DNA of 63,363 bases, filler included, from Choristocarpus tenellus KU-1152 (taxonomy: Eukaryota; Protista; Phaeophyceae), in assembly GCA_964200185.2 (NCBI GenBank). It is 9 parts of 9 records of this genome, joined end to end, with 100 filler letters (N's around TTAATTAATTAA, not from the genome) between each part and the next. Parts side by side here need not be neighbours in the genome. Positions count along the whole stretch, not along the records: positions 51,362 to 60,387 come from CAXNAD020004071.1; 8 more parts are not named here. One strand, 5' to 3'. Made by a program: the position numbers and the translations under genes. Positions 1-63,363 of this stretch are shown here, piece after piece; position 1 is the stretch's first letter; every line of letters begins with the position of its first letter. The notes under the pieces are model-generated. The model worked only from the letters and a program-made list of their open reading frames with translations. It was not told the origin of the DNA and did no database searches.

Positions 1-2346
1 GTACATTATTGTCCGATGAGAATTGATTGCAAGGATGCCTGCCCATCCCCCCCAAAAAATATACTTCATTCTAGACATCCCCGTGGTGTATGTGCTACAA
101 CACATTATACAACACATTATAGTATAGTCAGTACACGGTACACACAAAAAGGCAATTAGTTCATTTGATTCATGACACACAGATATAAGTGTGGGGGAAA
201 AGGATGTTCAAGGATGACAGTTCCATCAGAAAACGAATCCCTTTTCCTTGAAACTCTTTTGCTAAATGATAGCAAAATACATACATATATATATATATTA
301 ATATTATATGCCTCAGATGTGACTGATGTGCCTCAGTGTGCTCGTAGCTTGATTTTCCTCCAAACCGAATCATTCTTTTGTCAACGCATTACAATTCATA
401 ACCAAATAAAATGTCGTAAAACGCAGAATCTTAGCTGTACAACAGCAGCAACCAATCAAAACTGGTTAACTGGATATGTCTCGCTCAAAGCTGGAAGAGC
501 CATCTATGTCGTAGACAGGGTAGTATAGTACCATGTCTCAAAATTCAAGAGCACAAATATACATGTAATGAACATCAGAATCACAACGGTAAAAAACACC
601 AGACGAAGATCATGGCCCACTCTTTTCAAATTCACCACATAAGAATGAAGCTGCATAACGAGTAACCGAACTGGTAGGCAGCCACAATCCAGGTAACAAT
701 CTACGTATGGTGTCCTCCCCCCTCTAGCTCCATATAACAAGGTAAGCCAAACAGCACAAATGCCCTAGAAAATCGCCAACTCCATCCACACAGAGAGGTT
801 AAAGGGGACATAAGAGGTCAATACACCCACGAAGGAAATATATACACACCCTCCATAAGTTCATACAAGGCAAGGAGTCATCCCATAGATAGTATGGGGA
901 AGGAACAGTCGCATGCAATACTGGGAAACTGTTGCAAAAACAAAAAAAAATCCTCTCCTTGCTCCTTTCTAGTGTCTGCAAAACCGATTTCCCGTTTCAG
1001 GTATTCTAGGCCTTGCCTGAGCTGTGACTTGCAAAATTGTGTACCAGCCTCACTACAAGGGAGGTCACAGAAAGTAGGTGAGTGCAACCCTCTGCTGTAC
1101 CTTGATAACAACAGTGTGAAGTGTAGTGGACACCGCAGAGGTGCCAAAACTTCCACACCTTCGATGAAAAACAATTCCAGTGCGAAATTGAACCTCACAA
1201 CATGGGGAAACAACCTATTCCATGCGGCAACAAGCCAGATGAAGCGCATGTAGTGCTACCTGTTGTGCCGTTCTATTCAACAAAATTGATTAGTGTCAGT
1301 TCTATTCAACAAAATTGATTAGTGTCAGATCCTCCAAACTAACAATAAGGAGCAGAGAGGATAAGGCGATACTGTCTATAAAACCCTGCTAGCTTCCCTT
1401 CACTACTGTTTTTTTTTCTTAACCCATTTTAGCGCTGATCGAGGTCCCCAATTCTTCCTAGGACTTGGCTCGATCGCATGACCCTTCCCTAAGAGTGACC
1501 CAGGATGCCCTGGAACGATGTCTGCAACAGGTGCAAAGTTGCCCTGCTGGACGGGACTATTTGCTGCCGTGCTAGAACCAAAAGATTGGAGAGGTGATGA
1601 CATGGTTTTCTGGTCTGCTTTTGGCATGTGTGTAGTTGCAGTTCGGGAGGTTTGGGCTACTGGTTGAGGTTGAGTTGATGGGGATGAATTTGTGGTCTGT
1701 TGCTGCAAAATTTCTCGGTTGGTTGAGGCAGGAGACACTGCCGTGGGTGAGCTGCTTGGAGATCCAGCCCATGCTGCAGCTTTGTCAAGTCCTTGAGACA
1801 TTGGGCTGGTCTTGTTGACATTTTTTCCTCCAGCTACAAAAGGCCACGCTTTCTGTCCATGTGAAAATGTCAGCAAGGTAATATCAAGTTCAGCAAATTG
1901 ATTGTACAGGTGTAAGTGTTCCCACCACAAGTAGTAGAATATTTCTGATAATCAAGCAGTGCTAGAGCAACCAATTTCTGAGTATTGGATATAGAATATA
2001 CAAAATAGTCGAAGTGAGAAAAGCGCCATGGGGGGTGGATTCATGCTCTCACCATCAAGTCCTTGTCTTCCAGTGTCCTGTTGTTTAGGCCCAAACGTGT
2101 CATGGCAAGTTGAAACTCCCCCACACTTAAAGAAGGGAGGAAACGTTGCACGCATTCCTTCCCAACATCCGGATACTCCATGAGTGTATCAGGCCAGAGG
2201 GCACAATAGTGCCCAAGAGCCTGCCATGCGCCAGTTAACATAAAAAATATTTCAAAGAGGGAACAGGGCTGTGAATCAAATACTTTGACTATGTGGTTTC
2301 CTCTCAACTTTTGTATGTTGTCTCACACACATTTGTGAAGGTCATT

Positions 2347-3842
2347 TTAAAACCAGCGTTCAACTGCATCTCGCATCATTTTTTCAATCCATCGAAATTT
2401 GGGCTGGATGGAATGTGGAGAGCGTGTCTTTGTATCTGTTGTATTGCACAAGTCGGGGCACAAGTCGGGCATATACAATAAAATACTCCCTTGAAAAATA
2501 TGTCTCAGCTCTATAGAACACAAATGTGGGAGGTGCTCATTGCAGTCACTCCGGGGTTTGAATCCACATCTCAAGTGCAGCTCACAATCATTCCGCCTGA
2601 TATTCACCTTGGCAACCCCGCTATTCGATTGGTCCAAGAGGTCCATGGCGTTGATGCCGATCTTTGGCAGCAAGAGCACACTGGATAATACCTCTAGCAA
2701 TGAGAGCATGCAATCCTCCCATTCCTTTTCTTGATCCAAATCCTCCGCCCAGTAACTCTGGAGACCCTTCGCCCAGTAACGTTGGAGAGAGGAAATCAGT
2801 CTTGGGAGAGTATGTTGCAAGACAAAACGTGCCGCCTGCTCTGCCCCTCTCATTTTGATACTGTATACAAACCTGAGGACGGTATCGGGGGAACGGGGGA
2901 AAGAGGGAGAGGGCAAGCTTTGGTGGAGAAGGACGCAACTTGACGTTCGAATCGAGGGGAGTATTGCGTCCACTGCGGAACTAGGGTGCTACCATAACAG
3001 CCTGAGGATGCCATCGTAGACATCACCATGGGGGCTCACCCAGAAGCCAAGGCGATTCTTGAAGCGCTGACCGCGATTGGGAGATCATGCCTAGCCCCAG
3101 CAACGTCTCTCGCCAAGTCGTACGCCTTCTCTAGCAAGCCTGCATCGCCGCCACTTATCTCGTACCCATAGAGCGCAGCCATAGCTCCAACAAGTGGTTG
3201 GTAGGTCAAATCGACCATATCTAGATCTTTCCTGGCGTAAGAACACATCGGGAAGAGGGATGAACTAGTAAGATCAGACTCATTTTGGTTCGAGACACCG
3301 GATCTCAAGTGCAATCGTCGAATATGTAGAGTAGAGGATATGAGGGACTTAGTGTGATTCTCAATTGTGTTTGTAACATACTTGAGTGTTTGGCTTTGTT
3401 TGTATTACCTGGAGATATCTCGATCCTCGACGTCCCCCTCACAATCTGAGTCGGTGTTCCCGTAGCAATCCATTTCCCAGTCGTGCACACTCCTTGCTGG
3501 TGCGCGGTGTTGTCGTTCCATCTCACCTTCTAATGAGCATACCGACGGAGACAAATCCCGATCCGTATCCCCATTTTGAGAGTTAATACGCAAGTGACGC
3601 AGTGTGCGTGCACCAGCCGAGGCCTCATGTATAGAGTCCGCGAGGGCACCTGCAAGTCTTTCCAGTTCATTATCCCCATTCCTCCGTCTTTCCTCTGAGG
3701 ACATCAATGTTAGGACGAGGTTGGCTGTGCATAGGTGGGTAGGGCGGTGCATCCTGAACAGATTGATGTTCTCGTGCACCACAGTCGGACGCAACAACTG
3801 GCGAAGAGTTATTTCTGTAGTTGTGAGGTATGTGGGGGACAT
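2347..3842 (-). CDS. Orphan protein, 3-exon model (3842-3409, 3303-3040, 2980-2347), about 440 aa, function unknown
   Basis: ORFs 3405-3842, 3036-3314 and 2347-2973 join in frame through two phase-consistent GT-AG introns: 3408-3304 (105 bp, AG|GTAATA...TTGAG) and 3039-2981 (59 bp, GG|GTGAGC...CCCTAG). No domain recognised. Confidence 0.5.
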
Positions 3843-4984
3843 AGGTCCATATCGGCCGCAAAGGATACCACGCGTTCACATTCATTCTTCCCAACCCTCC
3901 TCAGAAAACGAGTGACTCAGAAAGTTGAATCACACATGGTTTGAATTTGAAATCTGTTTCAAAACAATTCTATTGATGGTACATATTATTCATGACCAAG
4001 TTGCTTACTGGCTAATAATGTATGTGTTGTAATATTCTTGTTGACTTAGACATTGGTTGTGATGTATGACGATGTTCAACTAAATTAACCTGACTGACAA
4101 CATATTTGACAAATAATTATGTTCCCAATTTCTGATTTCTGATGTCCACCTACCTACTCAAAACTACAAAAAAAAGTAGACAATCGTATCAGAGATGGAC
4201 AAACATTGGTAAGACTCAGCAGTAATAATACTATAATAGGTCGAATTATACCTCCACTCTTCTTTGTTGTGTTGGAGTGTTAGTCAATCGACATATTTCA
4301 AGAGTAGATGAGTATCTATGTGGTACAAAACAATTGGATTAAGTTGGGCTGGTTGTGAAGTGGGGACAACAGACAGACAGACAACAATAATAATTTTCCT
4401 TTCGAGAAGAGGGGGCAAAAAACATGTCATTTCGATTTTTTGGAAGTAGTGTACATGACATGGAGTAGGAGGAAGGAGTGTTAGAGTGCGCCCCATAAGC
4501 TTACCTCCACAACAGGATGTACAACTCAAATCCAACGACCTTAAAACGACGCTATGGGGACGTTGCCCTTGATAACAGTTTGTAGGGTGTCAGGTGCCCT
4601 TCTCTTCTTGATATTCCACTCACTGCCTACTTAGCTCAAAGCTCGACTCAAAGTTTAATTTCAAGATAAAAAGTAAGGACTGGAGACAAAAGGGGTGATG
4701 GTGTGACCAAAAGCCCTCTTCTTATTATTTTCATTATCAACCCAGTTTCTTCGGTCTTCTATGCAACTGCTCTACACGTACTCCAATCATAAACCTTTAT
4801 TCTGCAACTTCTTAGTTAGGGACTTGGACAAATAAATGTTACGTATGCATTCCGAATCTTACTCTGTATCTTCTATGAAATCATCATTATTTATTTATTC
4901 TGTTAAGGCTAGCTATTATGTGTTACTAATATCGTAAATTGTTCGCACTTGTTAGAACGCGAGAAACAATACTTGCCCTAAGCT

Positions 4985-5078
4985 CTTCATTAGCCCTAGC
5001 GCGCCACCGGAGCCAGTGTGGACAAGGAGCTAAGGCCTGGGCCTCGACGCAACCGCTGGAACCAGCATGCCAGATCCC
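4985..5078 (+). mobile_element. CRE-like non-LTR retrotransposon fragment (post-RT region), cut by contig end
   Basis: Encodes SLALARHRSQCGQGAKAWASTQP. DNA is nearly identical to about 44595-44640 (CGCCACCGGAGCCAGTGTGGACAAGG). Confidence 0.65.
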
Positions 5079-5178
5079 NNNNNNNNNNNNNNNNNNNNNN
5101 NNNNNNNNNNNNNNNNNNNNNNTTAATTAATTAANNNNNNNNNNNNNNNNNNNNNNNNNNNNNNNNNNNNNNNNNNNN
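5079..5178. other. Artificial contig spacer
   Basis: 44 N + TTAATTAATTAA (stops in all six frames) + 44 N. Confidence 0.98.
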
Positions 5179-5204
5179 CCCCCCCCCCCCAGATACTTTG
5201 GGTC
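5179..5204. mobile_element. MITE terminus (poly-C + AGATACTTTGGGTC)
   Basis: Same terminal motif as at 31834, 38547 and 40456-40642. Confidence 0.5.
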
Positions 5205-5604
5205 AAACATGAGGTTGTTGTCCAAGGCTTACGCATGCACCTGGGGATCCGAACTTTCATTCATGGAATCTTCTAACATGTGGAAAATGTTGGTGGTAGG
5301 AGCTAAGGGATCGACATTCCAGTCAATGCCACCCAAACCACTTGGGTGGAGTGTTGTCTTCGCTCTGTTTTTGTGGTCGTGTTTGTATCTATTCCTCGGA
5401 CGAACATGTGGGGAATATGTTTTCCTTTCTCTCACTACAAGATCGTCTTGTGCACATGGTCCTTACACCTCATGTCGCAATCCTTTATTTACGCTTTGCC
5501 AATAACATTTCATCCGTCTAGATAATTACACCTGTTTATACGAGCATGTTGTGACAAGGCTTTTCATTGAGCAACAATATTACTGTTTGTTGTTGTGTCT
5601 CACT

Positions 5605-6085
5605 TGTGACAGCCATAATCGGCTACTGCGGCAACCTTTCAGAACCAGGATGAGGTACTGGAGACCTCTCACATGCGCAGAGCTGTGCATGAACAACGGG
5701 GGGGTGCTGTGCCGGGGGGTAAGGAGGTGAAGAAGCTACCACAGCAACGCCAGGAGGAAGGGAACAGCGGGGAGTTTTGTCAAGGTAAGTCTGGGAGGAC
5801 TGTGGTGGGAAGAGAAGAGGCGAAGAAGATATTCGTCAGTTAACAGCCACAGTACGTGAGCAACGCCAGGAAGAAAGGTACAGGGTGGGACCGAGTGGGT
5901 GTATGCGAGGGAAAGGAATAACGAGAAGCTCCACCAGGTGGCAACAACGATGCTCCAGCTGCACCAGGAGAGAAGGGGTAGGATTGGGTTGTACGTTAAG
6001 TCTAATTCTTAGTTAACTAGTATATGTTATGTACTGAGTGGATTTGTACGTTGAATAACATATACGAAAATGTCCCAGACTTCCA
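5605..6085 (+). mobile_element. Possible solo LTR
   Basis: TG...CA-bounded ~480-bp segment, purine-rich body and AT-rich 3' part containing AATAA. No clean target-site duplication. Confidence 0.2.
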
Positions 6086-6182
6086 ACTTTAAACCATGTA
6101 AAGTGCAACGGTAAGTCATGATCATACACCGGAGTGCAGTGTGTATGCATGTGATGTAGATACTTACTAGATGATAGACAAA

Positions 6183-6411
6183 ATATCATTCACATTTACG
6201 ACAACTGCTACTTTTTCAAGGGTTGTTCTTAATGGCTTTTCTCGCGACATAACTCCAAAATGTCAAAGGGCATAATAATAAAATAATTCCTAAGTAAATA
6301 ATGTATCTTCTATTACTATACCCTTTGACATTTTGCACATGTTTTAGAGAAAAAGCCAGACCAATCATAATGACCCCTGTAAGAGTAACAGTTGTAAATG
6401 TGAAAGATATC
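6183..6411. repeat. Foldback/MITE-like palindromic element
   Basis: ATATCATTCACATTTACGACAACTGCTACT...CAAAATGTCAAAGGGCATAATAATA pairs with TATTACTATACCCTTTGACATTTTG...AGTAACAGTTGTAAATGTGAAAGATAT. Half copies at about 7125-7250 and 25305-25420. Confidence 0.65.
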
Positions 6412-6510
6412 TTTCTAAAATATATTCTTACTATTTGAATACTACCACACTACAAACACTCTCTTAAAGCTTGGAAACTACAATGTTATGCGCAAACTGA
6501 TGCTATGCTT

Positions 6511-7320
6511 CCAACCTACCTTAGCCCTAAACAACTGGGCGAGAAGCTGGGAAGCATCCCAAGAATCTGACAGGCCCCTCCTTGCCCATCTGCCTGGTGT
6601 CTCCAACTTGAAACACATGACACGTCTCGATAGTCACTTCTGTAGTGACAGACACTATCTGTCATAAGCAGCTAGCTAAAGAATCATTACTAGTGGACGG
6701 GCCAACCGTCGACACTAGTTGATTGCACTGAACTGCATCTATTTGCTATAGTATTTTAATATGTCTATGGCATTTTGCAGTTTTATCAGAGAGGAAAAAC
6801 CAATAAAAAGTCAACTAAATGTAAGAACAATCCCTGTAAAAGTTGTCATAAATGTGGACATTTTTCTATAATCTATTTACAATTTTGCTACCAGCTATTC
6901 TACACGACCGCCCTCCTATCCCTCAAACCTAGTTTAGCCCTACACCCAAGGGCAAGGAACTAGGGAAGAATCCCAAGAATCTAACAACCCCCTCCTCACC
7001 CATCTCCCTGGTGTCTCCAACTTGAAACACATGACACGTCTTGATAGAGCTACTTGTGTTGTGATGGACATTATCAGTCGCAAACTGGATTTGACAGCCC
7101 TACATCGTATATTCTATATATTTTTCCTATGCCCTTTGACATTTTATCGATATGTCAGTGGAAAAACAATGAAAAAACATTTAAATGCCAGAACAACTCC
7201 TGAAAAAGTAACAGTTGTCGTAAATGTGAAAGACATTTTCCCATCATCTACTCCAGAGTATTTACTATTTTACTACCAGCTATGCTACACCATTGCCCTC
7301 CTACGCCTCCAACCTAACAT
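6511..7320. repeat. Two diverged tandem copies of a ~410-bp composite repeat
   Basis: ATCCCAAGAATCT...CCTGGTGTCTCCAACTTGAAACACATGACACGTCT occurs at about 6556-6630 and 6970-7042. Confidence 0.7.
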
Positions 7321-9369
7321 CTATATATCGTGGAGGAAGCAGCCTATGTTTCAATACCATAGCCCTGCAGAGTGAAACGCCAAGTTGCGATAATATACCG
7401 TACAGATTGATGTAATGCAATGTCAGTAATTGTACACTAAGGAACCATTATTGGTGGACAGGCCAACAGCCAACACTGTTGATGGTACTGTATTTTTTAT
7501 GTAAAAATGACATAGGGAGTAGTGTATATTTCAACATACGTGGCATTGGGTGCAGTGTTACAGAAGTTAGGCAACGATTAAGTGGAGAGTTCGCAGACTC
7601 TTATCATGCGGAATACTGTGTGAGATGAACCATACACACATAACAGGGCAGCAATAATGGATGTTTGTTTGGAGGTGTCTATACCCCTCTTTGAAAGAAA
7701 GGTTTGGTCCCCCGCATCAGGATCCCATATCATCAAGGATGGATAGAAAAAATATTTTGCGTGGGTGGGGATGTTGCTACTGTTGCAGTAAATACTAAAA
7801 TACCCATGTGCTAGACTCTAGAAAATTTCCCTACTTCACACTTCATTTTGCTGTTGCGAGATGTATTGTCCTACATGTAACCCTTACTCAATTTCAACGT
7901 TTTAATCTACATCAAAACTCCTCCCAAAATATAGAACACATTCTACCACTCGTTCCCAACCTGCATCTTACACGACTTCCAACTGAGGTGAAGAATCATC
8001 TGCTGGGCAATTTCACAACTCATGTCCAGGCCTCACTGCATGGAGAACAGACGAAAAAGACTCAGGAACATGTTATTCAGTGTGCAATGGGCTCATGTAC
8101 ACTCCTGTCAACCCTCTTCCACATTCTCAGTCACCCTTTTCACTCCAATGAGATAGGGAATCTAGAAATATGAACTTAGTTTTCTCACTCACTAGTGAAT
8201 CTCTCTCTTACAATGATGAATACATACCAACGTAGGGCCTTCTGAAGCACTGGAAATAGTAGGAGGGGTTACCCAGTTTGCACCCTCAGACGTTATCAAC
8301 AGGAAATTAGGGTTAGAAAAAAATGGTCAAAAGGTATGATACGACAGTGTGGGAATCATCAAATGTGCAGCTGTTTGCTACTACTGCTTCTGTCATACCA
8401 CCCTTTCACCACGCACAGTATCATATTAAAGGCAATAACTACCCTTTCACAAATGCAGCATACCACTCTCCCACTCAATCGATCTTTCAGCAAGGTTACG
8501 CCCAGACCTTCATTGCTTGCATGATAATTAACCATGGCAGGGCATCTTATTCATGGGTTTTGCTGTGTGCAACTAACGTTCTATGATATCAATAGCTCAT
8601 TCAAGAACCGGTGACAAGAACATGAAGTCATCAAGTACAAAGACGACAAAACAGTTTCAGTTCTTTGGATGGCGAGTACAAAAAAGTACTTCAAGATATA
8701 CACTCTTTCAATGTATTGCATATTTTAAGGTATTCTCTCTGAGAAAATTAAGATCCTGTTTTCCAAACTGAGAGGCAATTGAACATCAAGTGTGAGGCAG
8801 CATCAGACTTGGAAAATGCTAAAGAGTGGAGGTATAATCCAGTGGTTCCTCTCAAAAATTCCACGGAAGTGATACAAAAAAGAGATTGTGCTCGCATAAA
8901 TATATTGGTAGATATTTCCCATCGTTTTTCTCTACCAGAAACGTGACAATTTAGTTTCTAACTACCTCAATTCACTAAAAAAACTATTCCCCCTATTACT
9001 AGAATGGCAGAGGAACCCGAAATAGCTTCTCACCAACCGCAAAACTTTGCCTTTTCTAGTTTGTCACTCAAAACGAAGGTGAAATAACTCCCATCCTTGC
9101 AATGATACTGGGTTCAAATTGGGACATTTTCACTAGCAGGCATCAAGGGTCAACAAAGCACAGGGGTTTTTGATTGGCGAAGAAATATCTGCCATGAGAT
9201 TGTGCTCCTCACTAGGTGATAACAGTGGTGGAAAAACGCCACCAACAACACCAAAAACCATGCTCATGTAAATGAAGAATGAGCAACAGGAAAGACGAGA
9301 GGAGAGGAAAAAGGAAGGCGCCCAACAGCAAATCATGTCTGGAGTCAAGAGAAAAAGGCGAAATGCCAT

Positions 9370-9596
9370 AAAGCTAAGGTTCAATCCTTTCTTAACTGTA
9401 AGTGCTGCTCAGTTTTATTACACTACATGCACACGCGAGATAGAAGTAGGGTACAAACTGGCGGGAGTAAGCCTATAGCTTTGGTGAAAGCTAAGGTTCA
9501 ATCCTTTCTTGACTGTAAGTGCTGCTCAGTTTTATTATACTACAGGCACACGTGAGATACAAGTAGGATACAACCTGGCGGGAATAAGCCTATAAC
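9370..9596. repeat. Tandem duplication, 118-bp unit x2
   Basis: AAAGCTAAGGTTCAATCCTTTCTT(A/G)ACTGTAAGTGCTGCTCAGTTTTATTA starts at 9370 and 9488. Confidence 0.9.
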
Positions 9597-9910
9597 CATC
9601 GACTGTCCTAATAGGTAGATTCATCACTGTGGTACTCAAAATTAGGGGGAAAGGGACACGAAAAAAAATATGACATCCCCAAGGGTAGGTGTCAAGTTCA
9701 CCCAGACAACCCATCTTCAAAAAGACAAATAACAGTTCTACGCAAACACCTCCACAAAGGGGAATTCCAAAACCTTCCTTATGCGAGGAAAATACACTCC
9801 ATTCCCGAAGATCATGCAAAATGATGCAAAAATATAGCCTGTTCTCAACCCCACTCAGGGTCGATGGAAAAAGGCCAGGGACCGTACACTGTCAGCGTAT
9901 GGGCACAACA

Positions 9911-10213
9911 TTACACAAGAGCTGAGTATTCCTCCGTTCTTCTGGAACGCCTTCGCCACAGCACAACTCCAAGGACGATCAGCGCGACAGCAGCTACTGC
10001 GACCAGTGGTCCAACAGGGCCGTCTCTGTTAATCTCGCCCGATGACGTAGTACCCGTAGGGATACCATGACGACTAGGAGGGGAGACAGGCTGCTCGAAG
10101 GTGTAAGAAAAAGAATAGGAGTACTCCTCTTCGCCTTCAACCTCCTTAAGAGCGCGCAAACTATCTAGTGTCTGCCCCCATTCTTCACTCCATTCCTTTT
10201 GCATGTTGGCCAT
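9911..10213 (-). CDS. C-terminal part of a single-pass membrane protein (possibly last exon or pseudogene)
   Basis: Hydrophobic LVAVAAVALIVLGVVLW followed by basic stop-transfer RRRSRR and a YSAL tail. Ser/Thr/Pro-rich stretch upstream (about 10330-10430). Confidence 0.45.
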   Translation of the reverse strand: MANMQKEWSEEWGQTLDSLRALKEVEGEEEYSYSFSYTFEQPVSPPSRHGIPTGTTSSGEINRDGPVGPLVAVAAVALIVLGVVLWRRRSRRTEEYSALV

Positions 10214-13200
10214 TTTCCTCTCCCTCTTAAGCCCTCCTCAGCAAAGTCGCCTAAATAAGTTCTGATCACTATAGTCCTGTCTTCCGTCTATTCTGATGGG
10301 ATGTTGTTCCCAAACATCACATGAGAACAAGTATTGGAAGGCGTTAATTCGGATGTTGTAGAAGGCGTTGTATGGTTATGTGTTGGTGACAAGGAAGGTG
10401 TTGAGGGGGAAGGTGTCCAAGTAGCTGGTTCCAGGAGAATATACGAATCCTATGGTACTTCTAAGACATCTGGGGAGGATTGGGGAGTGCGGTTGGAAGG
10501 CATCAAACAGATTACGACTGAACTGTCCCTCGATAGCTGGAGGGTCCAGTTGGAGAAGTGCACCACCTGGAAGCTTATACCCAAGTGCACAAGGAAGGTC
10601 ACTCCCACGAGTTTGGCATCAGTGGAGGTTTTTGTCATCTGGTCCACCAGATTCTTCTGGACGTCATGAAGAAGGCGTTGGTGGTGAGTCTCGTGCATCA
10701 GTTGGAGGAGAATGTGATTGGGTTAAGATCTTCCTATGTCAGTGTCCTAGTTGTGCCCCTTACGTTGAGTACCCCTGGGTTCATTCATGCGAACTTGGAA
10801 CAAGGATACGCCTAGCAGTAAAAAAATTCGATTGTCTAGGGCAGAGGTGAAGTAGAAAGCTGAGATGTCTCCGTGTCACACCATTGAACTCAGGACCTCT
10901 TCGTCCGTTCTATGTTCTATGTGCATCCCAGAGATGGGGGGGTCGAACTCAAAAAGGTCAGCGCTGAAGATCGAAATGCAAGGAGCAAAGGAAACTGAGC
11001 AAGGAAGCCAGTTCAGAGGTTCTAATCTCAAGAAAGAAGAGAAAGATCTCGACAAAGAGGAGAACAATGCGTCATGGGAATACGATGCACCCTCGGAGTA
11101 TACATTCGTTGATCGCGAGGACACGCCACCCTCACCGATCCTTGACGAGTACGAGCGAACGCGTGACCCCCAAATGTTGGAAGATCTGATGAAAATGGCA
11201 CGTGATAGCCTCCCGCCCCGTGCTGGTCCTAGACGCAACAACCATAAACGACGGGAGCACCAGCGTTTCCGAGCCATTCGGGTGAGAGAACTGTCAAAGT
11301 GGGTCAACCCGAAAAAAATATCTTGAAGAGACATGGGGGGATGAATCACTTATCTACTGCAAGGCTTTGAATGTGAATATTACTTGCTTGGACTTGGCAT
11401 GATGAATACAAGTATCTCTGAACTTTGGAAGTGTCACTGAATAATTGACTCCCCAAGAATCGTTGTCCCCCTGTTCGCCAACCTTTTCACTTGGGTGACC
11501 CACAGAACATCAAGTATAAGGAAAAGGAGCAGCGACAGGCTGCATATGCAAGGAAGCTTCTCAAACGTAAAGAGAGGAAGGCACGAGACTTTGCTATGTT
11601 TGCAGAGTGGCGCCAAGGATCCGAAGACCAGCAAGACACTACTTGATTGTGTTTAAGCGCGTGACAATCAAAATAGTTAATGCAGAGGAGGCATACATGC
11701 ATTTGTGTGACCTTCAACCTTGCATGTATAGAGGTATTCCTATCGAATTATGAGTCAATTCCACTTGTATCAAATGTTTCACGATGCATTATTTGGTTAC
11801 AAGAAAAGATGTACATGGTTTATTCCACATCCCAGATCGCAGGAATTCCATGTGTTTTTTCATCCCTCCTCGATTCATTGAAGAAACGACTAAGGACTTC
11901 CAGAGCTTAGGATGTCATCTGCATCTGGTCTTCTTGCACATTTCAAAGAATGTAACATGTGAAACAATTACTGATTTTGAATATATAATAGGTGTGCAGC
12001 CCATGCCATTCAACCTCACATCACTTCAGTCCACTTTACTGCATCCTGGACACTCCTTGTCTCATGATAAAACTACCTTCCCCAAACCCCGGTCTTTGCT
12101 AGGCCCCTGCCTCTCTGAGGTAAGTTGAGCTGAGGGTGGCTGCAACTGTTCTTCTTGTCACAACCACCTTAAGTTCTGGCATGCCCTTACTTTGTCTGAT
12201 CTCATTAATTTTTTCTGCTCCCTGTATCGTTTCTGAGGATACCACAATAGCATCATAGTCCAGCTCGACAACAGGTGGTCCAAATGGATCTAAGATCTCT
12301 TCTACACGTGTCTGAAGACCAGGGTCTATGCTCCTGCAGTGTTTTCCATTGTAAGATGAGTGAGCAAGGGTGAAGAAAAAATAAAGAGTTACTGTGATAC
12401 AGAGAACATGCAGAGAGACTTTTGGAGTAAGTACTGAGGCTATGGCACTTTCTCAATCTTAGTCTACATTTGGCTATGGCTGCTATGTCAATATGGGGTG
12501 CATTGTGGCACACAAGATATAAAACGAGTGATACAACTCTTTACAAAAGGAGGGATTGATGAAAAGTGACCTGGATCATGAACAACAATTTCACACCTCA
12601 AAAAATCTTGCACTCTGCTCATTCGTTCAGGGAGGCTGCCCAAAAGATGGTAGTTTGACTTGCTCTTCAGCATTTTGTCACTTGTCACCCCAACTGTAAG
12701 TACATTCTGGCACAGACTGGGATGAGGGAACAGAGGGATTCAATGAAGGGAAGGAATGGAAATAGATGCAACTCCTGCAGAGGAATAAATCTATGTGGGG
12801 ACAAAATGCAGATGAACACCATAATGGAGGCAGACAGGAGAGGAATGGATAAGTCTTTGGTCACACCTTGCAGCAACTGTAAGTAGTTTCTTGTGCCCAC
12901 CATGCAATCTGTCGAATGTTCCCCCACAGGCCACCTGTCGCCAGAAGGATAAGGTAGTTGACAAGAGGAGGACCAATTATCCCCTGTTCCTGGTCTTGCA
13001 CTCACTGGGCATACATGTATGGACGAAAATTGAACCCAGTAAATGACATATTCAACTTGATCCTTGCTCAAGCAATAAATTGTTTCACCCAAACATACGA
13101 TATTCTCCTAATGCACACCATCTGCAGTATGCACTTAACATATGATAGCTTCTAGTGTACTTGCTTCACACACTTATGAAATTAAAACAAATGACCTTCT

Positions 13201-13550
13201 GCTGTGGTTCAGACAAGAAGTAAGTCCATTTCATAGATGCAAGGGGGGGCTGCATCCACCACTCATTCTAACCACGAGTGGCTGCTTTGAATGGATTAGT
13301 ACACATTACTGTTGGCATCAGCCCTGCATTAATAGCAAAGTGAAATAGAGAATATACACTTCCTTGATTTGAAGAGAGGGGTGCACAAACTGGGACTGAT
13401 TTAGGGCCCATGAGATATGCAAGCTATGACAAAATTAGATCACATTGCACTAGTGTACGATCATATGCCGTTGAGCGGATTAGAGCTCGGAAATAAGCAA
13501 CGATAATATTGTTGGTCAATGTGTTGGGAGACAAAACAAATTATACTCAC

Positions 13551-14235
13551 ATTTGTAAACAACGGGATGTCTTGGTCGGTGTCTTCAACATAAAAGTACT
13601 CTTGTCTGTGTGCTTCCTCTACAAAAGGCTTGAGGTCTATGAGCGATAGAGGAACCGCGCCCCCATCTCTACGGTTGGCATTAACTGTGGTAAGGTCGAT
13701 CTGAGCATCGGAGTAGAGAACCTCAAGCTCTGTCATTAGCACCACCTCATCGCTGGAAGGAAATTGGCGCGTAATGCCAGAACGCCTACCTTCAGGGGGC
13801 AATAGTACCCGACAGTCAAGGTTTACCCGACCTGTGGTGCACGCCACGTCCCAAAGCTGGCAGTACAGGTCTGACACGAAGGAGCGCACCTCAGCAGGTG
13901 TCAAGCCCCCTGCATCGCGAATCCTAACAATGAGCTTGTGGCTCACACCTGTAGGAAAGTACCGAGCGAGGAACGGTGGGTAGTGGGAGACGCAAATGAC
14001 ATAGTCGTATGCAGCTCGAATAATGGAGCATGAGACGGAGCATTTCACCAAAGATAGCTTACCTCTGACAGCTGTAGATATGCAGGCATTGTTAACCATC
14101 ACTCGAGGGAAAGTCCCGCCTGGTCTGTCCCTCCGGGGGATAGCAATTTCCAGCATGCCCACTTTGAAAGTGTTGGCATTGGACGATAACGGGGGTCCTG
14201 TCGTTGCGGCAAAACATGTCCTCGCAAGGACCACC
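13551..14235 (-). CDS. Orphan gene, internal exons 14235-14063 and 13948-13551
   Basis: Within the 257-aa ORF: acceptor TACCGCAG at 14236, in-frame 114-bp intron 14062-13949 (G|GTAAGC...TTTCCTACAG), donor GTGAGT at 13550. No recognised domain. Confidence 0.45.
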
Positions 14236-15101
14236 CTGCGGTACAGATAGTAGAAGTACAGTCAATGGACGAGGTAGCACTCTCCATTAGAAGGGTTGCC
14301 ATGACGAATCCAACCCCTCATTCAGACGAGGAGGACCTTCAGATGAATGTATAGTGTTTCGTAGAGATCAAAGTTAATCGACGATAGGGAAGAGAAAGCA
14401 GGTCGCGGTTCGAGGAGATGTGCACCTCGAACATTGTTTTGCTCCAAGTTCGTATTAGACCAGGTCCAATCTCGTACGTGAGAGCGGGAGAGCTTGAAAT
14501 ACGTGTAAGTAAAACCTTAATCAGATGTTTGGACAAGCGAAACTCTGTCTTAGAGGATACGAAACCCCACAAACCGAGGACAAAACCTTCCTCGTCAGGA
14601 ATAGCAGACCAAGACCCGTGATGCAGATCCCTGTGCTGACCACAGAGACTCCACCACTGGATGACGGCATTCTCTCCTCCTTTACTCCGTCATTAGGAAC
14701 TTACACTATTATTATGTATGGGTGTGAGTTTGAAAGTATTGAGTCTTTTACCTCTGACTTGAAACAAATTGCCTATTTTTTTTCACATGTTCTCTTGAGG
14801 AACATCGCACTCTATCTCTGATCTCGATCAATCTGGACGAGAGATTTGCTCAAGTCCGAAAACTGCACGTCACGATGGTCACCATCAGATGCCACGTGAT
14901 CTGTTGCGGTTGCAGGAGGAGTTATCGAGCGGTAAAATTGACTATTGATTCTTCCTTTGGCTCCTTCTCCGACCCCATTTTGTTAAACCGAGCCATCTTG
15001 CAAAGCCTCGCCTCGAGCCTGGGCCCAGGTGTGGATAAGGAAGGTAGCTCAGGTCACTACAACATTCGTTGGTGTCGTTCGCTTGATTGATCTCTATCTT
15101 A

Positions 15102-15653
15102 ATGTCTACAATTAACCCATACGCATTGAAATGCCCTCTTTCTCGGTCAGCCTGGACTTCACTCCTTGGCACAGTTCCCCCTCTTGTGTACTCGCGGTCG
15201 AGGATATGGTGTGGGCCTCTCTCCCTCTATGGTGAAGCGTTTACGCCTCCACTTCCCTTGGCAGAAGATATGGAGTTGGCAGTACTACCTGGGAGCGACG
15301 ACGGAAGTCTCGCCTTCTCCCTGGTGGACACTCAACTCAGCATGCCCCTCTCCCTTGGCTCAATCGACATGATTCCGCCAATGGGGTGGGGACTGGCGAC
15401 GGATTTTATTGATCTCTTTACCACTAAAGGTATCAGCACTCGTCAGGATGGATACTCACCTCGTCAACTTGCTCTTACGGCTCTTTTTGCTGGAGACGTT
15501 GATAGAATCCTTCTCTATCTTGGCCATCTCGAGGGCGAGAATCCCCGAGCACCAAGCCGCACTGACAGGTTCGATGACCCTTGTGCAATCAAGGAACGTG
15601 CACAGAAACGTATCAATTGGGAAATGTCACGGCAGAACCCAGCGAAATTGAAG
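15102..15653 (+). CDS. Orphan coding exon divergent from the 13551-14235 gene
   Basis: 209-aa ORF with globular-looking composition, ending at donor AAG|GTATGT (15654); possible acceptor CCTTAG at 15716. Confidence 0.35.
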
Positions 15654-17250
15654 GTATGTGTGTTCGAATTCTCTGTAATCCATCGTCTGCTGTTACTCTC
15701 AAAACCGCATCCTTAGAACTCGGTCAGAATCCCCTGGCTCATATTCAGAGCCGTGCAAATCCCTTGGTGCTGCCATAGGGGCGTGTTGTGTGCTTGTAAT
15801 CTAGGAATGAGCTAGCGGCCGACACGAAATTTCCCCACCTTGCTCTGAAACACAGTAGTTGAAGATTTGTCGCCTGTGGTATGTTGACCGTAGAGGAGAT
15901 CGTCAGTTGGCGGTCACTACTGTGGTCGTGGCATCAAAAACATGACAGAATTAAACACACCAAAGCTGGAAGAGAGGTCTTGGTATGAACTGCACCCCAA
16001 CCCTGGCCTGCGTCACTCCCTACCTACATGGGTGCTCCTTTGATCACCCTCTCCCTAACATAGTCAGTATCATGGTTTCATTCAATACTAACAGGATATG
16101 GAAGCCCCATTATGGACACCTGCCTATGGCCCAGACAATTTTGATGACGGCTTTGGCGACCTAGAGGATGATGAGGCAAGAAGAGGCAATGAGAAAAGTT
16201 CCCATGACCAACAGGGCTAAGCATTCGATCATTGGCTATGCTCAAGTAGAGGATGGGGAAGGGGAGAGGGGTAAGAGTCATTGCTGTGGGATGGCTATAC
16301 CCTGGATACTACATTTCCTCGTTTCCTGCATAGCTGCTTCTGTTTTGGTCCCCTTCCACACTTCTTGGCAGTGGAAACTGTCTATCTCGTCTACCTTTTG
16401 TTCTTTTTCATAGCTTGCCTGGGTCTCCCAAGAATACATATCTAGAATTAGTTTGGTCCGGATGTGGGCTGAAGATCTTGTGAAGGAGTGACTGAAATCA
16501 ATTAGTAAAGATTGTGAATATGGGAATGTTGCATCTGGATGCTTATTGGAGAGTATTTGACACACCCAGAGCCTTTTTTCCCTTTTTTGCAGATAACCCA
16601 CCACCATGCAATATACTGCAGGGCACCCTGTTCTCTTTGGTACTTCAACCTCCTTCTTTCACCTTAACCTTCTCACCTGTACCTTGAAATATGTTGTCTG
16701 CTGACCTCGCGTATGATGCAACTAGGAGTGTACCCCAGGAAGCACTAACAGCGGTAGTGTCCCACAAAACATGTGGAGTGAGGAGCCATCTGCCCTGGTT
16801 GGAAGGTCTGAGAGGGGAGGGGGCCAGTCTACGGCACTGTTGGAGACTATCCGTCGCCTTCTGGTGGTGCTGAGGGGAGGAGATGAGGGGATCAAAAGTG
16901 GTTGCAAGGGAAAAACTAGGGCTGGAGGCGAAGAGACTGTGGGGAAAAGTGGGGTGGGAAATCTCTGCTTCAGAACCGGGGAGGGGAGTGAGAGGGACCA
17001 TCGTAAGTGTCAGCCTGGCAGAAAGGGCAGGGAGGGAGGGGAAATGGACAGGTTAGGGGTTGATAGTACCATGGTGGAGGATGAGGGGGGGGTTAAGGCA
17101 GAGGAAGCTGAAAGGGTGGCGACTGCAGAGGCAGAGGTACTAGGGAGCTCATGCCTGCTGGGACTGTGCCGACAATACCTCTTTGGTGTTAACTGGCGGT
17201 TGGTATCTTCACACCGATCCTTTTACACTGCTCTCCTCCGCCTGCTGAAG

Positions 17251-17350
17251 NNNNNNNNNNNNNNNNNNNNNNNNNNNNNNNNNNNNNNNNNNNNTTAATT
17301 AATTAANNNNNNNNNNNNNNNNNNNNNNNNNNNNNNNNNNNNNNNNNNNN
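17251..17350. other. Artificial contig spacer
   Basis: 44 N + TTAATTAATTAA + 44 N. Confidence 0.98.
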
Positions 17351-17749
17351 GGGGGGGGTGGTGGTGGTTCAAACCAACGTAAATAAAAAACATTTTTTTT
17401 TCCCCCTACAATCTTGATTTTTTTTTTTGCTATATATGAACAGCCTAAAAATTGTCACTACCTTTTTTCAATGCCTGTCTTCTTGAGTCTGGCTCTCAAT
17501 CAAGGCTTCAGGATTTTCGGGTCTACTTTGCAGAAAGGTAGTGCAGTGCTACATGTTTCGTTGATTCATAATTTAAATTCATAATTTAAACTTCAACGAG
17601 AAAAAACAAAAAAAAACATTTGACCGACTGCCAGCTCAACATTCAGCAACAACAAAAACAACAAAAGAGTTTGACGACATACTCCTCTCCTTCCTCTGGA
17701 GGGACTTTACTCAAAAGGTGTATGTTGTACCATACATGACATGCTGAAA

Positions 17750-18033
17750 ATACTACACAACACAACATAACACCTGCTGGTGATTGCGAGAGCTACACTA
17801 CACTACACAACAGAACACAACACAGCACAGCATAACACCTGCTGGTGACTGTGAGAGCTACATAACACAACGCAACACAACATCTGCTGGTGACTGCGAG
17901 AGCTACATAACACAACACAGCACAGCATAGCGTCTGCTGGTGACTGCGAGAGCTACATAACATAACATAACATAACACAACACAGCATAACACCTGCTGG
18001 TGACTGCGAGAGCTACATAACACAACACAACAC
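17750..18033 (-). repeat. Intronic minisatellite: five copies of a 27-bp exon-end/splice-donor unit separated by variable pentamer runs
   Basis: CACCTGCTGGTGACTGCGAGAGCTACA-like units at 17771, 17836, 17881, 17931 and 17991, separated by ACACA/ACATA/GCACA pentamers. Confidence 0.9.
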
Positions 18034-19172
18034 CTGCTGGCAGCTGTGAGCGTGATGCCAATGCCGGCAGCAGTGAGACCTAGAAGAGCAATTCGCAGCT
18101 GAGGCCTGCTTTGAAACCTTTCCACCAGCACCTGGCGATCCTTCGCCTAGATTTAGAAATACCCCCCCCCCCAAACAAGAGCAGACAAGATTTTTGCCAG
18201 GTTTTGTATTCAATGGGATGAAGATCGAGGGTTGTCTTGTGGAGTGTCTCGTGTATTCAAAACATTCAAGTGGAAGAGTATTTGTTCTGAAAGCGACGCT
18301 TATTTTCTTGCCGTATCTCACTCTTCAAGTCTTTAAAGTCTTGTATGTTGTTGCTGCCTCATGCGTCAGGGGGGGGGGGGTTGTATAACAAAAGGTGAGG
18401 CGTGTTGAGCTGACAAGAGGATCTCTTCGACTATTAGCAACACTGTTTCAATCAATAATATTAAAAACAGTATTGATGTTATTCCAGTTTTCCCAGAAGC
18501 AATGTCATTTTGATATCACCGAATAACTTTGACCATACTGAATTTATTTTTTTAACTCCTATTTTTGAAAAATATAGTCAGGGCTTGCTAAATTTGCGTA
18601 TCATTATACTGCATCACCTTTACTACTCAGGAAAGCTACAATCAGCACATTGCTGAAAAAACCTATCTGTATCATATATATGGACACTCACCAGAGCACA
18701 GCACAAACCAAATGTTGAAGTTTCCATCTTACCTCCCAAGATGTCAATACTACACAGCATATCCCTAACATTAACATATATATATATATATATATTTACG
18801 TATTAATATACCTCATATCGTTAAAAATGAATATCTTAATGTCAAAACTACAATGTATACACAACCCCCCCCCCATAAAAACACACCTCCCACTGCCAAC
18901 ATTGTACCTCTAAATGGCACCACAACACATTTCAAAGCAGTGCATTCACAAAAGATCAAAATATACCTCTTCCTGTCAACAAAGTACCTATGTACGAATA
19001 CCAAAAATGTCTACTATCCCCTAACCCTACCTTAGTTCGTCCATCGATACGGATGTACTCAATGCCTCCATTCTTGAGCACCCCTTTATCCAAAGCGTCC
19101 AGAACGTTCTTGTGGTGAGCAAACACCAAAACCTTACCAGACATTTTATCCAACATGATATCCTGTACGTGC
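18034..19172 (-). CDS. SNF2-family annealing helicase (SMARCAL1/HARP or ZRANB3-like), two C-terminal helicase-domain exons (19172-19031, 18146-18034)
   Basis: HVQDIMLDKMSGKVLVFAHHKNVLDAL...YIRIDGRTK | AKDRQVLVERFQSRPQLRIALLGLTAAGIGITLTAASR matches SMARCAL1-type motifs (KFLVFAHH, IRIDG, TAAxxGLTLTAA). Phase-0 GT-AG intron. Confidence 0.85.
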
Positions 19173-19199
19173 CTGCACTTTCATATATAAACATGTAGC

Positions 19200-19340
19200 A
19201 CACACATAATACAATAATAAATAAACCATAATATGATACACACATAATACAATAATAAACAAACCACAATATGATACACACATACACACAATAATAAACA
19301 AACCACAATATGATACACACATACACAAAATAATAAATAC
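19200..19340. repeat. ~38-bp AC-rich minisatellite, about 4 copies
   Basis: ACACATAATACAATAATAAACAAACCACAATATGATAC repeated. Confidence 0.8.
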
Positions 19341-20468
19341 ACCCTTGTGAGCACACCCACAAAAACAAACAAACAAACAAGTAGCTTCAAATGTAAAAGA
19401 GTTGACACACACACGAACAGCATAGCATACTTGAAAATAAATAAAAACAAACGCACAATAGTAAGAACAATAAAAAATAAAAATAGTACAGATATTTTGT
19501 ATCCACTTTTTTTTTTCTTCCTCTTCAGGTTCCTGTCCGTTGTCAGAATCAGGCAATGTTACCTTCAGTATTACCCCCAGTATCGAACCAGAACAATAAA
19601 ACAAATAAAAAAAACAATAAAACAAACATACACCTTTCAGAGAACCAGCAAAATAAATCCAAAGCATGACAAAACATGGTGTGTATTTAATAATATTTTT
19701 TGAAAGTGGTATCATTTTCCACACAGATGTTGTTGTTGTTGTTACATATGGAATAACCCTAACCCTAACAATAAAACACACCAATTCTTTCAGGTAAAAA
19801 AAAAAACCACTGAAAAAAAGTATTTTTTTAGTATTTTATTTAAAAGACCTAAATCGATGCCAACCGAAAAAATAATTTCAAACACTTTTTTTTTTTTCTT
19901 AAAGGAGAGTATTATATTCACTCTGTTAAATAAAAAAATCAAAAGAAAAAAACAAGAAAGCAAGCAGTACCTTTCAAAACACGACGAATTCTTGATGTAA
20001 TAAATAAGGTACAAGTAAGCTAAAAACACACATATTAAGGTACAGTTGCCTGAAAACAAACACAAACACAAACCCTAACCCTAAGTAGATCCGAATCGAA
20101 AGATGCACCAACACGCGCGTGAGAGGAAGATAAGCCAATCAAATCATGTTGATTCGATGAATGGAAACAATTTGATCGATAACCATTCACAACACACACA
20201 CAAGACAAGCCAGAACACTAGAGGGAGCATTGAGGCACTTGAATCCAACAACGACAATCACGCCATTTCATCACAACCCCCCCAGTTGGCGTGATTGTAT
20301 TGAAAGGTGACCTTTCCACACGTCCGAGGTCATACACCTATAAAAAAAATGAAATACTTTTTTATTATTAATAATAAAACAATTTTCGTTAGCAGTATTC
20401 TAAATAGGGTTTCAGAATAGATGGCGGTGCTTGTATGACTAAGAAAAAAAAGTTAACTTTGCCCCCCC

Positions 20469-20568
20469 NNNNNNNNNNNNNNNNNNNNNNNNNNNNNNNN
20501 NNNNNNNNNNNNTTAATTAATTAANNNNNNNNNNNNNNNNNNNNNNNNNNNNNNNNNNNNNNNNNNNN
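20469..20568. other. Artificial contig spacer
   Basis: 44 N + TTAATTAATTAA + 44 N. Confidence 0.98.
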
Positions 20569-22368
20569 CGGGGTTAACCCAAAAAAACTGGTGGCCGCTC
20601 AAGGAGGTGGGGCCACGGGGTCCTGGGTAGGGTTGAGGGGGGGGGGGGGAGTGTTCTGGGACCTAGGAAAGCAAGGCAGGACCCCCTTGTGTTGTGCACA
20701 TATTTCATGTGTGTGTATATACGTGCCAGAGATGCAAGACGAGACATAGCTTTGTTATTACTTCCTTTTTTCATTTGATTGTCCATACAAGAAGGAAAAA
20801 TGGAGTGTAAGAAGCTGCAGTTATACTCAAGCATTGTCATAATGATAGTACTATCTGGCAATCGTATACTACACCTTCCTTCGCGTAGAGAGCTGCTATT
20901 CCTGAAATAAAATATTGTGTGTTCTACCTTACTGTCGATAGCTGAATAGTCTACAACAATATGCATACACACATTCTTATAAATGATCAGTTGGTAAGTT
21001 TGTGGAAGTGAACTGCACAGGCAATGATTCTACATAGCGGTTCATATACACCACTATGCACTTGAAGTCCTCGATGAAAGTCCTAGACAATATATGCATC
21101 AGACTTGTTGGCTTCTTCCATATTTCTTGTCACTGTCAGAACCACCTATGGTCCCTTTTCAGTCTGTTTATGCTCTTCATCCGATCATAGGAAGCAATAA
21201 CCAGAGTGAAAGATCCAGCAACATAGTAGGCATGACCACTTTTCATGCTTCGTCTATGGCATGCGCTCTTGGGCATTGAGCCCGCTACACTATCGCGACT
21301 AGGTGAGTCAACTTGCTGCTCAAACAACATCATGTATGTTAAGGGATATGTTGGTGCATGGACTCCTTCAGTTCCACGTTTGTACACATCGTGTTCTGTA
21401 TTGAATGAGAAAAAAATCAAGAGAACTGGAATGTGATGCAGATGCTTTGCGATCTATCAACTGCTCAGCGTAAGAAATACTGCTGTTGTATATATTGTTA
21501 TTGTTTCTAAATTGGTTATGCTGTTGTGTGGACTAAGAAGTAACAATAGCTGTGCAATTAATTGCTAATCATGCAACTTGCAAACCAGTGCAAAGAGAGG
21601 GACTATGAACAAACGAAATGTATTAACAGCAAAATCCAAGTAGTAGTCATAACTAAGAATGTGGCGGACAATAAACACTAATCACTGGAAGTACTATAAC
21701 ACGTACGGTAGAAGACTATCTGCTGACTTCAGTCAGGTTCTCTCCACCGTAATGAGTAAGAGGAAGGGGCTCGGGTAAGTACCTGAGACCATATATACAA
21801 AGAATAATAATAAATGGACTGAGAAACAGTATGAGTTCTTTGGAGAAACAAACAATCCAACCCCAACTTACAAGGCAATCACACTCTACTGCCTGACCTA
21901 CTTGGAAAAACAAGACAACGCATGGCTCAAGTTCACTCGTTCTATGACGTTAGTGATGACAAGAAAAAAAAAAAAATCTACCTCCAATTATGCACAATAA
22001 TGAATTCTTACCACACACTATCCAATACACATCTTTTTTAAAAATAGTGCGCTCAACCATGTAATATAACCCTTTCTACCATCCTGAGTAATACTGCAAC
22101 AGGATCCAAGGACAACCAACTTGACCAGGGATTTCTAGAAAGATGATGGCAGTATCGTCCTCTTCAAGGCGGGCTCAGCTTCGTACCATAGCGAACGAGA
22201 TGCGCACCCATGCCCATCGGCATCGACACATTTTATCAACACCAAACACTTTTCAAACAACGAAGAAAGGTGGACAAACCAACATTGGTTGCTGTTCACT
22301 CCAATTACGTACCTAACTCCGGACCATCACGCATCTGTCCTGCAGCAAATAGACTCCATATCGTCGAA

Positions 22369-23592
22369 CTACTGCTTGGTGAACTTGGGATATGCTACGT
22401 GGAGTCCTGCTGGTTTGACCATCCCTTCGAGTGACTGGTCAAACAAAACCCCAAACTTCAGTCGCTGTAGCCGTCCCGGCCATACCACCCCTCCCACCGG
22501 CTGGTTGAAGTTTCTTCCAAACGTTAGCTGCTCGAGCCCTGTCGGCCAAGACACTCCAGCCACAGCTTGATTGAAGCACCTCCCAAACGTAATCTGCTGG
22601 AGTCCTGCCGGCCATGCTACCCTTTCCACAGGCTGATCGAAGAAAAATCCAAACGTTAGCTCCCGGAGTCCCTCTGGCCACATCACCCCCTCTACCTCCT
22701 TCCTAAAATACACCCCGAAGGATAGGCTCTCTAGCCCTCTTGGCCACAATACCCTTTCCAACTCCTTGTTAAAGAACGCCCCAAATGTTAGTTGCCTAAG
22801 CCCTGCTGGCCACTTCACCCTCTCCACATCCTGGTTAAAGAGTTTTCCGAACGTTAGCTGCTGAAGGCCCGAAGGTAGTACCAGTCCATTGACCGCCTGA
22901 TTAAAGGCTGCTCCGAACGTCAGCTTCTTGAGGCGGGTAGGCCAAACAACCGCTACAATTGGCTGGTCAAATTTCCTCCCAAACTCCAGCGCTTCAAGTC
23001 CTTCGGGCCATTCCACCCCTTCCAACGCCTGATCAAAGGAGGCACCGAAGGTGAGCTGGAGGAGGCCTGGTGGCCATTGCACTCTGTCTACCCCTCGATT
23101 GAAGCCTCCTCCGAAGGTCAGGCGTTGGAGACTGTTTGGCCACAGGATATCATCCACCGCAACGTTGAAGTCATCTCCGAAAGTCAACTCGTGAAGGCTT
23201 GCTGGCCACACCATCCCATCAAGAGGCTGACTAATTTTGCTTAGTGGACAAACCACAGTATTGGTGCGTTCTTGAAGGGTCCCCTTAGTCTCCTCATAGT
23301 TTATGGTTTGGTTGTCGATCCCCTTGAATGTTAGACCCTCAATTTCCCAGGTCATTGTTTGAGGACGGAGAAGTGGTACACATGATACACCGCTCCCATC
23401 GGTCCCTCTCTCATGGATCATGGCCTCGAAGAGAAGGCTAGGCATCTCCTTTGTGACCCGTACATGGAATCCGACCACTTCCCGACATCCCACGCACAAC
23501 CCCATGTCTACTCGTTGGAGCTCTTTGATGTCTGTTAGCCGCAGCCACCCTGAGTTACGCACTATTGAAAGTACGGTATGGGTTTGGCTCAT
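22369..23592 (-). CDS. FNIP-repeat (LRR-like) protein, intronless, 407 aa
   Basis: Twelve full and one partial 22-aa repeats, consensus F[ND]QxVxxVxWPxGLxxLTFGxx, after a ~115-aa N-terminal region. Confidence 0.9.
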   Translation of the reverse strand: MSQTHTVLSIVRNSGWLRLTDIKELQRVDMGLCVGCREVVGFHVRVTKEMPSLLFEAMIHERGTDGSGVSCVPLLRPQTMTWEIEGLTFKGIDNQTINYEETKGTLQERTNTVVCPLSKISQPLDGMVWPASLHELTFGDDFNVAVDDILWPNSLQRLTFGGGFNRGVDRVQWPPGLLQLTFGASFDQALEGVEWPEGLEALEFGRKFDQPIVAVVWPTRLKKLTFGAAFNQAVNGLVLPSGLQQLTFGKLFNQDVERVKWPAGLRQLTFGAFFNKELERVLWPRGLESLSFGVYFRKEVEGVMWPEGLRELTFGFFFDQPVERVAWPAGLQQITFGRCFNQAVAGVSWPTGLEQLTFGRNFNQPVGGVVWPGRLQRLKFGVLFDQSLEGMVKPAGLHVAYPKFTKQ

Positions 23593-24944
23593 TCCTAGTT
23601 GGAGCAGCGCAATTGTGGAGTCTTCCTAGATTCGAAGGTGTAAATGTCAGCTGACGGTGCGGACTCGGAGGTGTTGGAACTGAAGTGGATGTTTCGTACA
23701 ATGGAGTATTACCTAGTTCTTGAAAGTAAGAGATATAGGTATTATTTTGTCATTACTGTGTATGGTCTCGACATTTTGGTGGTTGTTGTAGTTTATGGGT
23801 GTTGTGTGGTGTTGTTCTTGCTGTTCTTATTGCTGTTGTTGAATGATGTCTTTTTGGATCTTTACTGCTCACTCCGTAAAAAATTGATTTGTGGTGAGGT
23901 GAATTGTGTGGAGGTTTCACCAACATTGATTTTGTATTTGGTGACCTATCGTAAGTTATCTCAGTAATCTCCAATCTCTGGTTTCCTTGAACATTGTGTG
24001 TATCTTTGTCCCTCCTGACATTTTCCATTTTGATCATGGCCGGAAAAATTTAACATCATACATATAATTGTAAACAGTAAGAAATGGGGGTAGTGTATTG
24101 TATATACCAATATGTTTTTGTATTTTTATAATATTATTTCCTATGGGTTAGTGAAGGTAGTAGTAGGGTAGGGTATTCAGCATAGTGGACGTTATGTTAT
24201 GTATTGGAAAAAATCCTTGGTGGTATGTACGAAGGACTTGCATCGTTGAAGGGTATATGCATCGAGTCACATCAACTTCCAATTTTCCAAGTTACCAGTT
24301 AACTGGAAAATTTCCAGATTGAATTGGTTGACCTACAGTCGGGCTAATGGTTCCATTTGCAAACGTTGAATGGGGGATGGCGATTTTATATACACATCCA
24401 TATTTTCTATATACTCGAAAGTATATGATATTGACACCATGGCTATGGTTGGGGATCGCGTATTGCCATGAAGCCATCTCATTGACAGATTCAGTAGGTC
24501 ACTTTCTTTCAGAACATAGAACACTCTCTTGTGGAAATCTCTTTTCGAAAACTACTTTGTTTATTGTTATAGCGTATTTGAGAGTCTAGGTCTCCCGGTC
24601 TAACATTGAGATTGGATGATCGTGTTGGTGGATTGGTGTTCCCTTAGTCCACATTTACCTCCTTACAGCTCAGTGTTCTATTATGTGTATGTTGGTTGAG
24701 GTATGAACGAATATTTTTTTCTTGCTATCAAGGAACTGCTACTGATATTATTGTGGGCACGTAAGGACCTTGCACACCCTTGGGATTCTTCTCTTGGTCC
24801 TCAACAACATTATTTTTACTATTTTATTATTATGCGCTCTGACATTTTGCAGATGTGTTACGGGAAACGTCGATTCAATATCATAACGACCCCTGTAAAT
24901 GTAAGAATTGTCGTAAGTAGGACAAGGCTGGAACAATTAATAAG

Positions 24945-25239
24945 TCATATAACCTGTACACCTTCGCGGTGGAAAGTTTTGGGCGCCTTGGCAAGCAAGC
25001 GGAATGCCTCCTGGATGAGCTGGCTACTCACATGGTGGGGGGGAGAAGAACTGGAGGAATTGGTACAAAAAGGAGTAGTCAAATCCCGGCTACGCCAAAT
25101 TGTCTCGGTGACTACGCAAGTGGCACTGTCTAGACGTGTCGTGCGTTTTAACCTAGAGTCACCAGGGAGATGGGCACGGAGGGGTTTACTGGATTCTTGG
25201 GATGCCTCCCTAGCTCCTCCTCCCGGGGAGCAGGAGTAG
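24945..25239 (+). mobile_element. 5'-truncated 3' end of a CRE-like (RLE-type) non-LTR retrotransposon
   Basis: SYNLYTFAVESFGRLGKQAECLLDELATHMVGG, a frameshift in a G run, then KGVVKSRLRQIVSVTTQVALSRRV. Matches the C-terminal 'AxExxGxxG...QxISV..Q' pattern of CRE-clade ORFs. Confidence 0.65.
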
Positions 25240-25550
25240 GTATATTGGAAGCACAGGAAGGCAGTAGTACAATATTGATAGTGGTGAAGTAACAAATGGA
25301 TTAGTGTTTTTCACATTTATAACGTTTTATTTCTTTAGGGCTTATACTGACATATGTATAGTTTTCAATTGTTTTCCCCCTGACACATCTGCAAAATGTC
25401 AGAGGGCATAATAATAAAATTATTAAGTCTTCTAATTTTCCCTCCACAACCCTAACCCTTATTTTCTCTCCACAGGCAAACGTGGAAAACAGTAGAAGGA
25501 AATAATTGACGCATATTTTTTGTCAGTATTTTGCATTTTTAACTTTCATT

Positions 25551-25588
25551 TTAGGATTAGGGTTAGGGTTAGGGTTAGGGTTAGGGTT
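25551..25588 (+). repeat. Interstitial telomere-like (TTAGGG)n
   Basis: TTAGGA followed by five TTAGGG units. Confidence 0.85.
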
Positions 25589-26114
25589 TGAAAATCTCAC
25601 ATTACAAGTAGGAGTAGGGTTTCCCCAATAAACTTGGACGCAATGTGATGCTTGGCAGTAGTTCCTGTATTTGCCACTTTGAAGGTCAAACTGACACATA
25701 GACCCCACACTTCCACACAGAAGAATGTATTATGTTCAGGAAGGTAGAAAGCCTCTTTCTACACTGGCAGGCATCAGTCACCTATGGCACAGCCAACCAC
25801 TTCCCCCCAGGCATAGCTCGCCCTTCCCCTTTTTCCCCAGGTGCTGCCTCTCATCCTCTTTCCCCTCAGGTAGAGTACTCCCATAGGGCTTGCCTTTCCT
25901 CCAGGTGCTGCGCTGTGGCTACTTAGTAGCAGATCTCCTCCTTCACCCTCCAGCAACAGCTCCCTCGGGTTTACAAGAAGAAGAGTCACTTCTCCAGGGG
26001 TCCTTTCTTTCCTATTGCTCCTGGAGCGCAGTGGCTATACCATCTTGTAGTATCTCCCCTCCTCTTCCCCCCCAAGCGTACCTCCCCCTGTTACCCATGT
26101 GCAGAGCCTGGTGT

Positions 26115-26214
26115 NNNNNNNNNNNNNNNNNNNNNNNNNNNNNNNNNNNNNNNNNNNNTTAATTAATTAANNNNNNNNNNNNNNNNNNNNNNNNNNNNNN
26201 NNNNNNNNNNNNNN
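26115..26214. other. Artificial contig spacer
   Basis: 44 N + TTAATTAATTAA + 44 N. Confidence 0.98.
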
Positions 26215-26605
26215 ATGATTCAGCTGCTGCCAATGCCAAGGAATTTGTGTGTGCCAGGGGGGGGGGGGAATGGTCCATACTAGCTCTGTCTGTCTTGGAC
26301 TGGAAATTGTGGAAAATATTTATGTGACAACTAGACTTTTGGGGTTGTATGTATGTCTGAATGCCAAACAGCCTCTTGGATTTAAAAAAAAAATGTAGTA
26401 CAAACCAAACTCAATAGCTCTTCCTGGTTCGGAACCTAGGTTTTGCAAGCCCTGAGGCGAGTATCGCTGTGTTCCGCCACATCCTTGCAGGTCGTTTTGG
26501 GTGTGTCATCACATTCGCCAAACGATAGAGGATAGACACAAATCGGTCCCTGTACCCACCCCCTCCCCTCCCCGTACCATCGGGCTTCTGCTGTGATGCT
26601 ATCAG

Positions 26606-29134
<2,529 letters not shown>

Positions 29135-30499
29135 TTAGAGTAATGTGCCTGAGCGAATGCAGCCCTGGCCTCAGCAATCTAAGCCCAATCCGCTCTGAAC
29201 CCTGTTTAGGGGCCGATGTGTAGTGTTTGTGATGTTGATGTTGTAGCAGTGGAGAAAGAGGTAGAGGCAAGGTGTGACATTCTCCTTTTGTAGTGATGTG
29301 TTTATGAGTGATTGGATGATGGGTGTTGTGTTGTTTGCTGTGTTGAATTGTACGAAGCACTTGTTGAGCTAGTGGTGCTTCCTTTAGTGCAGAGAGTTTC
29401 AAGGTGTTGTGGTAGACGTTTTTTGCTGTGCTCCCTTTGTTCTTTGGAGGGGTAACGATCTTGACTGGAGTGTGTGGGTGTGGGTGTGTTTGCTGAGGTC
29501 TCCTGGAATTCAAGAGGTGATGGTGTTGTTCTACTGGTGGACTACGACTGTTGTTTTATACTTCCAGTTGAAGTTTGTTTTCTTTGGTTATTGTTGTGTC
29601 AAAGGGGTCAGTGGAACACGTCCACAGAGGTTACAAGCTTTGCTGATGTTACTGATGCCGTGTAGTGAGTGGTGTGGTCAACAGCATAGCAGAGAGGACT
29701 TGTGAAGGGTTAGGTGGCAGGGGGTAGCTGCCGAGAAACAACCAGCTTGTCTTGTATATCACATTCTGTGACGGTGTTCATTTGAAGAGCAAGCTCATGT
29801 TGTGATTGCTTTCCATGCAGTGGTGAAAATTGGTTTTAATAAGAGCGTCACCTGACTGCTGTAATGGGTGAGCTGGAGGTACATACCTATTGTGTACTTG
29901 TGAAGCCTTTGCGATATTCGTTCGGTTGTTTGGTGTGATTTAATTTGTCTTGGTTAGAGAGTGGGTGACTTGAGTAGTTTGGGGGGGGGGGGTATGTATC
30001 CTGATGTACTGGATGGAGTATTGAAGAGTAGAGCGGGAGTGAGTCCCTCAGTCATCCTCAATATTTCTCATACTTGCCAACATCCTGGTATGGGAAAGTA
30101 ATTGTTGCTTTTGTTTTGAGATGTGTGCTGAAAATGCCTTGGCTGGTCAGTGGTTCAATGCTGTTTGATAACTTTAGGTGCAAGCTTCCTGTCCCTCCTC
30201 TCTCCCCCCTGCAAACATGACGAGAAGCGCTTAGGCAAAGCATGGGGGCGCGTTTTTTGTGACAGAATTTGGCTTCAGCTTTCTAGAATGAATAGGAGTT
30301 GCAAACTGAAGGTTTGGAGAAGGAGTGCGATGAAGTTTTCTTATAGGTTATAAAGGAAAGTCAAGTTCATACAGTAAAGTTGACACTGTATCAAAGTCAA
30401 AGCATTGGTGAGTGTATTGCCTAGTTAATGAAGGCGAAGTCTCCTGCTGTGTGGCTGCTGCTACCTGGAGAGGTGGATAAGTGTATCTCTCCAATTTTT

Positions 30500-31170
30500 T
30501 TTGTTGGTATAGCTTGGTACAGCTGGTCTGTGCTTCCAATCAACCCAACAAGAAGGCGCCATTTTGGCTGTCATTTCTGGGCATGGTTGTTGGAGATGTT
30601 ATCGATCCAGTGGAGTATCCACTATGTTGTACTCTTGAGTATTATTGTAGGTGAAACATAAGGGAAAAAATGCTGCTTGTTTGAAACCACCTTGTCTCTC
30701 ATTTTTTTTGTACAAACGAGTATCATCAATAGAGTGCTGCCTACTTCAAACTACGTTAGGTACTGCAGCAGATTTAGTTATTTATTGAAGGAGTACTCGC
30801 ACTTACAGAGCCATTGCTGCCTGGTTGACGATAGATATTTGCTTACATCCCTAACTGAAGGTGAGGTAAGGAGTACATTTAGTATGTCCCTCCTGGATCC
30901 TGATGATACCATCATTGTTGACTGCTCTGTCTGACTGAGTAACTACAACATTCTTAATGGTCCAGGGTAATTGATTTTGAAGGACTTTTATTTAATAGCT
31001 CTGTTTGGAATTAACTGTAGTGTAACTGTTGCGAGCTCCGTTCTTGCCTGGAAATGATCCACGTAACAAGCCAAACTCGACAAGGCTTAGTTCTCACATA
31101 GGTTGAGAGGCGTGCAAAGTTTGAGATAGTGGACTGGCATGACTGTGGTGTGGAGGATCATCAATGCAAA
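30500..31170 (-). mobile_element. Highly degenerate Gypsy-like integrase remnant
   Basis: Across stops and frameshifts: VDF...YVDHF...PSKSITLD...YRQPGSNGSV, resembling VDF / VDRF / P..I.SD / YHPQSNG. Confidence 0.3.
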
Positions 31171-31833
31171 GTCCACCTAGTCACATTTGACAGGGTTCAA
31201 AAACCTAATGAAACTGTCAATGCAGGTGTTTATTGGGATGCCTAGGATGAAGGGGCCCCATATTGTTCAAGCAGCTCACTCATCCTTTCATTGCCCATCG
31301 GTCATACTTCTTCAGCTCAGAAGTCTGTCCAGGGTCAGGACTCAAACACCCCAACAAAGAAAAGTGTGGTGGCTCATTTTGGTAATGATTATGCTGGTAC
31401 AGATTATATCTAATGTGTGCATGCTGATCACACTAACCCATCCCCAACAGTCTTGCCTGCACCTATTTTTTCCAGGAACTATATTGGTTGGCAGTGTATA
31501 GTCAACCGTGTCATAAAGGCAGGGTATGAATGGTGGTGTTTGTTTCTGGTTGTGGTTTTCGATATTATACTCTGTTAGTACTTTGTCATTTACTGCTACA
31601 CACGTATGACATGATTTACGTGTGTATACACAGACATGCGAGGGAGCAGTATCCACCTGTCGCACATACTTCTATATTACACTGAATTGATAGTGGAACA
31701 CAGAGCCAATCTCACTCTCTTACCAGGAGGTGGGTCTGGTTGCGTCGATTGATAGACTCAAACAAATTATCTCGAGTGATCATCATGGTTACATACCTTT
31801 GCATTTGTTTTGGTATCAGTAGTAGTGGTAAAA

Positions 31834-31928
31834 GGGTCAAAGTATCTGGGGGGGGGGGGGTGGTTTGTGATGGGGCATCCGTTTCAGTCAAACAACTCTT
31901 CTTTTGCTGATATTTCAAATCCAACACA
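31834..31928. mobile_element. MITE terminus (GGGTCAAAGTATCTG + poly-G)
   Basis: Close reverse-complement match to 38450-38547 over about 95 bp. Confidence 0.7.
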
Positions 31929-34928
31929 ATGTACCTCTTAGGTTGGATGAACGTCATGTGAATGTATGTGCTTCTGTGTACAAAATTGTGTTTTATGTAT
32001 TATGTACGTAGTATGTGCTGTTTTACCACGAAAACTACCTCCCTCGTATATCATAGTCTTTCCTTGCTCTTACTGTTTTCTCTTCATCCTTATGGGGCGT
32101 GTTCCTCAGACTAGTGGTGTGTAACTTCTTTTGAGGAGTAAATCCATTGTGCACAGTGAATTTATGTTACATGCAGTTACACATTTTTGTAGTCGTAGCA
32201 GTAGCAGCTGCAGCAGCATCACTGTGTCATTCATTCATGATCACGTACTTGTTATGTTTGTGTCCCTTATGTTACACTGCATGTGCATGTACTACTTGCT
32301 ATATGTGTGTACCATGAAACATCACTCATGCTACTACAGGAACACTGCTACCAATAAATAGTATATTAATATCCTGCGTAAAAAAATATCGGTTGTTGGC
32401 GCTAGACCCTCCTGAGTCTCATTCATACCACCACCACAACTGCAACATCATCATCAACTCATTTCATTCTACATCAACATACAATGCTCTCGAGATTGTC
32501 ATAGTCATCATACTCCCTCTCCTAATTGTTGAACTAGCAGTACTCACAGTGGTACAAATTGGTCTATATCCATTCATATCTAATCTCACTGGGAATATCG
32601 CTGATAATTATGATCACACCTTTATCACAATTATTCTTCTGTTGCTGCTGTTCATGTTACCATAATTTTTGAAATCACCACTACCACTACTAATACCTGT
32701 AGTGCTACTACAAACAATAATACGTGATTACACAGACCATATGGAGAAAGATGGAGTGGGGGCAATGCACCAAACACACCCACACACATTGTGGTAACAA
32801 CTCTGGCAGACAAGTATATTCTCCTCTCCAACGTCCTCAAAAATGCCACGGAAAGGACACACACATGCACGATACTATACCAGATTGAGGCTTGTTTAGC
32901 TGAGCTCCATGCCAGGAAGAAATTCCAAGATAAACGAAAAATGACGATTTTGTTTCACCTCAAGAATTAGAAGCCTTGCACAAGTTTGAACTTTTGAAAA
33001 TCTTGTTTCTGGTCTTCAATGCTTTACTCTGGATTTTCACTCTCTGTTATGTGTGTACTACTTGTGTGTGGGAGGAGGAGTGCTGTTATGGGAAGGCATT
33101 ACCTGAGACAACTTTTGTCAATCCCTTCACTACACTTTTACGTGGTGGGTCAGAAAGGGATGCACAGAATAAAAATAAAATTATAGGTGGATCTCTACCT
33201 TGAGAGTCTTACCCATGTTTTTGTGACCCATTAAACAATCAGTGCACTTCAAGAAGAGTAAAGAGAGTTTTAGTGCATTCTTTATTGAACTACCTTGGTA
33301 AAAGTTTTCTCAATTTAGGCTCAGGGTTAGGATCACATAGTTGTTGAAGGTTCGTAGCTCTTTTGAGACTTAAGTTTGAGCATGAAAATTCTACATTTCG
33401 TTGTTTAATATTACCACAGAGGACAAAACAGCAGGAGGTGCTAGTTCAAACAATATCTGAACCATTTTCAGGTATGATGGAAAATGTGCACCATTCTTAC
33501 AGTCTTCAGAAAGATACTGTGGTGAGGGCACGACTGATCGAAATCAGAACCTGAGATGATTCAAATATCCTAGACTGAATCTAAGTATTTCTACTTGATG
33601 CTTGTCAAGTACTCAAAAGATAGGGTGCATGTACTGATGAGGGGATCTTGTAAGACAGAAGCTCACATCACTACAAAAAATAATGGTTATGCGAATAAAT
33701 ATTGAAGACATGGTATGTAGGATATTAGATGATGACATAAGAGTGCCCACACAAATCGGCAACCTAACAAATAACACCTAGAAGTTGTGCAGCCCTCAAG
33801 ATACAGTTTTGCTTGCTCCATCAGTTCCAGCCATACCAAATTCCTTGCACACAAGTTTCCCCACCAGAGCAGTTTCTTCTTGTACTGTGCGGCTAAAGGT
33901 ATATTTGTATGGGTTCACCTGCTGAATGATTCACTACTGAGCATTTTGAGGAGGATAGGTCAGTAAGATTGCTAGAATGAGGATCTGGCAACAGGATATC
34001 AGTTGGAGAGAAGGAAAAAAAAGCAGAGGCGACCCCATCAAATTTGGAGAAACTAAGAACAACCAAATTTGGAGTATAGTAGTATCACACCGAGAAATTG
34101 TGTCTGTCCTGACAATGGTTGTACATAGCACGCTGTAGGGCATAGTGTAGAAGAATACATAATTGAAGGCAAATCATATTTTCATAGAGAGAACTCTAAC
34201 CTTCTGGGAGACCTATGTAGTGTGTAAATGATACAGCCATAGAAATACCATTCTACAAAAGGGGAGAGAGATGAGAACTGTTCTTTCTTGATGAACACCC
34301 GTGGGTACAGACCCGTAGGGTGTAATGGGGTGAAGATATGCCCCCCACTCTTAGAGCAGCAAGACACTCAATAACATCACGGAACGTTCAAGTGTTTTGT
34401 CTCTTCTAGACCTCCAGTCTATACTTCAACACAACCCATAGACTTCCAATCAGGTAAAGATGCACGGGACTCTAACCACACACAATGCTGCCATTGTACA
34501 AGGCAATGAATCACTACAATATTACCAACCTGAATCGCCCAACCAGGAATGTGGGTCAAGAATGAAAGCAAGAGAGTCGACAGCATATATTTGCTGTGTA
34601 TCCTCTCCCCGTCATGAAAATGATATATCCCACTGAGCATAGATGAAAGGAGATAAGGAAAAGTAAGAAGATTAACATTAACAAGAACACCACATTACAT
34701 GAAGTGTTGCCAGATGTAAGACATAGAGGCCCCAACACACTTTCTTTACCTCACCACTTTTCGAACGAGCAAGTGTTCCAGATGCTTCAAAAGTAGATGC
34801 CTCCAACACGTCTTTCTTGTTCTGGTCATCAAAGTTGCTTGGAGCAAGATTGTTGTCGTCATACCACCCTTGGTATGACGCTCACGACAGGGTTTCATAC
34901 ATCTGTTTCTTAATTTGAAGTACAAAAG

Positions 34929-35810
34929 CTAACCATCTGTCGAAGAAGGCGGCCATCTGGACATGACCCAGTTCTCAAACCCCAGATCGACTCCATCTAC
35001 CACCACAGGTTGCTGGTCGAGAACTTTAAATCCCAGTCGTTCATACAGTCGCACAGCTCTGGTCTCCTGCGTGACAAGCAATGTCGGTCTCCCATCAAGG
35101 TCTGCGCGATCAAGGAAGTGTCTCATTGCAGCTGCCCCAATTCCCCGCCCTTGGACACCAGGGTCCACAGCAGCAGCATGTAAAGACCAAAACCCGTGTT
35201 TAAGACCCTCATGCCGTTCGATAGCTGAGGCTATAGCCTCATGTATAAAATCAACGAAGCCTAAGAATTTGGAGGTGGACTTCCAACCGATTCGGAACGG
35301 CATTTGCCATAACCCATGTCGCATCATTGCCCAGAAGGTTGGAACATTACTATCATCCCGTGTGCTATCCATAGGTGCGGAAAATCTAATGCGGAGCAGA
35401 AGTGGGGAGGAAGGGTCGAGCCTTGGATGAATCGTTCAGGAAATACAACAATCTTGCTTCAAAAGGGTGGAAGGGTCCAAGGTCACAAGAAAACAGATCC
35501 AAAGTTAGCTTGCTAGGGCGATCTCTGGGGCGTCATGAATTTATCACCCTTACCCGATGTGACCTAAGATCTCCTCGTTTCCACGGTCCAGCAAGGCGTA
35601 CGCAGACTCATCACCGTCGATCGCCAAACGACGCGGGAACAAATATCTAAGGAAGTGCCTCCTCTTCTCATCATCTTGAACCAACGCTTTGTAGACAGCA
35701 TTGTCTTGGAAAGAGTCGGCCAATATAGCTACTACGCTTGACTTCTCTGTAAGAGAGCGCTTTGACAACGACTCATAGTAGACATCGCGTTCCCCATCTT
35801 GCAGTACCAT
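34929..35810 (-). CDS. GNAT-family N-acetyltransferase, 2 exons (35810-35554, 35385-34929)
   Basis: Acetyl-CoA motif A AVDPGVQGRGIGAAAM and C-terminal AVRLYERLGF. In-frame 168-bp intron GG|GTAAGG...CATTAG. Start codon uncertain. Confidence 0.85.
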
Positions 35811-36159
35811 CCCACAGTTTTGTGACAACCCTGTAACTTACCCATCACTCTTCCATCTCTGAATTGCCATTTGTAAGAGTCATCTTCCATCTAAGGTATA
35901 CCTTTAAGGAGACCTATCTTTAAGATCTGTTGTTCATATGACACCTACAGGTTTGGAAGGGTGGTACGCAACACCCTAGGACAATGAAGGTCTAGGAAGA
36001 GAGGATATGTTTGTATACAGTGTCATTAAGCTCTGTTTAAACTTTAGTGGAAAACGAATCAGTACTTCCCAAGCTCTATGGTCTTCCCCTTAACCTGCAG
36101 GAAAGTCATTCCCTTGGCCACCAAAGAACCATCACATGCACTACTATCTGCCTATCCTC

Positions 36160-37188
36160 CTACGTCTTGTGCACTCCCATTATATTGTTATCGCCTAAGT
36201 GGTTCAACACAGTCTTGTACTGTGCAAAGAGACTCTGCCAGACCTTTTTATGGGTCTCAGTATCATACTCTTCGTATCTCTTCACCACAAATTGTGCCAG
36301 TTCTTCAATGTTGTCCGAGCGAAGGCACCCTGCCCTGGTCTGCAGAGAGAAGAAGATTCTGAGGTCCAGAGTGTTCAAATCCAGCGACTGGGCAGGTTGC
36401 TTGAGCACACATATTGAGAAGCCTCTTGCAGTGACCCAATCATCCACTGGTTTCTCAGCAGATTCTGTATGTGGCCTTACATTGTTGTCCTGAAGGAAAA
36501 CAATGTCCTGCTTTAACAGGCATTGGTGAGACACTAAAGCTGGCAAGACCTTCTCTGTGAGCATTTTCTCATAAACCTCACCAGTCATGTTGACAATCTT
36601 TGTCTCGATGGTACCTCGAGTGCGATTACAAGATGATTGTCTTGCTGCAACCCACTCTGTCAATGGTCAAATACCGGTCTTCCCATCCCACCAGGTACCA
36701 TCCTCCAAAACACGGGGGCGCGCGTTCGCAGTCAGAAACATCACTTTTGGAATGTGTGACTTGCTTGTGACGCAAGGACACTTAGGTGGTGCCTCCCCAG
36801 GCTTGTTGTAAACCCTTTGCCGTTCAGAAACCAGGTCAAACAATTTTTCATTGAGGTGGACACGGTCAAACATGGGCTCAAACACATGCCCCGTACCCTT
36901 TTTCAGGATGCTGCTCATGACAAAGGCCACCCTATCCACCTTTTGTTGGTCGGAAAGGAAGAGCTTGATGAATCATCGATAGGGTTTGACCCCCGTCTCC
37001 TCGATATACCTCCTTAACTTCCCTAGGGTGATTTTAGCCTTCGCAGTCCATCTCCTCTGACTGATCCGTTCCAACACATGGACTGCTTTAATTGCATCAA
37101 TACTGCCTTGCAAAATGGTTCTTGGTCGTTCATTGCGGCCAGAGGCTAAACACATGTTGTTGAAACCTGAATCGAATTCATCGTACAT
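36160..37188 (-). mobile_element. Tc1/mariner transposase pseudogene (plant/oomycete DD39D-like)
   Basis: MFDRVHLNEK, KSHIPKVMFLTANARP, WWDGKTGI*P, RGTIETK, LQDNNVRPH, QPAQSLDLNTLDL..FFSLQ. Internal stop and frameshift; TIRs not identified. Confidence 0.9.
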
Positions 37189-37648
37189 ATAAGCAAAATG
37201 TGTAAACTACGAGCAATGAGGAATCATGGTGTTGCAAAGCACTGAGTGATATTCATAGTCTATGTTATGGATAGATGTGATTGTGCTGCAAAGCACCAAT
37301 GTATGTATGTTACAGGCGCCCCAGAAAGCTTACCTCCCCAGGATGTATAGCTCCAATCTACGGTCTTATAGATGGTGCTGATGTACGTATAGGACTCCTG
37401 ATTCACAAGTCCTCAAGTATGCTGGATCTCTCACTTGGATTATCGTAAAAATCGTGGTATAAATAGGAACTGATCCACGATGTCTTATCACAATCGGGGA
37501 CCATAATGACCAAATAATATATAAATAATCAAGAAGTACAAATATATCAAATCTAGAACTTCAATGACATAATGGTGTTTATGAAACCACCATCAAGACA
37601 TATCGCCTGTGACATGCCCCTCTAGCATGAAGCATAACTGCTTCAATG

Positions 37649-37748
37649 NNNNNNNNNNNNNNNNNNNNNNNNNNNNNNNNNNNNNNNNNNNNTTAATTAA
37701 TTAANNNNNNNNNNNNNNNNNNNNNNNNNNNNNNNNNNNNNNNNNNNN
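37649..37748. other. Artificial contig spacer
   Basis: 44 N + TTAATTAATTAA + 44 N. Confidence 0.98.
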
Positions 37749-38177
37749 CAGTCAATTTCGGGTCAAGCCCATCCTCAATGAAAAGCTCCATCCTCAATTT
37801 TTGAAATCGGCTGTTCGTTCCTCTCATTCCAAGTCATCTTTTCTTCATTTTAGCTGTCGTTTGATTGGACTTTTTTTGTGAACGAACGACCAGGAAGGAC
37901 GTTGGAGTTACTATTGCTATATATTTTTGTACTGTTCTATTTTTTTAATATTTATAAAGTCGTCTTCGTTGCTGTTTGATGTTTCTTTATTTTTCGTTTG
38001 ATTCGGAATTGATTGCGCTAACTCCACTATTATTGTCTGGTTGAACTCGAAAGTATTACTCCTTTTTTATTTTTTGTAATTTGCAGTATGTATCTTTCCT
38101 CCTCTCCTCATGAAAAGTGCACTTACATTATCCATCGGATGTATGCAACCAAATCGTCCAAAGATCGCGACAGGGAA

Positions 38178-38547
38178 AAAATTGGTCCCAAATGGACGAC
38201 CTTCAGCCTCCCTCCAGATATTTTGAGTCTGATGTTAGCAGTATGCAGGGTGAATACGAAGTAGGTAACTTGGACTAACCTTATATATCCTCCATGTTTC
38301 AAAATGATTAACAATCTGAGAGAATGTACAGTAACAATAGTACACAACACATCAACAGAGCAAATGACCCAAGGGCTACACCAACGATGTCCGCGTCCGT
38401 TTTTCACCCTTTTTTCGATTTTCACTTTTTGGGTGTGATTTGGTCGCACGTGTCGGATTTGAAATGTCAGCAAAAAAAAAGAAGAGTTGTTTGACCGAAA
38501 TGGACGCCCCCTCACAAACCACCCCCCACCCCCAGATACTTTGACCC
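38178..38547. mobile_element. Two right-hand MITE termini (ending about 38229 and 38547)
   Basis: AAATGGAC...CCAGATA(T/C)TTTGA(GT/CC)C, same family as 31834 and 40456-40642. Confidence 0.55.
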
Positions 38548-39235
38548 ACTTGCTACTGTGTTACAATTGAATTGCTTTCATTGTGAGTTGGGGAGACAAA
38601 GGCAATTTGCCACTATCATTACACAAACGTATCGAGATGATAGAGCAATCATCCAGCCTTTGGTTTGACACATTACTACTTGCAATAGTCCTATCCCTGT
38701 ACTCTGTACATAGTGAGTACATTATTCTCACCTTACCACTGGTCATATGGTTGCACTACATTTAGTTCACTCAGAGCCATGGTTTGTTTGCTTATAGCTA
38801 TCATCGTTTTTAAAAATAGTTTTAACAATTGTGTCGTATCACAAAACAAAACACCACCACTCGAAAAATCTCATTTTATTCACCTCCGCCTCCCAGTACC
38901 TGACATCCCCGGCCTTGATGGATGATTAGGGAAGCCATCACAGCGGTTGCTTTGACACCCCTTACAATTTCTTCCTCTTACTCTACACACTACACAGTAG
39001 CACATGTGCCAACGAATTCCTCAAGCTAGCTATGACTCTTATCGGTCCTTCTTATTCAACAAAAAGGTGGTACTATTTCTGCCTGCCCAATAAGTCAGTC
39101 ATGCACGCAAGACGCATTAAAGCTGGAAGAGAATAATATGCCTTGCACCTCCTTTTCTTCAATTGAAACCCTTGTTTTTTATACCTCCCAATAACCATGT
39201 CAAAATGTAGTGACAATTAAATGTATGAACCATGG

Positions 39236-40954
39236 TCATCGTTGGTCCCTATTCGGTCCAATAGCCCCTCCTGTCTGAGATCTGGTTGGCTCATCCAAAA
39301 ACGAAACGGAACCTCCTCTAGAGACCGTGTGGTCCTCAACAAGCAACGTCCCTGATTTTGATACTAGTGGTGCAGGCAACCAGCTGTACTTCCAGTGTGT
39401 GTGATCCACTTTGCGCTCAATATCATCACTACTTCCTTTGCTCCTTAGCTCATGGGCGGTTATGGTTCCGGGTCTAGGGGGTGGTCCCAGTCTCTTGGAG
39501 GGTGGCCGGTTCTCAACCAGACGGACGGGGACTCCAGCCCATGCGTTCTTGTCTTGTTTGAGGGTCAGCCGATCTCGATCTGTCCTTGGTGGTAGGCACA
39601 ACTTGATGGTTCGAACACCTGCAACAAATAAAAATACGGATGGGACGAGCCTTCATCTTGTAATAGCAGCGCGCACATTAGGACCTATTCTATGGCACTA
39701 TCTGTGCACGCCACTTGGAACCTAAATGTAAAGTGGGTCTTGAGTCCAGAGAAGTGCAAGGGGATGCAGTCCTGGTCTGTTCTAAAAGTATCCCCAAAAT
39801 CATCAAAGAGGGTAAAAGTGATAAACCCGGCGAGATTGCTTGATGTCTGTAGAGTGATTGATTAAATAGAGGTAGGGCATGCAAGGCCCCATAAAATCAG
39901 GAATATTTCCTTCTATATGAGAAAAATTCTCATTCGACTAATCACTAGTAAAAGGTTCTGATAACTCAACCACTAATTGATTGTTCCATTACTCCATACA
40001 TATTTTACCGTAAGCTGTCCGATAGAGTTGGAAGAGTCCAATCGAACATGTGTGTGATGGTAACCTTTTGCACCTTTTATTTTTTTTTAAAGAGTCTTCT
40101 AGACAACGGTACCAATGAGTTCCCAAATTGTTGTCTTGCTTTGCAGTGCTCTGGAGCACTACAAGCCTTCGTGTGGTGCTATGTTTTGAATCACTGAAGT
40201 CAAAAGGTGAGTTCTCAAGATAGGTACAACAATACCCACCACGGTCCATCACTATGCGGAGTGAAAGTATCTTAGGGTTAGGGTACGAGTTTTGCCCTGT
40301 TTGTCCGTTTGGGGTTTGGCTTCCTGAGTTTTTTATGACATTTTCCTACCCTTCAAAACACCTACTGCACCTGATCTACTGACATACCCACTGAGGTGTC
40401 ACAGTTAGCAGTTGTATTCCTGGTTCAAGTTAATGCCATAATGTTATCTTGACTTGGCTCAAAGTATCTGTTTGGGGGGGGGGGGGGGGTGACCACCAGG
40501 GGGCCCATTTGGGCGATGACCGGGAAAAGGGCCATTACAGTACCCCTCCGGGGGANNNNNNNNNNTCAAATCACCCAAGAATTGCGGCATGGAAAAATGG
40601 GCCCCAAATGGACAGCCACCCCCCCCCCAGATACTTTAAGCTCTTGATGCATAACAGTTTCACCCGCTTGCCAATCAATAATCATTGGTAAAGTTTAGTC
40701 ATGAAACCTCCGCACATTACATGTGGCCTTCGAATCGTTTGGCCGCCATTACCGTCTGCTTTGATGTAGGGTACATGTACCCTTTTCAGACGCATCAGTC
40801 AATATTTTTTTTTTTTAAACGTTAGCAAACCTGAAGTGTTTCCCTTGGGGGGCGTCCACACGTGGTCCCACATCTTAGGTGGTGTTTCCACGTCGTAGGA
40901 AGGCATCCATCCGGTGTGAGAGAACTCGGTCCGACCCCAGACCCTGCGCTTGAT
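39236..40954 (-). CDS. Orphan gene, last two exons (40954-40831, 39618-39236)
   Basis: TTTTTACAG|IKRRVWGRTEFSHTGWMPSYDVETPPKMWDHVWTPPKGNTS joins in phase 1 to TTGTTGCAG|GVRTIKLCLPPRTDRDR...stop. The intron contains MITEs. Confidence 0.55.
40259..40360. mobile_element. Partial inverted copy of the 41269-41793 MITE terminus
   Basis: GAGTGAAAGTATCTTAGGGTTAGGGTACGAGTTTTGCCCTGTTTGTCCGTTTGGGG is nearly the reverse complement of 41728-41793. Confidence 0.75.
40456..40642. mobile_element. MITE with both termini (internal 10-N gap)
   Basis: GGCTCAAAGTATCTG + G-run ... C-run + AGATACTTTAAGCT; CTTG occurs at both junctions. Confidence 0.6.
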
Positions 40955-41268
40955 CTGTAAAAAAAAATATTTTAAAAAAAGTAAGAAAAAGAAAAAGCGA
41001 GGTTCGTTTGGAGCGGGTTTGTGAGTATGAGCGTACTTTGAGTTGGCTACCCAACTAGCCTCGTGTATAGAAGAGGTTCAACATTCAAGTGATGCGCTCG
41101 GTACACCCGATCTCTTAAGAATGTGGCACAGGAGTTTGCTGCCGTGATGAATATGGGGAGCACCCCCCGTTGATTTGACCCTGACTGCACCAAAGGAGAT
41201 TAGTAGGGATACTTTTTCGTCACCACAGTCCAACGAAGTCATCGCAATAAAACTGCATGGAGACAATT

Positions 41269-41793
41269 GAGCGAAAGCATTTCAGAGGGTAGAGTCGCGT
41301 CCGTTTGGGGACCAAAATCCAATGTCGCGATTTTGATTTATAATTGGCTATTGGAGCCAAAGTATCTTAGAGGGTAGAGCCTCGTCCATTTGGAGGTCAA
41401 AGTCTAATGTTGCGATTTTGATGTAATTTTGGCTATCGTGTTTGTTAGGAAGTGCCAATATCCATGTTTCGGACACGCCTTTTCATAACATACACATTTT
41501 ACCTACTCCTAAACATTTTGGAGTAGGAAAATGTCCTAAAAAACCCCATGGGATTCAAACCCCAAATGGACAAACAGGGAAAAACTCGTACCCTCTACGA
41601 TACTTTCACTCATCGTGTTTGTTAGGAAAGGTCATTTATCCTTGTTCCAGACACACCTTTTCATAACGTATACAAATTACTTACTCAGAAACATTTTGGA
41701 GGAGGAAAATGTCATAATATTCCCGTGGGAAGCCAAGCCCCAAACGGACAAATGGGGGAAAACTCCTACCCTAACCCTAAGATACTTTCACTC
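41269..41793. mobile_element. ~260-bp MITE (41354-41611) inserted into another copy of the same family
   Basis: GAG(C/T)(G/C)AAAG...CTTTCACTC termini. Inner copy flanked by ATTG/ATCG, outer by AATT/AGTT. Removing the inner copy restores GGCTATCGTGTTTGTTAGG. Confidence 0.8.
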
Positions 41794-41844
41794 AGTTGGT
41801 AGAGCTGTAATTCTCACACTCCCACACACACTCACTCCCACGCA

Positions 41845-41876
<32 letters not shown>

Positions 41877-43589
41877 TAGACAAATGACAGCAAAAAACAA
41901 AAACAAAAACAAAACGGAAAGGACGCACGCACACACACCACAATTACGCGCAATTGGAGAACAATAAATACAAAAAAGACAGACTAGGCACACATACATG
42001 CACAAGAGGAACAAATCAGCAGTCACGTCCTTCAAAATCATCTGAACCATGCGTTCGACTCATTCCGGACCGGTTCATTAAGCGCTTTACTGGGCAAGGT
42101 TCAGCGGAGCTCAGCGTGCACACGAGGAAGAGAAAGTGTGGCATAGACATGATAATGAGTATGTTTAGTTCGTACCCCCAGAAGGCATGGGTTGGAAATG
42201 TGCCCAATCCGTTGAACCATATGCCGTTAGCTGTAGCCCAGTAGTTAGCAGGAGCAGCACATGTTCTAGGGGTCCCCTATGATCAGTTTTTCGAGAAAAC
42301 GCACGCCAAATGAGCATATGGACTTCTGCACCAGCGGAAATGGTTGCCTTGACCGATTTTGGATAACCCAGGTTTGCTTCACAACAAGAAGCAGTACAAA
42401 CACAGGAAGTACAAGCGATACGTATCTCAAGCTTGAAGTAAGGGGTTATGTTGTATCTCCGCATCAGGAGGAGAGGCTCTCTACTTCACATCAAGCCTTC
42501 GTTTCCCTTGATATTTTATATTGGTCGTTGCAGCAGAGCAACTCCTTTTACAACCATGTTGAAAAAAAGGAGCAGTATCTTGGTATATTTGCTGCTTCCC
42601 TTGTGCAGCGTTTTATGCCGCACCTCGCGCCTTCCCCATCTCAAATTACCCTTCCGATTCCTCCGGACACCAAAACAAAACAAAAAAAGACGAGTACCGA
42701 AGGTTGTGCGCAAAGCACTTTTTTTTTGTAGTGTTTTTTGTAGTACAAACTCTGTCGGACCAAGACAGTATTGTCCTACACGCTCCTGATATGATGGTTC
42801 ATTATCGTGAAGGCTAGACAGACATCTATCTCTCTGCATGCGAAGGGGAGAGGATGTATCTCCACTGTCGAGGGTTGATGCGTGTGGATAGCATCTCTGA
42901 GGTGGAGGGGGGCTCGTAAATGATTGTTCGGGGCAGGGGCAGTCCAAAGGTAATGCTTCTGACAAGTGACAAGAATGGTTGGAACTTGTTGCGGTGTGTG
43001 TGAATTGGTGTGGCCGTACAGAGGGATGGTTGACCAATCAGCTCGTGAACGTACAAGTATCTAGGAAGTGGTTGTACATACACACATACACACGCAACAC
43101 CAGCTCTTCTTGTCGAGAAACTCTGGAATAGGATGAATGCAATTTCCAACTGCAAAGCCGTTTAGCCCTAACCCTCAAAGCGATGTGGGAGGAGGTTTAG
43201 GGTGTTCTCGTTGAGGAGTGAAAGCCTTAGCGAAGAGGGTAGGGTAACCTACTACTCTGACGTCAAGAAGGCCTTGGTATGCACCTGCTGTTCCTGTTTC
43301 AAGCTCGATTTTTCATCATGATATTATTTTTCACACTATGTTATGGAATGAGAGAGACACCGTCCCTATAAACGCTAACCCTGAGATGTATGTACTACTA
43401 CTGCCAATGTTTTTAATACAACCATAGAGGCAGACAGGTCGCGCAGCAGTCCCGAAATTTCCTTTTTTACCGATAACTTGGAAGTGGGCACTCGGTAGAA
43501 CAGTGTGACACAATGCATGTACCACCAAAACGGTGTGAGCAATTACTGATCACAGGTCCAATCAGTCTTTGGACCCCAAGGGATTTCCT

Positions 43590-44652
43590 CCCAGAACTAT
43601 CTGGATGACACGTCCATATCCGCAAGGGGGATCGACCCTAGCCACTATAGCTGCTTTTGAGGAGTTAAAAACTAACCTCCATGAGGTAGGCATTGACCTA
43701 AACATGGACAAGACCTTTGCCGCACCTCCCCAGGGCCACCAACCCATGCCCTCGGAACTGGAGCTTCTCTCTACAGTGGAAATCAACTTAGCCCCAAACC
43801 CCAATGGTTTTGTCACTCTAGGGGCTCCGGTGGGAACAGAGGGTTTTATTCAAGCTCACATGGCGGAGGTGATCGAGAGCTCTGGGACACGAGCTTTGGC
43901 CACACACCTCAGCGAGATGGGGGACAAGCAGGTGGCCTGGCTCCTCAACTCCTGGTCCCTCTCTTCCCGACTAGGCTACCTAGTGAGGGTCACTCCCCCC
44001 CTCCTGGCACGCTCCACCATGAAGCAAGGACATAACACCTCCTTATGGACACTAGAGAGGATAATGGAGGTAGCTGACCCGACAGAGGCGACGGACTTCT
44101 TCGAGGGAGGATGTAGCAATGTGTCTCTCCGCCTAGAAACCCACCAACAAGTACAGGCACAGATGCCTACAAGTGCGGGGGGTCTGGACCTTTCCTCTAT
44201 GAAACACCGCCAACATGCAGCTTTCGTAGGATCACTGGTAGCTACTCTCCCCACCCTCCTCGTGAGGCAGTAAGGGCCTCATGGCGAGTCCTTCTCGCAA
44301 GCTATCTCCACGAGCCCCACCAATCAGGTCTTAGAAGATCTATCACTCCCTCCTAGCCACAGGTGTCCCCCCAGAAGACCTTGCCGAAATCATTGGCCAA
44401 GACTGGGTAACCTGGGGGGAACAATATCCCCTGCACCTGCCCCAGAGGTACATATCCTATTTGCCCATGACGCCAGCATCACAAGGAGGGCTCAACACAA
44501 GATAACACACCTCCTCAACAAGATCCGTTATGACTCCTTCAGGACACAATTGGCCGGCCTCCCAAATGAGGCACACCAAGGGAGGGAAAGCTTCTCATTG
44601 GCCAAAGCACGCCACCGGAGCCAGTGTGGACAAGGGGTAAACGCGCTGGCCT
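43590..44652 (+). mobile_element. CRE-like non-LTR retrotransposon, end of RT plus thumb region, pseudogenised and cut by contig end
   Basis: YLDD at 43598-43609 (frameshifted from the 234-aa ORF), then LGAPVG..GF, Q.AWLL, RLGYLVRVTPP, QAQMP..AGGL, and finally ARHRSQCGQG. Confidence 0.8.
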
Positions 44653-44752
44653 NNNNNNNNNNNNNNNNNNNNNNNNNNNNNNNNNNNNNNNNNNNNTTAA
44701 TTAATTAANNNNNNNNNNNNNNNNNNNNNNNNNNNNNNNNNNNNNNNNNNNN
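44653..44752. other. Artificial contig spacer
   Basis: 44 N + TTAATTAATTAA + 44 N. Confidence 0.98.
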
Positions 44753-44893
44753 TACTACTACTACTACTACTACTAATACTACCATTACTACCACTACCAC
44801 TACCACTACTACTACTACTACTACTATTACTACCACTACTACCACTACTACTACTGCTACTACTACCACTATTACTACTACTACTACTACTAA
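44753..44893. repeat. (TAC)n microsatellite
   Basis: Imperfect TAC/CAC/TAT trinucleotide run. Confidence 0.95.
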
Positions 44894-45701
44894 TGATAAC
44901 AAAAACAATAATAATCATAACAAAAATAGTAAACAAATAATCATCATAATAACAGCAAAAAAAAAAAAAATGTTGGCTTTACATGCCTTAAAGGGTGAGG
45001 GCTCAAACAAACAAAATGGTTGTGTTTGTCAGGTACAAGGCATGTGACAGTGATAATTGGTTGGAATGTTGTAGGAACTGACTCCAAGATATCAACCTGC
45101 TGTCAGGGCTACGGTCAGGGTTACGCTACCATTAGTGGAAGTGAGAAAAACAATTTGGTGGGCTGGGAAGACACAGAAATGCAACAAGCATGACTCAAAA
45201 CAATGGTCACTCTGGTATGCACAAACCTCAACTGTGGAAACGAGATCGATTTGTGAGCAATTTGACCACACTATCACCCCTAACCCAGGCACCAACATGA
45301 CCCACTGCTGGAGGCTGTACTCACAGGCGGAATCAAGAACTTCCCAAGTGTCCCTTGACTGATGAACGAAAGTGGGACATGCTTGTGCTTGTAATTGTTT
45401 GTAATGCAAGAACGCCGTACAAGCCTCAATACAAAACTGTTCCAAGAACACACACTTTCACGCATCCACTATCAAACAAAGCTGTCGCTGTGCTATTTAC
45501 ATGGCATCCTGAAAAAAATATAAGGTTACATCTACTCATGTGGGCCATACATCAGGGCGCCGTTACCACCAAATAGTCACAAAACCACCTTCATGCCTTG
45601 ACCAGGTTTCCGAAAAACAATAATCTATTCTCAGCAGGGGGGGCGGGGGAGGTGCTGCATAATATATGGAAGCGGCAGAGACCTTGAAGGGTGACACTCA
45701 C

Positions 45702-47109
45702 AGGATGAAGGATCCCACCATTCCCTTCAAGAACGTGACAGCAGTCTTTGTGACTGAGTTGCCCTCGTGAATTTGTCCAGAAAAATGTCCCCTGTTTGCA
45801 GCATTCTTGAAGAGTATAGCAGAACAGGAAAGGGTGGTGGCAACTTAAGCATATATGTGTCATGTTACCCAGAGAATGGGAAGAGGGAGCAGGAGGAAGG
45901 AATACAAGGTGCACCAAAGGTAGGCAAGGTAGCCCTCATCCAAGCACCTCTCCTGAACTTCAATGTTTTTGCAATGTGCAACTGGTACCGACACTGTGTA
46001 CTGTGCACTGTGCACTGTGCACTGTGAGCAGTTTCATTGTAGCTGGAGGATCAGAGCATTGTCCAAGGTATTCCTGCTTTATACACTAGCGCGATTAAAA
46101 TAGCATGACCTTCCACAACACAATAACAGCAAGGGGTGGCAAGCAAACACAAACACAAACACACAAACACGTACACACACACAAGAACGCATGCAAACAA
46201 ACAAACAAACACACACAAACACATACATACACATACACACCCACAAATAATAATACAAACACAACTCTTCTCCCTCACCGACCTCAAGTGTTTCATAAAA
46301 CAATATGACGATAATTGTCCTCAGAAGCAAGTGAATTGTTCTCGGCTCAATCTCTTTCCATCAACTCAGACTCCACAGAAGTATCCCAAACATAATCCAC
46401 ACCAATAGCAATTACACCGCTGCCGACTGGACGTACAGCCCTTACCGCTGCATTTGTGCTCCAGTCCCCTGCCACCCTCACTTCCGTCAGCAGCATCGAT
46501 TCTGAACTGAGGGATACCTCCGAGAGAAGAGGCTTTTGGAGTCCTTGCAGAGTTTCCTCCCCTGTGCTTGTACTCACGTAAGCATTGACTCTGTCAGTCA
46601 TGACTGCTCCCTCGTTCTGGAAGTCGGCTTCGCCAGGCAAGGGGGTAACGATCTCCCACCCCCTCCACCGGTCCCCATGATCATCGTCAGCTAGGGAGTA
46701 TCCTCCACGTTCCATGTACTCCTGTGCAAAGGTCGTGTGGAATATAATAGACGGACATCATGACTGTTTTTGCTTTTGATTTAGCCGAGCAACATTGGCA
46801 GACAACATTTTTAAGGCACGACGATGTGGGCATTTGATAGTACCGCTGTGGCTACAGAGGTTTACGGGGCACAACCATATCTCGCAAATGCAGTCTAGCG
46901 CATCATCTAGGTAGAAGAGAGTCTCACATGCCACCGGGAAATTCGTAGACACATGGTGGCAAAAAGACAAGTAGGGTTTGTTGCCCCTCACCTTCACTCC
47001 ACCAACAAGCCCATCTACCAACAGTTCCAGGCGGCTTCGACGACGTTCAAAAATCTCATCTCCCAAATTAGGACTTGACTCCACGCGCCGACACCAATGC
47101 TCTCTATCA
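45702..47109 (-). CDS. Amino-acid transporter (Aa_trans family, AVT3/AVT4- or SLC36-like), N-terminal exons 47109-46992, 46721-46446, 45952-45915, 45791-45702
   Basis: Phase-consistent splicing gives ...TNAA|ERCLDEGYLAYLW|GHFSGQIHEGNSVTKTAVTFLKGMVGSFIL. This resembles the AVT3/4 'LYGHFAG' motif and first TM segment 'LLKxxVGxGxL'. Downstream TM exons not found in this contig. Confidence 0.6.
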
Positions 47110-48043
47110 CTGCGGTGAAGGTGATGGTCGCGCAGTCAGTACAATACATAGGTGTTGCTTGTACCTTGTCCCTCTATACCTCATCACTCTACCCAATTCC
47201 AGGTGAAGGATATAATGGTTAGTTTTTTTCGCACCGGGAGAACTCTTCCTCATGGACACCACCCCTTTGCCCACGACCTCTGTTCACAGTCTCTTCTCCA
47301 TTTCTCGATGGGATCGCTGGCACTGACTGCGTCCTTCTAGTTGGTGTCATCTCTCACACAGTTGGTTAGTTCAACTACTTCACCGTCTCTGGTATCCTTT
47401 TCTCCATCCAACTCACCCCTATGCGTCAATCGGTGCTTTCTTTCCAAAGGGAGAAATCTTTATACAGGAGGATCAAAATTGAAACCTGTGTGAAGCACTG
47501 AACTGATAATTGGGTACACATCCACACCAACTCGTTTTGGTTTGTTGATCCATGACGGTAGTAGTAGTATTTCTTACATTATACCGAACTTAGTAGAGTG
47601 ACAAAAATTGCCGACGTTGTGATGATGGGACGTAAAGGTTGATAATTCCCATGGACTGCCGACTAATCCACACTTATCCACTAATGAGGTTTTCCTTCTT
47701 CAAGGGTCTGGGTGTTGTTCCAAAAGGTCCCTGCGACAATGGTGCCAGTCAAACCCAATATTTGCTGTTGTCACTCCAGGCTCTTCCAACATATCTTTAA
47801 GGAAATCCTTCCCTCGTTCAACGACATAGGCCCTGTAAATGTCCCCCCTCGCAGGAGTCTAGTCTATCTTGTGGCATGCTCGCCGTCCCCTTGGCTCTCA
47901 TTGTGATTCTGACTTTGATCGTTGCCATCTCCAGCAGGAGTTCGAATATATCATGTACCTCGTCCTCGTCGACTGTGACCCTTTCAAAGTTGTCTCCTCC
48001 CCCTTATCTTGGATGACCACCCCTTAGTTTCAATGTTGTATAG

Positions 48044-48215
48044 GTGCTCGCGAACGAGAAACACAAGCTCAGACAAGAAATGAGAGAACTTATCACAGCA
48101 ACACAGCGATACCAAGGGGTGGTCAGCAGGTGCGAATACGCTGCACAGAAATTGGAGTGTGGTGCCGGTTTGACTTCCCAGAGCAAATTTGGCGAGGGTG
48201 GTAAGGGGCAACACG
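48044..48215 (+). CDS. Isolated coiled-coil-like coding exon
   Basis: TATAG|VLANEKHKLRQEMRELITATQRYQGVVSRCEYAAQKLE...|GTAAGT. Confidence 0.35.
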
Positions 48216-48445
48216 GTAAGTCAATAAGGTGAAACCTTATTTGAGGAGTTGAAATGTTGGAGATGTTGCTGACCGTGTGGGTAATGGTCAATCTAAAACC
48301 TACCACTCCACAGAAAAAGAGGGAACCGAGGAGACAAGAAAGGAGACAACAGTTCAGCAGTGAAACAACAGGAAATTGATGCGGCAGGCTTACAGAAATA
48401 CAGGCAGAAGCACATGCGCGGTTTTGGGGGGCATGAGAAACTACA

Positions 48446-48700
48446 ATGGGGGGATGGGTCCAGGCATACCATGTGAAAGGTAATACAGTTGTACTCACGG
48501 ATGAGATATCTAGGTGGAACAGAGATGCCATTGAATCTAACCTCGACATACCATGTCAGGAGCAACCGCTGGGGGAGAGAGCAGGGCATATTGTTTCGGG
48601 GGTCTTGGGATCGTGTTTTCCTGTGGATCCATTGGACAAGCTATTTGGGGAGCTTACTCAATCAGTTTGAAATGCTGGGCTAAATTTTGAACCATGATCG
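48446..48700 (+). mobile_element. Degenerate Gypsy-like integrase remnant
   Basis: VLTD, LNLTSTYHVRSN, ERAGHIVSGVL and W..YL across frameshifts resemble integrase 'STAYHPQSNG..ER'. Confidence 0.4.
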
Positions 48701-49178
48701 GGAAATTCCATGGATGGACAAAAAGGTGGGGGACAGAGAGAGTGGTTAATGATCTATGTATAACGTTGCATATTTGTTTGGGAAACAAATTCGGAACAAT
48801 TCGTGGAAAATAGAAGCTGTACATTAATTCCACAAGGCCTTTGCTAGATAGGAGCTACCAACTAGTCAATTTACTGTAAGGGAGGCATTGAAGGCAACTA
48901 CGCAGGCACATCAAAGAGATCAAAGATTGGTGGAGAAGATTACGGAGTTTAAAGGCCCCTGGCGTGGGAAATGCTGTTGAAAGAGGGGGGTAACAGTTGA
49001 GGGATTGAGAGGAGGGGGGTGAGTTTTGTAGTTGGGATTAGCTTTAACCTACCACCTCTCATGCTGCCCGGGGGAAATGTTTACAAATTGGAATGGCCCC
49101 AATTTTCTGTTTGACACATGCAGACGTTGTGTTTTTCAATAGTCCCACCCATTGCTCATTGGTCACCTCAGAAGCACA

Positions 49179-49605
49179 GACAGGGTGGAGGTTAGGTTCA
49201 GAGAATCGAAGGGAAACAAGAACTGTAAAGGGAGTAATCGCACGGATGCAGCAAGGATGAGGATAAGAGAAACAGAAAGGAGGGACACGGGAGGTGAGAG
49301 GGGAGGGAGGAGCAGTGAGGGTGCTGATTGAGCGAAAGGATATCAATGTGGGCCTTCCACCAGACAGTCCACTAGTGGCGCACAGACATGATGAGGGGGG
49401 AGTGAGATGATGGACGAGAGAGCAAGTCTGCAGAGCATATTGCGTGATGGTCAAGGCGCGAGGACTAGAGTCAGAAGAACATGCCCTACTATTTAGGGAG
49501 AGTGGTGGGGGGCAATACGGTTAGTGCTGGAAGGGGTGAGGAAGGTTAGCATGTAACAGGTGAAGCGGTGGAAATCAGATTGTTCTCAAGTGAATGTTAA
49601 ACATG
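49179..49605 (+). mobile_element. Tyrosine recombinase pseudogene of a DIRS/Ngaro-type retrotransposon
   Basis: DRVEVRFRESKG, WTREQVCRAY.VMVKARGLESEEHAL, (frameshift) GRV..GAIRL..EG...RWKSDC.QVNV. Corresponds to YR box II 'HSGRxGGAT...GRWKSD...Y'. Confidence 0.65.
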
Positions 49606-50700
49606 ACTTGGGCAAGGCAAAAAAGGTGTCAAGGACAGTAAGTAAGCGGGGAAAGATCAACCAAAGACAACCAGGTCAGAATACAAAGTGGGAAATGGAA
49701 AAGATGAACCTCGAAACTGGGACAAGGCCAGCAAACTTGCTACAGAAGAACTGATCCTTTAAAAGGGTCAGTTTATCCTCTCTAATCACAGTTGGTGGTG
49801 AGGTAGGTAGTTTTACAGCTTGATGGAAATTGTGGTTATTAGTGGTAGAAATTGGTGGGGTATTTCCTAGTAGTATTGCCCAATTCTTGTAGTGTAACAA
49901 GTCCCTAATGAAAATCTTGAATAGAGAAACCATACTATTGGGATACAAAATGCCCACTTACCCACTGATGAAGCTTTACTTCTACAAGGTTCATGGGTAC
50001 AAGGATGCTGTACGCCACCAGGAATTGTGTTGGCTGGAAAATTTGCAGGGGTCTGCACAGTTCCACCACGTCGTTTTCATGATCAATTCATGTGGTTCTT
50101 GTCCTGGTCTTTATTACTATGTATGTTGCAGCTGGATCTTGCTGCACAGGGCATCATTATATCTGTACAGTGCAGTCGTCTAAAGTTGATGTGATATACT
50201 GTATGTACCGTATTGTGCAATACTGAGAGACAAAAGATTGCTATGCTGTGTACTGCTAGTCTCGAGCAGCTTTGTGCCTTATTTTATTATATTTTTGCAT
50301 AACTTTAGACATGGCTTTTTGGGAAACCCGTCGGTCAAGTAGTGAAAAAAAATGCAAGTTTGCTCGATATGTTAGAGAGTTGCGTAGAACAGACTGGGGC
50401 TGGGGATGTGATGGAGGAAGGCGACGGCAGTACTCAAGATAGGCAAGGGTGAGGAACAAAAATATGTGGAGAACACAGGACTGCTTCGGGAATAAGCAGG
50501 TAGGTTTCAGTTTCAAAGGATGGCGAAGGTCGGACAGAGAGCAGAATAGGGGCACATGGGGATGGGGCTGAACAGGTGGTAGAGGAAGGCGACGAAGGTC
50601 AAATAGAGAGCGGGTTGCCCCCCCCGACCACGATGAGGAGGAGGCAGGAGAGCTGACGACAGGAGGTATCACTAGGATCTGACGACCAGCTTCCCCCACT

Positions 50701-51200
50701 GGTGACCCCAACCCATGTCCACCTCAGCAACCACGCCACCTCACACCAGAACACTGCGCGATCTGCTTCTCCCAGATACAGCTGCCAGTACTCCCCTTCA
50801 CCTGCCCACACCCCCTTGATTTGGGCTGTACTGCAGCCCTTTAACTCCATGCCTGCACCCTACACCCCATCCCGTGCCCCACCTGCCACACCCTAGCAAT
50901 TTCAGAACTCTACTACACTGCCATGGAGAGGAGTGTGACAAAAGTCGTGCTTGAATCCATCCGTACACAATCGTCCTCTACCCCTTTTGCCATCCCACCT
51001 TTTTGCTTACTGTCCATCCCACAGCCCCACCCCTCAGCCCCTTCCCCTTCATTCCCTCCTGGCCCAAGCTGCCTAGAGCCACTCCCCCTCGGATCATCGG
51101 GCCACCCCCCTTGGTGGTTGCTCGCTCCACCCCACCTGCATGGTCAGCCTCTGTGAAGACGCAAACCACCCATTCACATGCCCCCACTGCGGAACACACC
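50701..51200 (+). pseudogene. Disrupted ORF with two RING-finger-like domains
   Basis: CAICFSQIQLPVLPFTCPHPLDLGC...*...CPTC (50755-50886), then PSCLEPL...(frameshift) GCSLHPTCM...FTCPHC (about 51064-51190). Confidence 0.55.
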
Positions 51201-51261
51201 TGTCGACCCCCTCCCTATTGAACCACACCTACACCACCCCCCCCCCTCAAAAACCCCCCCC

Positions 51262-51361
51262 NNNNNNNNNNNNNNNNNNNNNNNNNNNNNNNNNNNNNNN
51301 NNNNNTTAATTAATTAANNNNNNNNNNNNNNNNNNNNNNNNNNNNNNNNNNNNNNNNNNNN
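51262..51361. other. Artificial contig spacer
   Basis: 44 N + TTAATTAATTAA + 44 N. Confidence 0.98.
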
Positions 51362-52085
51362 GGAAAAGAGCAAAACAACAGGGGGGGGGGGCTCTGCACC
51401 CTGGGAGTTGTTTAGATGTATGGTCCATCAAATTTTGTTTTCCCTTACGCACGAGCTTTCTTAAGTATGTTGTCACAAGTATATAACATCTTAGAATATG
51501 TTTTTGGTCCCTCTGGAGAATGTAAATACTGCCACTAAGAATGTTATTGTTCCTTTCTGATTCAATTCATTCCATACAGCACTGTGCCTCAAGGAATGTG
51601 TACCTATTTCCTAATTCAAATCGATTAAAAATAGCATGTACTTGAGGGAGTGTTGTGCGGTAGGATGGCACTGAAAAATATTGACTTTTGAAATTCAAAT
51701 TGAAATAAAACTACAACTACAAGACTGTCCAAGTGTTGTTTCTACAGTATCTTCAAGATATTTTTGGTCTGATATCACAGTGGTACCCTCCCTCGCCCCA
51801 CATAAAATTTTGAGGTACCCATTTTTGCAACATGTGAGTGCTGTAACTTTCTTGACACGAACCAATCCACCATATAAAACAGAAAAATACGTTCATACCC
51901 ACCAATATATGCCTACTCCTCTATTTCCAAGCTCCACTGTGTGCAACTCTTCATAATTTTGTGTCCTAAAATACATGCCTGTCCCCTATTAACAAACTCC
52001 ACCATGCGAAGCACTCACTGCCGCTTCTCTGCCACAGTACCATTGCTTAATTTTTTAATTCACTTCTTCTCCTCTTCAACAAAAG

Positions 52086-53152
52086 GTACTGTGGAGCATG
52101 CTATGCCCATGGCAGACCTTTCCCAGCCAGTTGCATTGGGATATGTAGCGTGCTGGGATGTTATTGTAGATGCGATTGAGTTGGTAGAGGCACTTAAGGA
52201 GGAGGCAGACTGGGCAGAACCAGAGGTACCATCCCACCACGATGAGGTGGGATCATTGCGGGATCTGGGTGAACTCCTTGCATACTTCTTCTCGAACGTG
52301 AGTGGGTACATATATATATATTATTATTTTTCCTTTTTGTTCGGTTGTGCCTGTACAGTGAAAAAAGAAAATCTAGTGCTTGCTTCCCTGCTCCTTTGCC
52401 TTTTGTGTTGTTTGCATTATCTTTTGTCTTTATTGTTAGGTCTATTTTTTATCTGTATTGTCTCTGTGCAACTCATTTCATGTGTGCGTGCTGAGTTTTG
52501 TTTGTTTTGGACGGGTGTATGTATGAGTGACTGACAAAAAATACTCTGTATGAAGCGCAACCGGTTGTATTAATATTGGGACTTCACAAGCGATTTTTGT
52601 GTGTTGAAAATGTGTAGTATAGTATAGTGAACCAATATATATTTTTGCAAACCTTGAAACGATTCGATATGCTTGATTGGATGTAAGTATGCACACTTGT
52701 GAACACTGAGTTCTGTGAGGAAGTTGAATAATTAAAGCAAATCATGCAGCGTTGGTACCAGACGGGCAAGAACATGTTTGACTGATTGAAAGGTTTTGAT
52801 TGCGGTTCGGACTGTTCTTTTGAGAGCATGCAACCACCACTATTATTATTTAACAAAATTGAAAGGAGTACATTTGCCTGTAATCTGGGGTTGTATTGCG
52901 ATTGATTGTTGTCTTGTTGTCTTTTTTTCTCAACATTTTGACAGAAACAACCCATTTTCCACTTTATAATATGTAAATGAAAGAAAACAAAATTATTCAG
53001 AAACTACACTTTTTTTTTTGTTGAGAAGTATGCACCTGTTTTGTATTTTGTAACAGTGTAGTACACCTTTTGTTTAAGAAATTGTGAATCATATCCTCCT
53101 CGTTGTGACTATGAACAGATTCCAACTGTTGCTCTTTTCTGGACTGGGATCC

Positions 53153-53189
<37 letters not shown>

Positions 53190-56100
53190 ACCCCCTGAAT
53201 AAAACAAAAAACTGAAGGGTGCCGCTGCGGAGCGGTATGTTTCACACAAAGAAGTGTTCCGGAGGGTGGTAAGCACTGCTTTGTCCCTTCCAAGCCACTC
53301 CAAGTCGGTCGGAGGTAATGCTGCCCTCATGGCCCTTCGTATGGCAAAGGTGAGCTATCATAGCCCAAGGGTTTTACTTGAACAAACCCACATATTAATA
53401 ATACCCCTGCACTCCTGACCCTGCCCGGAGGGACAATCCTAACTCTAGCCAGGAGCGCACTCTACCTTATCCCCTGCCCAAACCCTAGCCTGAAACACAA
53501 CCCTAACCCTAAACCCTAAGCCCTGTTTTTATCTCCTTTCCTAACCTCGGCCTGAAATACAACTCTTACCTTGAACCCTAGCCCTATTCTTGTCTCCTTC
53601 CCTTATCCTAACCTAAACCACAATCCTAACCATAAACCTTGACACTCTTTTTGTCCCCTGCCCTATCCCCAGTCTGAAACACAGCCCTGACCGTAAAGCC
53701 TAACCATACTTTTATCCCCTTCCCTAACCCTAGCCTGGGGCAAAGTCCTAGCCATAAACTCCAAACCCTATTTTTATCCCCTACCCTGACCCCAGTCTTA
53801 AACACAACCCTATTGCTATTTTTTCCACCAGTCCTAACCCTAACCCCGCTGACCATGGTTTTGTCTCTGCTCATATTGAAAAATCCTAATCCTAACCTTG
53901 TCCTTTGGTTCTGACCTTGCACCAAACATAATCCTACACCTTTCCCCCATCATATTCACTAGATGCATGCATACTAACTTGAATTAATGATGATTATGTG
54001 TTGCTCTATTGGTCAAAGGGATGAAATGTTGAGGCTGTTTGTGGGGTATATTGTAGTAGGGTGTTGTGTTATCCCTGACTCCTCAATGTGGTAAGCTCTA
54101 TGGATGCAATTTCAAATTCTGTATCAAAACAAAACTCGACAATTCACTTTTGTTGTCGGGTGTCTTGAGTTTCATTAGAAATATATGTCGGAAGGTAAAC
54201 TATTTTAGCTTCTTTTCTGCGATTGATATCTTGTCCCACAAATGCCTATTGCACTATTCTTCTTGAGTGCTAAGGTACTGAGCTATTTTAAGAGATGTAT
54301 ATGTTTTTTCAAGGCTGAGGTGACCTCAAAAAACCATTTCAATTTAGAACATACATCTGGAAATATTTAAAATACAATTAGAAGAACACTCTCACGATCC
54401 AGAGTGTACCATATATATTTTTTCTACATTTCCTGGAGAACCTGGCAATGTTGATGATGTTGATGATGCCCTATTATCCCAACTATTATTGAGTACTACT
54501 AGTGCGTTGTGCTTTGGTTTTCTTGGCTTCCCTTCTGAGCAGCAATTTTATCTTAGTTTAATTGATTTTATAGTTAAGTATATCTTTTGTGTATTTTTTA
54601 TTTTCTCAAGTACTGTGTTATTTCTTTTCCTCAATTGTTTGGCCACATGTAATAAAAATAAGACAAAGGTAATAACGAGAACAATAATAGCAATAGTAAC
54701 TTCAGTTCTAGCAACAGGTGCAGCACGACTACCTTTTTGTGCTATTGGGGTTGATCGTCAACCAACAGGGGCACGTGAACCCTCTGCTGCTCTTCCCTTC
54801 CTCCCTCCCCCACTCCTCCTTCCTTGTGATGTGTCACAACTTATTTTGAGAAGGCTGGTGCAACAGATATCACTCTGGGAATACCTGGGACAGAGGCGTT
54901 GAGCAATGAGTTCACTTCCCATGGTATTAATGTTTACCAGCCATCGAAAGGAGCGGGGGTCAACGGAGACCTGGTGGGTGGGGACTACACATTTTTTACG
55001 ATACATATATTTTTCTTATTTTTATAATTTGTATTATTATTATTCTTATTATTCTTATCTGAAAACTGGTTTTCAGACAAAAATAGCAGACATTTCCAGT
55101 GTCCGTTTTATGCTCCTTGTTGCTTCTCATTGTCGTAAAATCTGTCGACAGTATAGTAATTGTATGTGTAGGATATATTTTTTTTCTAGAAGAAAGACAA
55201 TATGCCAGAATTGTATCACAATGGCAGAGGGATAATGTGCTTGGTTGTGGTGTACTATGTACAAGATACGGTTGAAAAATCCTGATAGTTGGTTGTAGAC
55301 TATAGGTGATACAGGTGTAACACTATGAACAATGTGACCTCCACTTCAAGTAGTCCATTGCTATTCATTTTTGGAGGACGAGGGTGGGGGGGGGAGGTAT
55401 AGACCATTATTGCATCGGAAAGGATAGGTGGGTTGTGGTGTTTATAGTATATATCACAAGAGAGAAGAGATGAACTGGCTGCTAAAAAGAAGCTTACCCA
55501 CCCCCCCTTTTTTTATATCTTTTGTTCTTCACTTGTGTAGGATTAGGGTTCAGTTTAGGGTTATTATGTCATCACCACTGCTTTTAACTTGATCTAATGC
55601 TCTGTCATTTTTCTTCCCCCCTCTCCCCCCCCTGACTAACCGAAGGAGGATGATGTTCACCTCATCCTGGAATGGAAAACAGGGGAGGTTTGGGGGGAGC
55701 TGGTGTCTCCTCGTGCCAATCGCCTTGCTCTACATAGTGACGTAGCCAACCCAGAGCTGTGGGCTGTGGAGCCCCTGATGGATAAGGTGAGGTCACCTCC
55801 TTCCTCCCCCCCTTCTAAGTTATCACCCCCTATCCCTGTTGTGGAGGGGTGTGGAGTCGAAAAGTGGCAATCTTGTGGGAAGGAAGGCTAAGTGTGCAAA
55901 ATCGGTGTGAATCTACCATGATACCTTGCATGAGTTCTTAGCAGTAAATTTGTGAAGTGTGTGTATGTGTGTGTATTCTGAGTAGTGGTCAGGTTATGCT
56001 TTTTTTTAACTTTTGGAACCACTACAAGACGCCTTCCAATGATTTGTGTTATATATGTCTTTCTTTGTGAGGCTTTACCCTCTGCCCGTTGCTTCTCTTT

Positions 56101-57554
56101 CAATATTTCACCCTCTGCCCATCACCTGTCCCCCCGACCCCTGCCCCCCAACCCCCAACCCCACACCTCTCTGTTGACAGCTTGCAGGGTCTCCCCCTTC
56201 CATTCTTGTAGTAGGTGGACTTCAGTTGATGCAGAGCTACAGAGGGTGGGATGGAGGTGCATGGATTAAGGCAGCAGAGGGAGATAATGGGGATGATGGA
56301 AAAGATCCTGGACAGCACCCAGCCCATGTCCGTCTCAAGGAACTTGAGGTATGAACAGGAACAACTTTTTGGTTGGTTGAGAAACAGAGGAAAGGGTTAT
56401 GTTGGGGGGGACTAGATGTTTATGTGGCCTGGTGGTGACATGGCTCCTTGTATGTTACCCAGAACTGTGACACTCATTCAAGAAATCAAGCCTTGGTTGC
56501 ACTGGTTTTTGACATTTTGGGAACGCGGTGTTGATTTTTCCAGTTTTGACTCTAATCCAGATAAGAAGTATCACTTGTCATCAATGCATTTAATTTGTGG
56601 CCTTTGTTCACGTTAATGAATCGCCTTTTCTGTGGTGGATGTGGGTAAGAATGCTCATGGATATTAATTGATAACCAACTGGTGTCGATGAATTATTAGT
56701 GGTAATATCTTGTTGACATAAGGTGCATTTAAGGCATTATTGTTCCTTTCTCTTGGTGCACACTGAACACCTTGACTGCTGTTGTACAATAGTATTAAGT
56801 GCCATCGTTATACAACAGTATATCGCGAGACATACAAATTGTCACAAACATTTTGTAATTCAAAGTGTGAATTGTCCTCTCCATCCCTTGCCCTCCCCTT
56901 CCCCCTCCCCACATTTTGACCTTCTATGGCCTCAAGGAGGAGAATCAATCCCTCTAGTGCTGTTCAAGAATGAGTTTAGATCTACTGATCGCCTGTACCA
57001 AACCCTACCCCTCCTATTATGCCACCTCCCCCCTCCCTTTCCCCCCATCTGATGTCGACTGTTAGGAACGTATATTGCCTCTGATGGAGGAAACTGAGAA
57101 CAGTTCTAGATCTCCCACCCGGATTCACTTTGAGTTTGCCTCTGTGTCCGAGGTGGGCTTTGTGAAGGAGTTGGATGAGAAGGTCCTCAGCCTGTCTGCA
57201 TCTCTTGGTGAGCCCCAATTTTGGTTCCTCATTCTTCTTCGTGTCATTAATACTCTTATTTTATATTTATGGTTCTATTCTTTTTTCTAATTTTTACTTT
57301 AAATATCTGTTTATCAATAGCTTTTATTCTTCTTTAAGCAAGCAACCATCCTGAATTGCGAGACAGACCCTCACCACCTTCTCTCATCTCCTCTTCTACC
57401 TAATTCATGTTTTCCTAGACATCATGCTGACTGTGTAACCCTGCCTCCCCTCGCTATTAAAACAACTCGCGTAATCATCCTATTAGGTGGGAATGAGCAA
57501 GAGCTGGGTACCCTATACGAATACCTATTGAATGGAAAAGTATCCCATGTTCAG
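52086..57554 (+). CDS. ADPGK: ADP-dependent glucokinase, seven internal exons (52086-52297, 53218-53349, 54854-54973, 55646-55786, 56181-56348, 57066-57207, 57487-57554); both ends missing
   Basis: VALGYVACWDVIV, FFSN|GAAAERYVS, VGGNAALMA, DDVHLILEWKTGEVWGELVSPRANR, LVVGGLQLM, IHFEFAS, SLGGNEQEL follow eukaryotic ADPGK motifs in order. All six introns are GT-AG and phase-consistent. Confidence 0.92.
53468..53900. repeat. ~61-bp degenerate satellite built from CCCTAA-like hexamers, about 6-7 units
   Basis: TT(A/G)TC(C/T)CCT...(G/T)AAACACAACCCT... recurs at about 53468, 53530, 53590, 53651, 53712 and 53773. Confidence 0.7.
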
Positions 57555-58306
57555 GTGACTGGCTGTGTTTTATTTTTTGTGCTATGTGACCCCGGTGGTG
57601 TGACTGTCGTATGATACTATTTCCGATGTATTTACTATAACAGTGTAGTGTTGAAAATGTGCATCTATTTCAATAGGTGGAGATATATTTGAACTGGTCG
57701 TTTAAATGGGATTTTGTTTTTGTTGGTTTACGATATGATGAAGGAAACTGTTTACAGTTCGTGTTGAATTCCTTGTACCATATGAGGAAAATTCGCTAGG
57801 TTCATACCACTCCACAGACTGTTGGTTTCTTAGTTGGTGGACAGGAGGAAATTTCCAGAACATTTGCTAGAAGAGGGCCCTAATTTAGATGCGACTATCA
57901 ATTGTTGGGTTACAGCATTGTATTTGGTGCTCCATCTAATGTGGCGATGGGATGATGATAAGTAGATACGAACTTTTGCCTCCAGCAGGGATCAATAGGT
58001 GTCCAAAAGTGGGGTCCTACTGGTTCACTGTTGAAAGCATACATGCACTTAAGTCCTACCTATTGTTTCGAGTATAATCGTTCCTTGATGCGTAAAATTT
58101 ATCTATGCATGGATCTTGGGATTTTTGAATTCCAACACCATTCTGAACAAGTGGTTAGTTCCTTCGGCATCACATATATATGATTCTTATTTTGATGATT
58201 CTTAGACTTTCTAGAATGTAATTATAGTATTCTCCAGCAAGAGTTGCTGTGTGGGATAGTGACCATTGGAAAATGATGTGTACGAAGTCCCACAACGAAT
58301 CGCGTC

Positions 58307-59080
58307 CTCCACCCTTCCTTGCAAAGTGAGGAGTTACATAGATGCCTCTATGGGAGCTTGACTTTCCTCTCCTCCCCAGTGCTGGGGTGGACGCATTGTG
58401 GGAATTGGAATCTTCATTCTGGTTCCTTGATAGGTCAGAATGTAGTTTCCAATTCTCTTATTCTGTCTAACTCAGCACTGGGTAGGTGAGGAAAATGAGT
58501 CTACGTTAAGAACATCTATTTGCCTCATCTATGGGAGCTTGACTTTCTTCTCCTCCCCAGTGCTGAGGTGGACGCATTGTGTAGAATTGGAATCTACATT
58601 CTGGTTCCTCGATAGGGCATAATGTAGGTTCCAGTTCTCTTATTCTGTCCAACTCAGTACTGGGTAGGGGATAGGAATGAGGCTCCCACAAGAACATGTA
58701 TACGACTCATCTATGGTAGCTTGACTTTCCTCTCCTCCCCAGTGCTGAGGTAGGCGCATTGTGGGATTTGCAATCTACATTCTGGTTTGTCAATAGGACA
58801 GAATGTAGGTTCCATTTCTCTTATTTTTTCCACCTCAGCACTGGGTAGGTGAGGAAAATGAAGCTTCCACATGACTCATCTATGGGAACTCCATTTTCCT
58901 GTCCTCCCCAGTGCTGAGGTGGAGACATTGTAGGAATTGGAAGCTATGTTTTGATCCCTCGATAGGGCAGAATGTAGGTTTCAGTTATCTTGTTCTGTCC
59001 ACCTCAGCCCTGGGTAGTTGAGGAAAATGAGACTCTCACAGATACATCTATGTAACTCCTCTCTGCAATGAAGGCCGGAG
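58307..59080 (+). ncRNA. Candidate intronic polycistronic hairpin-RNA/miRNA locus: four tandem foldbacks inside an outer stem
   Basis: Units start (CTATGG) at 58348, 58529, 58711 and 58880, each an imperfect palindrome. 58307-58344 pairs with 59045-59080. The repeat and hairpin structure is clear; the ncRNA function is inferred. Confidence 0.5.
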
Positions 59081-60387
59081 AGTATAGCTTGTGCGGTGAA
59101 TTAGTGTTATTTATTTTTCTTCTGGTAGTGTGGTGCTGTTTTTACCACAATAATTCAGGCTTATGGCTAGCTGAGTTGTTTTTTTAAATTTAAAACCCAG
59201 TGAAATTTGGCACACCGATTCTTAGGTTTTCAAATATTTTGTGGCATGACACAATTCAGAAGGGTTACATATATTGGCTGTGGTCTCGCTTTGCATCTGA
59301 AATTGTGTTTTGAATAGTGTTTAATCGTCATGGTTAGGGTAAATTTAGGATCTGTGTAATGCTTCAAATCTTTTTTTTTTGAACATGTAATCTGAAAGAA
59401 AGTGTTGCTATGGTTTGTAATGGTTATGTTTTTCTAGGCACAGATTGTCTCATTTTGTGGGTCTATATGATAATAGTATCGCAGTAGTCTGGTGTGTGGC
59501 ACGCGCACTGAAACATCATGTCACGAGGAAATACACACCTTCATCAGCCCTATACAACCCTTCAATGCAGTTCCCTTTGCTTTGCCTTGTGTGTGCTGTG
59601 ACCCCTGACTTACCTGCCTCTCTTTCTGAGTCTCCTGATCGATCGACTGACTGCAAATGTGACATCCTATGCAGAGTGGATCTCACCATTCGTGTTGTAT
59701 GTAGTGTTTGAGGTACAAACCATTTTTTTTTTCGGGCTACAGGGACCCCACTCCCTCACTCCCCCACACCACTTGTACACACCACAACTGCTGCAATACA
59801 TCTACCCTGCCTCCTGATGCTGGACATGTATCTGAATGTCTGATTTGTGTAGCTGCCCCAAACCCTACCAAAATACACATTTGTTTGTATTTTTTGCATC
59901 AAGAATCTAATGTGTACCCTTTAATAATCCCACCCTGACAAAAGGATGTTGCTGACTTATCTTGCTGCTGTGATGGTGTGACCCTCCCCATGTATGCTAT
60001 GGCACCGCCTACTTTTATGTGGTTGATACTGTCTGAAGCCGCACACTCCCCGTGTGGCTGACACTTTGGACAAAATGCGTTTTGTATTTTCCACCCTGCG
60101 GAAGAGGAGGCTGACCCGTCTCCATGTGCATACACTTGCCTTCCAGGCAAGGAACAAGTCTCCATCCTCGTCTTGGTTTGCGCATACACTTGCTCCATCA
60201 TACTGATTTTTTTGTAGTGCTATTACTACTACTGTATGCAAATAGCGAAAAGTCACTTTGAACTTTTTCTTTTTTCCTGTATTTTTATTTTTTGGTTACT
60301 ACACTTCTTTTTCGCGTCACATGTTGGTTTTAGTGTAGTATTAATGTTCTTTTTTTTAAGGTGTGTTGGGGTGTGTGGTGGGGGGTG

Positions 60388-60487
60388 NNNNNNNNNNNNN
60401 NNNNNNNNNNNNNNNNNNNNNNNNNNNNNNNTTAATTAATTAANNNNNNNNNNNNNNNNNNNNNNNNNNNNNNNNNNNNNNNNNNNN
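60388..60487. other. Artificial contig spacer
   Basis: 44 N + TTAATTAATTAA + 44 N. Confidence 0.98.
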
Positions 60488-60500
60488 GAAATCAATTATC

Positions 60501-63284
60501 TCATATTCCTAATGCAGCAACCATGTTGTTGTTGCTACTCTTTCCATCATCCCCCCCCTCCCCCTGCCCCCCACTATGGTCAAGGTGATCATGGTAGCCC
60601 AGAGCCCTAGCCATGTAGCCCATGGAAAATGCTCTAGTGAGCTCCTTTCCTGCTCTCCCCTGCCTATCTCCCCCAAGTAATGAAGAAGTATCGCCCACGG
60701 CGGAGGAGGGTGACGGATCATTGAAGTTGTGAAAAAGGCTCTCTGATGGTGGCGCAGGCTGCAACCCCAACATGAAACACGTCGGGAGGAAGGCGATGGA
60801 GGGTTAGGGTTAGAGCTGCCAGTGAGTGCAGTCAATAGGGGGAAAAAAGAAGAGTATTTTGAATAAAAAAGGATCGATGGGTGAAAATTAATTTGGTTTC
60901 AGAAAATTCAATGAATTTGATTCAAACAATGCGTGCATGCATCTTTCGGGATTAACCAACCCCTCACCCCACATACTGCCATGAGGTTGAAGACTCCCTG
61001 TGGGGTGAGGGGCGCTGCTGGAGGCACAACGATGTTGAGATATACACAGCTTGTGTTCTCTTTCTCCACTATCAGAAGCACCATTGCCTACAATACATGG
61101 CACAAACTACAATCAACAACGGAGATAGCTTTGTTTTCAAGTCACAGTAGTCATATGTGCAAGTCATAGCACAACATAGAACATAGAACAAAGGACAAGA
61201 CTGTTCTGCTTTCTCTATATATTTTTCTATTATCATGCGAAGTTTGGTACTTGTTTTCTAACTGTATGATAATGAAATTTAATATATATATATATATATA
61301 TATGTATACTGTGCTTTTTAGTCGTGAGGCTCCTGCTGCTAAAACGAATCATCACTTAACTTATTTATTCAAATAAGATAATGATTATTTCTTGATTGAA
61401 TTGAGTTGACTACATTGTTACAATCCACAGCACGATCAAAAACACCTTGTACTACCTAGAATAGAAATAACAAAAAAACCTTGTACTACCTAGAATAGAA
61501 ATAACAAAAACACATTGTACTACCTAGAATAGAAATAACAAAAACACATTGTACTACCTAGAATAAAAATAACAAAAACACCTTGTACTATCTAGAATAG
61601 AAATAACAAAAACACCTTGTACTACCTAGAATAGAAATAACAAAAAAACCTTGTACCCAGGGACACTCAATGTGTCTCAGTACATTTACAGTTACACAAA
61701 GTGTGAAGCAGTTTAATTATCCCTAGCCCTTACACTTTGAATCAAAAGCACAATTTTTCGCAGTGCTCTTTCAACAATATAAAGTAGCTCATGCAATAAA
61801 ACAATAAAAACAAAAATAATATAATGCAATTTGAGAAGGCAACCCAATAACTAAACATCAGGGGAGACAAATGTCATCAACTATGTAAAAGAAACGTTTA
61901 CAAAAATTGAGATAAAACAAAGGGTCACTGTTATTATCTTAATACTTGGTCAGATGATAGATACCCTGTTATCAGCAACAGGGGACAGAAAAGGCATGTA
62001 ACAGCCGGAATGACAAACCATTCAGTCAGATACTTGAGAAGTTGCACAGCTGATCACCATTGTATAATTACAACCCTTACTACAATGCCACTCTGTAGCA
62101 CTCTGTAGCAGAAAATAAATCTCTGACATCAAGAAAATCAACCCACCCACCCATCTAGCTACACAGAAATACAAAGAGCATTATAGATAGTCACAATAAA
62201 GAAAAAAAAATAATATGACATGTGTCTACAGTCTCACCTCACTGAACAGATCCAGGGCCCTCTGCCACACCCACGGGGCTTTCCCTGTCCTCCATGTAAC
62301 CTCCCTCCATTTAGAAGGAAACGCCTCCACCGGATGGAAAACCCAAGAGCTTTCAGACCCTTCCGAAGAACTGTTGTACCTATCCCTGTTGCTGTTTCCC
62401 TCCTCCCCACCCTCCCCTTCCCCAATGATAATGTCCTCCAAATCCCCTCCTTTATCCAGGAGAGAGAGTACTCGACGAACTGCGGCCTGACTATGTCCAT
62501 GCTCATAGAATTGGGCATTGGATGGAACAAGCTCTCTGCTAGTGCCGGAACCAGCACTCTGCAAAGGACATCAAAAACACATCCACATGTCACGTAGAAT
62601 GGGTAAAGGTAGTGCTTAGGACCTAAGGCGTAAGAATCGGTGTGAGTATACATTTTGCACAGTACCTGGTACTTGGTTAGTACTTGATTAGAACCTGGCA
62701 ATGTGCACTTCAAAGTGTATATATTTTCTGCTCGACCAAGGACATTTGGTGTATAAGACAATACATGTATATAGGCACGTACTTGAGCCAATATGATAGG
62801 AGCTCTTTGTCGATAAAAAACTGTTAGATTCTGTACTTACTCTACTGCAGGCACATGTTGTACCAGGAATGTCAAACAGTGGATTTCCACCTACTTCTAT
62901 CTCCTCACCCCCCAGTCCCACCACCTCTACCTCCTGAAACCACTCACCCCTATACCAGAGTTGACAACCACCCCAATCATACACAGGGCACCCAGGAGCC
63001 CAGCCCCAGCTGCAGTGAGCTTGCCCATACTTCCTTGCCGGCCATTTCCACCGAGAACCTGTCCCTCCCCAATCCCCATCACCTCACCATCCCCCTCCTC
63101 CACCCTGAGATTGACGTCTTCCAACACTCTAGCATCTTCCACTATGTCCATAGCCATCGCCAGATCGAGGTTGAAGTCCCCCTCCCTTCCCGTCCCCATG
63201 TGTGAGTCATCCAGCATCAGACTCTCCCCATCATGATCATCGAGGAGTCCTGCCAGCATATCAGCCTCCACATCCCCTTCCCTC

Positions 63285-63328
<44 letters not shown>

Positions 63329-63363
63329 CCACAGGGTAAAGGCCACCCCCAAACCAGCTCCCC
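60501..63363 (-). CDS. C-terminal exons of an uncharacterised membrane-anchored protein (>63352-62948, 62558-62238, 60758-60501)
   Basis: Phase-0 joins GIG|SAGSG and LFSE|PAPPSE with GTGAG donors and TGCAG acceptors. Acidic region followed by hydrophobic AAGAGLLGALCMIGVVV. Confidence 0.6.
61438..61656. repeat. 34-35-bp minisatellite, about 6 copies
   Basis: AAAACACCTTGTACTACCTAGAATAGAAATAACA repeated almost perfectly. Confidence 0.95.

Follow-up and report, generated by a model that had tools for sequence, protein, structure and literature searches.

Four tandem foldback hairpins in an ADPGK intron of the brown alga Choristocarpus tenellus: a candidate cluster of miRNA-like precursors

Descriptions of brown-algal miRNAs are limited to crown-group species (Ectocarpus and Saccharina), in which clustering and birth by duplication are both said to be rare. 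Known loci are 75% intragenic, nearly all of these being intronic, with 90-94% on the sense strand (PMC4513859, PMC12867755, PMC5381526). The single AGO of Ectocarpus has a preference for 21-mers that begin with U, and in the Phaeoexplorer set the orthogroups of Dicer and AGO extend over 72-73 species. Brown-algal miRNAs seldom form clusters (PMC4513859, PMC5381526); in Saccharina the clusters are almost all pairs, and most of them arose by local duplication (PMC5381526).

Here we describe four tandem foldbacks in an intron of the gene for ADP-dependent glucokinase (ADPGK) of Choristocarpus tenellus KU-1152 (assembly GCA_964200185.2). The array shares with the brown-algal miRNA loci a long foldback, an intronic place sense to the host, lineage specificity, local head-to-tail duplication, and U-starting 21-mers, which are candidates in our case (PMC4513859, PMC12867755, PMC5381526). 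The closest known case is the homologous, head-to-tail Ectocarpus pair Ec-28_002530/Ec-28_002540, whose starts lie 144 bp apart; among the 354 listed Ectocarpus loci, we saw no series of three or more homologous hairpins abutting one another. The array differs from all these loci in that an additional closing stem surrounds its four head-to-tail copies. It also resembles the 'weak candidate' or 'transitional' loci of Ectocarpus (PMC4513859), which are palindromic over several hundred base pairs, mostly intragenic, and possible sources of several small RNAs, although its own complexity is a regular tandem amplification of one hairpin.

Comparable layouts occur well outside the brown algae. Drosophila hp-CG4068 (PMC10317233) likewise places tandem hairpin copies on one transcript and changes its copy number fast, yet it belongs to the animal Dcr-2/AGO2 siRNA pathway, forms its own transcription unit of 9-20 copies, and has no homology to the array. 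The rodent Sfmbt2 intron-10 cluster C2MC (PMC3212979) is also a lineage-specific, head-to-tail amplification of a hairpin unit in an intron, in this case with tens of SINE/microsatellite-derived copies, short animal pre-miRNAs, and no enclosing stem. Among transposable elements, the DTC84/pearl-like tandem-repeat MITEs (PMC3879986) have inverted-repeat flanks around core repeats and palindromes near the junctions; in contrast, the array is without their AA target-site duplication and microsatellite module, and its cores are whole foldbacks. Finally, plant precursors of the miR319/miR159 type (10.1101/129684) have a stem of about 80 bp and a guide three 21-nt steps from the loop, as proposed here, but they are unrelated in lineage and sequence, and for the array a processing direction is only inferred. 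Tandem hairpin amplification itself is already known in animals, and the nested four-in-one layout is a variation on a familiar type, not a new system.

The window (the whole stretch of DNA that was analysed, 63,363 nucleotides including filler) contains the array, with its outer arms, at 58307-59080, within a piece of about 9 kb (51,362-60,387, GC 42.2%). In an exon-by-exon Pfam search, exons on both sides of the array match PF04587 (ADPGK), and their coordinates are collected in Table 1. The earlier note on this DNA had taken the array to be probably intronic on the ADPGK strand, judging from the last visible donor and the still missing C-terminus; this now holds firmly, since the GT donor and the next exon (83% identical to a Discosporangium fragment) have both been identified. 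The array accordingly occupies a mid-intron, sense-strand position, and since its hairpin ends do not coincide with the splice sites, it does not qualify as a mirtron.

Table 1. Features of the ADPGK host gene and of the hairpin array (positions along the window)
Feature	Position	Strand	Remarks
ADPGK coding exon	52088-52297	+	Pfam 2-56
ADPGK coding exon	53218-53349	+	Pfam 58-101
ADPGK coding exon, bounds approximate	54854-54973	+	69% to Discosporangium
ADPGK coding exon	55646-55786	+	Pfam 138-181
ADPGK coding exon	56181-56348	+	Comparison with Discosporangium
ADPGK coding exon	57069-57206	+	Pfam 224-257
ADPGK exon on 5' side of host intron	57488-57554	+	Ends ...HVQ
Host intron of the array (ADPGK), GT..AG, 2484 nt	57555-60038	+	Same intron position in Discosporangium L002
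ADPGK exon on 3' side of host intron	60039-60146	+	Starts PHT...; PF04587 positions 283-331, E 5e-7
Left arm, enclosing inverted repeat	58307-58344	+	Perfect core 58328-58344; weak pairing perhaps to ~58286
Unit 1	58347-58528	+	Foldback ~58352-58505; spacer with decayed orphan closing-arm copy 58513-58526
Unit 2	58529-58709	+	Foldback; spacer with decayed orphan closing-arm copy 58695-58708
Unit 3	58710-58878	+	Foldback; spacer has 12-nt deletion
Unit 4	58879-59044	+	Foldback; most diverged copy; runs on into closing arm
Right arm, enclosing inverted repeat	59045-59080	+	Perfect core 59045-59061
Least-variable 5'-arm stretch, unit 1 (predicted guide region)	58363-58390	+	
Counterparts of predicted guide region, units 2-4	58544-58571, 58726-58753, 58895-58922	+	

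Several other features of the gene deserve a brief mention. The exon downstream of the array apparently ends at a non-canonical GC donor (60147-60148), where Discosporangium has GT (L002 2059). C-rich tracts precede most acceptors, likewise in Discosporangium, among them a 42-nt poly-C tract (53154-53195) just 5' of an acceptor. Another ADPGK intron carries a 61-bp tandem repeat (53467-53812; 5.6 copies, 70% matches) with telomere-like CCCTAA motifs.

The position within the intron also bears on a splicing-regulatory role, in which pairing would mask a cryptic (poison) exon. Each unit has a pyrimidine tract with CAG in its 5' arm and a donor-like GTAGGT/GTGAGG in its 3' arm, and acceptor-like AG sites cluster in the array. 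These signals follow directly from the complementarity of the arms, however, the would-be exons contain in-frame stops and lack a Pfam match, and the array is some 0.8-1 kb away from either real splice site, so that we regard such a role as very improbable. Stops and the lack of Pfam matches in the array's open reading frames likewise led us to reject coding repeats or alternative exons.

The array consists of four tandem units of about 180 nt (58347-59044), recovered by TRF with a period of 182 (3.9 copies, 80% matches, score 842) and with pairwise identities of 78-87%. This bears out the tandem array of four foldbacks described in the earlier note; the spacings given at the time (181, 182, and 169) were right in value but not in order, which is 182, 181, and 169. 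On the + strand, each unit is predicted to form a single unbranched hairpin of about 155 nt, made up of an outer stem, a mismatch-rich internal region of 6-8 nt, an inner stem, and a small loop. Minimum free energies (MFE) for units 1-4 are -81.0, -88.6, -81.2, and -76.6 kcal/mol (MFEI about -1.0; z against shuffles -7.7, -8.9, -9.8, and -7.0), and no other 180-nt window of the 9-kb piece folds below -67. On the - strand, the values are -64.2, -67.3, -76.5, and -59.7 kcal/mol (z -4.0 to -9.9), still far below shuffles. Equal stability on the two strands had been named beforehand as a check on the proposal; the + strand folds better in all four units, by 5-21 kcal/mol.

Folding of the whole region gives a less simple picture. 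Its MFE structure pairs arms across copies (-397.7 kcal/mol; the alternative with the closing stem and four local hairpins reaches -385.3), whereas span-limited folding returns one local hairpin per unit; according to these models, both folds form identical 5'-arm/3'-arm duplex sequences. Should cross-copy pairing prevail, the behaviour expected is that of hairpin-siRNA or 'weak candidate' loci, of which Ectocarpus has documented examples. Such an hpRNA-like ('weak/transitional miRNA') palindrome of about 750 nt would be diced into several phased 21-mers with no dominant guide. The predicted MFE fold is itself the cross-copy one, and the predicted folds give a long intramolecular duplex on one strand, as expected of an hpRNA; precedents are found in the 65 Ectocarpus loci of Tarver et al., complex palindromes of several hundred base pairs with multiple small RNAs (67% intragenic, 95% U-first; PMC4513859), and in hp-CG4068, a tandem-hairpin siRNA locus with 9-20 copies (PMC10317233). 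Nonetheless, mismatches recur regularly along the stems and an internal loop interrupts them, which sets them apart from long perfect dsRNA, and homology of the arms to coding sequence was not found. With the evidence on the guide region given below, we consider an hpRNA-like locus unlikely. In the predicted foldbacks, at least 15 nt of candidate 21-mers pair with the opposite arm, as expected of a miRNA locus.

A further inverted repeat, absent from the earlier note, surrounds the whole array (58307-58349/59040-59080). Its alignment score is 52, compared with a maximum of 34 among 2000 shuffles, its core is paired at 17 of 17 positions, and its ends fade without a sharp stop. When the left flank, one unit, and the right flank are folded together, they give a single uninterrupted hairpin of about 290 nt. 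Each spacer between units consists of a decayed copy of the right outer arm's first 13-14 nt and is followed by the start of a unit, which places the duplication breakpoints at a motif common to both sites, CCTCT.TG (58345 and 59058). Since the additional repeat encloses the array, the sequence strongly indicates a single ancestral inverted-repeat foldback of about 290 nt whose interior was duplicated head-to-tail via microhomology. In the simplest history, such a hairpin would first have arisen in the ADPGK intron, and its inner segment of ~182 nt, 13 nt of which belong to the right outer arm, would then have been duplicated at CCTCT.TG by microhomology-guided slippage or unequal exchange, leaving four hairpins inside the original outer stem and orphan copies of the closing arm free to decay.

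The closing stem and these orphan copies have fared differently. Two of the copies differ at 3 and 4 of 14 nt, and part of the third has been deleted; the partnered arm is paired at 17/17, against 7 changes in 28 nt plus a deletion in the partnerless copies (Fisher p 0.005-0.012). The Poisson probability of zero changes in the closing stem at the rate of the units is 0.049. The comparison points to maintenance of the closing stem, be it by selection on RNA structure or by arm-to-arm gene conversion. A preference for G:U is absent from the outer stem (5:7).

Inverted arms around repeated cores also suggest a different origin, namely a relic of a foldback transposon or MITE, or a chance inverted duplication, with its interior amplified: a DNA palindrome decaying under biased mutation, without a selected RNA. 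Inverted arms around up to five core repeats are seen in DTC84/pearl MITEs (PMC3879986), short non-autonomous DNA transposons abound in brown-algal introns, the orthologous intron of Discosporangium is without the array, and the - strand and single-stranded DNA also fold far better than shuffles. However, no target-site duplication was found at any symmetric boundary, where matches are chance ones of 2-4 nt (an old duplication could have decayed); the sole match of 4-5 nt, TGCA/TGCAA, sits inside the inverted repeat, and TGCA was rejected as a target-site duplication on that ground. The fading ends, the missing DTC84-type microsatellite module, cores that are full foldbacks continuous with the outer stem, and a closing stem retained while orphan arm copies decayed all speak against a transposon relic, and a second copy was not found within the 9-kb piece. 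DNA-pattern scans of metagenome and viral contigs for array motifs gave no hit, and BLAST of a stretch of the array against phage sequences gave no match. On balance, and with the substitution pattern that follows, a relic appears somewhat unlikely.

Evidence for selection on the array RNA, as far as the changes among copies can tell, is mixed. Enrichment of G:U pairs on the + strand had been put forward in its favour, and the count itself stands: G:U exceeds A:C by 20:5 when distinct events are counted (p 0.002, even null) and by 36:9 when the DNA is aligned in a strand-symmetric way. Among derived G:U changes, G-C pairs split 6:5, without asymmetry, and A-U pairs 6:0. In the non-hairpin 61-bp repeat of the other ADPGK intron, sense-strand A>G is seen at 12/17 sites vs T>C at 3/12, a bias that the 6:0 ratio matches; the caveat attached to the original claim, that sense-strand mutation can enrich G:U, thus applies. 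With this bias allowed for, the excess is borderline (p 0.045-0.14), and as A>G bias largely explains it, we reject it as proof of RNA-level selection. Equally, the reported 15-mer is indeed unchanged across the four copies, but with a permutation p of 0.08 for a run of this length it is likewise rejected as proof. No compensatory change was found in 59 pairs, pairing is lost in 17 of the 29 derived changes that fall on Watson-Crick pairs, and variability is slightly lower in stems than outside them (p=0.09). Many pair-breaking changes with zero compensation, and a G:U excess accounted for by A>G bias, count in favour of the transposon relic.

To place a candidate guide within the hairpins, we used as a yardstick the putative Ectocarpus miRNA list of PMC12867755 (Dataset S9, span from miRNA to star, n=132). 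We computed from it a period of 42-43 nt in these spans (R=0.73, n=132), with bands at 80-96, 123-135, 163-180, and 208-220 nt (centres ~88, 129, 172, and 213); parts 4-6 of the dataset have the same bands, judged by eye. In plant loop-to-base precursors, miRNA-star distances are uniform (10.1101/129684). The period suggests that Dicer steps by 21 nt from the loop, generally in brown algae, or possibly an annotation artefact; it was not found stated in the portions of PMC12867755 consulted. The same dataset lists two putative miRNA sequences, at 26 and 16 dispersed loci, each of which is for most of its length the reverse complement of the other; they probably represent both arms of a single MITE-like hairpin family.

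The least-variable 5' windows of the array have 2-3 variable columns of 21, vs a mean of 7, with spans of 118-137 that centre on the third Ectocarpus band (123-135, median 129). Taken as an a-priori choice, the guide window has a low variability of p 0.013-0.046 per arm; the best 21-nt window has p 0.28 after scanning. Within the stretch of unit 1, U starts occur at 58363, 58364, 58365, 58368, and 58370, and candidate duplexes from 58363-58370 are bulge-free with 2.5-3 mismatches in 19 bp. A U in all copies, combined with a span within the third band, leaves four starts (58363, 58364, 58365, and 58368). The 21-mer originally proposed (start 58370) is one of 63-79 structurally acceptable 21-mers per unit and has a span of ~120, just outside the band, which starts 58363-58368 fit better. 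We regard the register match as suggestive only, as the bands cover about 30% of positions and come from a distant species; the second register falls on the poorly paired internal region of the hairpin. For an hpRNA-like locus, the 63-79 acceptable 21-mers in each unit count in favour, while the confinement of the lowest variation to one 5'-arm register counts against.

Elsewhere in the locus, a U-starting 21-mer in the right closing arm (59047-59067) would have had a span of ~214 in the single-unit ancestor (a hand estimate), the centre of another Ectocarpus band, and is a possible, predicted second product. Read in antisense, the guide region yields a short peptide-like sequence (HLSTGEE), to which we attach no weight. 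Guide-complementary sites within the 9-kb piece have at best 6-8 mismatches.

In word searches, the sole relatives of the ADPGK protein are two fragments from the brown alga Discosporangium mesarthrocarpum, to which most exons are 69-85% identical, with intron positions common to both. No homologue of the array was found in the two Discosporangium loci (L001 and L002), nor any similarity to it in the complete orthologous intron of about 860 nt in L002 (best E 0.22). As this intron is complete and without the array, the array is lineage-specific, in line with what had been anticipated from other brown-algal miRNAs.

The Discosporangium loci have peculiarities of their own. The orthologous intron carries an unrelated foldback right after the donor (L002 1091-1200; CCCTAG vs TTAGGG telomere-like repeats), and in L001 a branch-point/acceptor segment is present in three tandem copies of ~55-60 nt before an ADPGK exon (11975-12152). 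Annotation splits the ADPGK gene there into two partial proteins, each on its own contig (L001 10001-13215; L002 1002-2058), and exons at L001 13697-16358 are missing from the annotated model.

Taken together, we tentatively favour, at slightly less than an even chance, a lineage-specific polycistronic cluster of long-foldback miRNA-like precursors in the ADPGK intron. The original proposal of a miRNA cluster is borne out in its host, sense-intronic place, foldback length, and lineage specificity, but not in its G:U and 15-mer arguments. The array has the typical features of an emergent miRNA, being a long foldback, intronic, and on the sense strand, with a U-first 21-mer possible; its foldbacks (~155 nt per unit, ~290 nt in the ancestor) compare with brown-algal means of 170 and 183 nt. 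Foldback size, sense-intronic position, the lack of a target-site duplication, and a U-starting least-variable stretch in an Ectocarpus-like register are in favour of a miRNA-like cluster. Against it are the lack of compensatory changes, the borderline G:U excess, the many pair-breaking changes, the cross-copy MFE fold, which may blur processing, the absence from Discosporangium, and the rarity of brown-algal clusters. Rfam gave no match near the gathering score (best mir-3718, 31.8 vs 78 bits), and five array motifs were absent from the Ectocarpus supplements, leaving the array without the homology that defines a published miRNA family.

For expression, dicing, register, and AGO loading, we infer the following course. 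The intron would be transcribed with ADPGK or in the same direction, and Dicer would cut in 21-nt steps starting from the loop. AGO would be loaded with a 21-mer that begins with U and is released from the 5' arm at the third register (start 58363-58368, and its counterparts); with four copies, its dose would be higher and slight variants would be added. A more demanding version, namely a polycistronic pri-miRNA in the earliest-branching brown-algal order with four paralogous foldbacks, a selectively maintained outer stem, and third-register 21-mers from each, is possible but doubtful.

If the array is a transposon relic instead, it is an ordinary repeat. If it is a miRNA-like cluster, it predicts a U-starting 21-mer at 58363-58368 together with three paralogues, and it would be the largest head-to-tail cluster of homologous miRNAs that we found described for brown algae. 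It would capture a snapshot of the birth of a cluster within one hairpin, with microhomology driving the duplication. Long-foldback miRNAs processed in loop-anchored steps of 21 nt would then reach the base of the Phaeophyceae, and the miRNA system of brown algae would extend to the base of the class, in a Discosporangiales-like alga, with duplication at work.
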